A stretch of 64,000 nucleotides of DNA from Sphingomicrobium sp. (lineage in GTDB: Bacteria; Pseudomonadota; Alphaproteobacteria; Sphingomonadales; Sphingomonadaceae), in NCBI GenBank assembly GCA_035711585.1, contig DASTCB010000164.1, forward strand, positions 10,783 to 74,782. The letters are read 5' to 3'. Of this stretch, positions 1 to 64,000 are shown in pieces. The translations under genes were made by a program, and so were the position numbers. Position 1 is the stretch's first letter, and each line of letters starts with the position of its first letter. The notes beneath the pieces are model-generated. The model saw nothing but the letters and a program-made list of their open reading frames with translations, did not search any database and was not told the DNA's origin.

Positions 1-57
1 TCGGCCCATTTGGAGAATTGCTCCATTCACCCAGCGTAGCTGCGCTGGCCGCCGACC

Positions 58-372
58 TCAATTGGCCATCAGGTCGCGGTAGCGCTCTTCGCTGGTCAGC
101 CGATAATCGTCGATGTCGCGCTGCGCATTGGCGGTCGCGGCAGGACGTTTGGTCCCCATTCCAACGTCGAATGCGACCAGGGCATTGGTCAGCGCCTGGG
201 CCTCGGCCGAACAGGCGGACTTGACCGCCGCCGAATAGGCATCGACCGCCACCTTCGCAGTCCGCTGGTTGGATTCAAACGTCTTCAGGCATGCCGCGAA
301 CGCCTTTCGCGGCGCGTCGATCGACGATGGATTTGGCGCCGCCAAGGCGAGCGCCAGCACAAACGTGATCAT
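58..372 (-). CDS. Small secreted/periplasmic hypothetical protein (104 aa, two Cys)
   Basis: ATG at 372 preceded by GAGGGG; MITFVLALALAAP signal-like N-terminus. The longer ORF-track start (597) overlaps the upstream gene. Confidence 0.65.
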   Translation of the reverse strand: MITFVLALALAAPNPSSIDAPRKAFAACLKTFESNQRTAKVAVDAYSAAVKSACSAEAQALTNALVAFDVGMGTKRPAATANAQRDIDDYRLTSEERYRDLMAN

Positions 373-461
373 ACCCGTCCCCTCTACGGACATATCAACG
401 TTTGAGCAGAATGACTTATCCCTACGGAAAATCAACCGTGACGAAAGAATCCAGCCGATCT

Positions 462-839
462 TCAGTCGATTGTGACCCCCGGCGGGACAGGCGAGCTGTG
501 GCGGCGGACCACCTGCCAGCTGTCGCCGAAGCGCACCCAGACATCGGTCAGAAGCACACGCTCGTCGATCAACTGGCCGAGGTAGCGCACCTGCCATTGC
601 GCATCGACGGTGGCGACGATGGCATTTTCAAACGCGACGCATTCGGTGACGCGCACCTCGAGGCTGGCGATGTCCATCCGCTTCAGCGCCTCGATCCACT
701 GGTCCAGGTTGACCGCGACCGATCCCGTCGAGCGGATTCCCACCAGCTTGAACTGCGGGTGGATGAGCCGCTTGAGCGCGTCCTCGTCCTTGGCGATGAG
801 GGCGTCGCGCCATTCGCGCTCCAGGTCGCGAACGTCCAT
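462..839 (-). CDS. NTF2-like / DUF4440 family protein
   Basis: LEREWRDALIAKDEDALKRLIHPQF ... TDVWVRFGDSWQVVRRHSS is the typical DUF4440 pattern. Confidence 0.8.
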   Translation of the reverse strand: MDVRDLEREWRDALIAKDEDALKRLIHPQFKLVGIRSTGSVAVNLDQWIEALKRMDIASLEVRVTECVAFENAIVATVDAQWQVRYLGQLIDERVLLTDVWVRFGDSWQVVRRHSSPVPPGVTID

Positions 840-849
840 GCAGGGTGCA

Positions 850-2499
850 TCAGCGGCCACGGAGCAGCCCTCCGAAAATCCCCCGCAAGAGGGAGTTGCC
901 CAGCTGACGCCCGATCGAAGAAGCGATCGAGCGGCCGGCGGACTGCATCATCTTGTCAGCCATGCTCGGTTTGGCGGCCTCCCTGGCACGCCGTGCCTCC
1001 TCGCGCGCAATCTCCCGCTGGCGCTGCGCTTCCAGCCTATCCTCTTCCCGCTGCTGCCGAGCCGCCTCCTTTTCGGCCGTGGCCCGTTGGCGGGCGGCCT
1101 CCTTGTCAGCGATCGCCTGCTGACGGGCGGCTTCGGCTGCGGTCCTTTCCGCTTCGCTCTGAGCCTTGGCGGCGGCGGCGGCAGCAGCAGCCTCTTCCCC
1201 TTTCGCCTTCAAAATCTCCTCGGCGCTGTCGCGGTCGAGCAGCGCGTCATATTTAGCGCCGATCGCGTCAGTCTGGAGGAGGATCGCGCGCTCCTGCTGG
1301 GTCAGCGGTCCAACCCGCGACCGCGGCGGCTTGATCAGGGTCCGCTCGACCGGCGACGGCGCGCCATCGGGCAACAACAGGGACACCAGCGCCTCGCCGA
1401 TCTTGAGCTCCGTGATCGCGCTGGTCACATCGATTTCCGGATTGGGGCGGAACGTCTCCGCCGCCGACTTGACTGCCTGCTGGTCGCGGGGCGTGAAGGC
1501 GTTGAGCTTGTGCTGAACGCGATTGCCGAGCTGCCCCGCCACCTTGTCGGGGATATCGATCGGGTTCTGGGTGATGAAATAGACGCCGACGCCCTTGGAC
1601 CGGATCAGCCGGACCACCTGCTCGACCTTTTCCTGGAGCGCCTCCGGCGCATCCTCGAACAGCAAATGCGCCTCGTCGAAGAAGAAGGCCAGCTTCGGCT
1701 TGTCCGGATCGCCGACCTCCGGAAGCAGCTCGAACAATTCGGAGAGGAGCCACAGCAGGAAGGTCGAATAGAGCCGGGGGCTCGACAGCAATTTGTCGGC
1801 GGCGAGGATGTTGACGATCCCCTTGCCGGCATCGTCGAGCTTGAGGAAATCCTCGAGGTCCAGCGCCGGCTCGCCGAAGAAATGATCGCCGCCCTGGGCG
1901 CGGAGCTGGAGCAGCGAGCGCTGGATGGCGCCGACGCTGGGCTTCGACACATTGCCGTATTCGAGGGTCAGTTCCTCGGCCCGCTCGCCGATGCTGACCA
2001 GCATCGCCTGCAGATCGTCGAGGTCGAGGAGCATCAGCCCCTCCTTGTCGGCGACGTGGAAGGCGATGTTGAGAACGCCCTCTTGCACCTCGTTGAGGCT
2101 CATCAGCCGGGCCAGCAGCAGCGGGCCCATCTCGCTGATCGTGGTGCGGACCGGATGCCCCTGTTCGCCGAACAGGTCCCAGAACTGGGCCGGATAGCCC
2201 TGATAGGTCCAGCCGCCGTAGCCGATCTCCGTCGCGCGCGACGCAAAGGCCTCATGCGGTTTTGCGGTGGGGGAGCCCGGCATGGCGAGGCCCGCGACGT
2301 CGCCCTTCACGTCGGCGACGAACGTCGGGACTCCAGCCTCCGACAGTCCTTCGATGATCCCCTGCAACGTGACCGTCTTGCCAGTCCCGGTGGCGCCGGC
2401 GATCAGCCCGTGGCGATTGGCGCGCTTCAGCTCGAGCTGCTGCGGTTTCGCACCCCCCGGGCCAGCGCCAATGAGGATGCTTGTGGGTTGGGTCGCCAT
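850..2499 (-). CDS. HerA-like ATPase, DUF853/YjgR family
   Basis: ANRHGLIAGATGTGKT Walker A, FFFDEAH Walker B, RSKGVGVYFITQNP; Ala/Glu/Arg coiled-coil tail. Confidence 0.92.
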   Translation of the reverse strand: MATQPTSILIGAGPGGAKPQQLELKRANRHGLIAGATGTGKTVTLQGIIEGLSEAGVPTFVADVKGDVAGLAMPGSPTAKPHEAFASRATEIGYGGWTYQGYPAQFWDLFGEQGHPVRTTISEMGPLLLARLMSLNEVQEGVLNIAFHVADKEGLMLLDLDDLQAMLVSIGERAEELTLEYGNVSKPSVGAIQRSLLQLRAQGGDHFFGEPALDLEDFLKLDDAGKGIVNILAADKLLSSPRLYSTFLLWLLSELFELLPEVGDPDKPKLAFFFDEAHLLFEDAPEALQEKVEQVVRLIRSKGVGVYFITQNPIDIPDKVAGQLGNRVQHKLNAFTPRDQQAVKSAAETFRPNPEIDVTSAITELKIGEALVSLLLPDGAPSPVERTLIKPPRSRVGPLTQQERAILLQTDAIGAKYDALLDRDSAEEILKAKGEEAAAAAAAAKAQSEAERTAAEAARQQAIADKEAARQRATAEKEAARQQREEDRLEAQRQREIAREEARRAREAAKPSMADKMMQSAGRSIASSIGRQLGNSLLRGIFGGLLRGR

Positions 2500-2570
2500 C
2501 GAGTTGCTGCACTCCTTAAGCCCGGGCGTCGAAGCCTAGGCCGAAGGAGTGTTCGCAACAAGCCGAGTCG

Positions 2571-4094
2571 TTAGCTGCCCGAAATATCCACCCCGACAAA
2601 GGCCTCCGGCGCCTGTCCGCGCTTGACCAGCAACAGGACGCTGGTCCGCCCGGCACGACGAGCCACATCGACCGCGGTCAGCACCTGCGCCGGCGTCGTC
2701 ACCGCCTGGCGATTGACCGAGAGGATGACGTCGCCGCGGCGTATCCCCTTTTCGCCGGCGTCGCTGCCCGGGCTGACGGACGTGACGACCACGCCGCGCA
2801 CATTGGCCGGGAGGTTGAGGGCGCGGACGATCTGGGGGTTGAGCGATTGCAGCGACAGGCCGAGCGCGGTCCCGGGCGCAACCGGGCTTTCCTCGGCAAG
2901 GGCCTCACCGTCAGCGCCGCCACCGGCCTGGCGAGCCAGCTCCTCCTCCGTCGGCCGCTGACCGACCTGGACGTGCAAGGTCTGCCGCCGGCCGTCACGG
3001 ATGATCTCGATCGGGACGCGCATTCCGACGGACGAATTGGCGATCAGGTAGCTGACCGTTTCGTCGGGCGTGACCTCGCGGCCGCCGACCCGGACGATCA
3101 CGTCGCCCTGCTGGACCCCGGCGCGAGCCGCCGGCTCTCCCGGAACCACCGAACGAACGATTTCGCCCCGTTCCTTGGGCAGGCCAAGGCTTTCGGCGAT
3201 ATTCTCGTCGAGCGGCTGGAGCCCGACGCCGAGATAGCCGCGCTCCGGTCGCTGACCGCGGCGCAGCGCATCGATGACCGGCTTCGCGGCCTCGGCTGGG
3301 ATGGCAAGGCCGATGCCGACGCTGGCGCCGGTCGGCGAGATCAGCGCCGAGTTGATGCCGATGACATTGCCGGCCATGTCGAACATCGGGCCGCCGCTGT
3401 TGCCCATGTTGATGCTGGCGTCGGTCTGGATGTAGCGGTCATAGGCGCCGACCCCGGTGATCCCGCGATGCAGCGCCGAGATGATGCCGGCGGTCACGGT
3501 ACCGCCCAGGCCATAGGGATTGCCGATCGCCACCACCCAGTCGCCTACGCGGGCCTGGGCGGAATTGCCCCAGTTGACATAGGGCAGGTTGGAACCCTCG
3601 ATCTTCAGCAGCGCCAGGTCCGACGCGCTGTCGCGCCCGATGATGCGCGCCGGGAATTCGCGGCGGTCGGACAGGGTGATGGTCACGCTGTCGACCGTCC
3701 CGGTTCCGTTGACCCCCTGGATCAGGTGGTTGTTGGTGACGATGTAGCCGTCGGGCGAAATGATGAAGCCCGAGCCAAGCGAGCCGGCCTCTCGGGTCGC
3801 AGGGTTTTCCTGTCCCGGTGTTTGTCCTTCGGGGGCCTGCCCGCCGAACCGACGGAAAAATTCCTCGAACGGGTCCACCTGCCGGCGAACCGGGACACGC
3901 TGCTTGGTCGAAATGTTGACCACGGCGGGAGCCAGTTTTGCCGCAAGTTCGGCGAAGGACGTTGGCGCCCCCGCCCTCGGGACAATGGCGGACGGCGCAT
4001 TCTGCGCCACCTGCGCCCCGGCCTGACCGGTCGCAACGGAAAAAGCGGTACCCCCCAGTAGCAGGGCCATGGCGACCCCATAGGCGTAGCGCAC
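2571..4094 (-). CDS. degP: DegP/HtrA (Do) periplasmic serine endoprotease, two PDZ domains
   Basis: TNNH, DLA and GNSGG catalytic triad motifs; two PDZ repeats; GTG start at 4094 with AAGGAG 8 nt upstream. Confidence 0.93.
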   Translation of the reverse strand: MRYAYGVAMALLLGGTAFSVATGQAGAQVAQNAPSAIVPRAGAPTSFAELAAKLAPAVVNISTKQRVPVRRQVDPFEEFFRRFGGQAPEGQTPGQENPATREAGSLGSGFIISPDGYIVTNNHLIQGVNGTGTVDSVTITLSDRREFPARIIGRDSASDLALLKIEGSNLPYVNWGNSAQARVGDWVVAIGNPYGLGGTVTAGIISALHRGITGVGAYDRYIQTDASINMGNSGGPMFDMAGNVIGINSALISPTGASVGIGLAIPAEAAKPVIDALRRGQRPERGYLGVGLQPLDENIAESLGLPKERGEIVRSVVPGEPAARAGVQQGDVIVRVGGREVTPDETVSYLIANSSVGMRVPIEIIRDGRRQTLHVQVGQRPTEEELARQAGGGADGEALAEESPVAPGTALGLSLQSLNPQIVRALNLPANVRGVVVTSVSPGSDAGEKGIRRGDVILSVNRQAVTTPAQVLTAVDVARRAGRTSVLLLVKRGQAPEAFVGVDISGS

Positions 4095-4201
4095 GGGTCG
4101 AAACTCCTTTGTCGAACTCATTCCTCGTCCTCGCTTGACTTCGCGATTCATGCCGCGACGCTAGGTCAAGCGCATGAACTCGAATTGAACAGGGCTGGCC
4201 C

Positions 4202-5032
4202 CTATCGTCCAGTAAATTCCTTCAAATATTCATTGTTTGGCGACAGAATGATGTTGGTCTGTCCCGCCTTGCCCTCGCCATCGGGCAGGAAGGTCGTCTG
4301 GTAAGACTGCATCGCCCGATAGAAGTCGTAGAATTGCGGATCCTTGCCAAAGGCGCCGGCATAGATGCGGGCCGCCTCGGCATCGGCCTCGGCGCGAATG
4401 ATCTGCGCCCGTTTCTGCCCTTCGGCGATGATCGAGCGGGCCTCCTGCTGGCGCGCCGTCCGCATGCTTTCATAGGCGGTCTCCAGCGGCGTGCCGCTGG
4501 GCAGGTCGGCCTTCTTGATGCGCACGTCGACGATCTCGACGCCATATTGACGCGAGATCCGGTTGAGGCCCGCGCGGATATTCTCCATCGCGCCCTCGCG
4601 CTCCGGGGACAGCAATGACGCGAACGGACGCTTGCCAAGCTCATTGCGAAGCTGCGAGCCGAGGATCGGCTTCAGCGACTGCTCGACATTCTCGACCGAC
4701 CGCGCCGCAAGATACATGCGAAGCGGATCGACCACCCGGTAGCGGGCGAAGGCATCGACCTCCAGCCGCCGCTGATCGGTCGACAGCACCTGCTGCTTGT
4801 CCATGTCGAGGTCGCGCACCCGCTTGTCGACCCAAACGGTCGATTCCGCGAACGGGAGGCGCCAGTTGATGCCAGCCTCCTTCCCGCCAAGGATCCTGTT
4901 GGCCTCGCCGAACCGGACAACCACCGCCTGGCTGGTTTCGCTGACGATGATCACGCTCGAATAGAGGGTAATCAGCAAGAGGAGGCCGACAATGGCGGCT
5001 GCCACTGGATGGCGACGAATGGATTCGGTCAT
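4202..5032 (-). CDS. hflC: FtsH protease modulator HflC
   Basis: SPFH domain; VLSTDQRRLEVDAFARYRVVDPL; FYDFYRAMQSY; follows hflK. Confidence 0.93.
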   Translation of the reverse strand: MTESIRRHPVAAAIVGLLLLITLYSSVIIVSETSQAVVVRFGEANRILGGKEAGINWRLPFAESTVWVDKRVRDLDMDKQQVLSTDQRRLEVDAFARYRVVDPLRMYLAARSVENVEQSLKPILGSQLRNELGKRPFASLLSPEREGAMENIRAGLNRISRQYGVEIVDVRIKKADLPSGTPLETAYESMRTARQQEARSIIAEGQKRAQIIRAEADAEAARIYAGAFGKDPQFYDFYRAMQSYQTTFLPDGEGKAGQTNIILSPNNEYLKEFTGR

Positions 5033-6117
5033 CGCGCGGCTCCCTGCGGCGTGCTGCGCCGGACTTCATTGAGGGGGAGGTAGGGCGTCACGCCCGGAGT
5101 CTCGACGATCGTCTTGTCGACATTGCGCAGGATGCGCTCCATTGTTTCGTAATACATGCGACGGCGGGTCACTTCCGGAGCCAGCCGGTACTGCTCATAA
5201 ACCTTGTCGAACGCGGTCGCCTCGCCCTGGGCGACCTGCCGCAGCTGGAGGGCATAGGCGGTGGCTCGATTGACATCCGTCTTGGCCTGCTGCTGGGCGG
5301 AGGTGACCTCCTTGAAGGCCTCGTTGACGGCGGCGGGCGGGTCGGCCTGCCTGACCGCCACGCCCTGGATTGTCACGCCCGAGCGGTAGGCATCGAGTGT
5401 CTGTTGCATCTCCCGCTGGACGCGGGCCTCGATTTCGCTGCGGGCGACACCCATCGCGTCCTGCAAGGCGACCTGCGAGACGATCTGGCGCATGGCGCTT
5501 TCCGCCACCTGCCGGATGGTTTCCTCCGGCGCCGCCAGCTCGAACAGAAATTGCTCGGGATCGCGGATGTTCCAGCGCACCTGATAAGCGATGTCGATCA
5601 GGTTCTGGTCGCTGGTCAGCATCAGCGTTTCTTCCGCGGCCGACCCGATATCCTCGTTGCGGATCTCCTCGACATTGACCTTCTGAACCCGATCGATCGG
5701 CGACGGCAGGGTCAGGCTGATGCCCGGCGCCAGGGTGGAGCTGTAGCGACCGAAGCGGGTCACCACTCCCCGTTCTCCCGGGGCGATGAGATGCATGGAG
5801 GTGAACACCAGCCAAAGGGCCGCCACGCCAATCGCAGCCCACAGCAGGATCGAGCCGTTCGGACGGCCGCCGAAGCCGAAGCCGCCTCCGCCGCCACCGC
5901 CGCCAAGGCGGCTACGGCTGCGCTGCAGGAACTCGTCGAGCGAGGTCACCGGGTCGCGGCCAGCGCGGCTGCGCTTCGGCGGCTCCCCCCAGGGGCCCGT
6001 GGGCTCGTCGCCCGGAGGCGGCTCATTGTCCCCCGAGCCCGGAGGCGCACCCCAAGGCCCCTTGGTGTCGTTAAAGAGGGCGCGCCCGCGCGCTGCCCAC
6101 CCCGAAAGCATCGTCAT
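5029..6117 (-). CDS. hflK: FtsH protease modulator HflK
   Basis: GPWG/PRD-like N-terminus, Gly-rich linker, TM, SPFH domain, APEVTRRRMYYETME; 4-bp overlap with hflC. The ORF-track extension to 6609 is antisense to mrp. Confidence 0.93.
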   Translation of the reverse strand: MTMLSGWAARGRALFNDTKGPWGAPPGSGDNEPPPGDEPTGPWGEPPKRSRAGRDPVTSLDEFLQRSRSRLGGGGGGGGFGFGGRPNGSILLWAAIGVAALWLVFTSMHLIAPGERGVVTRFGRYSSTLAPGISLTLPSPIDRVQKVNVEEIRNEDIGSAAEETLMLTSDQNLIDIAYQVRWNIRDPEQFLFELAAPEETIRQVAESAMRQIVSQVALQDAMGVARSEIEARVQREMQQTLDAYRSGVTIQGVAVRQADPPAAVNEAFKEVTSAQQQAKTDVNRATAYALQLRQVAQGEATAFDKVYEQYRLAPEVTRRRMYYETMERILRNVDKTIVETPGVTPYLPLNEVRRSTPQGAAR

Positions 6118-6186
6118 GTCACCATAATAGGTAGGCTTCGGCCAAAAAACAGTGCCGTCGGTCGAAAAGCCTACTAAGGGCGCGCC

Positions 6187-7149
6187 ATGAGTGAAGATGT
6201 GCTGACGGCCCTCGACCAGCTGCCTGATGCCGATCGGATTAGGTCGCGACGGCTGACCGGGGGCGTCGCGACCATCGTCGCGGATGCCAGTGGCCTCACC
6301 CCCCGGCAGCGGGAGGCACTGGAGGAACGGATAAGGCAAGCCGCTGTTGCCCTGCCGGGTGTCGGAGAGGCCCGCGTCGCCATGACCGCGACCAAGCCGC
6401 ACCGCACGCTGGTCGCGGTCGGTTCCGGCAAGGGCGGCGTCGGCAAGTCGACGCTGACCGCCAACCTGGCCATCGCCCTGGCGCGGATGGGCAAGAGGGT
6501 CGGACTGATCGACGCCGACATCTACGGCCCCTCCCAGCCGACGCTGTTCGGAGCGCATGACAAGCCGCAGGCAGAGAAGGAGAAGCTGATCCCGGTCGAG
6601 GCGCAGCACGGGGTGAAGCTGCTGTCGGTCGGTCAGCTCGTCCCGGCCGGCCAGGCATTGGCCTGGCGCGGGCCGATGGCGTCGAGCGCGCTCAACCAGC
6701 TGATCGAAGGAGATTGGGGCGCCACCGACCTCATCCTGGTCGACCTGCCGCCGGGAACGGGGGACGTTCAGCTCTCGCTGGTCCAGAAGGCCCGGCCGGC
6801 GGGGGCGGTGATCGTCTCGACGCCGCAGGACCTATCGCTGATCGATGCGACCCGGGCGATCGACCTGTTCGGCAAGACCGGTGTCCCGGTCCTCGGGATC
6901 GTCGAGAATATGGCCGGCTACCAATGCCCGCACTGCGGCGAGACCAGCGATCCCTTCGGCCGGGGTGGAGCGGAAGAATCCGCCAAACGGATCGGGGTGC
7001 CCTTCCTGGGGCGGCTGCCGCTGTCCCTCAGCCTGCGCGAGGCGTCGGATGCCGGGCGCCCGCCGGCGGCCGAGGACGGGCCGGCGGCCGATGCTTTTGC
7101 CGCAATTGCCCGGCAATTGCTGAGCGAGTTGGAGAAAGTCGGGGCCTGA
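6187..7149 (+). CDS. mrp: Mrp/NBP35 (ApbC) Fe-S cluster carrier ATPase
   Basis: GSGKGGVGKST, DADIYGPS, DLPPGTGD, CPHC motifs. Confidence 0.93.
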   Translation: MSEDVLTALDQLPDADRIRSRRLTGGVATIVADASGLTPRQREALEERIRQAAVALPGVGEARVAMTATKPHRTLVAVGSGKGGVGKSTLTANLAIALARMGKRVGLIDADIYGPSQPTLFGAHDKPQAEKEKLIPVEAQHGVKLLSVGQLVPAGQALAWRGPMASSALNQLIEGDWGATDLILVDLPPGTGDVQLSLVQKARPAGAVIVSTPQDLSLIDATRAIDLFGKTGVPVLGIVENMAGYQCPHCGETSDPFGRGGAEESAKRIGVPFLGRLPLSLSLREASDAGRPPAAEDGPAADAFAAIARQLLSELEKVGA

Positions 7150-7177
7150 AGCATTTAGCGGCTGAGGAGTGCCAGAA

Positions 7178-7618
7178 ATGCCGCTGACCAGGGACGAGGA
7201 TATCGTCGAGCTGCTTACCAATGTGAGGACGATCGCGCTGGTCGGTGCGTCGGATCGCCCCGACCGCCCGAGCAACGGGGTGATGAAGTTCCTGCAGGAC
7301 CATGGCTACCGCGTCATTCCGGTCAACCCGACCATCACCGGCGAGCATATTCACGGCGAATATGTCTGGCGCGAGCTTGGCCAGATCGGGGAGCCGATCG
7401 ACATGGTCGACATCTTCAGGAAGAGCTCGGCGGTCGGGCCGATCGTGGACGAGGCGATCGCGATCGGGGCCAAGGCGGTGTGGATGCAGCTGGGGGTCAT
7501 CGACGAAGCCGCCGCCGGCAGGGCCGAGGCCGCCGGGCTGAAGGTGGTCATGAACCGCTGCCCCAAGATCGAAATCGTGCGGCATGCCGTTAAAAGAGTG
7601 GATAATTCAGTAGCTTGA
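7178..7618 (+). CDS. CoA-binding protein (YccU-like)
   Basis: IALVGASDRPDRPS, VIPVNP, DMVDIFR, AVWMQLG, VVMNRCPKIE; GAGGAG RBS. Confidence 0.9.
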   Translation: MPLTRDEDIVELLTNVRTIALVGASDRPDRPSNGVMKFLQDHGYRVIPVNPTITGEHIHGEYVWRELGQIGEPIDMVDIFRKSSAVGPIVDEAIAIGAKAVWMQLGVIDEAAAGRAEAAGLKVVMNRCPKIEIVRHAVKRVDNSVA

Positions 7619-7697
7619 CTCCGGGTTAGCGAAAGCGGAGGTTGGGCCGGGACAAACGGCTCAAGGGGATCGGCCGTACCTTCGAGGGGGCTCAACC

Positions 7698-8567
7698 ATG
7701 CAGAAATCCGGTTGGTGGCGGGCTGGCGCCGCCGCGCTCGCTTTTGCAGTATCGGCCGCGGCAATTGCCGGAAGCGGTCACCAATGGGGCAATTACCTGT
7801 GGGAAGAGAATAGCGAGAAGCTCCAGCTCGAATTCGCCTACAGCTTCGCCAATGAAGGCGTCTGGGCACCCTACTACCGCGCCGCGCTGGCCAAGTGGGA
7901 GGTCAATGTACGATCTCCACTGGATTTGACCGACCGCGGCAGGGATTCGGGAACCGACCCGGCCACTTGCGCGGCAAAGCAGGGCATCGTCCTCGTCTGC
8001 GCCGCCGCCTACGGACAGACCGGCTGGGTCGGGATCGCGTCGATCGAGACCGAAGGCAACTACATCCGGCTGGCAACAGCCAAGTTCAACGATACCTATT
8101 ATGCCACTCCGTCCTATAACAACGACGGTCAAAGGCAGTTCGTCGCCTGCCACGAGATCGGCCACACATTCGGCCTGGGCCACCTCGACACTTCGTTCAA
8201 CAACCGAAACAAGGGCAGCTGCATGGACTATACGTCCAACCCCGTCGGCCCGCCCGACAACCGCAGCCCGGGCACCGTCGATTGGGACGTGTTGAACTCG
8301 ACCACCATGTACGGCGATCTCGTCATCGGCAAAGGCAAGGGCGGTGGCGGAAAGCCCGGCAAGGCCACCGATCCGTTCGAATTCCGGACCGTTGGCGACG
8401 CTGCGCCGGGAGCTGCGCCCGACAACCGGCGCTACCCGTGGGGAATCGCCGTCGGGTTCGACGATGAGGGTCGGCCGGTCGAATTCCTCGAGGATCTCGG
8501 CAGGGGCCGGACCAGGCGGACGTTCATCACCTGGGTCCGCGGTCATCGGCCAAGGCCGCTCAACTAG
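7698..8567 (+). CDS. Secreted metzincin-type zinc metallopeptidase
   Basis: Signal peptide; HEIGHTFGLGH (HExxHxxGxxH); SCMDY Met-turn. Confidence 0.8.
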   Translation: MQKSGWWRAGAAALAFAVSAAAIAGSGHQWGNYLWEENSEKLQLEFAYSFANEGVWAPYYRAALAKWEVNVRSPLDLTDRGRDSGTDPATCAAKQGIVLVCAAAYGQTGWVGIASIETEGNYIRLATAKFNDTYYATPSYNNDGQRQFVACHEIGHTFGLGHLDTSFNNRNKGSCMDYTSNPVGPPDNRSPGTVDWDVLNSTTMYGDLVIGKGKGGGGKPGKATDPFEFRTVGDAAPGAAPDNRRYPWGIAVGFDDEGRPVEFLEDLGRGRTRRTFITWVRGHRPRPLN

Positions 8568-8609
8568 CCAGGCGCTGGCCAGTGGTTGCCGTTCGACTGC
8601 CCTCGGCAG

Positions 8610-9956
8610 TCAAGCCGAGGCAACCACCATCTCAGGCACCAGCAAGGTCGGGCTGTCGATGCCCCGGCGGAAGCGCAGGTCGCCGGCCGGCTCCAGCATG
8701 GCGAACATCTGCCTGAGGTTGGAGGCGATGGTGATCTCCGCCACCGCCGGCCCGATCTCGCCATCGCTGATCAGGAATCCGGCTGCGCCGCGCGAATAGT
8801 CGCCGGTCACCCCGTTGACCCCGTGACCGATCAGCTCGGTCACCAATATACCCTGCTTGATGTCCGCAATCATTTCCTCGCGGCTGCGCTGGCCGGCGGC
8901 GATATGCAGGTTGGCCGGACCGGCCCCCGGCGAGCCGGACACGCCGCGCACCGCATGGCCGGTCGGAGGGATGCCGAGCTGGCGAGCCGCGGCGCTGTCC
9001 GCCAGCCAAGTGGCCAGGACGCCGTCTCTGACCAGGTCGAGCGGCTGCACCGGCAGCCCCTCGCCGTCAAAGACGCGGCTGCGAAGGCCGCGCTTGCGAA
9101 ATGGATCATCGCGGATGGTAATTCCGGGAGCGAATACCTGGGTTCCGAGCGCATCGAGCAGGAAGCTGGCCTGCCTTGCGATCGCCGAGCCGCTGATCGC
9201 GGCGATGAAATGGCCGAGCAAGGTGGTTGCAACGCGCGGGTCGAACAATATGGGCATCTTGCCGGGCTTGATGCTCACCGGATTGAGACGCGCGACCGCG
9301 CGCTCGGCGGCACGCCGGCCAATCTCCTCGGGCGCTTCGAGGTCGGCCAAGTGGCGCGCCGAATGCCAGGCATAGTCGCGCTGCATGGTGCCGCCCTCGC
9401 CGCCCACGACGCTGACCGAATTGCTGTAGCCGGTCGCCTGCGTTGAGCCGCAAAAGCCGTGGCTGGTGGCGATGGCGAAGATCGAAGCCGAGGACGAGGC
9501 CCCCGCTCCACCGGAATTGGTAATGCCCTTGACCGCACGGGCCGAATCCTCGGCAGCCAGCGCGCGCTCCCTGAGATTAGCGGGGTCGGGATCGCCACCA
9601 TCGTCGAGGTCGAGGTCGATCGGTTGCTCGCGGAACAGCAGCTCCTCCGGCGCAAGCCCCGCGAACTGGTCCTCGGGCGCCTCGGCGGCCATCGCCAGAA
9701 CGCGCTCAACCAGCGTTTCGAGCGCGTCCGCGGACAAGTCGGAGGAGGCGACCGTTGCGTTGCGCTTGCCGAGGAACACGCGAAGGCCGATCTCCTCACC
9801 TTCGCTGCGATGGACATCCTCGAGCTGGCCGAGGCGGACGCTGACCCCCTGCGACCGGTCGCCGACATAGACGGCATCCGCGGCGTCGGCGCCCTTCTTG
9901 CGCGCGAGATCGACAAGCGAGATGGCCCGTTCACGGGCGGCGGCGGATTCGAGCAT
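8610..9956 (-). CDS. pmbA: PmbA/TldE family metallopeptidase subunit
   Basis: FDGEG, VNGVTGDYSRGAAGF, EITIASNL motifs. Confidence 0.92.
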   Translation of the reverse strand: MLESAAARERAISLVDLARKKGADAADAVYVGDRSQGVSVRLGQLEDVHRSEGEEIGLRVFLGKRNATVASSDLSADALETLVERVLAMAAEAPEDQFAGLAPEELLFREQPIDLDLDDGGDPDPANLRERALAAEDSARAVKGITNSGGAGASSSASIFAIATSHGFCGSTQATGYSNSVSVVGGEGGTMQRDYAWHSARHLADLEAPEEIGRRAAERAVARLNPVSIKPGKMPILFDPRVATTLLGHFIAAISGSAIARQASFLLDALGTQVFAPGITIRDDPFRKRGLRSRVFDGEGLPVQPLDLVRDGVLATWLADSAAARQLGIPPTGHAVRGVSGSPGAGPANLHIAAGQRSREEMIADIKQGILVTELIGHGVNGVTGDYSRGAAGFLISDGEIGPAVAEITIASNLRQMFAMLEPAGDLRFRRGIDSPTLLVPEMVVASA

Positions 9957-9974
9957 GGCGGTGCGGTTAGGCGC

Positions 9975-10895
9975 TCAATCGACCGACGACAAGCCGACCG
10001 CGAGGAAGCCAAGGAACAGCAGCAGCCCGGTGAAGCGGTTCGAGCGGAACAGCGCCAGCGCGCCCGCCCCATCCCTGGGATCGGCCTGCGCAACCTGCCG
10101 GGCGAGGTGGGCCGCGGCCGGGAGCAGCGCCAGAAGCGCGACCCAATCCGGGCGAACGCTCCAGATTGCCGCCGCCCAGCCGGCCAGCGCCATTGCATAG
10201 CAGATTCCGACTCCGAGCTGTGCCCTATCGCCCAGCGCCCGAGCGCTCGATTTCACCCCGACCAGTTCGTCGTCCTCAATGTCCTGGATGGCGTAGAGCG
10301 TGTCATAGCCGTTCACCCAGAAGATGCTGCCCAGCCACAGCAGCAACGCGGGCTGCGCGAACTCCTCCGTCACGGCCGGCCAGCCGACCAGCGCGCCCCA
10401 GCTGAACACCAGCCCGAGCCAGGCCTGCGGCCACCAGGTGATGCGCTTCATGAATGGATAGGCCGCGACCGGGAAGATGCTGATCAGCGCCACGCCCTGC
10501 GCGACGCGGGGAAGCTGGAGCAAAACGATAAGGCCGACCAGGGACAGGGCGACGGCCAGCAGCCAGGCGTTCCTGAGCGACACTCGACCCGAGGCCAGCG
10601 GGCGGAGCCGGGTCCGCTCGACCTGCACGTCCAGGTCCTTGTCGACGATGTCGTTATAGACACAGCCGGCCGAGCGCATGGCGAAGGCGCCGAGCAGGAA
10701 CCAGAGGAACAGCGGCCACTCCCCGCGGACCCCGGCCAGCGCCACGCTCCAGGCGCAGGGCCAGTAGAGCAGCCATGTGCCGATCGGCCGGTCGATGCGC
10801 ATGAGCGAGGCGTATGGGCGCATGCGCCTCGGCAGCGCGCCGATCAGCCCGGTCCGCTCACTGTCGGGGACGAGGTCGGTTTGCGGGGTTGTCAT
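9975..10895 (-). CDS. ubiA: 4-hydroxybenzoate polyprenyltransferase
   Basis: RIDRPIGTWLL, YNDIVDKDLDVQVERTRLRPLASG, YDTLYAIQDIEDD. Confidence 0.95.
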   Translation of the reverse strand: MTTPQTDLVPDSERTGLIGALPRRMRPYASLMRIDRPIGTWLLYWPCAWSVALAGVRGEWPLFLWFLLGAFAMRSAGCVYNDIVDKDLDVQVERTRLRPLASGRVSLRNAWLLAVALSLVGLIVLLQLPRVAQGVALISIFPVAAYPFMKRITWWPQAWLGLVFSWGALVGWPAVTEEFAQPALLLWLGSIFWVNGYDTLYAIQDIEDDELVGVKSSARALGDRAQLGVGICYAMALAGWAAAIWSVRPDWVALLALLPAAAHLARQVAQADPRDGAGALALFRSNRFTGLLLFLGFLAVGLSSVD

Positions 10896-11491
10896 CCGGC
10901 AATCGCCTGCAGCCGGAGTCGAAGGTCGTCGAACGAAATGCCCGCCCATTGCGCCCCCAAAGATTCTTCCGGGAATAGAGCGAGCGCCTCGCGGGCTCGT
11001 TCCCTGGCGATGTCAGCTTGGCCGTTCCTGCTTCGAATGATGGCGTCGGCCGCCAGCGCCTCCAGCCCGGCCAGCGACCATTGGTCGGCAATCGACAGCG
11101 TCAGCTGCTCCAACGCATGACCGTAAAGGATCCCGCGGTCGAAGAGCGCGATCAGAAAAGCCTGATCGATGCCTGCCGTCGACCGATGAAGCGGTTCCCG
11201 CCGCTCGGCATCGATGGCAATGTTGTACGCGTCGATCGCCGCATCGATTTTGCCCTGTGCGGTTCGCGCGATTGCCAGGTAGCAGCAGGCGCGCGGGAGC
11301 TCGCTTCCCTCGGCCAATGACACCGCCCGTTCCAACAGCTCTTCGCTCTTCTCGGGCCGCGACGAAAGGAGCGCATAGCCCTGCAGCGACAAATATTGCG
11401 CCCGGTTCGATGGGCGGGCGCGCGCAAGCCGCGCCTCAAAGTCGGCTGCAATCTCTTCGTTCCAGTTCGTCCGCCGGTACCAGTCGGTCAT
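10892..11491 (-). CDS. TPR-like hypothetical protein
   Basis: Helical repeats (AQYLSLQGYALL, YLAIARTAQGKIDAAIDAY); 4-bp overlaps with both neighbours. Confidence 0.7.
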   Translation of the reverse strand: MTDWYRRTNWNEEIAADFEARLARARPSNRAQYLSLQGYALLSSRPEKSEELLERAVSLAEGSELPRACCYLAIARTAQGKIDAAIDAYNIAIDAERREPLHRSTAGIDQAFLIALFDRGILYGHALEQLTLSIADQWSLAGLEALAADAIIRSRNGQADIARERAREALALFPEESLGAQWAGISFDDLRLRLQAIAG

Positions 11492-12189
11492 GCCGCCTCG
11501 GCGCGGTCGAGCCAGTGAACCAGCGCGGCAAGCGAGGGCAGCTCAATGAAGCGCGGATGGTCGGCCGGCGCGGGCCGCTGCTCATGGCTCCAGCCTAGCG
11601 GCTGGGGGATATAGGCCGCCCAGGCACCAGCCTCCAGCGCCGGCAGTATGTCGCTCCGCATCGAATCCCCGGCCATCATGGCCCGGGATGGCTCGGCGCC
11701 GTAGCGATTGAAGATGCCGGAAAAGGTCGACGGGCCCTTGTCGCTGACGATCTCGATGCCGGTGAAATGGTCGCCGAGCCCGGATGCGGCCAGCTTCGCT
11801 TCCTGGTGGAACAGGTCGCCCTTGGTCACCAGCACCAGCCGCGCCCGGTCGGCCAGCGCGGCCAGTGTATCGTCAATCCCGTCGAACAGCTCGACCGGAT
11901 GGGCGTGGAGCGACTTGCCGGCCTCGAGGATGTCGCGGATCACCGAAGCGGGCACCTCATCGCCGCCCAGCTCCAGCGCTGTCTCGATCATCGACAGGGT
12001 GAAGGCCTTGGCGCCATAGCCGTAGAGCTTGAGGTTGCGAATCTCGCAGGCTTCGAGCGACGAGCGGGCGATGCCGGCGTCCGCGAAGGGTTCCAGCATC
12101 CGCACCAGCGCGTCCTGCGTCGCGTGGAAGAAGCGCATGTTGTGCCACAGGGTGTCGTCGGCATCGAGGCAGATCAGGTCGATGGGCAT
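11488..12189 (-). CDS. HAD-family hydrolase
   Basis: DADDTLW motif I, TKGD, GDSMRSD. Confidence 0.92.
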   Translation of the reverse strand: MPIDLICLDADDTLWHNMRFFHATQDALVRMLEPFADAGIARSSLEACEIRNLKLYGYGAKAFTLSMIETALELGGDEVPASVIRDILEAGKSLHAHPVELFDGIDDTLAALADRARLVLVTKGDLFHQEAKLAASGLGDHFTGIEIVSDKGPSTFSGIFNRYGAEPSRAMMAGDSMRSDILPALEAGAWAAYIPQPLGWSHEQRPAPADHPRFIELPSLAALVHWLDRAEAA

Positions 12190-12209
12190 GGAATCGCACT
12201 AACCAGAAT

Positions 12210-12281
12210 CGTCATTCCCGCGAAAGCGGGAACCCAGATTTTCTCAATTTTTACTGGATCCCCGCTTTCGCGGGGATGACG
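12210..12281. repeat. REP-like inverted dimer of palindromic units
   Basis: CGTCATTCCCGCGAAAGCGGGAACCCAG ... CTGGATCCCCGCTTTCGCGGGGATGACG; related copy at 52342-52408. Confidence 0.85.
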
Positions 12282-12301
12282 AATTTGGGATGGTCCGAAC
12301 G

Positions 12302-12793
12302 ATGCAGATTCGACGCGAACGGCCAGGCGACGAGGAGGCGATATCGTCGCTCATCGCCGCGGCCTTCGCCCATGCCGAGCATAGCGATGGGACCGAAACG
12401 GCGATCGTCGAGCGGCTCCGCAAGGCCGGTGCGCTGACCCTCTCGTTGGTGGCCGAGGCCGGCGGCGGGCCGGTCGGCCACATCGCCTTCTCGCCCGTCA
12501 CGATCGATGGCGATCATCGCGGCTGGTTCGGGCTTGGCCCGGTTGCCGTTCGGCCGGATCGGCAGGGCGGCGGCATCGGATCGGCGCTGATCCGCCAAGG
12601 CCTGGAACGGTTGCGATCTTTGGGGGCGGCAGGCTGCGTGCTGGTCGGCGAGCCGTCCTTCTATGGCCGTTTCGGCTTCGCGGCGGACGACAGGCTCCGC
12701 TATCCGGGCATCCCCGCCGAATATTTCCAGCTGCTCAGCTTCAACGGCGAAAAGCCGAGCGGCGTCGTGGCCTATCACCCGGCCTTCGGTTAG
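12302..12793 (+). CDS. GNAT N-acetyltransferase (YhbS-like)
   Basis: GLGPVAVRPDRQGGGIGSALI, VLVGEPSFYGRFGF. Confidence 0.9.
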   Translation: MQIRRERPGDEEAISSLIAAAFAHAEHSDGTETAIVERLRKAGALTLSLVAEAGGGPVGHIAFSPVTIDGDHRGWFGLGPVAVRPDRQGGGIGSALIRQGLERLRSLGAAGCVLVGEPSFYGRFGFAADDRLRYPGIPAEYFQLLSFNGEKPSGVVAYHPAFG

Positions 12794-12802
12794 CGCGCGA
12801 AG

Positions 12803-13228
12803 CTACAATTGCTTGAAGTTGAACAGTCCGTTGAGGACGAAGATGGCGATGCCCGCGACGCATGACGCCAGCACCCGCGCAATCAGATAATGAAAGCCGG
12901 CGATTTCCATCAGCGCCCAGAAGGTCGCCAGCATCAGCAATGTGCCGATGCCGACATTGATCGCATAGTAAAGATAGCCTTTTGCCACTCCGCGACGGGT
13001 GCCAGGAAACACCCATTCCCGCTCCAGGACATAGGCCAGCGTCATCGGCAGCAGGAAGGCGATGATCGCCGCCGGCATGTGCGCGATGCCGGCCAACTCG
13101 ACCAGTGACCAGAGAATCGCCAGGTCGAGCGCGAAAGCGATCGTGCTCGCGACCGTGTGCCGGCCGAACATGCGCACTGTCCGGCCATCGATCGCGGACT
13201 TCCCCGCGTCCTTCGCGGATTCAAGCAT
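12803..13228 (-). CDS. GtrA-family membrane protein
   Basis: Four TM segments in about 140 aa, REWVF and YLIARVLA patterns; start uncertain. Confidence 0.8.
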   Translation of the reverse strand: MLESAKDAGKSAIDGRTVRMFGRHTVASTIAFALDLAILWSLVELAGIAHMPAAIIAFLLPMTLAYVLEREWVFPGTRRGVAKGYLYYAINVGIGTLLMLATFWALMEIAGFHYLIARVLASCVAGIAIFVLNGLFNFKQL

Positions 13229-13320
13229 GTCGGGAATCGTCTGTCCTCCGGGAATAGCCGGGCACCAACCACTAGGCATGGACAATTGTTGCCCGAAGGC
13301 TTCGCCGCTATGCGCGGGAA

Positions 13321-14061
13321 ATGCCCGCCACCCCAGCATGGCCGCCGAAAGGCCTTCCGCGTCTTTATGTCGAGACGGGGCCTGGGGCCGGCGCGCGATT
13401 CGAATTGGACGCGGCCCAAGCCAACTATCTCGCGAATGTCATGCGGCTGAAGGAAGGCGGCCAGCTTCTCGTCTTCGACGGCGCAACGGGCGAATGGCTG
13501 GCGGAGGTCGCCGAGGCAGGCCGGAAGCGGATGACGCTGGCGGTGCTGGAGGCGACCAGGCCGCAGGAAAGCGTGCCCGACCTGTGGCTGGCTTTCGCGC
13601 CGGTCAAGAAGGGCCGGGTCGACTGGCTGGTCGAAAAGGCCGTCGAGCTGGGCGTCGCGCGGCTGATGCCGGTCGTCACCCAGCGGACGATCGTCGACAA
13701 GCTGAACCTGGAGCGGATGCGGGCCCATATCGTCGAGGCGGCCGAGCAATGCGGGCGCACCGCCCTGGCGGGCATCGACGCGCCGGTGAAGCTGGATGCG
13801 CTGCTGAAATCTCGCGACGTCAATCGGCGGCTCTATTTCGCCGACGAGAGCGGCGGCGAACCGGCTTCGGCTGCGTTCCAAGCCGGCCCGGCGCTGATCC
13901 TGACCGGCCCGGAAGGCGGCTTCACTCCCGAGGAAGCAAGCGCCGTTCGTGCCGCGCCCAACGCGCAGGCCATCAGCCTCGGTCCGCGTATCCTGCGCGC
14001 CGAAACCGCCGCCTTGGCGGCAGTGGCAGCCTGGATGTCGGTCGCCGGGGACTGGCGATAA
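13321..14061 (+). CDS. rsmE: 16S rRNA m3U1498 methyltransferase
   Basis: VEKAVELGV, EAAEQCGR, GPEGGF, LGPRILRAETA. Confidence 0.95.
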   Translation: MPATPAWPPKGLPRLYVETGPGAGARFELDAAQANYLANVMRLKEGGQLLVFDGATGEWLAEVAEAGRKRMTLAVLEATRPQESVPDLWLAFAPVKKGRVDWLVEKAVELGVARLMPVVTQRTIVDKLNLERMRAHIVEAAEQCGRTALAGIDAPVKLDALLKSRDVNRRLYFADESGGEPASAAFQAGPALILTGPEGGFTPEEASAVRAAPNAQAISLGPRILRAETAALAAVAAWMSVAGDWR

Positions 14062-14130
14062 GCGAGGCTATCGAAACCATAAATCAAAGCTGCTGGCGCG
14101 GTTCGGAACGCATCGCTAGACGCGTTTCGG

Positions 14131-15501
14131 ATGACAACCCGAACCGACCTGTCGGCGAGCCCGCTGATCGAGAGCCGCGACGACTTGCTGTCCGTCTTCA
14201 AGGGCGGCGAGAAGGCGCGCGAGCAATGGCGGATCGGCACCGAGCATGAGAAGTTCGTCTATCGGCTGGACGATCATCATGCGCCCAGCTGGGACGAGCC
14301 CGGCGGAATCCGCGACCTGCTGCTCGGCCTGACCGAGTTCGGCTGGCAGCCGGTCGAGGAGGAAGGCAAGGTCATCGCCCTGACCGGCGTCGACGGGACC
14401 ATCAGCCTGGAGCCGGCGGGACAGCTGGAGCTGTCGGGGGCGCCCCTCAGCAATCTCCACGAAAGCTGCGCCGAAAGCGGCCGTCACCTGCAGCAGGTCA
14501 AGGCGGTAGGCGATCGGCTCGGCCTCGGCTTCCTCGGCCTTGGAATGTGGCCCGACAAACGGCGCGAAGACCTGCCGATCATGCCCAAGGGCCGGTACGG
14601 CATCATGCTCCGGCACATGCCGCGAGTCGGCACGCTCGGGCTCGACATGATGCTTCGTACCTGCACTATTCAGGTTAATCTGGACTACTCATCCGAAGCC
14701 GACATGGTGAAGAAATTCCGCGTCGGCCTGGCCCTTCAGCCAATCGCCACGGCGCTGTTCGCCAACTCGCCGTTCACCGACGGCAAGCCCAACGGCTACA
14801 AAAGCTTCCGCAGCCATATCTGGGAAGACACGGATCCGGCGCGGACCGGGATGCTGCCGTTCGTGTTCGACGAAGGCTTCGGCTATGAACGCTACTGCGA
14901 CTATGCGCTCGACGTGCCGATGTATTTCGTGTTCCGCGAGGGGCGGTACATCGACGTCGCGGGAGAAAGCTTCCGCGATTTCCTCGACGGCAAGCTGCCG
15001 GCGCTGCCGGGCGAAAAGCCGACCGTCGCGGACTGGACCGACCATCTCTCCACCGCCTTCCCCGAGGTGCGCCTCAAGAGCTTCCTCGAGATGCGCGGCG
15101 CCGACGGCGGCCGCTGGGGCCGCATTTGCGCCCTGCCCGCCCTGTGGGTCGGCCTGCTCTACAGGCAGTCCTCGCTCGATGCGGCCTGGGACCTTTGCAA
15201 GCACTGGACGATCGAGGAGCGGGAGGCGCTGCGCCACGCCGTTCCGCGCCAGGCGCTGGATGCTTCGCTCCCTGGCGGCGGCACGGTCCGCGACATGGCG
15301 CGAGAGGTGCTGGACATCGCCTCGGAGGGGCTCAGGGAGCGGGATCAGGTCAATGCCGCCGGGGACAATGAGGGCGGCTTCCTCGATCCGTTGCGCGACG
15401 TGGTCGCCAGTGGCAAGACCTTCGCCGACCGGCTGCTCGACCGCTACCACGGCGATTGGAACGGCGACGTGAGCCATGTCTACGAAGAGTTCTCCTTCTG
15501 A
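14131..15501 (+). CDS. gshA: Glutamate-cysteine ligase
   Basis: IGTEHEKF, SLEPAGQLELSG, QVNLD, FPEVRLKSFLEMRGAD. Confidence 0.95.
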   Translation: MTTRTDLSASPLIESRDDLLSVFKGGEKAREQWRIGTEHEKFVYRLDDHHAPSWDEPGGIRDLLLGLTEFGWQPVEEEGKVIALTGVDGTISLEPAGQLELSGAPLSNLHESCAESGRHLQQVKAVGDRLGLGFLGLGMWPDKRREDLPIMPKGRYGIMLRHMPRVGTLGLDMMLRTCTIQVNLDYSSEADMVKKFRVGLALQPIATALFANSPFTDGKPNGYKSFRSHIWEDTDPARTGMLPFVFDEGFGYERYCDYALDVPMYFVFREGRYIDVAGESFRDFLDGKLPALPGEKPTVADWTDHLSTAFPEVRLKSFLEMRGADGGRWGRICALPALWVGLLYRQSSLDAAWDLCKHWTIEEREALRHAVPRQALDASLPGGGTVRDMAREVLDIASEGLRERDQVNAAGDNEGGFLDPLRDVVASGKTFADRLLDRYHGDWNGDVSHVYEEFSF

Positions 15502-15654
15502 TCGCTGTGGCGGATTGGGCGCAACATGCGCGAAAAATTCACGTAACGCCGCCGTCACATTGACTCCGATGTAAGCCCGCGTAGAGGCACCGGAAGCATC
15601 GGGGCGGGGCATTTTGAGAGGCCGCGCCCGCTGGCCTTTTCAGGAAAGACAGAG

Positions 15655-18018
15655 ATGCTCCGCACCACCCAGACCTCGCTCTTCGCGCTGGCTACCGCCT
15701 GCACCTTCACCGCCGCGACTCCGGCCACGGCCCAAGTCACCGGCGATACAGACACTCCGGCCGCGGACGCGACGCAGCCGTCAGCCGAGCCGACGGAAGG
15801 CGTTGCCGACATCGTCGTCACCGCCACTCGGCGCAGCGAAAACCTGCAGGACATTCCGCTCTCGGTGGCGACGGTCAGCGACGAGACGCTGGCGGTGGTC
15901 AATTCGGGCGGCGCCGACATTCGCGGCCTGTCGGGCCGGGTGCCCAGCCTCAACATCGAAAGCTCGTTCGGCCGCACCTTCCCGCGCTTCTACATCCGCG
16001 GCCTGGGCAACACCGACTTCGACCTCAACGCGTCGCAGCCGGTCAGCCTGGTCTATGACGATGTGGTCCTTGAAAACCCGATCCTGAAAGGCTTTCCGGC
16101 GTTCGACGTCGACCGGATCGAGGTGCTGCGCGGGCCGCAGGGCACCTTGTTCGGCCGCAACACCCCGGCCGGCATCGTCAAGTTCGACACGGTCAAGCCC
16201 GGCAAGGGCCGCAACTATGCCAAGATCAGCTACGGCACCTATTCCACGATCAACGCCGAAGGAGCCGTCGGCGGAGAGCTGAGCGACACCATCGCCGTTC
16301 GCCTGTCGGGCCTGTGGCAGCACCGCAACGACTGGATCGACAATCTCAATGAGGAAGGCGGCAACGACCTCGAGGGCTATGATGATATCGCTGTTCGCGC
16401 CCAGATCCAGTTCAAGCCGACCGAGGAACTGACGCTCCGGCTGACCGGCCAGCTGCGCGACCTGGACGGCGATGCCCGCATCTTCCGGGCCAATGCCTTT
16501 GAGCGGGGAAGCAACAAGCTGGTCGGCCTCGATGGCGGCGACTTCGAGCGCGACGAGGTCAACACCGACGGAACCAACTTCCAGAAGCTAAAGACCCAGA
16601 ATATTGCCGGGACCATCGAATATGACTTCGGCCCGGCCACCCTCTATTCGGTCACCAGCTACTGGCACGGCAAGCTCGAGAGCCGCGGTGACATCGACGG
16701 CGGCTGCACGGTAGATTGTGAAACTACCGGTCCAGGCTTCATCCCATTTTTCGCGGAAAGCCAGGACAATGTCCCGGACCTTGATCAGTTCACCCAGGAA
16801 ATCCGCATCGCTTCGAACAACAGCGGCGGGCTGGGCTACCAGGCTGGCATCTTTTACTTCAACGAAGATCTCACCATCGAGACGCTCGACTTTGGACCGG
16901 TTGATGCGCTTGTACAGCCGCCTGGGTTCGGCACGCCGACCGCCACGAATCCGTCCGCGATCGTCAACCAGCACCAGGATTCCGAAGCTTGGGGCATCTT
17001 CGGGTCGCTCAACTATGCGTTCGACAATGGTCTGACCTTACAGGCCGGCGCGCGCTGGAACCATGACAAGAAAAAGTTGGTTGCCGAGCGCGAGTTCGAC
17101 ATCCGCCCGTTCTTCATCGGCCTTGGGCCGGTCGGCGAAACCACGACCAAGGTGAAGGACAGCGTCCTCACCTGGGATCTCAGCGCGATCCAGGAGCTCA
17201 ATGAGGACGTCAACATCTATGCCCGCATTGCCAAGGGCTATCGCGCCCCGGCGATCCAGGGCCGCATCTTGTTCGACACTGAGGTGACGACGGCCGATAG
17301 CGAGAACACCATGTCGTATGAGGCAGGCGTCAAGACCGTCCTGTTCGACCGCAGGGTGCGCTTCAACCTCACCGGCTACTATTTCAAGACCAAGGATCTG
17401 CAGCTGTCGGCGGTCGGCGGCGATACGAATGCCAACCTGCTGCTCAATGCCGATGCCGTGAAGGGCTATGGCTTTGAGGCGGAGCTGGAGGCACGTCCCA
17501 TGGCCGGGCTGACCCTGACCAGCGGCGTCAGCTACAATCACACCAAGATCCACGATGAGGATCTGACGGTGGAAACCTGCGGGGCGGTGCGCGTCGACAC
17601 TCCGCCCAATTGGTCGCTCTGCACGGTTCTCGATCCCATCCTCGAGCCCGCCGGCCCATTCTCCTCGTCGGTAGTTTCAATCGACGGCAATTCCCTGCCG
17701 CAGGCGCCGAAGTGGACCGTCAACTTCACCGCCGGCTACGAGCATCCGGTCGGGCCGGGCTCTGTCTACGTCTTCACCGACTGGTATCACCGGTCGAAGG
17801 TCAACTTCTTCCTCTATGAGTCGGTCGAGTTCAGCGACGACAAGCTGCTCGAGGGCGGCCTTCGGATCGGTTACAAGACCGACCGTTATGACGTCGCGGG
17901 CTTCGTCCGCAACATCACCAATGACGAGAGCGCGGTTTCGGGCATCGACTTCAACAATCTGACGGCGATGGTCAACGAGCCGCGCATCTGGGGCGTCGAA
18001 GTCGGAGTGAAGTTCTAA
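15655..18018 (+). CDS. TonB-dependent receptor
   Basis: Signal peptide, DIVVTATRR TonB-box region, IEVLRGPQGTLFGRN plug motif, terminal Phe (GVKF). Confidence 0.95.
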   Translation: MLRTTQTSLFALATACTFTAATPATAQVTGDTDTPAADATQPSAEPTEGVADIVVTATRRSENLQDIPLSVATVSDETLAVVNSGGADIRGLSGRVPSLNIESSFGRTFPRFYIRGLGNTDFDLNASQPVSLVYDDVVLENPILKGFPAFDVDRIEVLRGPQGTLFGRNTPAGIVKFDTVKPGKGRNYAKISYGTYSTINAEGAVGGELSDTIAVRLSGLWQHRNDWIDNLNEEGGNDLEGYDDIAVRAQIQFKPTEELTLRLTGQLRDLDGDARIFRANAFERGSNKLVGLDGGDFERDEVNTDGTNFQKLKTQNIAGTIEYDFGPATLYSVTSYWHGKLESRGDIDGGCTVDCETTGPGFIPFFAESQDNVPDLDQFTQEIRIASNNSGGLGYQAGIFYFNEDLTIETLDFGPVDALVQPPGFGTPTATNPSAIVNQHQDSEAWGIFGSLNYAFDNGLTLQAGARWNHDKKKLVAEREFDIRPFFIGLGPVGETTTKVKDSVLTWDLSAIQELNEDVNIYARIAKGYRAPAIQGRILFDTEVTTADSENTMSYEAGVKTVLFDRRVRFNLTGYYFKTKDLQLSAVGGDTNANLLLNADAVKGYGFEAELEARPMAGLTLTSGVSYNHTKIHDEDLTVETCGAVRVDTPPNWSLCTVLDPILEPAGPFSSSVVSIDGNSLPQAPKWTVNFTAGYEHPVGPGSVYVFTDWYHRSKVNFFLYESVEFSDDKLLEGGLRIGYKTDRYDVAGFVRNITNDESAVSGIDFNNLTAMVNEPRIWGVEVGVKF

Positions 18019-18026
18019 ATCCTCAA

Positions 18027-18059
18027 CGGGCGGCGTTTGCGTCAGGCAATCGCCGCCCG
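18027..18059 (+). other. GC-rich stem-loop after the TBDR stop (no U-tract)
   Basis: CGGGCGGCG / CGCCGCCCG arms with inner TTGC/GCAA. Confidence 0.6.
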
Positions 18060-18131
18060 ACTTGCGTCCGCCTGCGCTTGCGGCATCGCCACGCATCGGC
18101 CATCACCGTGGGAAGCCTCACGGGAGCATGG

Positions 18132-19154
18132 ATGCCGGATCGCCAAGCACAGCTGTTGTTCGTCGTCGGCTCGGACGAGCCGCCGGTCATGACGAAGGCA
18201 GGCCATCCGAAATATAGCGGGTGCACCAACCTTCACCGGCTGTTCGACAAGCGCGAACCGGTCCACATCCTGAAGCTCGACAAGCACGCCCTGCGCCAGC
18301 GCAAGCGGCCGGAGCTGCATCCCTATCGCTGCATCGTCAACTTCATCACCGATCCGGATCAGAACCCCCGCACGCTCGACAATCTCAAGAAGCTGCTACG
18401 TGAATATCAGGGCAAGGTGATCAACCCTCCCGAGGCGGTGCTCCGGTCGAGCCGCGACCAGGTCGCCCGGCTGCTCGACGGCATCCCGGGTCTGGTCGCG
18501 CCGAAGACCATCCGGGTGCGAAATCCCAAGCCCGACCTGGTGACGGGTGCGATCGAGCGCGCGGACATGCGGTTCCCGCTGATCGTCCGGCTGGCCGGCA
18601 CTCACACCGGCCTGATCCTGGGCCTGTTCGACAATGTCGCCCAGCTGCGGGCGGCGCTCACGGAGAATGGCGAGCACATCATCACCGAGTTCGTCGATTA
18701 TCGCAGCGATGACGGGATTTACCGGAAGTATCGCGCCTTCTTCTTCGGCGAGCGAGTCATCCTTCGTCACATGCTGGCGTCAGACCAATGGACCGTCCAC
18801 GCCAAGGACCGGATGGGCTTCATGATCGACCGGCCGGAGCTGCTCGCGGAGGAAGCGCCGCTGTTCGACGAGCCCGAGGGCGCCTTTCCGCAACCGATCC
18901 GTGAGACGCTGAAGCTGGTCCGCGACCGGATTCCGCTCGATTATTTCGGAATGGATTTCGGTATCGATCGGGACGGACGCGTCGTTCTGTTCGAAGCCAA
19001 TGCGACGATGAACTTCTTCCCCTTCGTTTCCGACGCGCGCCTCGATCATGTCCGGCGATGCTACCAACCGGCCAAGGATGCCTTTCACGCAATGCTGGGC
19101 TGTCCCGAGCGCGGCTCGTTCGCGTTCGGCACGCGCCTGGCAATGGCGCGATGA
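18132..19154 (+). CDS. RimK/glutathione-synthase-like ATP-grasp protein
   Basis: VINPP, PLIVRLAGTHTG, TEFVDY, RKYRAF, FGMDF...VLFEANAT (ExN). Confidence 0.75.
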   Translation: MPDRQAQLLFVVGSDEPPVMTKAGHPKYSGCTNLHRLFDKREPVHILKLDKHALRQRKRPELHPYRCIVNFITDPDQNPRTLDNLKKLLREYQGKVINPPEAVLRSSRDQVARLLDGIPGLVAPKTIRVRNPKPDLVTGAIERADMRFPLIVRLAGTHTGLILGLFDNVAQLRAALTENGEHIITEFVDYRSDDGIYRKYRAFFFGERVILRHMLASDQWTVHAKDRMGFMIDRPELLAEEAPLFDEPEGAFPQPIRETLKLVRDRIPLDYFGMDFGIDRDGRVVLFEANATMNFFPFVSDARLDHVRRCYQPAKDAFHAMLGCPERGSFAFGTRLAMAR

Positions 19155-19956
19155 GCCTGCCACTAGCCAATCCGTCCGTGGAGCGCGACTTGCTCGCCCG
19201 TGGCATCGAGTCCGATTGCACCTATTTCGAGATGGGGGCGCAGCTGGAGCAGCTAGAGGGGGCGACGGTAGCGTGGATGCCCGGGCTCACCCGGTCGCCG
19301 GCGGCGGCGGTTGTCCACCGCGTCGATCCCGAGGCGATCGCCAGCGGCGGAGCAGGCTGGATCGCAAGCGCCGAAGCGGCGATGGCGAATGTCGGCGCGG
19401 CATTGTGCCGGATTTATCTCGACGGCCGCCATAAGCTCGCCGACGACATGCTGAGGAATGCGGGTTATGCCGCGCGAGACGAACTGATCTTCGTCGATGC
19501 CTTGCCTGAATCTTCGATCAATCTCACGCTTTGCCCGGTTGCGACCGACGCGGATTGGGCGGAAAAACTAAGCTTCCACAAGGCGGCGGGCGGAACGCCG
19601 GACGGTCATGGCAACGGGCCTGCGGACTGGGTCGAGCTTGAACGGCGCAAGTGCAGCGCGGGAATGGAGGCGTTCCTCGCCAGATTAGACGGAGAGGTGG
19701 TGGGCGCTGTGGGCGCGATCTGGTGCGACAAGTTCGTGAGAACGAAAAACCTGGTCGTTCACCCCGACCACCGCGGGAGGGGCGTCGCCCAGGCCATGCT
19801 TGGCGGCATCACCGCCCTTGGCCGCCGGCGCGGAACTCCCGAGCAGTGCGTGGTGGCGGTAAAAGGGGAGAAAGGTGAGCTTCTCTATCGCAGACTACAA
19901 ATGCCAATGATCGGATATCAGGTCGAATGGTCCAAGCCGATCGCGGGGGGTGCACG

Positions 19957-19960
<4 letters not shown>
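19151..19960 (+). CDS. GNAT-family acyltransferase (tandem-fold-like)
   Basis: LVVHPDHRGRGVAQAML acetyl-CoA motif A; ATGA overlap with the ATP-grasp gene. Confidence 0.8.
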
Positions 19961-21620
<1,660 letters not shown>

Positions 21621-21622
21621 CG

Positions 21623-22915
21623 ATGGCTGCTGAACCAAGCACTCCCCTCGGCCGCGTCGTCGCCGCCAGCATGATCGGCACGACCATCGAGTGGTATGAC
21701 TTCTTCCTCTACGGTTCGGCCGCCGCCCTGGTGTTCAACCGCCTGTTCTTTCCGGAGTTCGACCCGCTTGTCGGCACCATGCTCGCCTTCGCGACCTATG
21801 CGCTTGGTTTCGTCGCGCGGCCGGTCGGAGGCATTGTCTTCGGCCATTATGGAGACCGCATCGGCCGCAAGAAACTGCTGATGCTGAGCCTGGTGCTGAT
21901 GGGCGTCGCGACCGTGCTGATTGGCCTGCTGCCGACCTACGGGCAGATCGGCATTTGGGCGCCCATCGCTCTCATCGCCCTCCGACTGGTCCAAGGTTTT
22001 GCTGTGGGCGGCGAATGGGGCGGAGCGGTGCTGATGGCCGCGGAGCACGGGGATGCGAAGCGCCGTGGCTTCTGGGCGAGCTGGCCGCAGGCGGGCGTCG
22101 CCGCCGGCAGCCTGCTCAGCGCCGGCATGCTGGCGGTCATGGCGGCTGTGATGACGGAAGGCGAGTTCCTCGATTGGGGCTGGCGGATACCATTCCTGCT
22201 ATCCGCAGTGCTGGTGGCTGTCGGCTGGTACATTCGGCAGCAGGTGGCCGAGAGCCCGATGTTCCAAAAGCAACTGGAGGAAGCCGAACATCCGCCCAAG
22301 CTGCCGGCGCTCGACGTCGTCCGCCAGCAGCCCAGGGCCATCCTTCTCGGCTCCGGCCTCCGGGTCGGCGAAAACATCAGCTATTACATCCTCACCGTCT
22401 TCTCGCTGACTTATCTGGTCGACGTCAGCCACGAGAGCCGCAGCCTCGCACTCAACGCCCTGCTGATCGGCGCCGCAGTGCAATTCGTCGCCGTTCCTTT
22501 GCTGGCCCATGCTTCCGATATCGTTGGCCGACGGCCCGTTTATGCGGCTGGCGGTTTCGGGCTCGCGGCCTTTATCTTCCTGTTCTTCCCAATGCTGGCG
22601 AGCGGCAGCAACGCTGTGATCGTCGCCGCCATCGTCATTGGTCTCGTCCTCCACGCGACCATGTACGCTCCGCAGGCGGCCTTCATCACCGAGCTGTTCC
22701 CGACCCGGGTCCGCTATTCGGGAGTCAGCCTCGCCTACCAGCTGACCTCGATCGTCGCCGGCTCGCTGGCGCCGATCATCGCGCTGTGGCTGTACAAAGA
22801 ATATGGCTCGGCGACGCCGGTGGCGATCTACGTCGGCATCGCCTGCGCCATCAGCGGGCTGTCGGCGCTGCTGGCGAAGGAAACCAAGGGCGTCGAGCTC
22901 GACTCGATCCGCTAG
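21623..22915 (+). CDS. MFS transporter, metabolite:H+ symporter family
   Basis: GTTIEWYDFFLY, GDRIGRKK, GGEWGGA, ELFPTRVRYSG. Confidence 0.93.
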   Translation: MAAEPSTPLGRVVAASMIGTTIEWYDFFLYGSAAALVFNRLFFPEFDPLVGTMLAFATYALGFVARPVGGIVFGHYGDRIGRKKLLMLSLVLMGVATVLIGLLPTYGQIGIWAPIALIALRLVQGFAVGGEWGGAVLMAAEHGDAKRRGFWASWPQAGVAAGSLLSAGMLAVMAAVMTEGEFLDWGWRIPFLLSAVLVAVGWYIRQQVAESPMFQKQLEEAEHPPKLPALDVVRQQPRAILLGSGLRVGENISYYILTVFSLTYLVDVSHESRSLALNALLIGAAVQFVAVPLLAHASDIVGRRPVYAAGGFGLAAFIFLFFPMLASGSNAVIVAAIVIGLVLHATMYAPQAAFITELFPTRVRYSGVSLAYQLTSIVAGSLAPIIALWLYKEYGSATPVAIYVGIACAISGLSALLAKETKGVELDSIR

Positions 22916-25398
22916 GCTTTCGGCAGTCTCTGCTTGGCCTGACCCCAGCCTGACAGCAACTTTGAGCCGGCTCGATCCAGCAACTCGTCGGCATCGCGGA
23001 TCGAGAAGGAAGCGCCTGACTTGAACCGGTCCAGCTCCTCCCAGGCGATCGGCGCAGCGATCGGCGCGCCCTCCTTGGCCCGGGCCGAATAAGGCATCAC
23101 CGCGGTCGCGCCGCGCTGGTTGCGCAACCAGTCGAGAAAAATTCGGCCCTTGCGCTGGTTCTTGCGGATGTTGGCGGTGAAGGTTTCGGGCTCGGCCTCG
23201 GCGATCGCGCGGCTGAAGCGCTCCGCGAAGCTCTTGACCTTCGGCCAGTCCGCCTTCGCATCGAGCGGCGCGACGACATGGATGCCCTTGCCGCCGGTCA
23301 GCAGCGGGAAGGTCACCAGCCCGAGGTCGGCCAACAGGTCGCGCAACCGCTCCGCAGCGGCCTTGACCTTGTTGAAGTCGAGCCCCTCGTCGGGGTCGAG
23401 GTCGAACACCAGCCGGTCGGGATATTCGAGCTTCTTCGCCAGGCTGCCCCAGCCATGGAACTCGATCGTCCCCATTTGCACGCAGGCGAGAATTCCGCGC
23501 GCGTCCTGCACGTAGAGGTAGTCCTGCACCTCGCCGTCGCTTTCCTCGACCGGCACATGCTTCACATGCGGCCCCATCGAGCCATTGTCATGCTTCTGGA
23601 AGAAACATTGCTTGGCCCGGCCCTGGGGGCAGCGGATCAGGCTGATTGGCCGTTTGGCCGTATCGACCAGCATCAGCGCCTCGATCGCCGCGTAATAATC
23701 GGCCAGTTGACCCTTGGTCAGGCCCTCGCCGGGATAGATGACCCGGTCCTCATTGCTGATCTTGATACCGAACCGTTCCGGCGAGGCAGCAGTCTTCTTC
23801 GACTTGGCGGCCTTGGACAGCTTCTCGGGCTTCTCCAGCACAACCTCCCTGGCCGGCTTGTCCTCACGCAAGGCGATGAAGCTCGGGTGGCGCAGGATGC
23901 CATCGGAGGTGAATTCGGTATAGGCCACCTCGCCGACCAGCTTCGGTTCGATCCAGTGCGACCCGCGCCGGGCGGAGCGCGGAACCTCAAGCGGGGGTTC
24001 ATCGACCCTCATCGGTCGCATCCGGTCGCTGAGATCGTGGATCATCTTCGTGTCGAAGCCGGTGCCGACCTTGCCGGCATAGCGGAGCTTACGGCCTTCG
24101 CGGACGCCGAGGTGGAGCGAGCGGAAGCCGTGGCGCTTGTCGCTTTCCTGCCAGCCGACGATCACGAACTCCTGTCGCTGGATGCATTTCACCTTGAGCC
24201 AGTTGCGGCCGCGGTCGCCCTTGTACGGCGCCTTGGCCTTCTTCGAGATGATCCCCTCGCCGCCTTCCTTGCAGATGGCGTCGAACAGTTTCTCCCCCTT
24301 GCCGACGACATGATCGCCGTAGAGGATTGGCGCGCTCGCGCCCTTGAGCAGGGCGGCGAGCCGCTCCTTGCGTTCGAGATTGGGCAGCTTGGTGATGTCC
24401 TCGCCCTGATCGACCAGCAGGTCGAAGGCGTAGAAGGCCAGGTCCGCCTCGCCGCCCTTGAGCGTCGATTGGAGAAGCTGGAAGCTGGGCTTGCCCTTCT
24501 TGTCCAGCGCGACCGCCTCGCCGTCGAGGAGGCAGCCAGCCGGAAGGTTGGCCGCGGCGCGGACGATCGAGCGAAACTTGTCGCTCCAGTCATTGCCCTT
24601 CCGGGTCCAGGCGGTCGCCGCGCCGTCCGCCGTCGCGATCAGCAGCCGGTAACCGTCATATTTATACTCGTGCAGCCAATCGTTGCCGCTCGGCACCGAA
24701 TCGACGAGCGTGGCCAGCTGGGGCTGCTGGAAGGGGGGCGGCCCGATCCCGGCCTTGCGCTTGGCGCGGCCCGTCTTCCCCGTCGCCTTGCGATTGCTAT
24801 GCCAGACATCGGCACCCGCGGCGATCTCCGCCATGCTGCGGTCGGTGGTGACGCTGGTCACGCAATGCGCGACCAGCGCCTCGCCCTCCTCCGGCTTGGC
24901 GTAGCCGTCGTCGACCTTCTTCAGCATCCACGGCTCTTGGCGCTCGCCGGGACGGGGCTTTAAGCGGAACATCACCCATTCACCTTTCATCCGCTCCCCC
25001 TCCAGGGTGAAGTGGAGATGGCCTTCCTCGATCGTCTTGCTGGGGTTCTTGCCGGGCTCCGGTTCCCAGTGGCCCCTGTCCCACAGCATGACGGTGCCGC
25101 CGCCATATTCACCCTTGGGGATCACCCCTTCGAACTCGCCATAGCTGAGCGGATGGTCCTCGGTCCGGACCGCGAGGCGCTTGTCGTCGGGGTCGAGCGA
25201 TGGCCCCTTGGGCACCGCCCAGCTCTTCAGCACGCCATCGAGCTCAAGCCGGAAATCCCAGTGCAATCGGGATGCGTCATGCTTCTGGACGACGAAGCTA
25301 TGACCTTTGCGCCTGGCCTTTTGGCCGCGCGGCTCGGGAGTCTTCGAGAAGTCGCGCTTGCGGTTGTAGGTCTCGATGTCGAGCTTGCGGCTCGGCAT
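22912..25398 (-). CDS. ligD: NHEJ DNA ligase D (phosphoesterase-ligase-polymerase)
   Basis: VVQKHDASRLHWDFRLE, EYKYDGYR, EGIISKK, FDLDP, DWLRNQRGAT. Confidence 0.97.
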   Translation of the reverse strand: MPSRKLDIETYNRKRDFSKTPEPRGQKARRKGHSFVVQKHDASRLHWDFRLELDGVLKSWAVPKGPSLDPDDKRLAVRTEDHPLSYGEFEGVIPKGEYGGGTVMLWDRGHWEPEPGKNPSKTIEEGHLHFTLEGERMKGEWVMFRLKPRPGERQEPWMLKKVDDGYAKPEEGEALVAHCVTSVTTDRSMAEIAAGADVWHSNRKATGKTGRAKRKAGIGPPPFQQPQLATLVDSVPSGNDWLHEYKYDGYRLLIATADGAATAWTRKGNDWSDKFRSIVRAAANLPAGCLLDGEAVALDKKGKPSFQLLQSTLKGGEADLAFYAFDLLVDQGEDITKLPNLERKERLAALLKGASAPILYGDHVVGKGEKLFDAICKEGGEGIISKKAKAPYKGDRGRNWLKVKCIQRQEFVIVGWQESDKRHGFRSLHLGVREGRKLRYAGKVGTGFDTKMIHDLSDRMRPMRVDEPPLEVPRSARRGSHWIEPKLVGEVAYTEFTSDGILRHPSFIALREDKPAREVVLEKPEKLSKAAKSKKTAASPERFGIKISNEDRVIYPGEGLTKGQLADYYAAIEALMLVDTAKRPISLIRCPQGRAKQCFFQKHDNGSMGPHVKHVPVEESDGEVQDYLYVQDARGILACVQMGTIEFHGWGSLAKKLEYPDRLVFDLDPDEGLDFNKVKAAAERLRDLLADLGLVTFPLLTGGKGIHVVAPLDAKADWPKVKSFAERFSRAIAEAEPETFTANIRKNQRKGRIFLDWLRNQRGATAVMPYSARAKEGAPIAAPIAWEELDRFKSGASFSIRDADELLDRAGSKLLSGWGQAKQRLPKA

Positions 25399-25401
25399 GC
25401 C

Positions 25402-26298
25402 CTAGCCTCGGCGCCCGCCCGCGGCCCGCTTGGGAGCAGCCTTCTTGGTCGTACGCCGGGCGGCGGGTTTTGCGGTCCCCTTCTTCACCCCCGGCTGGGC
25501 CCTGGGCTTTTCGTCACCGAGGCTCTTCTTGAGGGCAGCCATCAGGTCGATGACGTTGGAACCCTTGAGCGGTCGCTCGGCCTCGTCGTCCTGGATAATG
25601 CGCTTGCCCTTTTTCTTCTGCTTCTCGGCAATCAGCTTCGTCAGCGCGTCGATATAGCGGTTCTCGAACTCTCCAGCGTCGAAGTCGCGGGTCTTTTTCT
25701 CGATGAGCGTCTCGGCCATTTCGAGCAGGTCGGGGTCGGGCTTGGCATCGCCGATGTCCCGGAAATAGCTGGAAGACTTGTTGACTTCATCGGCGTAGCG
25801 AAGCGTCTCCAGCACCATGCCGCGGCCGCAGGGCTTGAGGCTCACCACATATTCCTGGCCGCGCATGGCGAGCTGCCCGATGCCGACCTTGCCGGTCTTC
25901 TTGAGCGCGTCGCGCACCACGACAAAGGCTTCCTCGGCAAGGTCGTCGGCGGGAGTCACATAATAGGGCTTGTCGTAATAGATGGGGTCGATGTCAGCCA
26001 GCTTGACGAACTGGGTCAGCTCCAGCGTCTTGCGGCTCTCCAGCTTGACCTTCTCGATCTCCTCGGGGTCCAGCAGCACATATTCGCCCTTCGAAACCTC
26101 ATAGCCCTTCATGATCTCGTCCTTGTCGACGGGACCGATGCCGGGAACGACCTTTTCGTAGCGGACGCGCTGGCCGGAAGGTTCATGGACCTGATGGAAA
26201 GCGATCGACTTGCCGGTCTTGGTCGCCGGATAGATTTCTACCGGGATCGATACCAGTGCCAGCCGGATCTGACCGCGCCAGGAAGGACGGGCAGCCAT
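25402..26298 (-). CDS. ku: NHEJ protein Ku
   Basis: WRGQIRLALVSIPV, YYDKPYY, NVIDLMAALKKSL, basic tail. Confidence 0.97.
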   Translation of the reverse strand: MAARPSWRGQIRLALVSIPVEIYPATKTGKSIAFHQVHEPSGQRVRYEKVVPGIGPVDKDEIMKGYEVSKGEYVLLDPEEIEKVKLESRKTLELTQFVKLADIDPIYYDKPYYVTPADDLAEEAFVVVRDALKKTGKVGIGQLAMRGQEYVVSLKPCGRGMVLETLRYADEVNKSSSYFRDIGDAKPDPDLLEMAETLIEKKTRDFDAGEFENRYIDALTKLIAEKQKKKGKRIIQDDEAERPLKGSNVIDLMAALKKSLGDEKPRAQPGVKKGTAKPAARRTTKKAAPKRAAGGRRG

Positions 26299-26332
26299 GG
26301 GTAAGTCTCCTCAAGATTCGTTCGGCGGATTC

Positions 26333-26357
26333 AATCGACGGAAGGAAGAGTCGTTCC
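26333..26357 (-). promoter_or_regulatory. Possible EcfG/SigT-type promoter for ku-ligD
   Basis: GGAAC-N16-GATT on the minus strand about 35 nt upstream of the ku ATG; the -10 element deviates from CGTT. Confidence 0.45.
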
Positions 26358-26409
26358 TTGGCGCTGCCCGATAGCGCCACTACATTGGCCGGTGAGGGAG
26401 GCTCCGCCG

Positions 26410-26736
26410 ATGAATCCAGCGATCCACGCCGCGATTATCGCCGCGACACATCAGGAAGGAATCGAGAAGAAGATCGAGGGCCGGCTCAAGAAGGCTCGGG
26501 CGCTGGGACCGGCGAGCGCGATCGCCCTGGATCTCGAAGGCAAGGACCGGGATCTGATCGACCATGCCATCGTGGCGGGCACCGTCAAACGGACGTCCGA
26601 CGGTCGGCTCTACCTCCATGAGCAGGCGGTTGCCGACCGCAAGGAAGGCCAGGGCTTCATGGTGGTCTTGATCGTGCTGGTGATGGGATCGCTTATCGCC
26701 TCGGCCGCAGTTCTGGCTACATCGGCCGGCGGCTAG
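26410..26736 (+). CDS. Hypothetical protein with C-terminal TM helix
   Basis: GAGGGAGG RBS region; hydrophobic FMVVLIVLVMGSLIASAAVLA tail. Confidence 0.7.
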   Translation: MNPAIHAAIIAATHQEGIEKKIEGRLKKARALGPASAIALDLEGKDRDLIDHAIVAGTVKRTSDGRLYLHEQAVADRKEGQGFMVVLIVLVMGSLIASAAVLATSAGG

Positions 26737-26790
26737 GCATTGACGCGGCGCGCTTGCCGATGGCAAAGGCCGCGGGCTCAGGCGCCAAGG

Positions 26791-26864
26791 GCGGGTGTAG
26801 CTCAATGGTAGAGCAGCAGCCTTCCAAGCTGAATACGGGGGTTCGATTCCCCTCACCCGCTCCA
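26791..26864 (+). tRNA. tRNA-Gly(TCC)
   Basis: GCGGGTG/CACCCGC acceptor stem, CTTCCAA anticodon loop, GTTCGATTC T-loop, encoded CCA. Confidence 0.97.
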
Positions 26865-26902
26865 TATCCGAACCGTGCGGGGCACGGTTCGGATATGGAG
26901 CG
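26858..26902. repeat. Perfect 21-bp inverted repeat overlapping the tRNA-Gly 3' end
   Basis: CGCTCCATATCCGAACCGTGC-GGG-GCACGGTTCGGATATGGAGCG. Confidence 0.85.
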
Positions 26903-26971
26903 CCCGAGGCTTTAGCCGAGGGGCGACTTTGGCTCCCGGTCACCACGCCGCCGCTCTAACAGCGACGCCGG

Positions 26972-26999
26972 TTGACAGCGCTCTATAGGGCCGCCACAT
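26972..26999 (+). promoter_or_regulatory. Putative sigma70 promoter of tRNA-Tyr
   Basis: TTGACA at 26972 and GCCACAT at 26993, about 20 nt before the tRNA. Confidence 0.5.
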
Positions 27000-27018
27000 G
27001 GCGCGCCTGCCCACACCT

Positions 27019-27104
27019 GGAGAGGTGGCCGAGTGGTTAAAGGCAGCAGACTGTAAATCTGCCCGCGCAAGCGTACGCTGGTTCGAATCCAGCCCTCTCC
27101 ACCA
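27019..27104 (+). tRNA. tRNA-Tyr(GTA)
   Basis: GGAGAGG/CCTCTCC acceptor stem, CTGTAAA loop, long variable arm, GTTCGAATC, CCA. Confidence 0.97.
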
Positions 27105-27415
27105 TTGCCGCGCGCACGCCTGTCCCCCAGACAGGCGAGCACGGCAATTCCGCTGAAGCTACGGCTGGCAAGCCAGCGCCGCGATCCTGCGGAGGCTGTG
27201 CGACGAAACATTTAGATCACATTCGGAATAGGCAAAAAAAGCCAGCGCGCCGGCCCGCCTCGTGATGGCCCTATCAAACACTTCATCCATTTCGGACCAA
27301 CCGCCTTCTCGCGTGAATGGCCCAATTCTCATAAAAATTTGAGCATTTCCGCGGTTTCGACTATGAGAATCGAGGGGGTGAAAGCGTTGTTGCACATATT
27401 CCATGCTCGGAAGGA

Positions 27416-28006
27416 ATGATGGTGCGCGTCATGGCTGCCGATCGCGTCGAGGAAGTCGCCATCACGATAGACCCGGATTCTCCGGTCGCCCGACTCAGCC
27501 CCGGGCAGATCGAGTGCCTGCTGCTGGTCGACAGGCACCACAGCAGCAAGGAGATCGCCGCCCGGCTTGGGATTTCTCCGCACACGGTCGACCAGCGGAT
27601 CCGAGGCGCTCTCGACAAGCTGGAAGTGGAACGCCGGGGCGAGGCGGCCCGGTTGGTCGCGGCCGCTCTGTCGCCCGACGATCCGACATATCAGCGGTTG
27701 ATACATCAATCGCCGCACATCGACCCCACTGCTCTGTTTGGACACCAAGAAGGCACGGTCCGCACTCAGATTCGGCACGCAGACCGCGCAGGGGAGGCCA
27801 GTCCTCCCGGTGTCAAAACCGAGCAGAGACCGGTTGGGCTTGGCTCTCCCCTGCAACTGCCGTTCGCAACGAGGAGCCACCCCAGCAATGAGATGAGCGT
27901 CGGCCTCCGGCTGGTCTGGATCATCCTGATCGCAATGGGGGCAACCTTTTCGGCGGGCATGTACCTGGCCGGACTGGAAAGCCTCTCCAGGATGATCAGC
28001 GGCTAA
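27416..28006 (+). CDS. LuxR-type HTH regulator with C-terminal TM helix
   Basis: LSPGQIECLLLV..HSSKEIAARLGISPHTVDQRIRGALDKL HTH; LRLVWIILIAMGATFSAGMYLAGL TM. Start could be 27419 or 27431. Confidence 0.85.
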   Translation: MMVRVMAADRVEEVAITIDPDSPVARLSPGQIECLLLVDRHHSSKEIAARLGISPHTVDQRIRGALDKLEVERRGEAARLVAAALSPDDPTYQRLIHQSPHIDPTALFGHQEGTVRTQIRHADRAGEASPPGVKTEQRPVGLGSPLQLPFATRSHPSNEMSVGLRLVWIILIAMGATFSAGMYLAGLESLSRMISG

Positions 28007-28076
28007 GCCGCTCTCTCTCTCTTTCATTGCTGACCACGGCCCGGCGCGGGATGCCCGCGTCCAGGGGAGAAGAGTC

Positions 28077-28427
28077 ATGCGCAAACAGATAATCGAATCC
28101 GCCGCTTTCGAAGTCGCCACCCAGACCCGCGCCGTCGAGGACGCCATTGAGAGCGCCCTCGCCGAAATCGCCGAGCTGCAAAGCCGGATGATCCGCGCCC
28201 GCGCCGTCTTCGGCATCGCCACCGCCACGGGACATGAGGCCTTCGAGCAGTTGGCGGTCGCCACCCAGAGCCTGGTCAAGGCGCGCGGCGGAATGGCGAA
28301 TTGCCACCTTACGATGAAGGAAACGGCTCAGTTCGTTCCCGGTCTCCGCACCGTCGGCTTCGGCGATGCCCAGGAATGCCCGCCTCAGCAGGGCGCGGCC
28401 CGGCCCGACCTTCGCGTCGTCGGCTGA
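28077..28427 (+). CDS. Hypothetical helical protein (116 aa) with GFGDAQECPP tail
   Basis: GGGGAAGAG RBS; Ala/Glu-rich helical body; clean high-GC codon usage. Confidence 0.8.
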   Translation: MRKQIIESAAFEVATQTRAVEDAIESALAEIAELQSRMIRARAVFGIATATGHEAFEQLAVATQSLVKARGGMANCHLTMKETAQFVPGLRTVGFGDAQECPPQQGAARPDLRVVG

Positions 28428-28438
28428 ACCGGAAGGGT

Positions 28439-28469
28439 TGACCGGACCGCGCATCGCGTGGTCCGGTCA
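28439..28469 (+). other. Intergenic stem-loop without U-tract
   Basis: TGACCGGACC/GGTCCGGTCA arms with additional inner pairs. Confidence 0.65.
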
Positions 28470-28477
28470 TCTGCACC

Positions 28478-28909
28478 ATGCTTGGCGCAACAATTTTCAT
28501 TCCGCTGCTGATTGCCGTCTGCCTCTACGCCGTCTGGCGCGGGGGTGCGGACGAGCGGATCGTGGCGATCACCTGCCTGGCGGGCACGGCGGCGACATTG
28601 CTCGCGGTGTCGCCGTTGCATCAACGCTATTCCAGCATCGAGGGAGGGCTGATGCTGGTCGACCTTGCGGTCCTGGCCGGATTCATCACGGTTGCCCTTC
28701 GCTCGAAGCGCTTCTGGCCGCTGTGGGTCGCCGGGCTGCAGCTGACCACCTCCATTGGTCATATACTAAAGGGCGTCGACCAGGACCTGCTGCCGAGGGC
28801 TTATGGCGCGGCGCTCCAATTCTGGAGCTATCCGATCCTGATCATCCTCGCCGTCGGCACCTATCGCCGCCACCAGCGCCTGCGCCGATCGGAGGCGATG
28901 GCTCCCTAG
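28478..28909 (+). CDS. Small multi-pass membrane protein
   Basis: About 5 hydrophobic segments; RGGADER, DLAVLAGF, ALRSKRFWPLWVAGLQL motifs. Confidence 0.8.
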   Translation: MLGATIFIPLLIAVCLYAVWRGGADERIVAITCLAGTAATLLAVSPLHQRYSSIEGGLMLVDLAVLAGFITVALRSKRFWPLWVAGLQLTTSIGHILKGVDQDLLPRAYGAALQFWSYPILIILAVGTYRRHQRLRRSEAMAP

Positions 28910-28942
28910 CGCGGCTGTCGCGGCGCGACTATTCATCGGCCC

Positions 28943-29944
28943 ATGGCCGATCCCCACGCCATTGCCAGCGCAATCCTGGATGCGATCGACGAACCGGCGC
29001 TGATCGTTCGCGACGGCATCGTCGCGTCGGCGAACAAGGACGCAATATCCCTGCTTGGCGCCCGCATTGTCGGTCGCGATTTGCGCTTCGCCATCCGTCA
29101 CCCGCTGGCGCTCGACACGATCCAGTCCGGCCCGGCCGCCGATATTGAGCTGATCGGCATCGGGTCTGCAGAGCGACCTTGGCAATTGAGCGTCCGTCCC
29201 GTGCCGGACGGCACGCTGATCCGCCTATCCGACCGATCCGCAACCAGAGCCGCCGAGCGGATGCGCACCGATTTCGTGGCCAATGCGAGCCATGAGCTTC
29301 GAACGCCATTGGCGACGATCATCGGCTATGCAGAGACCCTGGCGGACGAGGGCGCCGTTGACGAACAAATGCGAAGCAAGTTCGGCGGGACCATCCAGTC
29401 GGAAGCCAAGCGCATGCTGCGCATCGTCGAGGACCTGATGAGCCTGTCGCGGATCGAGGCCGACCGTTACCGCGCGCCGGAAGACAAGGTCGATATGGCC
29501 GAGGTGGTGCGTATCGCGCTCGAACACGCAGTTTCGCTAGCGGAGGGGCGCGGATGCCAATTGGAGGCTTCAATCGAACCCGATGCCCCACCGGTCCTGG
29601 GTGATTTCGGGCAGCTGCTCCAACTGACCGACAATCTGATTGCCAATGCGATCCGCTACGGCTGCAGCGACAAGTCGTGCATCGCCCGGATTTCGCTTCA
29701 TGCCAGGGATCGACAAGTGATCCTGAAGGTCAGCGACGAGGGTGAAGGCATCGCGTCGGAACATCTGCCCCGCCTCACCGAGCGCTTCTATAGAGTAGAT
29801 TCCGCGCGAAGCCGCGAATCAGGCGGCACCGGCCTCGGCCTCGCCATCGTCAAGCATATTGTCGAGCGCCACCGCGGAACCCTGGACATCCAGTCGGAGC
29901 CCGGCCGAGGCACGGAAATCAAGGTATCCTTGCCCGCATCCTGA
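28943..29944 (+). CDS. phoR: PhoR-type sensor histidine kinase (PAS-HisKA-HATPase, no TM)
   Basis: DFVANASHELRTPL, NLIANAIRY, DEGEGI, ERFYRVDSARSRESGGTGLGL; upstream of pst operon. Confidence 0.9.
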   Translation: MADPHAIASAILDAIDEPALIVRDGIVASANKDAISLLGARIVGRDLRFAIRHPLALDTIQSGPAADIELIGIGSAERPWQLSVRPVPDGTLIRLSDRSATRAAERMRTDFVANASHELRTPLATIIGYAETLADEGAVDEQMRSKFGGTIQSEAKRMLRIVEDLMSLSRIEADRYRAPEDKVDMAEVVRIALEHAVSLAEGRGCQLEASIEPDAPPVLGDFGQLLQLTDNLIANAIRYGCSDKSCIARISLHARDRQVILKVSDEGEGIASEHLPRLTERFYRVDSARSRESGGTGLGLAIVKHIVERHRGTLDIQSEPGRGTEIKVSLPAS

Positions 29945-29957
29945 TCGGGCCGAAGCG

Positions 29958-29986
29958 CTGTCACGAAACGGTAATATCGTTGTCAC
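29958..29986 (+). promoter_or_regulatory. Pho box (three heptamers at 11-bp period)
   Basis: CTGTCAC-GAAA-CGGTAAT-ATCG-TTGTCAC upstream of pstS. Confidence 0.85.
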
Positions 29987-30052
29987 AGGGACGCGACGAA
30001 CCCGGCGCTAAGAGCGCCCATCTGTCGGCATGGGCCCGACCCCATCGGGGAG

Positions 30053-31099
30053 TTGATGATGAAAAAGATGCTCGTTGCGCTGCCGCTGGTGGCGCTGGTC
30101 GCGGCTTGCGGCGGAAGCGGTTCGGGCAGCGGCGGTGCCGCCGCGCAGCTCAAGGTCGTCGGTTCCTCGACCGTCTATCCATTCACCACAGCGGTGGCCG
30201 AAGAATTCCAGCGGGCGAACCCGGGCATCAGCGTCATCGTCGAATCGACCGGCACCGGCGCCGGCATCAAGCTGTTCTGCAGCGGCATCGGCGGGCAATC
30301 GCCCGACATGGTCAACGCTTCGCGGCCGATGAAGAAGAGCGAGTATGACAGCTGTGCCGTGGCCGGCGTGAAGGATGTCATCGAGGTTCCGGTCGGGATC
30401 GACGGGCTCACCCTGATCCAGGCCAAGGACCAGCCGCCGCTCAACCTGACGGTCGAGCAGATCTACGCGGCGCTGGCCGCCACCCCGTTCAACAAGGGCC
30501 CGAACCAGGCGCAGACCTGGCAGGACGTCGATCCTTCGCTTCCGGCCATCAAGATCCGTGTGCTTGGCCCGCCGCCGACCTCGGGCACCCGCGACAGCCT
30601 GGCCGAGCTCATCCTCGACAAGGGCTGCAACACCGATCCGGCGATGAAGGCTCTCAAGGAAAGCGACGAGAGCAAGCACAAGGAGGTTTGCACCAAGATC
30701 CGCGAGGACGGCGCCTACGTCGAGGCGGGCGAGAATGACAATCTGCTGGTGCAGAAGGTTTCAGCCGACCCCGGCTCGCTCGGCGTGCTTGGCTACAGCT
30801 TCCTCGAGGAGAATGCCGACCGCGTGTCGCCGGTATCGATCGCCGGCGTGGCCCCGACCGAAGCGACCATCAGCGACTTGAGCTACCCCGGCAGCCGCCG
30901 GCTATACCTCTATGTGAAGGGCGAGCATGTCGCGGCCAAGCCGGCGATCAAGCAGTTCCTCGAGGCCTATTCGAAGAGCTGGGGCGCTGGCGGCTCGCTC
31001 GCCAAGCGCGGGCTGGTTCCGCTCGCTCCCGCAGAAGGCGAGGCCGCAACCGCCCAGGCGACCGCGCTCACGCCGCTCGACCCGGCCGCGCTCAAGTAG
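30053..31099 (+). CDS. pstS: Phosphate ABC transporter substrate-binding lipoprotein
   Basis: LVAAC lipobox, VGSSTVYPF, ESTGTGAG, PPPTSGTRD. Confidence 0.95.
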   Translation: MMMKKMLVALPLVALVAACGGSGSGSGGAAAQLKVVGSSTVYPFTTAVAEEFQRANPGISVIVESTGTGAGIKLFCSGIGGQSPDMVNASRPMKKSEYDSCAVAGVKDVIEVPVGIDGLTLIQAKDQPPLNLTVEQIYAALAATPFNKGPNQAQTWQDVDPSLPAIKIRVLGPPPTSGTRDSLAELILDKGCNTDPAMKALKESDESKHKEVCTKIREDGAYVEAGENDNLLVQKVSADPGSLGVLGYSFLEENADRVSPVSIAGVAPTEATISDLSYPGSRRLYLYVKGEHVAAKPAIKQFLEAYSKSWGAGGSLAKRGLVPLAPAEGEAATAQATALTPLDPAALK

Positions 31100-31114
31100 G
31101 GATCGGCGAGCGCC

Positions 31115-32497
31115 ATGTCGCTCAGCATCGCGCTCGTCGCAATATTGTCGGTCGCCGCCGCCGCTGGCCTGTTCGCCCGCCATCGGGCGGTTGGGCTGCG
31201 CGGCGGGGGCGTCCGGCTCAACAGCCTGCCAAACTATCACGGGCTCTACGTCGCCATCTGGGCGGCGCTTCCGGCGCTGCTGGCCCTGGCGGTCTGGGCG
31301 CCGGTACAGACCGGCCTGGTCGACCAGACCGTGCTGGCCTCGCCGGTCGGTCAGCAACTGCCCGACTTCGACCTCGCGCGCGATTCGATCCTGACGGAGG
31401 CGCGCGAGATTGCGGCGGGCGATCGCGAGGCCGGCTTCAATCCCGAATCGACCGAGCTGGCCCCGATCTACGCGTCCGCGAGCGCGCGCTATGCCGCCAT
31501 CGGCGGTGGAATCGGATTGCTGATCGCATTGGCCGGCGCATTTTTCTCGATGCGGCGGATCAAGGTCGACTTCCGCGCCCGCACCGGAGTCGAGCGCTGG
31601 CTGATGGGGGTCCTGCTCGGCGCCTCGCTGATCGCCATCCTGACCACGCTGGGGATCGTCCTCTCGCTGCTGTTCGAGAGCCTGCGCTTCTTCAACATGG
31701 TCAGCCCGACCGAATTCCTGTTTGGAACCAGTTGGAGCCCGCAAACCGCGATCCGGGCCGACCAGGCCGGCTCCTCGGGTGCGTTCGGGTCGATACCGCT
31801 ATTCTGGGGCACGGCCTTCATCGGCGCGATCATCGCCATGATCGTCGCCATTCCGCTGGGCCTGATGTGCGCCATCTTCCTGACCCAATATGCGCCGCAA
31901 CGGGTCCGGGCCTGGCTGAAGCCGATCCTCGAGATCCTCGCCGGCGTGCCGACGGTGGTCTACGGCTACTTCGCCGCGCTGACCGTCGCCCCGCTTATCC
32001 GCGATTTCGGAATCGCGATCGGCATCAGCTCCGCCTCGTCCGAGAGCGCGCTCGCCGCGGGCCTGGTCATGGGCATCATGATCATCCCCTTCGTCAGCTC
32101 GATGGCCGACGACAGCATCGCAGCCGTCCCGCAGGCGATGGGCGACGGCAGCCTGGCGCTCGGCGCCACCAAGTCGGAAACGATCAAGAAGGTGCTGCTG
32201 CCCGCCGCCCTGCCGGGCGTGGTCGGTGGCGTCCTGCTCGCCGTCAGCCGGGCGATCGGCGAAACGATGATCGTGGTGATGGCCGCGGGCCTCGCCGCCA
32301 ACATGACCATCAACCCGTTCGAAAGCGTGACCACCGTCACCACCCAGATCGTCCAGCTGCTGACCGGCGACCAGGAATTCGACAGCGCCAAGACGCTGGC
32401 CGCCTTCGCGCTCGGCCTCGCGCTGTTCATCATCACGCTGATCCTCAACCTCATCGCCCTGTTCGTGGTCCGCAAATATCGGGAAGCTTATGAATAG
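31115..32497 (+). CDS. pstC: Phosphate ABC transporter permease
   Basis: LKPILEILAGVPTVVYG, SRAIGETMIV. Confidence 0.95.
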   Translation: MSLSIALVAILSVAAAAGLFARHRAVGLRGGGVRLNSLPNYHGLYVAIWAALPALLALAVWAPVQTGLVDQTVLASPVGQQLPDFDLARDSILTEAREIAAGDREAGFNPESTELAPIYASASARYAAIGGGIGLLIALAGAFFSMRRIKVDFRARTGVERWLMGVLLGASLIAILTTLGIVLSLLFESLRFFNMVSPTEFLFGTSWSPQTAIRADQAGSSGAFGSIPLFWGTAFIGAIIAMIVAIPLGLMCAIFLTQYAPQRVRAWLKPILEILAGVPTVVYGYFAALTVAPLIRDFGIAIGISSASSESALAAGLVMGIMIIPFVSSMADDSIAAVPQAMGDGSLALGATKSETIKKVLLPAALPGVVGGVLLAVSRAIGETMIVVMAAGLAANMTINPFESVTTVTTQIVQLLTGDQEFDSAKTLAAFALGLALFIITLILNLIALFVVRKYREAYE

Positions 32498-33731
32498 CGT
32501 GACCACGTCCCGCTGGACCGGCGACGAAATGCAGAAGCGCGTCGCCAGGCGCTACGCAGCCGAGCGGCGCTTCCGCTTCTTCGGGCTTGCGGCGGTCGGC
32601 CTGTCGGTGGCCTTCCTCGCCTTTCTGCTGATCACCATGGCGTGGAAGGGGCTGGGCGGATTTACCCAGACCGAGGCGAAGCTGACGATCGACTTCCCGC
32701 GATCCGACCTGTTCATCGAGGAGGCGGCGCTCAGGGGCCCGCAGGCCCAGCAAGTCGTTGCCTCGTCCGGGCTCGAAGGCGTGCTGGAACAGGCGGCGGT
32801 GGCGCAGTTCGGCGAAGGCGCTGGCGAGCTGTTCGGCGGCGCCAGCGCCCGCGAACTGGGCGAGCAGCTGATCGCCAATCCGGACCTGCTGTCCCAGAAG
32901 TCCGATCTGTGGCTCCCGCTTTCATCGAAGGGCGATGTGGCGGCAAAGGGTGACGGCGATCCGGCGCTCGAGAGGCTGGTCGCCAAGGCCGAAACGAAGC
33001 GGACCTTCAACGGCGGCTTCCTAACCGCGTCCGACGCGACGGACCCGTCGGTGGTCGGCGTGTGGGGAGCCCTCAAGGGCAGCTTCCTGACCATCTTGGT
33101 GACCATGGCGCTGGCTTTCCCGATCGGGGTGCTCGCCGCCCTTTATCTGGAGGAATTCGCGGCCCGGAATCGCTGGACCGACATGATCGAGGTGTCGATC
33201 AACAATCTCGCGGCGGTTCCGTCAATCATCTTCGGCCTGCTCGGGCTCGCCGTGTTCCTCAACTTCATGCACCTGCCGCGCTCGGCGCCGCTGGTCGGCG
33301 GCCTGACGCTGGCGCTGATGACCATGCCGGTGATCGTCATCGCCGGGCGCAACGCCATCAAGTCGGTGCCGCCCTCGATCCGCGACGCCGCGCTGGGCGT
33401 CGGCGCATCGAAGATGCAGGTCGTGTTCCATCACGTCCTGCCGCTGGCGCTGCCGGGCATCCTCACCGGCACCATCATCGGCATGGCCCGTGCGCTCGGC
33501 GAGACCGCGCCGCTGCTGATGATCGGCATGCGCGCCTTCATCGCCTCGCCGCCGCAGGGCATCACCGAGCCGGCCAGCGTCCTGCCGGTCCAGATCTTCC
33601 TCTGGTCGGACGAGGTCGACCGCGGCTTCGTCGAAAAGACCAGCGCAGCCATCATCGTCCTGCTCGTCTTCATGCTGCTGATGAACGGGCTGGCCATCTA
33701 TCTCCGCAACAAATTCGAACGCCGTTGGTAG
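32490..33731 (+). CDS. pstA: Phosphate ABC transporter permease
   Basis: [23 protein letters not shown]. Confidence 0.95.
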
Positions 33732-33736
33732 GCAGA

Positions 33737-34558
33737 ATGAAAATGATCGACACCATCGTCCCCACCCCGACCGACGCCGAGGAACCGGCGGTCGTCGACG
33801 GCCCGGCCAAGATGAGCGCCCGCAAGGTCGGCGTCTTCTACGGCGACAAGCAAGCCCTGAAGGATGTCAGCGTCGACATCCATGACGACAAGGTCACCGC
33901 CTTCATCGGTCCGTCGGGCTGCGGCAAGTCGACCTTCCTGCGCTGCCTCAACCGGATGAATGACACCATCGCCGGAGCGCGCGTGGTCGGCGACATCGGG
34001 CTGGATGGCGAGGACATCTACGCCCCCAGGATGGACGTGGTGCAGCTCCGTGCCCGGGTGGGAATGGTGTTCCAGAAACCGAACCCTTTCCCCAAGTCGA
34101 TTTACGAGAACGTCTCCTACGGGCCGCGCATCCACGGTCTTGCCGCCGGCAAGAGCGAGATGGACGCGATCGTCGAGAAAAGCCTCAAGCGCGCCGGCCT
34201 GTGGAACGAGGTCAAGGATCGGCTCCAGGAGAGCGGCACCGCCCTTTCCGGCGGGCAGCAGCAGCGGCTGTGTATCGCCCGGGCCATCGCGGTCGACCCG
34301 GAAGTGATCCTGATGGACGAGCCCTGCTCGGCGCTCGACCCCATCGCCACCGCCAGGATCGAGGAGCTGATCCACGAGCTGCGCGGCCGTTACGCGATCG
34401 CCATCGTCACCCATAATATGCAGCAGGCCGCGCGCGTGTCGCAGCGGACCGCCTTCTTCCACTTGGGCGAGATGGTCGAATATGGCCGGACCAAGGACAT
34501 TTTCACCAACCCGGTCCAGCAACGCACCCAGGACTATATTACCGGCCGTTACGGCTGA
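33737..34558 (+). CDS. pstB: Phosphate ABC transporter ATPase
   Basis: [33 protein letters not shown]. Confidence 0.96.
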
Positions 34559-34572
34559 TCGGAGAGAAGGAC

Positions 34573-35274
34573 ATGGCCACCAGCAGTGGACATACGATCA
34601 AGGCTTTCGACGAGGATCTCGACCGGCTTCGCGCCCTGATCAGCGAGATGGGCGGGCTGGCCGAGCACGCAATCCGGGAGTCAATGCGCTGCCTGGTCCA
34701 GCACGACCTCGACGGCGCCGCGAGGATCGTGGAGGATGACAAGAAGCTCGACGCGCTGGAGGTGGAAACCGAAAAGCGCGCCGTGCAGCTGATCGCGTTG
34801 CGCGCGCCGATGGCCGCCGACCTGCGCGACGTGGTTGCTTCGATGAAGATCTCCAGCGTGGTCGAGCGCATCGGCGACTATGCCAAGAACATCGCCAAGC
34901 GGGTGCCGCTGCTTGACCGAACGAGCGATATCGAACCGGTGTCGTTGATGCCGGAGATGGCCAGAATCGCAACCGAGATGGTCCACAATGTCCTCAACGC
35001 CTTCGTCGAGCGCGATGCGGACGCCGCTGTCAGGGTCATCGAACGAGACAAGGCGGTCGACGACTTCTACAATGCCATTTTCCGGTCGCTACTGACCTAT
35101 ATGATGGAGAAGCCGGTCAACATCGGCCATTCGACCCACCTGTTGTTCATCGCCAAGAATATCGAACGGGTCGGGGACCATGCGACCAACATCGCCGAGA
35201 TGGTCTATTATGCCGCGACCGGCGAATATTATGTCGACCGGCCGCGCGGCCACGACCCTCTGGCTCCGCAATGA
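34573..35274 (+). CDS. phoU: Phosphate signalling protein PhoU
   Basis: HTIKAFDEDL, ERIGDYAKN, ERVGDHATNIAE. Confidence 0.96.
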   Translation: MATSSGHTIKAFDEDLDRLRALISEMGGLAEHAIRESMRCLVQHDLDGAARIVEDDKKLDALEVETEKRAVQLIALRAPMAADLRDVVASMKISSVVERIGDYAKNIAKRVPLLDRTSDIEPVSLMPEMARIATEMVHNVLNAFVERDADAAVRVIERDKAVDDFYNAIFRSLLTYMMEKPVNIGHSTHLLFIAKNIERVGDHATNIAEMVYYAATGEYYVDRPRGHDPLAPQ

Positions 35275-35960
35275 TCCCAAAACGACTCCTGCTGGTCGAA
35301 GACGACCGGGCGCTGGCCGAGCTGGTCAGCTTCCACTTCGACCGCGCCGGCTATGCGGTGACCCGTACCGGCGACGGCGAGGAAGCGCTGATCCTGGCGG
35401 ACGAGGTCAAGCCCGACCTCGTCCTACTCGACTGGATGATCGAGGGAATCAGTGGGATCGAGGTGTGTCGACGGCTGCGCCGCCGCCAGGCAACCGCCAA
35501 TGTCCCGATCATCATGCTCACCGCGCGCGGCGAGGAGGATGACCGCATTCGCGGCCTCGAAACCGGCGCCGACGATTATATGACCAAGCCGTTCAGCCCC
35601 AAGGAGCTGGTGGCGCGGGCCGGCGCGGTCCTGCGCCGGGTTCGGCCGGCCCTGGCCGCCGAAGCGCTGTCTTACGCCGGGCTGGAAATGGACCTGGTCG
35701 CGCACCGGGTCCGGCGCGACGGCCAGTCGATCCAGCTCGGACCGACCGAATATCGGCTGCTGCGGCATTTCCTCGAAAATCCCGGCCGCGTCTTCTCGCG
35801 GCAGCAGTTGCTGGAGACGGTCTGGCCGCACAGCGAGGATATCGAGCTTCGGACGGTCGACGTTCACATCCGCCGGCTCCGCCTGGCGCTGGGCGAACCG
35901 GACATTATCCGGACGGTGCGTAGCGCCGGCTATGCGCTCGACTCCGAAGGGGTTGCCTGA
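35271..35960 (+). CDS. phoB: Response regulator PhoB
   Basis: LLDWMI, GADDYMTKPF, RTVDVHIRRLR. Confidence 0.96.
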   Translation: MIPKRLLLVEDDRALAELVSFHFDRAGYAVTRTGDGEEALILADEVKPDLVLLDWMIEGISGIEVCRRLRRRQATANVPIIMLTARGEEDDRIRGLETGADDYMTKPFSPKELVARAGAVLRRVRPALAAEALSYAGLEMDLVAHRVRRDGQSIQLGPTEYRLLRHFLENPGRVFSRQQLLETVWPHSEDIELRTVDVHIRRLRLALGEPDIIRTVRSAGYALDSEGVA

Positions 35961-35988
35961 GATTGCGACCCGACGCATGGGCTAGCCC

Positions 35989-36729
35989 ATGGCACGCAAG
36001 AACAAGGGCAAGAGCGGCGGCAATCCCAGTCGTCCACGCTTCTGGGGCAAGCATGCGGTCGCTGCGGCGCTCGACAATCCCGATCGCAAGGTGCTGAAGG
36101 CCTGGTCGACGCGCGAGGCCGCGGCCTTCATGAACTTCCCGAAAGAACTGCCGGTAGTGATGGCCGAGGCACCCGACCTCGGCCGGATGGTGCCGCACGA
36201 TGCCCCTCATCAAGGGGTCGTCATCGAGGTCGAGCCGCTCGAGGACATGTGGCTGGGCGATTTGCTGGCGGAGGCGCCGGAGAAGGCCACCCTGCTCGTG
36301 CTCGACCAGGTCACCGACCCGCACAATGTCGGCGCGATCCTGCGCTCCGCCGCGGCGTTCGGTGCGATCGGGATCGTCACCCAGGACCGCCACGCGCCCC
36401 CGGAAAGCGGGGCCCTGGCCAAGGCGGCATCGGGCGCACTGGAAAGGGTGCCGTGGGTTCGCGTGGTTAATCTCGCTCGTGCCCTGGAGGAAATCGCCGA
36501 AGCTGGCTTCTGGCGGATCGGCCTCGCTGGAGAAGCGACAACCGATCTGAAAGATGCCCTCGGACCGCAGCGCGTTGCGCTGGTGCTCGGCGCGGAAGGG
36601 CCCGGCATGCGGTCCAACACCCGCGACCATTGCGATGCGCTGGCCAGGCTTCCTATCTCCAACGCCGTCGAAAGCCTGAATGTCTCCAACGCGACCGCGG
36701 TCGCGCTTTATGCCGCGAGTGTCGCCTGA
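35989..36729 (+). CDS. rlmB: TrmH-family 23S rRNA 2'-O-methyltransferase
   Basis: LDQVTDPHNVGAILRSA, GAEGPG, ESLNVSNA. Confidence 0.92.
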   Translation: MARKNKGKSGGNPSRPRFWGKHAVAAALDNPDRKVLKAWSTREAAAFMNFPKELPVVMAEAPDLGRMVPHDAPHQGVVIEVEPLEDMWLGDLLAEAPEKATLLVLDQVTDPHNVGAILRSAAAFGAIGIVTQDRHAPPESGALAKAASGALERVPWVRVVNLARALEEIAEAGFWRIGLAGEATTDLKDALGPQRVALVLGAEGPGMRSNTRDHCDALARLPISNAVESLNVSNATAVALYAASVA

Positions 36730-37352
36730 TGGTACGGACTGCTGAATCTCTCAAACATAGCCTCCAGGCGCTTGCCGAGCGCGAGCAGGCCTTCGCCAAG
36801 GTGCTCGACACGCATGGCCATCCGGAGCCCCGGGCCAGCGAACCCGGCGTTGAAACGCTGCTTCGCACCATCGTCGGGCAACAGGTCAGCGTGGCCGCGG
36901 CGCGGTCGATGTGGAACAAGCTGACCGCCAAATTTGGCCAGCCGGTCGACCTCAACAAGCTGCTCGGGGCAAGTGACGAGGAAATGCGCGAGGCGGGCAT
37001 GTCCCGCCAGAAGGCCGGTTACCTGCGCAGTCTGGCGGGACTGGTGCTGTCGGGCGAGCTCGACCTCGTCCATCTGCCGGCGGACGATGAGGAAGCGATC
37101 GCCCAGCTGATCAAGATCAAGGGGATCGGCCGTTGGTCGGCGGAGATTTACTTGCTGTTCGCCGAAGGGCGCGACGATGTCTGGCCGGCGGGCGACCTCG
37201 CGGTTCAGATCGAGATCGGCAAGCTGATGGGGCTCGACGGCAAGCCCACGGAGAAGCAATTGCGCGAGCTGGCCGAGAAGTGGCGGCCTCACCGCGGCGC
37301 TGCCGCCGTGCTGGCCTGGCATAGCTACAACGCCACTCCCTTAAGCGGCTGA
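36729..37352 (+). CDS. alkA: DNA-3-methyladenine glycosylase II (AlkA family)
   Basis: IVGQQVSVAAA, IKGIGRWSAE HhH, WPAGDL, WRPHR. Confidence 0.88.
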   Translation: MVRTAESLKHSLQALAEREQAFAKVLDTHGHPEPRASEPGVETLLRTIVGQQVSVAAARSMWNKLTAKFGQPVDLNKLLGASDEEMREAGMSRQKAGYLRSLAGLVLSGELDLVHLPADDEEAIAQLIKIKGIGRWSAEIYLLFAEGRDDVWPAGDLAVQIEIGKLMGLDGKPTEKQLRELAEKWRPHRGAAAVLAWHSYNATPLSG

Positions 37353-38639
37353 GGCGGCCTGCAATCCCATGCTGTGCGCTCGAGCGGCGAGCCCACGGAA
37401 CACGCGCGGGCCGAGGTCGAGCCGGAACGGAGCCAGCTTCTCAGCCTGGTCATCGCCGCGGCCGACGAGGTAGCTCGCCGAAATATGCTCGTCACCGCCG
37501 TTCGAACGGAACAGGATGTTAAACCCGACCAGCGGCACGAACAGCCTGCGCCCCTTGACCTCGAAGCTGTGGAGCTGGTCGATCGGCAGGCGAACCGCGC
37601 TCTTCAGCGACAGCTTGCCCAGCGGGACGATTGACGGAATTCGGTCGCCCGCCCCGACCGGCTTCTTGAAGAAGGCGCCGATGTCGCGGTCCTGACTCGC
37701 ATGGGCGGTGAACATCCGCGCCTCGACCAGCACGTCGCGAGCGGGCGCGGAGCCCGAGTTGGCGATGATCACATCGAACTGCAGAGTCACGTCCGACCCG
37801 GTGACGATCAGCCGATCGGGAACGAACTCCATCGAAAGCTGGGGCCGCAGGATCCGCGACACAATCAGCCCGTCGTCGGCCGGCTTGGATGCGGGCGCCG
37901 GCGCCGGCCGAGGGGCTGGCGCAGGCTGTGCTCGCGGCGGGACGGGATCGGGCCTAGGCCGGGCGGGCGGCAGCGGCCTCGACTCGGGGGCCACATCCGG
38001 GACCAGCCCGGCGAAGGCCATTCGGCCAGGATCCGCATAGCGATTGCGACGGCCGCGCCGGATCCAGGCGAGGAACGCGCCTCCGCCGAGCAACGCGATC
38101 AGCGCCGCGAGCCAGGGCCAGGAAGCGGACGCATCGCTCGGCGTCAGCGGCGCCTCGGTCGCAGGGGCAAGGGTGGAGAAGCCGGGCTGAGGCGCCGGAT
38201 TGGTCGTCACCTCGAGCGGAACGGAAGGAGTGACAGGCACCGAACCGGCTGCCGTTTGGGGTGACTCGGTCCGGGCGCTTGTGCCGGCCCCGCCTGGTGC
38301 CGCCGACGCGGTACGTGGAGCTGCAGCTTCGCCGCGAGACACAGTCCCCGCCGCGACCTCGGATTGCCCCGATTGGTTGCCGGCCGGCTCCGCAAGGACG
38401 GGCGCTGCCGGCCGAGCATCGGTATTTACCGGCCGTTCTGCGGGCCGGGTGACCGTTCCCTGCAGGTTGAAATTCTGCAGCTGGGCAGGGCCGATCGTCT
38501 CGGACGATGGCGGAGGCGCCGCAGTGACATCGACCGGAGCATCGCTGTCCTGGGCGACAGCAGGCATCGCGGCGGCCAACAGAAGCGCCGCGGCACCACC
38601 ATGAAGTGACTTCAATGTCATGCGGCGAAAAGCCGTCAT
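37341..38639 (-). CDS. Hypothetical single-pass membrane protein (signal peptide, P/A/T-rich region, TM, C-terminal beta-rich domain)
   Basis: AMPAVA-QD signal; WPWLAALIALLGGGAFLAWI followed by RRGRR. Confidence 0.75.
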   Translation of the reverse strand: MTAFRRMTLKSLHGGAAALLLAAAMPAVAQDSDAPVDVTAAPPPSSETIGPAQLQNFNLQGTVTRPAERPVNTDARPAAPVLAEPAGNQSGQSEVAAGTVSRGEAAAPRTASAAPGGAGTSARTESPQTAAGSVPVTPSVPLEVTTNPAPQPGFSTLAPATEAPLTPSDASASWPWLAALIALLGGGAFLAWIRRGRRNRYADPGRMAFAGLVPDVAPESRPLPPARPRPDPVPPRAQPAPAPRPAPAPASKPADDGLIVSRILRPQLSMEFVPDRLIVTGSDVTLQFDVIIANSGSAPARDVLVEARMFTAHASQDRDIGAFFKKPVGAGDRIPSIVPLGKLSLKSAVRLPIDQLHSFEVKGRRLFVPLVGFNILFRSNGGDEHISASYLVGRGDDQAEKLAPFRLDLGPRVFRGLAARAHSMGLQAASAA

Positions 38640-38748
38640 TCTCCCCCGCCCTGTCGGTTGCTGGAATCGCGCCCGCCCCGGCGGCGCGCGCCTCGGCTAT
38701 TGGCGAGAAACATGCGCCAACACAAGCATTTCCGGCCTGACCAAGGGC

Positions 38749-39441
38749 TTAACGTGCGTCGACCAGCACCAATTCCGCGTCGGCCTCCGCCTCGATGGTG
38801 ATGCGATCCTCGCCGGTGATGGCGACGCCATCGCGGCCATCGGCCTCCTGACCGTTGATTCGCACCCTGGACGAGGGGACCAGATAAAGGTGCCGTGCGG
38901 GGTCGGGATCATAGCTCAGGCTCTCCCCGGCCGCGAGCGTGGCTCCAAGCACCCTGGCGTCGGCATGGATGGTCAGCGCCCCGTCGTCGGGGTTGCCGCT
39001 GGCGAGCAGCTGGAAGCTGCCTTGCCGAGCCTCCTTCGGGAAAGGCATCATGCCCCAGCCCGGCTTCACGCCGGGTTGGTCGGTTTCGACCCAGATCTGG
39101 AACAGCGTGGTTTCCTCATCCTCGAGATTATATTCGGCATGGGTCACTCCGCTGCCGGCGCTCATCACCTGAACGTCGCCGGCGCCGGTCCGGCCCTTGT
39201 TGCCCATCGAGTCCTGATGACTGATCGCGCCGGTCCGCACGTAGGTGATGATTTCCATGTCGCGATGCGGATGCGGCGGGAAGCCGGAGCGCGCGGCGAT
39301 GCGGTCGTCGTTCCAGACGCGAATCGCGCCCCAGCCCATCCGGGCGGGATCATGATAGTTGGCGAAGCTGAAATGATGGCGGGCATCGAGCCAGCCATGA
39401 TTGGCGTGGCCCAGCGAAGCGAAGGGGCGGATGTCGATCAT
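38749..39441 (-). CDS. Pirin-family protein (YhhW-like)
   Basis: HHFSFANY, GFPPHPHRDMEI, MSAGSGVTHAE. Confidence 0.93.
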   Translation of the reverse strand: MIDIRPFASLGHANHGWLDARHHFSFANYHDPARMGWGAIRVWNDDRIAARSGFPPHPHRDMEIITYVRTGAISHQDSMGNKGRTGAGDVQVMSAGSGVTHAEYNLEDEETTLFQIWVETDQPGVKPGWGMMPFPKEARQGSFQLLASGNPDDGALTIHADARVLGATLAAGESLSYDPDPARHLYLVPSSRVRINGQEADGRDGVAITGEDRITIEAEADAELVLVDAR

Positions 39442-39478
39442 GCGATCAAGATGAGTCCGCGACCGGGTCGTTCAAGTG

Positions 39479-40003
39479 TCAGCGATGTTCCCTCAGCGCA
39501 GCGGCATAGTGCGCCGCCTTTTCGGCATAATGGGCGGCCGACATTTTGAGCATCGCGACATGGTCTTCATCCAACTGCCGGATCGCCCTCGCCGGCGAGC
39601 CGACGATCAGGCTCCTCGGCTCGAAGATCTTGCCCTCGGTGACCAGCGCGCCGGCGCCGACGATGCACTGCGATCCGATCACCGCGCCGTTCAGGATGCG
39701 CGCGCCCATGCCGATCAGCGCTTCGTCCTCGACCGTGCAGCCGTGGAGGATCGCCTGATGGCCGACGGTCACGCGGGTTCCGAGAGTCAGCGGCGCGCCT
39801 GGGTCGCTGTGGCCGATCGCCCCGTCCTGGAAGTTGGTCTCGTCGCCGAGGATGATCGGGGTATTGTCGGCGCGGATCACCGCGCCGAACCAGACGCTGC
39901 ACCGCTCCCCCAGGCGCACGTCGCCGATCAGGTCGGCGGAGGGCGCGGCCCAAGCGCCGTCGCCCAGCCTGGGTCCGACACCGTCGATCTCGTAAAGCGG
40001 CAT
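39479..40003 (-). CDS. Gamma-carbonic anhydrase family protein
   Basis: Hexapeptide repeats, IRAD, NFQDG, VGHQAILHGC. Confidence 0.93.
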   Translation of the reverse strand: MPLYEIDGVGPRLGDGAWAAPSADLIGDVRLGERCSVWFGAVIRADNTPIILGDETNFQDGAIGHSDPGAPLTLGTRVTVGHQAILHGCTVEDEALIGMGARILNGAVIGSQCIVGAGALVTEGKIFEPRSLIVGSPARAIRQLDEDHVAMLKMSAAHYAEKAAHYAAALREHR

Positions 40004-40029
40004 GCCATCCTCCTAGCGCAAATCCAGCC

Positions 40030-40055
40030 GGAACCAAGCGCCGCCGGCGATCATT
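40030..40055 (+). promoter_or_regulatory. Putative EcfG/SigT-type promoter
   Basis: GGAAC-N17-CATT 27 nt upstream of the DUF2267 ATG. Confidence 0.55.
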
Positions 40056-40082
40056 GCCCCTCGTGCGATCAGGAGATTTATC

Positions 40083-40541
40083 ATGAGCGCAACCAGCCTC
40101 GATATTTTTGACCGGACGATGCAGACCACCAATATCTGGCTGAAGGAGATCAGCGCGGAGATCGGGCCGGACCGCCACCTCGCCTGGAAAGTGCTAAGCA
40201 CCGTCCTCCACAAGCTGCGCGACCGGCTGCCGTTCGAGGTATCGGTCCACCTCGGCTCGCAGCTGCCGCTGCTGGTCCGCGGGGTCTATTACGACCAGTA
40301 TCGGCCCTCGGACGCGCCCGACAAGACGCGGCATGCCGATGAGTTCATCGAGGACGTCGCCAAATGGCTGTCCGACGTCCGCCCGGTTGACCCCAGGCTG
40401 GCGGTCATCACCGTGTTCGGGGTGCTCGACCGGCACATCGATCCCGGGCAGGTCGCCAAGGTCAAGGGCACCCTGCCGCATGAAATCCGCGCGCTGTGGG
40501 ACGAGGCAGCGCAACAGCTGATGGAACCGGCCGGAGCCTAG
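40083..40541 (+). CDS. DUF2267 family protein
   Basis: FDRTMQTTNIWL, VLHKLRDRL, HLGSQLPLLVRGVYY, GQVAKVKGTLP. Confidence 0.9.
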   Translation: MSATSLDIFDRTMQTTNIWLKEISAEIGPDRHLAWKVLSTVLHKLRDRLPFEVSVHLGSQLPLLVRGVYYDQYRPSDAPDKTRHADEFIEDVAKWLSDVRPVDPRLAVITVFGVLDRHIDPGQVAKVKGTLPHEIRALWDEAAQQLMEPAGA

Positions 40542-40624
40542 ACCACCATAATGGTGGAACCCGAGCCTTCGCAGGCGGCCCGATTGGCGATAGTCTGGGC
40601 GAGTAGGATAGGCGGGGGGCCGCG

Positions 40625-40924
40625 ATGGATAGCCACGGACGCAAGGCGGAGCGAGTCCCGCTTCAGGCCGACATCGATTTCCGCCGCACCGGCGAGCATC
40701 GCTGGCGGGTCAACATCTCCGACCTATCGCCGCAGGGATGCCGCGTGGAGCTGCCGGTGCGGGTCGCGCCCGACGACCTGACCTGGATCACCTTTCCGGG
40801 GCTGGAGGCGATCCAGGGCAGGGTCTGCTGGGTCGACGAGTGGACCGCGGGAATCGAGTTCACCAACCCGCTCCACCCGGCCGTGTTCGACATGGTCGAG
40901 CAACGGATGCGCCGAGGCGAGTGA
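40625..40924 (+). CDS. Stand-alone PilZ domain protein
   Basis: RKAER (RxxxR) and DLSPQG (DxSxxG). Confidence 0.9.
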   Translation: MDSHGRKAERVPLQADIDFRRTGEHRWRVNISDLSPQGCRVELPVRVAPDDLTWITFPGLEAIQGRVCWVDEWTAGIEFTNPLHPAVFDMVEQRMRRGE

Positions 40925-42396
40925 GCGCGCGCTCTCCTTTAATTTTGGTCATCGACGAGGGCACCACCTCGACCCGCGCGATGCTGTTCCGCGAGGACGG
41001 GTCGGTTGCCGGTTCGGCGTCGCATCCACTGACCCAGCACTATCCCGAGCCCGGTCGTGTCGAGCATGACGCCGCGGAAATCTGGGAGCGGACCCTGGCC
41101 GCCGCGCGCGAGATGGTTGAGACGGCAGGCGGCGCGGCCAACATTGCGGCGATCGGCATTACCAACCAGCGCGAGACGATGGTCGCCTGGGACCGGCAAA
41201 GCGGCGAGCCGATGGGCACCGCTTTGGTCTGGCAGGACCGCCGCACCGCCGACAGTTGCGCCGGGCTGCGCGACGCGGGCCATGAAGCGGCGATCCAGGC
41301 CAAGACCGGGCTTCTGCTCGATCCCTATTTCTGCGCCTCGAAGATCGAATGGCTGCTCCGCAACCGGCCCGAGCTTGCGGCTGCGGGCGAGCGCCTTGCC
41401 TTCGGAACAATCGATAGCTGGCTGTTGTGGAAGCTGACCGGGGGCGCGGTCCATGCGACCGATGCCAGCAACGCCAGCCGGACCATGCTGATGGCGCTGG
41501 ACGGAAGCGGCTGGGACGAGGAGCTGTGCGCCCTGTTCAAGGTCGATCCGGCTCATTTGCCCCGGATCGTCGATTGCGCCGGGCAGCTGGGCGAGACCGA
41601 CCCTGCCCTGTTCGGCCGGGCCATCCCGATCTGCGGCATGGCCGGCGACCAGCAGGCGGCGACCATCGGCCAGGGGTGCCTCGATGAAGGCGATACCAAG
41701 GCGACCTTCGGCACTGGCGCCTTCGTGCTGACCAACAGCGGCGAGAGGCCGCTCCATTCGCGCAACCGCCTGCTGACAACGGTGCTGTGGCAGATCGGCG
41801 GCAGGCGCAGCTACGCGCTGGAGGGAAGCGTGTTCGTCGCCGGCAGCCTGATGCAGTGGCTGCGCGACAACGTGGGCCTGCTGGTCAGCGCGCCGGAAAG
41901 CGAGCTGCTGGCGAGATCGGTGCCCGACAATGGCGGCGTCTATATGGTTCCCGCGCTGACCGGCCTCGGCGCGCCGCACTGGCGGCCCGAGGCACGAGGC
42001 CTGATCCGGGGGATCAGCTTTGCAACGACCCGCGCCCACCTGGTGCGCGCCGCGCTGGAGGCGCAGGCGCACCAAATCCACGACCTGATGACGGCGTTCG
42101 AGGCGGATGGCGAAAAATGGGAGCGCCTCCGGATCGACGGCGGGATGGTCGCCAACAACTGGCTGGCGCAAGACCTCGCTGACGTCCTCGGCCTGACCGT
42201 CGAGCGCCCCGCGGTGGTTGAGACCACCGCGCTCGGAGCGGCGATGCTCGCTGCGGTCGGGGCGGGAATTTACGCCACACTGGAGGAAGCCGCGGCCAGG
42301 ATGGGCGGCGAGGTGACGCGGTTCGAGCCGCAGATGAGCGCTAGTGAACGCGAGAAAAGACTCAGCGGATGGCGAGAGGCGATGGCCAAAGTTTAA
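40921..42396 (+). CDS. glpK: Glycerol kinase
   Basis: IDEGTTSTR, GITNQRET, GDQQAA, KATFGTG, DGGMVAN; GTG start overlapping the PilZ stop. Confidence 0.95.
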   Translation: MSARSPLILVIDEGTTSTRAMLFREDGSVAGSASHPLTQHYPEPGRVEHDAAEIWERTLAAAREMVETAGGAANIAAIGITNQRETMVAWDRQSGEPMGTALVWQDRRTADSCAGLRDAGHEAAIQAKTGLLLDPYFCASKIEWLLRNRPELAAAGERLAFGTIDSWLLWKLTGGAVHATDASNASRTMLMALDGSGWDEELCALFKVDPAHLPRIVDCAGQLGETDPALFGRAIPICGMAGDQQAATIGQGCLDEGDTKATFGTGAFVLTNSGERPLHSRNRLLTTVLWQIGGRRSYALEGSVFVAGSLMQWLRDNVGLLVSAPESELLARSVPDNGGVYMVPALTGLGAPHWRPEARGLIRGISFATTRAHLVRAALEAQAHQIHDLMTAFEADGEKWERLRIDGGMVANNWLAQDLADVLGLTVERPAVVETTALGAAMLAAVGAGIYATLEEAAARMGGEVTRFEPQMSASEREKRLSGWREAMAKV

Positions 42397-42527
42397 GCCT
42401 GTCGCGATTCAGCCCCGAGTCATGCGCAACCTGCTAATGGAAAGATGAGCTGGCTTTGCTCCCCGCGGCGGCTCCTTTTAGAGCATTCCGCTTCGCTGCC
42501 TTGCCGCGACCAGGAAGGAGAAATCAC

Positions 42528-43043
42528 ATGAAAAACTGCGTAATCGCTGGACTGGCGATTGCACTCCTGTCGGCTGCGCCGGCATTCGGCACGACCGCGA
42601 CCCAGGCCCGCCCGGCGGCCGCCATGCCCGGCATGCAGGTGGTCGACGTCGCCGGCAATCCGGTGGGCATTGTGCAGTCAGTCAGCCGTAACGAGCTGAT
42701 CCTCAAGACCGATCGCCATGAGGTTCGGCTGCCTCTCCGGTCCTTCACGCCCGACAAAGGCCGGCTGGTTTTCGGGATGACTCGAGGCGCGCTAAATCGG
42801 GCGACCGATGCGATGCTTGCCAAGTCATTCCTGCCGGGCGCCCCGGTGCATGGCAAGAATGGCACGCTTGCCGGGCGCATCGAGGCGATCAACGACCAGT
42901 TCGTCACGGTCGAACTCCAATCCGGCGAGGAGATCCGCCTGCCGCGGGACTCGGTTGCCCCGGGTTCGAATGGCGCAGTGCTCGGCATCACGGTTGCCGA
43001 ATTGCAGCAGCTGGTGAAGCAGACAGCCGCACAGACCCCTTAA
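42528..43043 (+). CDS. Secreted protein with tandem PRC-barrel-like repeats
   Basis: GGAAGGAG RBS, signal peptide, two repeats (VVDVAGNPVGIV / VHGKNGTLAGRI ... EVRLP / EIRLP). Confidence 0.75.
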   Translation: MKNCVIAGLAIALLSAAPAFGTTATQARPAAAMPGMQVVDVAGNPVGIVQSVSRNELILKTDRHEVRLPLRSFTPDKGRLVFGMTRGALNRATDAMLAKSFLPGAPVHGKNGTLAGRIEAINDQFVTVELQSGEEIRLPRDSVAPGSNGAVLGITVAELQQLVKQTAAQTP

Positions 43044-43089
43044 GGCTGGGGAGCGAGCCTTTGGCCGTAGGGCCCATCGCCTGCGGTCT

Positions 43090-43959
43090 TCACGCGGTCC
43101 ACTCGGCAAGCACCTGCTGGTCTTCCGTTCGCTCGATCCAGACGCGGTCGATATCGGCGGAAACGATACAATCGGGCGGCCGGTCGCGGCCGCTACCCGT
43201 GCAAAGGATGACCCGGCCGTCGCTGCGGGCACGCAGCCGGCCTGACAAAACAAGATTGAACCCATCGCCGCCGACCTGCTCTCCCGCGTCCAGCGTCTTC
43301 ACGGCCTCGAACGGCCGATCGATGCGCCGCCCGGTCCGTGAATCATCGGGGGTATAGAATCGAGCGATGCCGACCCGTTGAATCGCCGGCGCAGGCGCCG
43401 GTTCTGGGGCTTCGGACCGGGTGTCTGGGGGGGCTGCCCGCTCCGCCGAGTCTTGCTCCTCAGCAACGCCAGCCTCGGGGGCCGGGCAGGCGACCTGCAA
43501 TAGCCACGGCCGCGCCAGCCAGAATCCTTCAACCGCTTCGATATTGTCGCCGGCAACGCTTCGGACCGGCTCATCTTCCATCGAAAGGGTCGGAACCGCC
43601 CTAAGCCGCAAGGTTCGCCCGTCGGGATCAACGCTCCAGCCATGATCTCCCCGATCCGGACCCTGGCCGTCGCAGCCAAATCGAAGCCTCACTTCAAACT
43701 GCTTCCCGTCAAGATTGCGCTGGGCGTCCGCGTCTACCGCTCCCGCCGAATGGGCACTCGCGGCCTGGGCAACGGCAAGGAGCAATCTTGCCCGGCTCAG
43801 CGGCGGTTCAATGCGGGGCATGCGTGGCGGCGGCGTCATTTCCGCCGCATTATCTTCGCCATTATCCTGGGCGGGCTGGGATCGGCACCCGGACATAGCG
43901 GCGAGACACAACATGGCGGCCGTCAGGGTAGCGGCCATTGGTCGCGGCCAGTTTTGCAT
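43090..43959 (-). CDS. Hypothetical lipoprotein
   Basis: LCLAAMSG-C lipobox-like signal; Cys-containing folded body; start uncertain. Confidence 0.65.
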   Translation of the reverse strand: MQNWPRPMAATLTAAMLCLAAMSGCRSQPAQDNGEDNAAEMTPPPRMPRIEPPLSRARLLLAVAQAASAHSAGAVDADAQRNLDGKQFEVRLRFGCDGQGPDRGDHGWSVDPDGRTLRLRAVPTLSMEDEPVRSVAGDNIEAVEGFWLARPWLLQVACPAPEAGVAEEQDSAERAAPPDTRSEAPEPAPAPAIQRVGIARFYTPDDSRTGRRIDRPFEAVKTLDAGEQVGGDGFNLVLSGRLRARSDGRVILCTGSGRDRPPDCIVSADIDRVWIERTEDQQVLAEWTA

Positions 43960-44041
43960 GGCCCGGACGATAGCACAGCTTGGGCGCCAGACCACAAGTG
44001 GCGGGGTTGCAAGGGCGCATGCAAGCCGGTCAAAGGGGGAA

Positions 44042-45367
44042 ATGGCCGAGAGCCAAATCATCACGCTGCTTGTCCTGGCCGCAGTCGTCGCGGCACTCAT
44101 CTGGGACAAGTTGAGGGCGGATGTCGTAGCCCTGAGCGGCGCTGCGGTGCTGCTCATGGCCGGCGTGGTCAGGCCGGTCGAAGTGCAAAGCGCGTTCGCC
44201 AGCCCGGCCATTGTCGCGCTCGCCTCCCTGTTCGTCATCGCCTACGCGATGGAGCTGGCCGGACTGCTGGACGAGGGAATCCGGAAGGTTGTCCAGCTGT
44301 GCAAGAAGATCGGAGCGGCGGGGATCTGGGTCCTGATCGGGCTGGCCGGGGCCGCGTCGGCCTTTCTCAACAATACGCCGGTCGTCGTCCTCAGCGCACC
44401 GGTCGTGCGCGACGCCGCCCGGTCGCTTGGCCGATCGCCCAAGCGTTATCTGATTCCCCTGTCCTATGCGGCGGTTCTCGGCGGCTGCTGCACCCTGATC
44501 GGGACATCAACCAACCTGCTGGTCAACGACATGGCGTCGGTCGCGGGCCAGCCGCGCTTCGGCATCTTCGAGATTACGCCGGTCGGAGTCGCCGTTGCAC
44601 TGACTGGCGGCCTCTATCTGCTGCTGTTCGGCGCGCGCCTGATCGGAACCGAAGTGAACCAACCTGCGGCCGGTGCTGAATCATCCAGGGAAATGGCCGA
44701 CGACTTTCACGGCCCAGGCCTCGCGGGGGGCCTTATCGGCAGCGCTGAAGCCTTCGCCAAGCAAGTGAAACTGCGGCCGGGGCCCGCCCTGATTTCGGCG
44801 ATGGTATTCATAGCCGTCGTCGCGCTGTCCGCGCTCAACGTCGCTCCGATCGCCGCCTGCGCATTTGCCGGGGCAGTCCTGCTCATCCTGCTGCGAGTGA
44901 TTACCGTGGACCAGGCCTATTCCGGGCTTCGCCCCGAGGTCCTGATGCTGATTGCCGGCATGGTCGTGCTCGGAATCGCGCTCGACGAAACCGGCCTGGC
45001 CAATTCAGCGACCGGCATGCTGCTGGGCAGCATGGACGGAATGAGCCCGCTGTTGGCGCTGATCATCCTGTACGGAGTCACGCTGTTCGCGACCGAACTT
45101 TTGTCCAACGCAACCGTCGCAGTCCTGTTTACGCCGGTGGCGGTGGCCATGGCCGAGTCATTCGCAGTCAGCCCCCGGCCCTTTCTGGTCGCGGTCATGA
45201 TCGCGGCGAGCGCGGCTTTCGCGACCCCGTTCGGCTATCAGACCAATGTGCTGGTCTATCAGATGGGCGGCTATAATTATCTGGACTTCGTGAGGGTCGG
45301 GATTCCCCTCAACCTGGTCACCTGGGCGGCGGCGATCGTCGCGATCCAGGCCTATTTTCCGTTTTAG
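44042..45367 (+). CDS. SLC13/CitMHS-type permease (no RCK_C domains)
   Basis: SAFLNNTPVV, LGGCCTLIGTSTNL, SNATVA, ATPFGYQTN, DFVRVG. Confidence 0.9.
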   Translation: MAESQIITLLVLAAVVAALIWDKLRADVVALSGAAVLLMAGVVRPVEVQSAFASPAIVALASLFVIAYAMELAGLLDEGIRKVVQLCKKIGAAGIWVLIGLAGAASAFLNNTPVVVLSAPVVRDAARSLGRSPKRYLIPLSYAAVLGGCCTLIGTSTNLLVNDMASVAGQPRFGIFEITPVGVAVALTGGLYLLLFGARLIGTEVNQPAAGAESSREMADDFHGPGLAGGLIGSAEAFAKQVKLRPGPALISAMVFIAVVALSALNVAPIAACAFAGAVLLILLRVITVDQAYSGLRPEVLMLIAGMVVLGIALDETGLANSATGMLLGSMDGMSPLLALIILYGVTLFATELLSNATVAVLFTPVAVAMAESFAVSPRPFLVAVMIAASAAFATPFGYQTNVLVYQMGGYNYLDFVRVGIPLNLVTWAAAIVAIQAYFPF

Positions 45368-45470
45368 GGCCCAACAGCGTGAATGTCGGCAATCCGACGC
45401 AATAGCTGCCCAAAAGACCCGGATTGGCGTGCTTTTTGGGCAACAACAGGCGGGCAAAGCATTCTTTAAT

Positions 45471-45496
45471 GGAACCGCGGTTTTCGCTATGTCGTT
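45471..45496 (+). promoter_or_regulatory. EcfG/SigT-type ECF promoter
   Basis: GGAAC-N17-CGTT, 59 nt upstream of the autotransporter ATG. Confidence 0.7.
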
Positions 45497-45555
45497 ACGG
45501 CCTGAGTTTTAGGTGGGTGCGCGGCTCGGTGCGCACGAGCAACAGGGAGCAAATC

Positions 45556-48500
45556 ATGCGTGCAATGAACTCTCGCGTCCGGCTGCTTGCCGGTTCGGCG
45601 CTTGGTCTTGGATTGACGATGGCCGTGGCGCAACCGGCGCAGGCGGATTCGGTCTGCGTTTTCGGCGTGACGCACGATGTTGAATGTACCGACCCGAACG
45701 GCGACGGATTTACAGACCGCACCTTCACAGGCGCTGTGCTGACCGCGTTGGCAGACCCAACTGCGGTCATCGTGTATGACCTTAGTCCGACCTCCGTGAC
45801 TGCCGGTGGCTATATCGAGTCAACCACGGCGGGCCGCGGCGTCATCAGGATCACGACCGACCAGGCGTTCACCTATACGGGTACCGGTTCGACGCTGGTC
45901 GGTCAGGCGACCGCCACGGGGGCAGACACGCTGAATATCGTCGCGCCGAGCGTGACGATGACTACCGGCACGCTGGTTGCAAACGGGGCCGGATCGACCG
46001 CGCTTGACGTCTCGAGCAACGGCGGCGCCGGCTCCGGCGGGATCGACGTCACCGTGGACGGCGATATTTCGTCGGCGGGCGGACCCGCGATCATCCTCGA
46101 CCAGAACAATGCGGCGGCGACCGGCAACGTCGTGCTGACTTCGACGGCTGGTAACACCATCACGTCGGGCGCCGGCAACGCGGTCACCATCGACGCCGCG
46201 GGCTCTGGCACGATCACCGTCAACCTGGCGGACACGGTTTCCGCGACTGGCGGCGCCGGCATCGACATCGACAATACGGCCGTCGGCGGCGACATCAGCG
46301 TCACCACTGCTGCGGTCGATGCGATCAGTGCCGGCGAGGACGCGATCAACGTCCAGAACGCCAGCACCACGGCGGACGTCACGATTGTCACAAACGGCGC
46401 GATCGACGCCGGTGATGAAGGTATCGTGGCGGCCATCACCGATGCCACGGCGACGGGCAACATCAGCATCACCGCCAATGACGACGTTACCGCCGGTAAC
46501 AACGGCATCGACGCCGAGAACAGCGGCACCGGCTCGACCACCGTCACCGCGACCGGTGCAGTCACCGGGGGGACCGGGGACGGCATCTTCGCCAGCTCCG
46601 CGGGCGGTGCGATCACTGTCACCGCTGTCGACGTCACGGCGACGGGCGAGCAGGGCATCGATGTGCTGCAGGCCAACGCGGCGGGCACCGGCGCACTGTC
46701 GGTCACCGCCAGCGGCGACGTCTCCGGCACTGACGGGATCAGAGTGCAGAATAGCGGCACCGGAACCGTGACCGTTGGGACTACCGGTAGCGTTACAGGC
46801 ACCGGCGGCGACGCCATCCTTGTTGTCCAGAGCAATGCCGCCGCGGGCAATGTCGGAGTCACCACCGCAGCCGGCGAAACGCTGAGCGCCAACGGCGGCG
46901 ACGGCATCGACATCGACATGGCCGGAACCGGCAATGTCGGCGTCATCAATGCCGCCGACATCAACAGCGGCGCAGTCCCCAACACCTTGCTGGACGGCAT
47001 CGATGTCAACGCGACCGGCACGGGCAACATCACGATCAACAATACGGGGGCCATCGGCACCGCCGGTGATCGCGCCCAGGCGACGGGCATCAGCGGAGCC
47101 ATCATCAATGGCGCTTCGGCTGGCACCGTGTCGGTTGCAGGCACCGGCGACATCTTCTCGGTCGGCAACGGCATCGACGTCTTCACCAATGGATCCGGAG
47201 CAGCTTCGGTCGTCTATGGCGGGGACATCGACACGACCGCCGGCGACGGCATCGAGGTCGATACGACCAGCGGAGCCATCACCATCACCAGTGGCGGCGC
47301 AATCAGCGCCGCCGGGGGCAGCGGCATTGAGACAACGTCGACCACCGGCAACCAGACGATCACCGTCAACGGCGACGTCAATGGCGGCGTTGGCGACGGC
47401 GTGCACGCGGTTTCGACATCGGGAACCATCACGGTCAATGTGAATGCCGATGTCACCGGCGCCGATGACGCGGTGCAGGTAACATCGTCCGGCGCGAAGA
47501 CCGTAAACGTCGCGGCCGGCAACGTTCTTACCGGCAATTTCGGAGTCTTCGGTACCGGCGGCAGCACCCTGACCGTCACGAATGCCGGCACCATCGGCGC
47601 CACCGGCACGACCGCGGTCCTCACGGATCTCACGACGGCGGCGACTATCACCAACCAGGCGGGCGGCATCATCAACGGTGCCTTCGATCTATCCGACTTG
47701 GCGGACACCGTAACCAATGCCGGAACCCTGAACCTGGACGGCATCCAGGCATTCCTCGGCGGCACCGACGTCATCAACAATAGCTCGGGCGGCACCATCA
47801 ACGTAGCCGCCGCCACCTCGTTCACCGGCCTCGAATCGCTCGTGAACGCCGGTACCCTCAATGCGGCCAGCGGCTTGCTGTTCGATGGTGGCGATTCCGT
47901 GCTGACGAATACCGGTACGCTCAATCTCACCGGTGCGCTGGATCTTGGTGCCGGCACGGACACTTTTGCCAATACGACCGGCACCCTGAACCTGGGGGGC
48001 GACAGCTCGATTGTGGGCGCCGAGGCGTTCATCCAGTCAGGCACGATCAACCTCAATACCTTCACGCTGACCGGTACGGGCTCCCTCACCAACCTCGGCA
48101 CGATCGACACCAGCGGTTCGGCGGGCCTCGCCGGGTTCACCCTGCTTCAGAACGATGCGACGATCGATCTTGCGGCGGGGACGTTCACGGTCCCGGCGGT
48201 CGTGTTCACCAACACGGCGACGGGCGTCGTCATCGCCGATGAAGGCGCGACGACCATCACCGGCCAGACCAGCTTCGCCAATGCGGGCACGATCGACTTG
48301 TCCGACGGCGTGCCGGACGATGTGCTGACGATCGACAGCGACTTTGTCGGCAGCGGCTCGTCGGCGCTGGCGATCGACTATAGCGGCGCCGCGGCCGATC
48401 TGCTGATCATTGACGGCGCGGCCAGCGGCGCCACGACAATTGAGGTCACGCCGACGGAGGAACTGGTGTTCAATCCGGACGGAGTGCTGGTGGTCGATAC

Positions 48501-49683
48501 CGTGTCGACCACGGCGGACGCGTTCGTGCTCGGTGCGACCGACTTCGGTCTTGTCAACGTTGACCTGGTCCAGGTCGGGGAGGACTTCTTCCTGACCGCG
48601 ACGCCGGACCTTGCGGCGATCGAACCGGTGGTGATCGGCAACCTGGCCCAGACGCTGTGGTACCAGTCCGCCGATATCTACCGGAACTACGCCGCGCTCC
48701 GGCGCACCGATTTCGGCGGCACCGGAGTCGGCGTCTGGGGCCTGGCCTATCTCAGTCGCGACAAGACTGACGGCGACGAAATTACCGTGTTCGATACGGA
48801 CTTTGAGTTCGACAAGGTGGAAACGAAGCGCCGCGGCATCCAGGGCGGCCTCGACTATCTCGGCGGCAACTATGCGATCGGCTTCACCATCGGTTACGAG
48901 CGCGCCGACGCCGACATCAACAACTCGGCGTCCGACTTCGACGCATCGGGCTTTAATTTCGGCGTCTACGGCATGTTCGGCGCCGCATCGGGCTTCTACG
49001 GCGACCTGTTGGTCAAGTACGACAAGGCCGACGTGAAGTTCGACAATGAGCTGTTCGATGACGTCGTCGGCAATCCGAATCTCAAGAGCTTCGGCGCCCA
49101 GGCGCAGCTCGGCTATCGCTGGTGGTCCGGAACGACCAATTTCGACCTCGGCGCCGGCCTGGCCCACGTCAAGTCGAAGATCGACGACTTCGCAGTCGAC
49201 ACCATCGGCTTCGACTTCGACAAGGTGAAGAGCCTGCGCGGACACCTCTCGGCGCGAGCCGGGTTCGGCAACGGCGCGTTTGCGCCGTTTGTCGAGGGCA
49301 CGCTGTTCCATGAGTTCGACGGCGACAGCGACATGGCGCTGATCAGTGGCACATCGGCCGACGTGGTCGAGGGCCAGGGCCGCGGCACTTGGTTCCGGCT
49401 TGAGGGCGGCATCGGTGCGCAGAACAGTTCGGGCCCGATCCTAGCCGCCTGGGGCGACTTCGGCGACGTCAAGGGCTTCGGCCTGAAGGCTGGCTGGCGC
49501 TTCGGGGGCGGTCGCGAGGTGGTTGCGCCTCCGCCGCCGCCGCCTCCGCCCCCACCGCCGCCGCCCCCGCCGGCGACGCAGACCTGCCCGGACGGATCGG
49601 TCATCCTGGCGACGGAAACCTGTCCGCCGCCGCCTCCGCCGCCTCCGCCCCCGCCGCCTCCGCCGGAGCCGGAACGGGGCTGA
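45556..49683 (+). CDS. Autotransporter-like outer-membrane protein (beta-helical passenger, beta-barrel, poly-Pro/Cys tail)
   Basis: Signal peptide; G/T/A/D-rich DGIxV repeats; barrel region from GVWGLAY to GLKAGWRF; P15-ATQTCPDGSVILATETC-P14-EPERG. Confidence 0.88.
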   Translation: MRAMNSRVRLLAGSALGLGLTMAVAQPAQADSVCVFGVTHDVECTDPNGDGFTDRTFTGAVLTALADPTAVIVYDLSPTSVTAGGYIESTTAGRGVIRITTDQAFTYTGTGSTLVGQATATGADTLNIVAPSVTMTTGTLVANGAGSTALDVSSNGGAGSGGIDVTVDGDISSAGGPAIILDQNNAAATGNVVLTSTAGNTITSGAGNAVTIDAAGSGTITVNLADTVSATGGAGIDIDNTAVGGDISVTTAAVDAISAGEDAINVQNASTTADVTIVTNGAIDAGDEGIVAAITDATATGNISITANDDVTAGNNGIDAENSGTGSTTVTATGAVTGGTGDGIFASSAGGAITVTAVDVTATGEQGIDVLQANAAGTGALSVTASGDVSGTDGIRVQNSGTGTVTVGTTGSVTGTGGDAILVVQSNAAAGNVGVTTAAGETLSANGGDGIDIDMAGTGNVGVINAADINSGAVPNTLLDGIDVNATGTGNITINNTGAIGTAGDRAQATGISGAIINGASAGTVSVAGTGDIFSVGNGIDVFTNGSGAASVVYGGDIDTTAGDGIEVDTTSGAITITSGGAISAAGGSGIETTSTTGNQTITVNGDVNGGVGDGVHAVSTSGTITVNVNADVTGADDAVQVTSSGAKTVNVAAGNVLTGNFGVFGTGGSTLTVTNAGTIGATGTTAVLTDLTTAATITNQAGGIINGAFDLSDLADTVTNAGTLNLDGIQAFLGGTDVINNSSGGTINVAAATSFTGLESLVNAGTLNAASGLLFDGGDSVLTNTGTLNLTGALDLGAGTDTFANTTGTLNLGGDSSIVGAEAFIQSGTINLNTFTLTGTGSLTNLGTIDTSGSAGLAGFTLLQNDATIDLAAGTFTVPAVVFTNTATGVVIADEGATTITGQTSFANAGTIDLSDGVPDDVLTIDSDFVGSGSSALAIDYSGAAADLLIIDGAASGATTIEVTPTEELVFNPDGVLVVDTVSTTADAFVLGATDFGLVNVDLVQVGEDFFLTATPDLAAIEPVVIGNLAQTLWYQSADIYRNYAALRRTDFGGTGVGVWGLAYLSRDKTDGDEITVFDTDFEFDKVETKRRGIQGGLDYLGGNYAIGFTIGYERADADINNSASDFDASGFNFGVYGMFGAASGFYGDLLVKYDKADVKFDNELFDDVVGNPNLKSFGAQAQLGYRWWSGTTNFDLGAGLAHVKSKIDDFAVDTIGFDFDKVKSLRGHLSARAGFGNGAFAPFVEGTLFHEFDGDSDMALISGTSADVVEGQGRGTWFRLEGGIGAQNSSGPILAAWGDFGDVKGFGLKAGWRFGGGREVVAPPPPPPPPPPPPPPPATQTCPDGSVILATETCPPPPPPPPPPPPPPEPERG

Positions 49684-49712
49684 TCCGCCGGCCTAAGTTC
49701 TGCGTGACAATG

Positions 49713-49746
49713 TCCGGCCTCGGAGCGATCCGGGGCCGGATTTTTT
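49713..49746 (+). terminator. Rho-independent terminator
   Basis: 12-bp stem TCCGGCCTCGGA/TCCGGGGCCGGA, GCGA loop, T6. Confidence 0.88.
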
Positions 49747-49818
49747 GTGGAGTGGGTGCGGACCGGCTTTGCCGATCATTCAATCTTCAAATTGCCTCGG
49801 GCATTTTGAATTGAAAGA

Positions 49819-49905
49819 TGGTGCCCAGGAGAGGACTCGAACCTCCACGCCGTTTCCAGCGCCGCCACCTGAAGACGGTGCGTCTACCAATTCCGCCACC
49901 TGGGC
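49819..49905 (-). tRNA. tRNA-Leu(CAG)
   Basis: Reverse complement GCCCAGG...TTCAGGT loop...GGTTCGAGTCC...CCTGGGCACCA with long variable arm. Confidence 0.96.
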
Positions 49906-50059
49906 ACAGGGGCATCTGATTGCCGGTAGGCGGCGGCGCTTAGAGGGGCGCGGCTGATTCTGTCAACAGGCGGCTTCTCGGCCCTTGCGCGATAATGGCC
50001 GCTGGCCCAAGGACGAGGGCCGATTCCATGACGCTCAATTTGCCAAGGACCGATCATCA

Positions 50060-51016
50060 ATGAGGAACCCGGGCACCCCGCCCCTCATCACTATCTTCGG
50101 CGGCGGCGGCTTCATCGGCCGCTATGTCGCCGAAGCGCTGATGAAAACCGGCGCAAGGCTGCGCGTCGCCGAGCGTCATCCGCGCCGCGCCTGGTATTTG
50201 CAGCCGCTCGGTTCGGTCGGCCAGGTGTCGACCATCGCCGCCGACCTCTCCCGTCCCGAGACCATCGCCCGCGCGGTCGAAGGCGCGGATGCGGTCATCA
50301 ACCTGGTCGGCATCTTCAAGGGCAACCTCGAGCTGGTCCATGTCCACGGCGCGGCCAAGCTGGCCGCCGCGGCCAGGGCGGCAGGGGCGAAGGCCTTCGT
50401 CCACGTGAGCGCGATCGGCGCCGACCCCGACAGCCCGTCCGAATATGGCCGGACCAAGGGGCTCGGCGAGCAGGCGGTCCGCTCCGCCTTCCCCAATGCG
50501 ACCATCATCCGGCCGAGCACGGTGTTCGGGCCCGAGGACCAGTTCACCAACCGCTTCGCCGCGATGTCCGGCTTCCTGTTCCAACCGGTGATTGCGCCCG
50601 AGACCCGCTTCCAGCCGGTGTTCGTGCGCGACCTCGGCCAGGCGATCGCCGCGGCGGCGCTCGATCCCCGCAGCCATGGCGGCATGACCTATGAGCTGGC
50701 CGGGCCCGAAGTCTTCACCATGCGCGAATTGAATGCGGAGATTGCCGAGCTGGCCGGCAAGCTTCCGATGCTGATCGATGTCCCCGACTTCATCGCCTCG
50801 GCAATCAGCAAGTTCGGCTTCCTTCCCGGTGCGCCGCTAAGTCACGACCAGTGGCTGATGCTGCAGAAGGACAATGTCGCGAGCGGCCAGCAGCCCGGTT
50901 TCAAGGCCTTCGGGATCAGTCCGACGCCCCTGGCCGCCGCCGCACCCGAGTGGCTGGGCCGGTTCCGCACGGGCGGCCGCTTCGCGCCTCGCCGCCAATA
51001 TCATTCGGCCGGATAA
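50060..51016 (+). CDS. NDUFA9-like NAD-dependent epimerase/dehydratase
   Basis: FGGGGFIG, HVSAIGA, YGRTK, RPSTVFG. Confidence 0.9.
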   Translation: MRNPGTPPLITIFGGGGFIGRYVAEALMKTGARLRVAERHPRRAWYLQPLGSVGQVSTIAADLSRPETIARAVEGADAVINLVGIFKGNLELVHVHGAAKLAAAARAAGAKAFVHVSAIGADPDSPSEYGRTKGLGEQAVRSAFPNATIIRPSTVFGPEDQFTNRFAAMSGFLFQPVIAPETRFQPVFVRDLGQAIAAAALDPRSHGGMTYELAGPEVFTMRELNAEIAELAGKLPMLIDVPDFIASAISKFGFLPGAPLSHDQWLMLQKDNVASGQQPGFKAFGISPTPLAAAAPEWLGRFRTGGRFAPRRQYHSAG

Positions 51017-51023
51017 GACCCGC

Positions 51024-51824
51024 GTGCCAATCGTCTGGCTGGTCATCATCCTCGGCATCGTCGAGGGAATCACCGAATATCTGCCGGTCAGCTCGACCGG
51101 CCATCTGATCCTCGCGACCGAGCTGCTCGGCTATGACGCCGACAAATGGGCGCTGTTCAACATCGCCATCCAGCCCGGCGCCATCCTGGCCATTTTGGTC
51201 CTCTACTGGCGGACCTTCCGTGACGTGCTGATCGGCCTGTGGAAGCGTGAGCCCAGCGCGTTCGCCTTCGTCCGCAACCTGCTCGTCGCCTTCATTCCCG
51301 CGGTGGTGATCGGGCTGGCGATCGGGGACTCGATCGAGCTGCTACTCGGCAATGCGCATGTGGTCGCCGTGTCGCTGATCCTCGGCGGCTTCGCCATCCT
51401 GCTGGTCGAATGGTGGGCCAAGCCGACCGACCGAGGCGGGGTCGCCAACGTCACCTTCGGCCATTCGGTCGGAATCGGGCTCGTCCAGTGTCTGGCGATG
51501 ATCCCGGGCGTCAGCCGGTCCGGGGCGACCATCCTCGGCGCCATGGCCATGGGCGTCGACCGCAAGACGGCCGCCGAGTTCAGCTTCTTCCTCGCCGTGC
51601 CGACTTTGTCGGGAGCGACTGCACTGCAGCTCTACAAGCATGGCGCCGGCATGGAAGCGGGCATGGGCGGATGGATCCTGCTCGGCAGCCTGGTTTCGTT
51701 CATCGTCGCGGTGATCGTGGTGAAGGTCTTTGTCTCGATCATCCAGCGCTACGGTTTCGCCCCCTTCGCCTGGTACCGGATCGTCGCCGGGGCGGCGGCG
51801 CTGGCCTGGCTGGCGATGCGCTAA
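51024..51824 (+). CDS. uppP: Undecaprenyl-diphosphate phosphatase
   Basis: GIVEGITEYLPVSSTGH, PGVSRSGAT, AAEFSFFLA; GTG start. Confidence 0.95.
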   Translation: MPIVWLVIILGIVEGITEYLPVSSTGHLILATELLGYDADKWALFNIAIQPGAILAILVLYWRTFRDVLIGLWKREPSAFAFVRNLLVAFIPAVVIGLAIGDSIELLLGNAHVVAVSLILGGFAILLVEWWAKPTDRGGVANVTFGHSVGIGLVQCLAMIPGVSRSGATILGAMAMGVDRKTAAEFSFFLAVPTLSGATALQLYKHGAGMEAGMGGWILLGSLVSFIVAVIVVKVFVSIIQRYGFAPFAWYRIVAGAAALAWLAMR

Positions 51825-51883
51825 AACGTTGACCCCAAAGCGAGAAGTGCCATCCTAAGGGCGACTCGGCTTGGAGGATTGTT

Positions 51884-52309
51884 GTGCGTGCCCTGCTGAT
51901 CGCCTTGCCCCTGATGCTGGCAGCGACGCCGGCAATGGCCGCGCCCCAGGAGGTGCCGCAGGTGCCGCCAGAGCTCAGTGACCCGGCCATGGCCGACAAG
52001 CTGGGCAAGATGATGGGTGCTTTGACCCGCGCACTGATGGACATGCCGGTCGGCGAGCTGGAGGCGGCGGCTCAGGGCCGCGAGCCGACGCAGGCGGACA
52101 AGGCGAAGAAGGTCCGCGACCATATCGGCGGGCCTGACGCGGAACGTGCTGTCGAGGCGCAGGTGGCCGCCTCGGGCCGCCAGATGCAGGTAATGACCAA
52201 GGCTCTGATCGCCTCCCTGCCGACGATCATGAAATCGCTGGAAGGCGTCGAGAAGGAGCTTGAGCGCGCCACGGCCAATTTGCCTGACCCGACCTATCCT
52301 CGCCGCTAA
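51884..52309 (+). CDS. Secreted helical hypothetical protein
   Basis: GGAGGA RBS, signal peptide (ATPAMA), Met-rich helices. Confidence 0.75.
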   Translation: MRALLIALPLMLAATPAMAAPQEVPQVPPELSDPAMADKLGKMMGALTRALMDMPVGELEAAAQGREPTQADKAKKVRDHIGGPDAERAVEAQVAASGRQMQVMTKALIASLPTIMKSLEGVEKELERATANLPDPTYPRR

Positions 52310-52311
52310 TT

Positions 52312-52458
52312 GTTTTACACGAAGGCACGAAGGCCAATTTTCGTCATCCCCGCGCAAGCGGGGACCCAGATTTCGCTTGGCTAGGTTCCCGCTTTCGCGG
52401 CAATGACGAGTGGGGCGGCCCGGCCCTCCCTTCGCGCCTTCGCGCCTTTGCGTGAAAC
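52312..52458. repeat. Nested palindromic element: REP-like dimer (52342-52408) inside a 22-bp imperfect inverted repeat
   Basis: Outer arms GTTTTACACGAAGGCACGAAGG and CCTTCGCGCCTTTGCGTGAAAC (18/22); inner dimer homologous to 12210-12281. Confidence 0.8.
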
Positions 52459-52517
52459 CAAATTTTCTGACCGTGCCGGTGGACTGAATCGCCACCCACG
52501 CTAAAGCTGCCTCATCC

Positions 52518-53189
52518 ATGTGGCAGCTGTTCCAATTCCCGCTCTGTCCCTTTTCCCGCAAGGTGCGCCTGGTCCTCGGCGAGAAGGGCGTGGCGCATGA
52601 GCTGGTGCGCGAGAATCCGTGGGAGCGGCGCGACGAGTTCATCGACCTCAATCCGGCCGGCGAGACTCCGGTGCTGGTCGATTCGACGGCCGGCATCGTC
52701 CTGATCGGAAGCCAGCCGATCGTCGAATATTTCGAGGAAACGGTCGAGAAGATGCCGATGATCCACGGCAATGCGGCGGCCCGCGCCGAGATCAGGCGGC
52801 TGACCGAATGGTTCGACGAGAAGCTCTATCGCGAGGTGGTCGAGCCGCTGATGCACGAGCGGATGCGGAAGCGGCTGGTTAGCCGGGAGAGCCCGGACAC
52901 CCGCGTCTTGCGCGAGGCGATGCGCATCGCCAACGGCCATCTCGATTATATGGATTATCTGCTGGATCACCGCCGCTGGATCGCCGGCGCGGGGCTCAGC
53001 CTCGCCGACTTCACCGGCGCCGCGCATCTCAGCGTGATCGACTATCTGGGTGCGCTCGACTGGCGGGGGCACAAGCAGACCAAGGACTGGTATGCCGTCA
53101 TGAAGTCGCGGCCCGCCTTCCGCCCGCTATTGGGCGAGCGGATGGAGGTGATCGTGCCTCCGGCGCATTATGACAAGGTCGATTTCTAG
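52518..53189 (+). CDS. fzlA: GST-family protein, FzlA-like
   Basis: WQLFQFPLCPFSRKVRL, SLADF..AAHLSVIDYLG, KSRPAFRPLL, HYDKVDF. Confidence 0.8.
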   Translation: MWQLFQFPLCPFSRKVRLVLGEKGVAHELVRENPWERRDEFIDLNPAGETPVLVDSTAGIVLIGSQPIVEYFEETVEKMPMIHGNAAARAEIRRLTEWFDEKLYREVVEPLMHERMRKRLVSRESPDTRVLREAMRIANGHLDYMDYLLDHRRWIAGAGLSLADFTGAAHLSVIDYLGALDWRGHKQTKDWYAVMKSRPAFRPLLGERMEVIVPPAHYDKVDF

Positions 53190-53192
53190 CAG

Positions 53193-54606
<1,414 letters not shown>

Positions 54607-54608
54607 GC

Positions 54609-54926
54609 TTATTCCTCGTTGGCCGGGACGCTGTTCTGGTAAAAGTCGCGGACTCGCCGGTTGCGCCGGAGCAGCTTGTGCAGCGGCGCCGGCCTTAGCT
54701 CTTCGCATTCGAGCGTGAGCTTCGCCCGCCCCTGCTTCAGCCAGCCGGTTTGCTTTTCGAGGTTCCTGCGGATGTGGCGGAAGGCCTTTCCCGCCGCCTC
54801 TTCGAAGCCCGAGGCAAGGACATAACGGTGACAATGGAAGCCCGCGGGCGTGAAGGCATCCTCATTCTCGAGATGATCGGCCGACCATTCCAGCGTCCCG
54901 TGGACGACGACGTAGAAGCAGCGCAT
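54609..54926 (-). CDS. Hypothetical protein (105 aa)
   Basis: Fills the gap between mreB and ubiG; starts 4 nt after the ubiG stop. Confidence 0.55.
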   Translation of the reverse strand: MRCFYVVVHGTLEWSADHLENEDAFTPAGFHCHRYVLASGFEEAAGKAFRHIRRNLEKQTGWLKQGRAKLTLECEELRPAPLHKLLRRNRRVRDFYQNSVPANEE

Positions 54927-54930
54927 CGCC

Positions 54931-55653
54931 CTACCCCGCGTGCCTGGCCGCGACCAGGTAATTGAGATTGGTATTTTCGCTGAGGTGCAGGCCCCGCGTC
55001 GGGCTGATGGCGATGCCTTCGAAGTCGATCACCTCCAGGCCGGCACGGGCGAGCAGGCCGCGCATCGTGTCGGGGTCGATGAACTTGTCGAAATCGTGGG
55101 TGCCCCTGGGGATCTGGCCAAGCCCCTCCGCCAGCGTGATGGTCAGCAGCCGCGACCAGGCGGTCTTGTTGGGGGTCGACAGGATCAGCAACCCGCCATC
55201 CGCCAGTCGCTCCGAGAGGCAATCGATGAACAACTGCGGGTCGCCCACATGCTCGATCACTTCCATCGAGGTGACCAGGTCGAACTTGCCCTGGAGCGCT
55301 TCGATCCCGACGGCGCGATAGTCGATCGCCAGCCCCTGCCCCGCGGCATGATCCTTCGCCACCTCGATCAGCTCCGGCGCCGCGTCGACCGCGGTGACCC
55401 TGGCGCCCAACCGCGCCAACGGTTCGGCCAGCAGTCCGGCGCCGCAGCCGACATCGATCGCGGTCTTGCCGGCAAGCGGCTTGAAGCCATGCTCGTCGGC
55501 CTGCCAATGCTGGTCGATCATGTCCCGGATGTAGGCGAGGCGAACCGGGTTGAGCCGGTGCAGCATCGCCGACTCGCCACTCGGGTCCCACCAGTCGGCG
55601 GCCAGCCCGCCGAAATGGGCGGCCTCCGTATCGACGATGCTTGTCTTCGCCAT
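54931..55653 (-). CDS. ubiG: Ubiquinone biosynthesis O-methyltransferase
   Basis: WWDPSG..LHRLNPVR, DVGCGAGL, MEVIEHV, GTHDFDKF. Confidence 0.95.
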   Translation of the reverse strand: MAKTSIVDTEAAHFGGLAADWWDPSGESAMLHRLNPVRLAYIRDMIDQHWQADEHGFKPLAGKTAIDVGCGAGLLAEPLARLGARVTAVDAAPELIEVAKDHAAGQGLAIDYRAVGIEALQGKFDLVTSMEVIEHVGDPQLFIDCLSERLADGGLLILSTPNKTAWSRLLTITLAEGLGQIPRGTHDFDKFIDPDTMRGLLARAGLEVIDFEGIAISPTRGLHLSENTNLNYLVAARHAG

Positions 55654-55711
55654 GCCCTCTCCCTAACAGCAGGCCGCCGCTAGGGCCACGAGGAAAGAAA
55701 ACCGCCGATCC

Positions 55712-56959
55712 ATGGCACGCATCGTGATGAAATTCGGCGGGACTTCGATGGCCGGGATCGAGCGCATCCGCGCCGTCGCTGCGCGGGTCAAGCGCGAGTC
55801 CGAAGCGGGCAACCAGGTCGCGGTGGTGGTCTCCGCCATGGCCGGCGAGACCGACCGGCTGGTCCAGCTGTGCAAGGAAGCCGCCGCGCTCTACGACCCG
55901 CGCGAATATGATGTGGTGGTCGCCAGCGGCGAGCAGGTCACGTCCGGCCTGCTCGCCATCACCCTCCAAGGCATGGGTCTCAACGCCAAAAGCTATATGG
56001 GCTGGCAGCTGCCAATCCGCGCCTCGGGCCATAGCGCGGCGCTGATCGAGAATATCGACGTCGACGTGCTGGAGCGGGTGTTCGACGGCGGCGGGATCGC
56101 GGTTATTCCCGGGTTCCAGGGCGTAACGGCCGACAATGCCGTGGCGACTCTCGGCCGCGGCGGCTCAGACACTTCGGCGGTGGCGCTGGCGGCGGCGATG
56201 AAGGCCGATCGCTGCGACATCTACACCGACGTCGACGGGGTCTACACCACCGACCCGCGCATCGTGCCGCAGGCGAAGAAGCTCGACATGGTCACCTATG
56301 AGGAGATGCTGGAGCTGGCCAGCGTCGGCGCCAAGGTGCTCCAGACCCGATCGGTCGGGCTGGCGATGCGCTACAACATGCCTTTGACGGTATTGTCCTC
56401 GTTCGAGGACAAGCCCGGCACGCTGATCGTCGGCGACCAGGCGATTGAGGAAAGCGACATGGAACGCAATGTCATCACGGGCATCGCCCACGACCGCAAC
56501 GAGGCGCTGGTCACCCTCGTGGATCTGCCCGACCGGCCGGGGGTGGTCGCCGCGGTGTTCGGGCCGCTGGCCGAGGCCAACATCAACGTCGACATGATCG
56601 TCCAGTCGGTGCGCCGCGCGGGCGAGGAAAGCGACCTCGCGTTCACCGTGCCCAATGCCTCGCTGGCCCATGCCGTCGCCGAGCTGAACAAGGTCCGGGA
56701 CCAGGTCGGCTTCAAGGACATATTGACCAACATGGACATCGCAAAGATCAGCGCGGTCGGGGTCGGGATGCGCTCCAACGCCGGAATCGCGGCACAGATG
56801 TTCCAGACGCTGGCCGATCGCGGGATCAACATCCTCGCCATCACTACCAGCGAGATCAAGGTGAGCGTGCTGATCCCCGAGGAATATACCGAGCTGGCCG
56901 TGCGCGTGCTCCACAGCGCCTACGGCCTTGACGCACCCCGTGAGGAGGCGGTCGCGTGA
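55712..56959 (+). CDS. lysC: Aspartate kinase
   Basis: [29 protein letters not shown], two ACT domains, TSEIK. Confidence 0.96.
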
Positions 56960-58014
56960 GCGGCGAAGGGATGATCGCCGAACCTCGCGCCGTCCACGGC
57001 GACGCGGGCATGGTCCGCCTGAAGGAGCTGATGGCGCGCGGCACGGAATTCCTCGGCACCGAATGGGCGATCATGGGCGGGGCGATGAGCTGGATCAGCG
57101 AGCGCCACCTGGTCTCGGCCATTTCCAACGCCGGCGGGTTCGGCGTGATCGCCTGTGGCGCGATGAGCCCCGAGCTGCTCGACGGCGAGATCGCCGGCAC
57201 CAGGGAACGGACCGGCAAGCCGTTCGGCGTGAACCTGATCACGATGCACCCTCAATTGAGCGAGCTGATTGACGTCTGCGCCAGGCATCACGTGACCCAC
57301 GTCGTGCTGGCCGGCGGGCTGCCCCCAGGCGGCGCAATCGAGCGGATCAAGGGCAATGGCGCCAAATTGATCGTCTTCACCCCGGCGCTGGCGCTGGCCA
57401 AGAAGCTGATCCGGTCCGGCGCGGACGCGCTGGTGATCGAGGGGATGGAGGCCGGCGGCCATATCGGTCCGGTGTCGACCAGCGTCCTGGCGCAGGAAAT
57501 ATTGCCGCACGTCGCCGCCGACATCCCGGTCTTCGTCGCCGGCGGCATCGGCCGCGGCGAGGCGATTGCCGCCTATCTCGAGATGGGCGCGGTCGGCGTG
57601 CAGCTCGGCACCCGGTTCGTCTGTTCGCACGAGTGCATCGCCCATGAGAATTTCAAGAAGGCCTTCCTCCGCGCCTCTGCGCGCGACGCCATCCCCTCGG
57701 TGCAGATCGACCCGCGCCTGCCGGTCATCCCGGTGCGGGCGCTCAAGAACCGCGAAATGGAGAATTTCGCCGCCAAGCAGCGCGAGGTGGCGCAGCAGCT
57801 GGACGAGGGCGCGATCGAGATGGCCGAGGCCCAGCTGCAGATCGAGCATTATTGGGCCGGGGCGCTCCGCCGCGCGGTGATCGACGGCGATGTTGAGAGC
57901 GGCAGCGTGATGGCCGGCCAGTCGGTCGGAATGGTCAAGCGCGAGGAGCCGGTCGCCGAAATCATCCAGGAACTGGTCGAGGAAGCGGCTGCGGCCCTGG
58001 GCTCGCGCGGCTAG
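56956..58014 (+). CDS. Nitronate monooxygenase / FabK-like flavoprotein
   Basis: GGAMSW, PFGVNL, EGMEAGGHIG, AGGIG, GTRF, MAGQSVG. Confidence 0.88.
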   Translation: MSGEGMIAEPRAVHGDAGMVRLKELMARGTEFLGTEWAIMGGAMSWISERHLVSAISNAGGFGVIACGAMSPELLDGEIAGTRERTGKPFGVNLITMHPQLSELIDVCARHHVTHVVLAGGLPPGGAIERIKGNGAKLIVFTPALALAKKLIRSGADALVIEGMEAGGHIGPVSTSVLAQEILPHVAADIPVFVAGGIGRGEAIAAYLEMGAVGVQLGTRFVCSHECIAHENFKKAFLRASARDAIPSVQIDPRLPVIPVRALKNREMENFAAKQREVAQQLDEGAIEMAEAQLQIEHYWAGALRRAVIDGDVESGSVMAGQSVGMVKREEPVAEIIQELVEEAAAALGSRG

Positions 58015-58859
58015 GGCGCGGTATAGACTGTCGCGGGCGCCCCGAACGGGGCGGCCAGCCGCGAAAAGCTGTCGTAGATCGCCCTCGCCGCCCAGGCGAT
58101 CGTCGCCGGCCGGTTATTGCCGCCGCGGGCGAAGAAAGCGACCGCGATCCGCCGTCCGTCGTGGAGCGTGATGAAGCCGACGTCGCTGGTGTAGCCGTTG
58201 AGAGTCCCGGTCTTGTGCTCGACCCGGGCCCAGCGCGGCAGCAGCGCGCGCATCCGGTTCTTGCCGGTCTGGCAGCGGGCCATGACGTTCAGCAGGTAAG
58301 ATCGGCTCTCGGGCCGGAGAAGCTTGCCGCTGTCGATCTTGCTCAACAGTTCGACCATCGCCTTGGGCGTGCTCGAATCCCTGACGTCCCAAAGGTCGCG
58401 CGGGCTGCGGAGCAGCTGGGCGATGTTGCGATCGATGCGGATGCCGGTCACGCCCTGCTGGGTGAGCCAGTTGTGCAGCGTCTTCGGCCCGCCGAGGTCG
58501 CGCATCAATATATCGGTCGCGTGATTGTCGCTGCGGATCATCATGGCTTCGATCAGCGATCTGGCCGAACGGCCGCTGATCCGGTCGTCGAGCGAGCGGC
58601 GCCCATGCTCGACCTGGGCGAGATAATTGGCGGCAACGGCGATCTTGACCGTGCTCGCCATCGGAAAAGGTTCATCGCCGCGAACGCTGATCAGCTCGCC
58701 GGTCTTGAGGTCGAGGGCCGCCACCCCATAGTCGCCTGACCGCGACTGGATGAGCTCGGCAAGCTGCTGCTCGAAGCTTTGCAGGGCCGGTGAGGTAGCC
58801 GCCAGCGCAGGCTGCGCCAGCATGAGGAGAAAGCTGCAAAAGGCGACGATATACCGCAT
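58011..58859 (-). CDS. Class A beta-lactamase-fold serine hydrolase lacking Glu166
   Basis: Signal peptide; ASTVK (SxxK), SDN, HKTG; omega loop RIDRNI. Confidence 0.88.
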   Translation of the reverse strand: MRYIVAFCSFLLMLAQPALAATSPALQSFEQQLAELIQSRSGDYGVAALDLKTGELISVRGDEPFPMASTVKIAVAANYLAQVEHGRRSLDDRISGRSARSLIEAMMIRSDNHATDILMRDLGGPKTLHNWLTQQGVTGIRIDRNIAQLLRSPRDLWDVRDSSTPKAMVELLSKIDSGKLLRPESRSYLLNVMARCQTGKNRMRALLPRWARVEHKTGTLNGYTSDVGFITLHDGRRIAVAFFARGGNNRPATIAWAARAIYDSFSRLAAPFGAPATVYTAP

Positions 58860-58977
58860 GGCTCTCCAGCTATAATCGGCAAAAGCCAGTCGGTTCCACC
58901 CAAATGGTTAACAAATCCTTCCCAAAGGCCGCGGCGAGCGGCGGATTGCCGGCCTGGGGCGACAAATCGAGGGACCT

Positions 58978-59418
58978 TCACGCTGCGTTGCGGCACGGCG
59001 GGTTAAAGGCTTCCGCCAGCGGAAATATATGCTGGTGTTCCCGCTCGATCCGGACGGCCAGGGCAAGCATCAGATTCTGCGCGGCCTCGCGGAACTCCGC
59101 GAAGTTATTGGCGATGCTGGCCGAGCAGGACCAGTGGCGCGCGAAACATTCCAGGTCCAGCGCCAGGCGCCCCATCTCCTCGACGTGAAGGCGTGCGACC
59201 CTCGCCGCCTCCGGGTCAGGCGACGAAACAAGCGCCGGATAAAGCTGTACATCTTCCAGCGCGAAGTGAATGCGCAGCACCCCGTAGAGCCGGTTGAGCT
59301 GCATCAGGATCGGGTAGCCAGGATTGCCGGCCTTGTAGCCGTCGATCAGCTCAAGCAGCCGCTGCGCCATGTCGAGCGCCGCTTCGTGCTGGCGGCGAAG
59401 AATGTCCAACTTGACCAT
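58978..59418 (-). CDS. Hemerythrin-like (HHE) domain protein
   Basis: LRRQH, HFALED..LYP, RIERE..IFP. Confidence 0.75.
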   Translation of the reverse strand: MVKLDILRRQHEAALDMAQRLLELIDGYKAGNPGYPILMQLNRLYGVLRIHFALEDVQLYPALVSSPDPEAARVARLHVEEMGRLALDLECFARHWSCSASIANNFAEFREAAQNLMLALAVRIEREHQHIFPLAEAFNPPCRNAA

Positions 59419-59527
59419 GGCCCTGCGATAAGCGCCGGCCGCTTTCCAGTGGCTTTGCATTGCATCCGATCCGGATGAAATTTGCGGATGCTTGGAAAGC
59501 CGCGCCTTTCCCTGCATATCCGATGCG

Positions 59528-61795
59528 ATGCCCCTAAGCGCCGCAGCCTCCGCCCGCGAAATCTTGACCGGCCTCCACGAGGTCATGGCCAAGCGCGGAT
59601 CGGCGCAAAGCAAGCTCGACCGGGTCGTCGACCTGATCGCCGAGGCGATGAAGAGCGAGGTCTGTTCGATCTACCTGCTGCGCGACAATGCGCTCGAGCT
59701 GTCGGCGACCCATGGGCTTCGCAAGGAAGCGGTTCATGTCACGCGCCTGGCGATGGGCGAGGGACTGGTCGGCACGATCGCGGAGGAAGGCCGCATCCTG
59801 AACCTCGACGAAGCGGCCAATCATCCGGCCTTCGCCTATCGGCCGGAAACCGGCGAGGAACGGTTCCACAGCTTTGCCGGCGTTCCGATCATCCGCCGCG
59901 AAAGCCCGATCGGCGTTCTTGCGGTCCAGCATGCCGAGCCGCGGCGCTACGACGATGTCGAGATCGAGGCGCTGCAGACCGTGGCGATGGTGCTGTCGGA
60001 AATGATCGCCAGCGCACGGCTGGTCGACGGTGGCCGGCTGGCGCGGCGCGACGCGGGCATGCAGCGGGTGGCCGGCCTCAAGCTGGTCACCGGAATGTCC
60101 AAGGGCGCCGCCGTCTTCCACCAGCCCAAGGTGGTGGTCGAACATACGGTCGCCGAGGACATCGAGGCCGAGCGGGCCCGGGTCTATTCCGCGTTCCGCC
60201 GGATGCGCGAGCAGATCGACAATATGACGCGCGAGGCCGAGTTCGGCACCGCCGGCGAGCACAACGAGATCCTCGAGACCTACAAGATGTTCGCCTACGA
60301 CGAGGGCTGGTCGCGGCGGATCAACGAGGCGATCGACAGCGGCCTGACCGCCGAGGCGGCGATCGAGCGGGTCCAGCAGCGCACCCGGGCGCGGATGCAG
60401 GAGATCGACGACCCGCTCCTCAAGGAGCGGATGCACGACCTGGAGGATCTGTCCAACCGGCTGATGCGCATCGTTTCGGGCCGGATGGGCACCGCGGCGC
60501 AGACCGGCCTTACCAGGGATGCGATCCTGATCGCGAAGAATCTGGGACCGGCCGAGCTGCTCGAATATGATCGGCGACGGCTGAAGGGCGTGGTGCTCGA
60601 GGAAGGCTCGCTGACCGCCCACATGACCATTGTCGCGCGGGCCATGGGCGTGCCGGTGATCGGGCGCATCGGCGACATTCGCCACATCGCCAACGAGGGC
60701 GACACCATCCTGGTCGATGGCGACAACGGCAGCGTCATCGTCCGGCCCAGCCGACCGTTGGTCACCGCCTTCGATCAGCGCATGTCGGTCAGCGCCAAGC
60801 GCCGGGCCGAATTCGCGGCGATCCGCACCCTGCCGCCGGAAACGAAGGACGGCCAGCGGATCGGCCTGATGGTCAACGCCGGCCTGGCCGAGGATGCGGC
60901 CGGGCTGGAAGCTGCGGGCGCCGACGGCATCGGCCTGTTTCGCACCGAATTCCAGTTCCTGATCGCCGCCACCCTGCCCGGCCGCGAGAGCCAGCTCAGG
61001 CTCTACAAGAGCGTGCTCGACGCCGCCGGCGACAAGCCGGTGGTGTTCCGCACGGTCGACATCGGCGGCGACAAGGCGCTCCCCTATCTCAGCGACGATG
61101 AGAAGGACGAGAGCGAGAACCCGGCGATGGGGTGGCGCGCGCTGCGCCTCAGCCTCGAGCGCAAGGCGCTGATGAAGGCCCAGGCCCGGGCACTGATCGA
61201 GGCTTCCTCGGGGAAGGTGCTTCGAGTGATGTTCCCGATGGTTAGCGAGCCCTGGGAATATGAGGAGGCGCGCGCCCTGTTCGAGGAGCAGATCGCCTGG
61301 GCCAAGGGGGCCAAGCGTGGCGGACCCAAGGCGGTCGAATTCGGGGCAATGCTGGAGGTGCCGAGCCTGGCCGAAATGTTGGACCTGCTGCTGCCGCGGA
61401 TCGATTTCCTGTCGATCGGGACCAACGACCTGACCCAGTTCCTATTCGCTGCCGACCGGGCGGACCCGCGGCTGGCCGAACGTTACGACTGGTTGAGCCC
61501 GGCAATCCTCCGCTTCCTGCGCCGCGTCGCAACCCAGGCCAGGGCGGCGGGAGTGCCCGTTCGAGTTTGCGGTGAAATGGCCGGACGCCCGCTGGAGGCG
61601 CTGGCGTTGATTGGCATCGGCATCGACAATTTCTCGATCACGCCGGCGGCCGTTGGGCCGGTCAAGGCGATGGTCCGCTCGGTCGAGGCCTCCGCGGTCC
61701 GCACGCGGCTCGACTCGCTGCTGGCCAAGCCCCCCGCCAACCTCAGAAAGTCGCTCCGCGACTGGGCCAGACGGCACGGGGTGGATGTCGGATAA
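59528..61795 (+). CDS. ptsP: PTS(Ntr) enzyme I (GAF + EI)
   Basis: N-terminal GAF; SLTAH phospho-His; GLFRTEF; DIGGDK; SIGTNDL; CGE. Confidence 0.96.
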   Translation: MPLSAAASAREILTGLHEVMAKRGSAQSKLDRVVDLIAEAMKSEVCSIYLLRDNALELSATHGLRKEAVHVTRLAMGEGLVGTIAEEGRILNLDEAANHPAFAYRPETGEERFHSFAGVPIIRRESPIGVLAVQHAEPRRYDDVEIEALQTVAMVLSEMIASARLVDGGRLARRDAGMQRVAGLKLVTGMSKGAAVFHQPKVVVEHTVAEDIEAERARVYSAFRRMREQIDNMTREAEFGTAGEHNEILETYKMFAYDEGWSRRINEAIDSGLTAEAAIERVQQRTRARMQEIDDPLLKERMHDLEDLSNRLMRIVSGRMGTAAQTGLTRDAILIAKNLGPAELLEYDRRRLKGVVLEEGSLTAHMTIVARAMGVPVIGRIGDIRHIANEGDTILVDGDNGSVIVRPSRPLVTAFDQRMSVSAKRRAEFAAIRTLPPETKDGQRIGLMVNAGLAEDAAGLEAAGADGIGLFRTEFQFLIAATLPGRESQLRLYKSVLDAAGDKPVVFRTVDIGGDKALPYLSDDEKDESENPAMGWRALRLSLERKALMKAQARALIEASSGKVLRVMFPMVSEPWEYEEARALFEEQIAWAKGAKRGGPKAVEFGAMLEVPSLAEMLDLLLPRIDFLSIGTNDLTQFLFAADRADPRLAERYDWLSPAILRFLRRVATQARAAGVPVRVCGEMAGRPLEALALIGIGIDNFSITPAAVGPVKAMVRSVEASAVRTRLDSLLAKPPANLRKSLRDWARRHGVDVG

Positions 61796-61877
61796 TTCAC
61801 CCGCGTAGAACGGTTGACACGGGCGAGTCACCTCCCGACAACGGGCGCAAATTCAAGCCGATAAGGCGGGGAGATAG

Positions 61878-62711
61878 ATGGACGAAACGGATGCCGAAGA
61901 GGTCGTGACGGTCGGCCAGCGCCTTCGCGAGGCACGCGAAACCAAGGGGCTGACGGTGGAGGACATCGCCGGCCAGACCCGCATTCCGACGCGCCACCTG
62001 GCCAGCCTCGAGACCGGCGACTGGGACAAGCTTCCGGCCGCGACTTACTCGGTCGGCTTCGCCAAAAATTATGCCAGCGCGGTGGGATTGGACCGCGACG
62101 AGATCGGTGAGCAGCTCCGCGTCGAAATGGGCGGGGTGCGTCCGATGGCCGCACATCCGGAAGTCTATGAGGCGGTCGATCCGGCCCGGACCATGCCCAG
62201 GGGACTAGTGCTCGCGGCGCTCGGACTGCTGGCGGTCGTCGTGTTGGCCTTCACCTGGCTCAACAACCGGTCGCTCGAGGAAGAGCCGGTGGCCGAAGCT
62301 GCCAATGTGGAAGCGCCCCCAAGCAATGAGATGGCGGCACCGCCCGCTCCCGCCCCTGCCGCGGCCGGGCCGATCGTGCTGACCGCGACCGACGCGGTGT
62401 GGATCGAGGTCAAGGACGGCGACGCCACCCTGCATCAGGGCGAGCTGGCCGCCGGCCAAAGCTATACCGTCCCGGCCAATGCGGTCGCGCCGGTGCTGAC
62501 CACCGGCAAGCCCGAAGCGCTGCGCGTGGCCGTTGGAACTTCCCCGGCCCCGCCGGTCGGCGAGCCTGGACGGACCGTGTCGGGAGTCAGCCTGAAGCCG
62601 GCCGACCTGCTTCGCGGCGGGGCGGCGGCGGCCGAAGCGCGCGATGCCGGCGTTCCAACTGAATCCAGCAGCGTCGCTCCAGCAACTTCTGGACAGGCCG
62701 CAACCCAATGA
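61878..62711 (+). CDS. rodZ: RodZ-like protein (HTH, TM, DUF4115)
   Basis: GQRLREARE, TRIPTRHLASLE, GFAKNYA, TM, WIEVKD. Confidence 0.85.
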   Translation: MDETDAEEVVTVGQRLREARETKGLTVEDIAGQTRIPTRHLASLETGDWDKLPAATYSVGFAKNYASAVGLDRDEIGEQLRVEMGGVRPMAAHPEVYEAVDPARTMPRGLVLAALGLLAVVVLAFTWLNNRSLEEEPVAEAANVEAPPSNEMAAPPAPAPAAAGPIVLTATDAVWIEVKDGDATLHQGELAAGQSYTVPANAVAPVLTTGKPEALRVAVGTSPAPPVGEPGRTVSGVSLKPADLLRGGAAAAEARDAGVPTESSSVAPATSGQAATQ

Positions 62712-62792
62712 TTTTACTGCAATGATTCACCGGCGAGTCATCCAGCATGGGTGATGCTCGCACTGTCGCTGATTGCCAGATTGAGGACCAAC

Positions 62793-63692
62793 ATGCGTTT
62801 CCGCTCCACCCTTCCGATCGCCGCCCTCGCCGCACTTGCCTTGTCGCCTGCCGTCGCCCAACGCCGCCCGCCGACCCCCGAGCAGCGGATCGAGCGGCTC
62901 GAGAAGCAGGTTCGCCAGGTGCAGCGGCAGGTATTCCCCAAGGGCCAGCCGGCCGACTCGGCGGGCTTCAGCGATGCGCCGGCGGCGACCCAGGAGTCGG
63001 TCAGCAACCTCAATAATCGGATCGATGCAGTCGAACGGCAGCTATCCGAAATCCTCCGCGCTTCGGAAGAGAATGGGAACCGCGTCGCGGTGATGGAAGC
63101 CGAGCTGGCGCGGCTCCGCGCCGACCAGGACCGCCGAATCCGCGCGCTGGAGACCGCACCGCCAAGCGAGGAGGCCTCACCGGATGAGCCTGCCGGCAAT
63201 GTCGAGGAGCAGCCCGACGAAGTGGCGGAGGTGCCGCCACCATCCCGGCCCAAGGTCGAAAGACCGGAACCAACACCCGCGGCCTTGACCACAACCGACG
63301 CCGACCCGGCCGAGCTGGCCTATGACGAGGGCTACCAGCTGTGGAACTCGGGCAAATATGACGCTGCGATCAAGTCACTGCAGGCGTTCACCAAGAAATA
63401 TCCCGATCACCGCCGGACCAGCTGGGCCTACAACCTCGCCGGCCGGGCGATGCTCGACAAGGGCCAGCCGCGAGCCGCTGCGGAAGCGCTGCTTGCCAAT
63501 TACCGCCGCGACCCCAAGGGCGAGCGGGCGCAGGACAGCCTCTTCTATCTCGGCCAGGCGCTGATGAAGCTCGGCCAGTCCAGCCAGGCGTGCAAGGCCT
63601 ATGCGGAACTGGAGGAAGTCTATTCCGACGGCGTCCGCGGGCCGCTCAAGGCTGCGCTGCCCGGCGCCAAGTCCGAGGCCAAGTGCGGCTGA
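62793..63692 (+). CDS. cpoB: Tol-Pal/cell-division coordinator CpoB (YbgF)
   Basis: Signal peptide, coiled coil, TPRs (YDEGYQLW, AYNLAGR, DSLFYLGQAL, ACKAYAEL). Confidence 0.88.
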   Translation: MRFRSTLPIAALAALALSPAVAQRRPPTPEQRIERLEKQVRQVQRQVFPKGQPADSAGFSDAPAATQESVSNLNNRIDAVERQLSEILRASEENGNRVAVMEAELARLRADQDRRIRALETAPPSEEASPDEPAGNVEEQPDEVAEVPPPSRPKVERPEPTPAALTTTDADPAELAYDEGYQLWNSGKYDAAIKSLQAFTKKYPDHRRTSWAYNLAGRAMLDKGQPRAAAEALLANYRRDPKGERAQDSLFYLGQALMKLGQSSQACKAYAELEEVYSDGVRGPLKAALPGAKSEAKCG

Positions 63693-63696
63693 TCAA

Positions 63697-64000
63697 ATGA
63701 CTCCGGCGGCGGACGCGACGAAGCGCTTCGCCGCCGACCTCGACGCGCTGATCGATCGCTCGACGCGGATCGGCGTGGCCGTTTCGGGAGGGCCGGACAG
63801 CCTGGCCCTGCTGTTGCTCGCCGCCGCGGCACGGCCTGGCCAAATCGCGGCCGCCACCGTCGACCATCGTCTCCGTCCCGAAAGCGCGGCCGAAGCGGAA
63901 ATAGTGGCCAGCCTGTGCGCCCGGCTCGATGTCCCGCACCGCACGCTAGCCGCCGACTGGATCGATCCGCCGACGGCCAATATGCAGGCCGAGGCCCGGG
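63697..64000 (+). CDS. tilS: tRNA(Ile)-lysidine synthetase, 5' partial
   Basis: Manual translation: GVAVSGGPDSLAL PP-loop, TVDHRLRPES, QAEAR; runs off the window. Confidence 0.92.
   Translation, partial: MTPAADATKRFAADLDALIDRSTRIGVAVSGGPDSLALLLLAAAARPGQIAAATVDHRLRPESAAEAEIVASLCARLDVPHRTLAADWIDPPTANMQAEAR

Follow-up and report, generated by a model that had tools for sequence, protein, structure and literature searches.

What does a run of three short genes, lying directly after a tRNA-Tyr gene in Sphingomicrobium, encode, and do its products act together? We studied this question in a window of 64,000 nucleotides, the whole stretch of DNA that was analysed. An earlier model annotation made from the letters alone (the sequence-only reading) had described three co-directional genes at this site and proposed a self-contained module of regulator, ligand and membrane partner. 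All three genes are open reading frames on the + strand, and the features of the locus are as follows.

26791-26864, tRNA-Gly, upstream of gene i
27019-27104, tRNA-Tyr, directly before the three-gene cassette
27416..28006, + strand, gene i: 196-aa tail-anchored LuxR/GerE-type transcription regulator (ORF, Pfam and PDB profile matches)
27488..27655, + strand, helix-turn-helix (HTH) DNA-binding domain of gene i, aa 25-80 (Pfam and PDB matches)
27851..27973, + strand, gene i juxtamembrane motif LPFATRSxPxNEMSVG and single transmembrane (TM) helix, aa ~163-186 (hydropathy, conservation)
28077..28427, + strand, gene ii: 116-aa soluble helical-hairpin protein with a conserved disordered tail (ORF, AlphaFold2)
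28335..28424, + strand, gene ii tail: G-L-R-x-x-x-[FW]-G-[GD], then [DE]-K-P (E-C-P here), then the C-terminus ..LRVV[AG] (alignments)
28439..28469, + strand, RNA hairpin at the ii/iii junction: 14 bp, loop AUC, without a U tract (covariation)
28478..28909, + strand, gene iii: 143-aa five-helix inner-membrane protein (ORF, AlphaFold2)

Gene i encodes a tail-anchored LuxR-type regulator

Residues 27-80 of gene i matched the Pfam family PF00196 (GerE) at 30.7 bits, above the Pfam gathering cut-off of 23.5, which places the protein in the LuxR/GerE HTH superfamily. The best Pfam score was that of Sigma70_r4_2 (32.3 bits). Against the PDB, the gene i profile matched GerE (1fse) and the C-terminal domain of NarL (1je8) at E about 3e-7, in both cases over residues 13-82 only. 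The genus alignment shows an invariant block, SKEIA..L.IS.HTVDQR.R, in the HTH. Neither Pfam nor NCBIfam found an autoinducer-binding domain, as LuxR/TraR receptors have, or the Response_reg domain that marks NarL/FixJ-type receivers; the NarL-type matches cover the HTH only.

The N-terminal HTH is followed by a linker and TM helix alone. Hydropathy analysis gave a single hydrophobic segment (residues 159-187), and after the TM helix only ~10 residues remain (LESLSRMISG). Pfam, the PDB profile and hydropathy thus agree with the architecture first read from the sequence, a LuxR HTH with no receiver or autoinducer domain and one C-terminal TM helix. Demey et al. 2023 (PMC10269533) define transmembrane transcription regulators (TTRs) as combining DNA binding with one or more TM regions in a single polypeptide, and this arrangement is kept in all gene i orthologs. 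The extracytoplasmic receiving part of that class is lacking. With only ~10 residues beyond the TM helix, sensing by gene i must run via a partner or the bilayer.

Conservation of gene i is not confined to the HTH. The linker motifs YQRLIHQ (within the YQRLIHQSP singled out by the sequence-only reading), QIRHADRAG and LPFATRS.P.NEM are strongly conserved, and within the genus the juxtamembrane motif and TM helix are the most conserved part of the protein, above the HTH. Across genera the pattern LP.P....N[DE][LM]..RL.WI..IA is kept. Such conservation of the TM and juxtamembrane region over the HTH is what a specific contact within the membrane would predict.

Gene i orthologs were found in 18 of 24 Sphingomicrobium genomes. 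The gene i profile also detects the gene in 19 of 20 loci from other Sphingomonadaceae, and in the remaining one (L149) that place is taken by a 208-aa gene. K-mer enrichment in the regions upstream of gene i recovered the 3' end of tRNA-Tyr and no other common motif, and no DNA target of gene i was found. A literature search for tail-anchored or membrane-anchored LuxR proteins in sphingomonads gave nothing relevant.

Gene ii encodes a soluble helical hairpin with a conserved tail

Gene ii is preceded by a GGAGA Shine-Dalgarno sequence. AlphaFold2 modelled its product as two helices (H2-45 and H53-86) that form a hairpin and are followed by a disordered tail, at a pLDDT of 80.7 overall and below 50 for residues 99-109. 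This two-helix model matches the 116-aa helical protein that had been described, and the tail quoted for it, GLRTVGFGDAQECPP...LRVVG, was correct. Neither a TM segment nor a signal peptide was found. The C-terminus is VA in 76 of 77 genus sequences, and AA or VA in 25 of 41 others. Cys101 is conserved in Sphingomicrobium only; Lys occupies that site in other genera, as part of the [DE]-K-P motif, and many tails there lack Cys altogether.

Gene ii matched no solved structure and no family in Pfam, NCBIfam or PADLOC. A fold search of its model against the PDB gave no match with E < 0.6, and its profile returned only chance coiled-coil matches from the PDB. TraM did not appear in any of these searches: Pfam gave no match for gene ii, and TraM was absent from the PDB profile matches (E <= 10) and from the top 50 Foldseek matches listed. 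The predicted fold is that of a generic helical hairpin.

Gene iii encodes a five-helix membrane protein with no family match

The AlphaFold2 model of gene iii consists of five helices (pLDDT 84.8), in line with the roughly five TM segments and 143 residues originally reported. The predicted topology is N-out/C-in by the positive-inside rule, with extracytoplasmic loops of 10-15 residues. Conservation lies mainly in the cytoplasmic loops and inside the bilayer. G22, E26, R27, D62, R78 and W80 are invariant or near-invariant across the family, D62 being predicted to be membrane-embedded, and the motifs RGGADER and ALRSKRFWPLW are both present and conserved. The conserved surfaces of all three proteins face the cytoplasm or lie within the membrane.

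The sequence-only reading had also picked out a Cys and a His in gene iii, and these fared differently. Cys33 (ITCLAG) varies even within the genus. His95 (SIGHIL) is invariant in Sphingomonadaceae and is replaced by Tyr in two Brevundimonas paralogs.

Gene iii matched nothing in Pfam, NCBIfam, PADLOC or the PDB. A PDB fold search with the model gave no match with E < 0.6, a PDB profile search returned nothing, and no AgrB, other peptidase or DUF1109/NrsF signature was found. In the searches with proteins of the module, weak single-sequence matches to DUF5337, midcut-by-XrtH and PhaE were not reproduced across family members and were discarded. The family comprises 2,057 clusters among 1.84 billion representatives.

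A conserved RNA hairpin separates genes ii and iii

The strong U-less hairpin noted between genes ii and iii is borne out: its 14-bp stem folds at -33.9 kcal/mol (z = -3.9). Here we find that the stem covaries. In the alignment 84% of cells are paired, against 25-44% in slid controls, and double-sided changes number 82 against 24 +/- 4 in shuffles. We also find G·U pairs at two positions in the + (sense) orientation. Hairpins of the form CTTGACC...GGTCAAG occur in other genera.

A stem with no T run after it in the window is not an intrinsic (Rho-independent) terminator. At the same junction of at least one Caulobacteraceae locus (L165) a T run does follow the hairpin. Rfam gave no match for the hairpin, returning two tRNAs only for 26700-29300. 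A genome-wide REP-type repeat was rejected because the hairpin is present as one copy in the genome. The hairpin half-site was also considered as an operator for gene i, and it was not found upstream of that gene. Gene iii lacks a preceding Shine-Dalgarno sequence.

The three genes are linked across genomes but also occur as variants

We checked whether the three families might prove unlinked across genomes, and found strong linkage. Gene i is present, in the order i-ii-iii, in 72 of 80 Sphingomicrobium loci, and the same order holds in all 20 loci from other Sphingomonadaceae genomes. A further count of loci from other Sphingomonadaceae genomes gave linkage in 7/7. Gene ii always lies upstream of gene iii: 80 of 102 gene ii matches had a gene iii match directly downstream among the matches listed, and the remainder were in genomes with gene iii matches outside those listed. 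The three genes are real and make up a conserved, self-contained module that has never been characterised.

The occurrence of such trios in sphingomonad and caulobacter genomes, as stated in the sequence-only reading, also held. The gene iii family is present in 167 of 299 Sphingomonadaceae and 88 of 118 Caulobacteraceae genomes, and in no other family among the ~400 alphaproteobacterial genomes sampled. Genomes carry up to 8 copies. Twenty sphingomonad plasmids, six of them conjugative, carry the family.

Two kinds of variant locus, new here, depart from the trio. Some loci have gene i followed by 5-7 tandem gene iii copies without gene ii; gene iii arrays overall hold 4-7 diverged copies. 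Others read ii-ii-iii-iii and have no gene i within ~2.4 kb, indicating that genes ii and iii can function without the tethered regulator in cis. Thus the module is not strictly a trio of regulator, ligand and partner. The original proposal is partly supported, as to the linked module. As gene iii is found with gene i alone and with gene ii alone, it is the common partner, and the variant loci mark it as the apparent hub of the module.

A second new observation concerns RadC. In 14 of 20 other Sphingomonadaceae loci a RadC gene lies directly after gene iii, and the adjoining RadC keeps an intact HNHPSGD JAMM motif. No RadC adjoins the locus studied here, none lies beside the Brevundimonas trio, and in Sphingomicrobium RadC is unlinked. 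An obligatory role as a fourth gene was therefore rejected for this genus, where RadC lies on different contigs, away from any trio. A literature search on RadC function gave nothing relevant. XRE-type HTH genes are also among the frequent neighbours of the module.

In nearly all Sphingomicrobium genomes the module is single-copy and occupies a largely syntenic chromosomal site. The three annotated neighbourhoods contain no integrase, transposase or other mobile-element genes, and their contexts are chromosomal and housekeeping-like. Recent horizontal acquisition was considered and gave no compositional signal, the GC content matching the surroundings. The kinase gene downstream is PhoR-like and lies beside pstS; it is adjacent to gene iii in no more than about half of the Sphingomicrobium loci.

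A membrane transcription switch is the best reading

Our leading interpretation, to which we give an even chance of being right, is that the cassette is a TTR-type membrane transcription switch made from three separate proteins. It retains the earlier idea that a one-component regulator is tethered to the membrane and has a partner there. The analysis shows the gene structures, domain content, predicted topology, linkage, distribution, variant loci and covariation of the hairpin; which proteins touch, which way control runs, what the signal is and which genes are targeted are all inferred. Gene i would be held at the inner face of the cytoplasmic membrane by its single C-terminal helix and, having essentially no extracytoplasmic part, would be unable to sense the outside alone. 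Gene iii would act as the sensing and organising hub, most likely packing on the juxtamembrane motif of gene i and on its conserved TM helix, which is rich in small residues, and would present the conserved cytoplasmic loops (RG..DER and R..RFWP) and the polar intramembrane residues D62, Q88 and H95. Gene ii is most likely a cytoplasmic modulator, an anti-activator or adaptor, docking on gene iii and/or the HTH; its small-hydrophobic/Ala C-terminus, which is nearly universal, may give it a short half-life. What is sensed is probably a state of the membrane, the envelope or the cytoplasm rather than a diffusible peptide. The hairpin and the absent Shine-Dalgarno sequence probably set gene iii output below that of genes i and ii, either because transcription partly terminates there or because the upstream transcript is processed and stabilised. 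Against the switch stand the regions upstream of gene i, which yielded no DNA target, the ii-iii loci lacking gene i in cis, and the generic hairpin fold of gene ii, which matches neither TraM nor any other anti-activator.

The TTR concept is established, including the co-transcribed partners ToxS, TcpH and LysP (PMC10269533). Like ToxR/ToxS, TcpP/TcpH and CadC/LysP, the module joins a DNA-binding domain and TM helix in one membrane-acting polypeptide and encodes next to it a small membrane partner, presumably needed for control. Unlike these, gene i has a LuxR/GerE-type domain and not an OmpR-type winged helix (Trans_reg_C), is tail-anchored and lacks a periplasmic sensor domain. Its partner has five helices and comes from a family that Pfam does not list, the module adds a third protein, a soluble helical hairpin, and there are variants with the partner only and variants lacking the regulator. 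Neither the winged helix nor the periplasmic contact of ToxR/ToxS is found, and the operating principle alone is common to both.

Two further systems resemble parts of the module. TraR-TraM of Agrobacterium Ti plasmids pairs a LuxR-type activator with a helical-hairpin anti-activator of ~100 residues, and here too a LuxR-family HTH gene lies beside one for a ~110-aa protein predicted as two long antiparallel helices. However, gene ii has no sequence or fold match to TraM, gene i is membrane-anchored without an autoinducer domain, and the constant partner is a membrane protein. SigF-NrsF of Caulobacter is a sigma factor/multi-pass anti-sigma pair. It shares with the module a sigma-region-4-like HTH, a small multi-pass membrane protein, the same bacterial families and control of a transcription protein by a membrane protein without a large periplasmic domain. 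By contrast, gene i carries only the region-4-like HTH, lacks sigma region 2 and is anchored in the membrane itself, and gene iii has no DUF1109/NrsF signature.

Alternative explanations

Foremost among the alternatives, though unlikely, is a regulated-proteolysis switch, the form of control known for ToxR and TcpP. Inactive, membrane-held gene i would be freed by cleavage in its linker or TM helix, with gene iii acting either as the protease inside the membrane or, like ToxS/TcpH, as a protector, and gene ii as an adaptor or decoy. The conserved linker motifs of gene i exceed what mere tethering needs, and gene iii offers the membrane-embedded D62 together with the conserved E26 and H95. Gene iii nevertheless matches no protease family or fold, and H95 is Tyr in some paralogs. 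RadC is JAB metalloprotease-like and, with its intact JAMM motif beside gene iii in most of the other Sphingomonadaceae loci (14/20), might be the cytoplasmic protease in other genera. It is, however, unlinked in Sphingomicrobium and missing beside the Brevundimonas trio, and we know of no demonstrated protease activity of RadC.

Next, and also rather improbable, comes a conflict or immunity system for phage defence, bacteriocin immunity or addiction, in which gene iii would serve as an effector or immunity protein in the membrane, with gene ii as a labile antidote or partner to it and gene i as no more than the local transcription regulator. Further evidence against the switch belongs here: gene iii arrays of up to seven copies, multicopy genomes, plasmid carriage and RadC and XRE-type HTH neighbours are more typical of such systems. 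The diverged tandem copies, the regulator-less ii-ii-iii-iii loci and the Ala-rich C-terminus of gene ii, which would suit a protease-labile antidote, point the same way. PADLOC, however, gave one weak chance match for the HTH (E 0.005) and none for genes ii and iii. The single, largely syntenic copy in nearly all Sphingomicrobium genomes, the lack of mobile-element genes in the three annotated contexts and the host-like GC content argue against it. Nor does a simple repressor easily account for a tail-anchored HTH protein whose TM helix is highly conserved.

A more specific proposal for gene iii, which we regard as quite unlikely, makes it a new family of stand-alone intramembrane sensor hubs that read the state of the bilayer, confined to Sphingomonadaceae and Caulobacteraceae. 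These hubs would signal directly to a tail-anchored transcription factor and/or a helical adaptor, in a three-part path running wholly through membrane and cytoplasm, with no kinase, periplasmic domain or proteolysis. The two families are the alphaproteobacterial ones known for their membrane sphingolipids. If this were true, the tandem gene iii arrays would be a panel of lipid or envelope inputs to one regulator.

Peptide signalling of the agr type, raised by the sequence-only reading, is highly improbable. Its appeal lies in the gene order it shares with agr, a small protein gene (here with a Cys-Pro-Pro tail) followed by that for a small multi-pass membrane protein, so that gene iii would process and export a Cys-containing gene ii precursor sensed via gene i. 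We rejected it on the conservation pattern and the absent homology. The gene ii Cys is limited to Sphingomicrobium, with Lys or Cys-free tails elsewhere, and AgrB, AgrD and peptidase signatures are absent (no AgrB/AgrD match at E <= 1), as is any fold match. Gene ii is a confidently modelled 85-residue helical hairpin with no export signal, and at most ~10 residues of gene i lie outside. The module has no AgrC/AgrA pair of its own, the downstream PhoR-like kinase by pstS being next to gene iii in only half or so of the genus loci.

Equally slight is the prospect of a dedicated biogenesis machinery (gene ii as cytosolic chaperone and gene iii as insertase for gene i, a true tail-anchored protein for which co-translational insertion is impossible), since gene iii resembles none of YidC, Get1 and EMC3 in structure, and ii-iii loci without gene i and gene iii arrays misfit a one-client insertase. 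In its favour, Oxa1/Get1-type insertases pair a few TM helices with a coiled-coil hairpin in the cytosol.

Significance of the module

Membrane-bound transcription regulators are common, but the sensing and action of only a handful, of the ToxR-like kind, are understood. As a membrane transcription switch, the module would be a compact, clearly bounded TTR variant: a regulator without an outside domain and two dedicated partners, both from families that Pfam, NCBIfam and the PDB lack. In two large, environmentally important bacterial families, over half of the genomes sampled have the module. The carriers include cultured, genetically tractable Sphingomonas, Novosphingobium and Brevundimonas, so the proposed contacts and regulon are directly testable. 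Some 2,000 clusters of membrane proteins now labelled hypothetical would gain a role from the switch, as would the conserved hairpin of the mRNA, whose stem sequence is fixed.

Linkage and distribution of the trio

The LuxR-type regulator (gene i), the small helical protein (gene ii) and the multi-pass membrane protein (gene iii) form a module that is real, strongly linked, widely distributed and previously undescribed. All three genes run in the same direction, 3' of a tRNA pair, and the GC content of the cassette is that of its surroundings. The motifs quoted in the sequence-only reading were all found within it.

Features of the cassette and its surroundings (window coordinates)
25402-26298, - strand: Ku-family protein gene (PF02735, E 6e-51), its C-terminal tail rich in lysine
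26392-26736, + strand: ORF of 114 aa, flanked by the Ku gene and tRNA-Gly
26791-26864: tRNA-Gly, upstream of the cassette
27019-27104: tRNA-Tyr, upstream of the cassette
27326-27333 and 27362-27369: 8-bp inverted repeat TTCTCATA-N28-TATGAGAA, in an AT-richer region
27416-28006, + strand: gene i, ORF of 196 aa
28077-28427, + strand: gene ii, ORF of 116 aa
28439-28469, + strand: hairpin at the ii|iii junction
28478-28909, + strand: gene iii, ORF of 143 aa
28943-29944: PhoR-like histidine kinase (HisKA and HATPase_c, weak PAS match)
30053-31099: PstS-like phosphate-binding protein, next after the kinase

Linkage across genomes had been set beforehand as a point on which the proposal would stand or fall, and the families proved to be linked. 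Single-sequence searches found the trio adjacent in about 20 of 24 same-genus genomes, those without it all being incomplete (60-78% completeness). Genes i-ii-iii stood in constant order in 72 of 80 named loci fetched by the gene iii profile, all 72 from Sphingomicrobium sensu GTDB, including cultured 'Sphingomonas' caseinilyticus, cremea, alba, edaphi and agri. Of the eight loci left, all but L066 run into a contig end. In other Sphingomonadaceae genomes the trio was present in 7/7 and subsequently 20/20 loci. Of the 102 gene ii matches in 300 family genomes, 80 are followed immediately by a co-oriented gene iii match among those listed; the remaining 22 come from genomes for which the gene iii matches fall outside that list.

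The conserved unit is the trio, as opposed to its neighbourhood: tRNA-Tyr lies upstream in 31/54 genus loci and a PhoR-like kinase downstream in at least 37/76. This kinase starts 34 nt past gene iii in the window but, since only about half of the genus loci have it beside the trio, is probably outside the module. The inverted repeat sits about 50-90 nt 5' of gene i and is a possible operator; k-mer analysis found no motif common to orthologous gene i upstream regions. The Ku-family gene, a bacterial NHEJ component, lies just 5' of the tRNA pair.

With broad profile A8, the gene iii family was found in 167/299 good Sphingomonadaceae genomes (70/105 genera) and 88/118 good genomes of a second family (21/25 genera), identified as Caulobacteraceae because the named matches are Brevundimonas and Caulobacteraceae. 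An evenly drawn set of about 400 alphaproteobacterial genomes (about 180 families) gave matches in these two families alone, a restriction that holds within that sample. Gene iii copies are also present in 20 plasmid or megaplasmid records from sphingomonads, six of them typed conjugative. An exhaustive HMM search of 1.84 billion representatives recovered 2,057 gene iii clusters at 50% identity. The proteins are almost all stand-alone and 140-165 aa long, with source names that, save a few evident mis-annotations, all read 'hypothetical protein'. No account of the module turned up in literature searches.

Properties of the three proteins

GerE/LuxR (30.7 bits) and Sigma70_r4_2 (32.3 bits) both exceeded their Pfam cut-offs over residues 25-80 of gene i, and the rest of the protein gave no Pfam match above cut-off. 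Against PDB, its ortholog profile matched GerE, NarL, DesR and VraR, restricted to aa 13-82. Because its single hydrophobic segment (aa 159-187) lies near the C-terminus with about 10 residues beyond, gene i is a tail-anchored protein with a cytoplasmic HTH. Within the genus, conservation of the linker and TM equals or exceeds that of the HTH, with blocks YQRLIHQ, QIRHADRAG, TEQ, LPFATRS.P.NEMSVG and FSAGMYLAGLESL; across genera the pattern LP.P....N[DE][LM]..RL.WI..IA is kept, together with a TM rich in small residues. In the 114-aa ORF upstream, a charged helical region makes up the N-terminal three quarters and one hydrophobic helix (FMVVLIVLVMGSLIASAAVLA) closes the protein, which, if real, would also be tail-anchored.

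Hydropathy revealed no hydrophobic segment in gene ii. Its confident AlphaFold2 model (pLDDT 80.7) sets two long helices, residues 2-45 and 53-86, antiparallel to each other and leaves the tail disordered. E21, L34, R70 and H77 are constant in the helices; the tail carries a constant G-L-R-x-x-x-[FW]-G-[GD] motif followed by [DE]-K-P. The C-terminus is VA in 76/77 genus sequences, and AA or VA in 25/41 sequences from outside the genus. The tail Cys (ECPP) stands in for the Lys of the K-P motif, in Sphingomicrobium only.

Gene iii was modelled with five helices (pLDDT 84.8). As the positive-inside rule assigns loop 3 (RSKRFWP, +3) to the cytoplasm together with the C-terminus (+5), its predicted topology is N-out/C-in. 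Invariant or near-invariant in both families are G22, E26 and R27 in cytoplasmic loop 1, D62 within TM3, and R78 and W80 in cytoplasmic loop 2. The Cys singled out earlier is variable among homologs. The His (H95) is kept, save for Tyr in two Brevundimonas paralogs. Searches of Pfam, NCBIfam and PADLOC assigned neither gene ii nor gene iii to a family, whether run with the single sequences or with other members of each family, and no PDB structural neighbour of either model had E below 0.6. PDB sequence profiles gave nothing for gene iii and chance coiled-coil matches alone for gene ii, with TraM, the anti-activator of TraR, not among them.

Architectural variants and the RadC neighbour

Rearranged modules were seen in Caulobacteraceae and some sphingomonads.

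Variant loci
L158 (G738:C339) and L159 (G763:C11): gene i, then five to seven tandem gene iii, without gene ii
L160 and L161 (Brevundimonas-type): ii-ii-iii-iii; no tethered regulator, the only upstream ORFs being thioesterase-like
L155 (G257:C1:2911000-2926000): i-ii-iii-iii-iii-iii, the trio plus three further gene iii copies
L151: two trios, 3 kb between

Since variants exist with i + iii and with ii + iii, gene iii is the partner common to both. Its tandem copies (L155, L158, L159; four to seven per array) have diverged from one another, and up to eight copies occur in one Caulobacteraceae genome. At the ii-ii-iii(-iii) loci without a tethered regulator (L160, L161, L125, L126), the first gene ii paralog always has a C-terminal Cys (..PEAC, ..TGVC, ..AEPC, ..AALC) and the second terminates ..LRAV or ..LRLA.

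In 14 of 20 other-Sphingomonadaceae loci (within L136-L154), a RadC gene adjoins the stop codon of gene iii or overlaps it. It encodes a PF04002 protein with an intact HNHPSGD JAMM motif in the JAB domain and the usual HhH-like N-terminal region. RadC lies likewise at the gene iii stop in loci L134, L135 and L170. In six of the 14 loci a small winged-helix gene follows 3' of RadC; it bears a conserved 'F..PAWD.LLDL' motif. Trio, RadC and winged-helix gene may represent an ancestral five-gene operon lost by Sphingomicrobium. The genome that contains the window has RadC on two other contigs, neither with a trio close by, and next downstream of a Brevundimonas trio are an 88-aa gene and an XRE-type HTH gene. 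RadC is thus a frequent but non-obligatory neighbour. No integrase or transposase genes were present in three annotated module contexts.

An RNA hairpin between genes ii and iii

Folding confirmed the proposed U-less hairpin between genes ii and iii, a perfect 14-bp stem (-33.9 kcal/mol, z = -3.9) with no U tract after it in the window. In an alignment of 76 ii|iii junctions, 84% of cells in the 14 proposed pairs were paired, compared with 25-44% when the partner column was slid. Double-sided changes occupied 82 cells, against 24 +/- 4 in shuffles, and compensatory change was seen at 10/14 pairs. At two positions (24 and 34 cells) A-U alternates with G·U, alternations that on the opposite strand would give A·C mismatches; the structure is therefore under selection in sense RNA.

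The outer stem (TTGACCGGRCC...GGTCCGGTC) is almost fixed and reappears as CTTGACC...GGTCAAG in other Sphingomonadaceae genera; this fixed sequence hints at recognition by a protein. The stem occurs once in the genome, was not found 5' of gene i, and the hairpin matched no Rfam family. No Shine-Dalgarno sequence is recognisable for gene iii, which starts 9 nt past the stem. Read most economically, the hairpin is a putative element uncoupling gene iii expression from that of genes i and ii, which might act through partial termination or through processing and 3'-end protection. Caulobacteraceae junctions carry different GC-rich hairpins, one with a T run after it. In that locus (L165, G828:C1) the hairpin (GGGTCCCGTTCGCACGGGACCC) is followed by TTTTTT and resembles an intrinsic terminator, which supports transcriptional uncoupling of gene iii.

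Possible function of the module

The chances seem to us evenly balanced that the cassette is a transmembrane transcription regulator (TTR) in the sense of Demey et al. 2023 (PMC10269533), who defined the class, with sensing delegated wholly to partners; its contacts, signal and targets we infer. Gene iii would be an intramembrane hub and gene ii a cytoplasmic helical modulator, possibly short-lived to judge by its C-terminus. The cassette would then be a variant of membrane-bound one-component regulators with partner proteins, analogous to ToxR/ToxS-type pairs.

We think it unlikely that such a switch works by regulated proteolysis. A conflict or immunity system with gene iii as effector or immunity protein would accord with the gene iii arrays, multiple copies, plasmid copies and loci without the regulator, and is likewise rather improbable. 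Agr-like signalling, which the sequence-only reading had suggested as one possibility, fails every defining feature tested and is very improbable, as is machinery dedicated to tail-anchor insertion. The TTR reading would concern a module in which two components are new protein families and which also carries a conserved RNA element.
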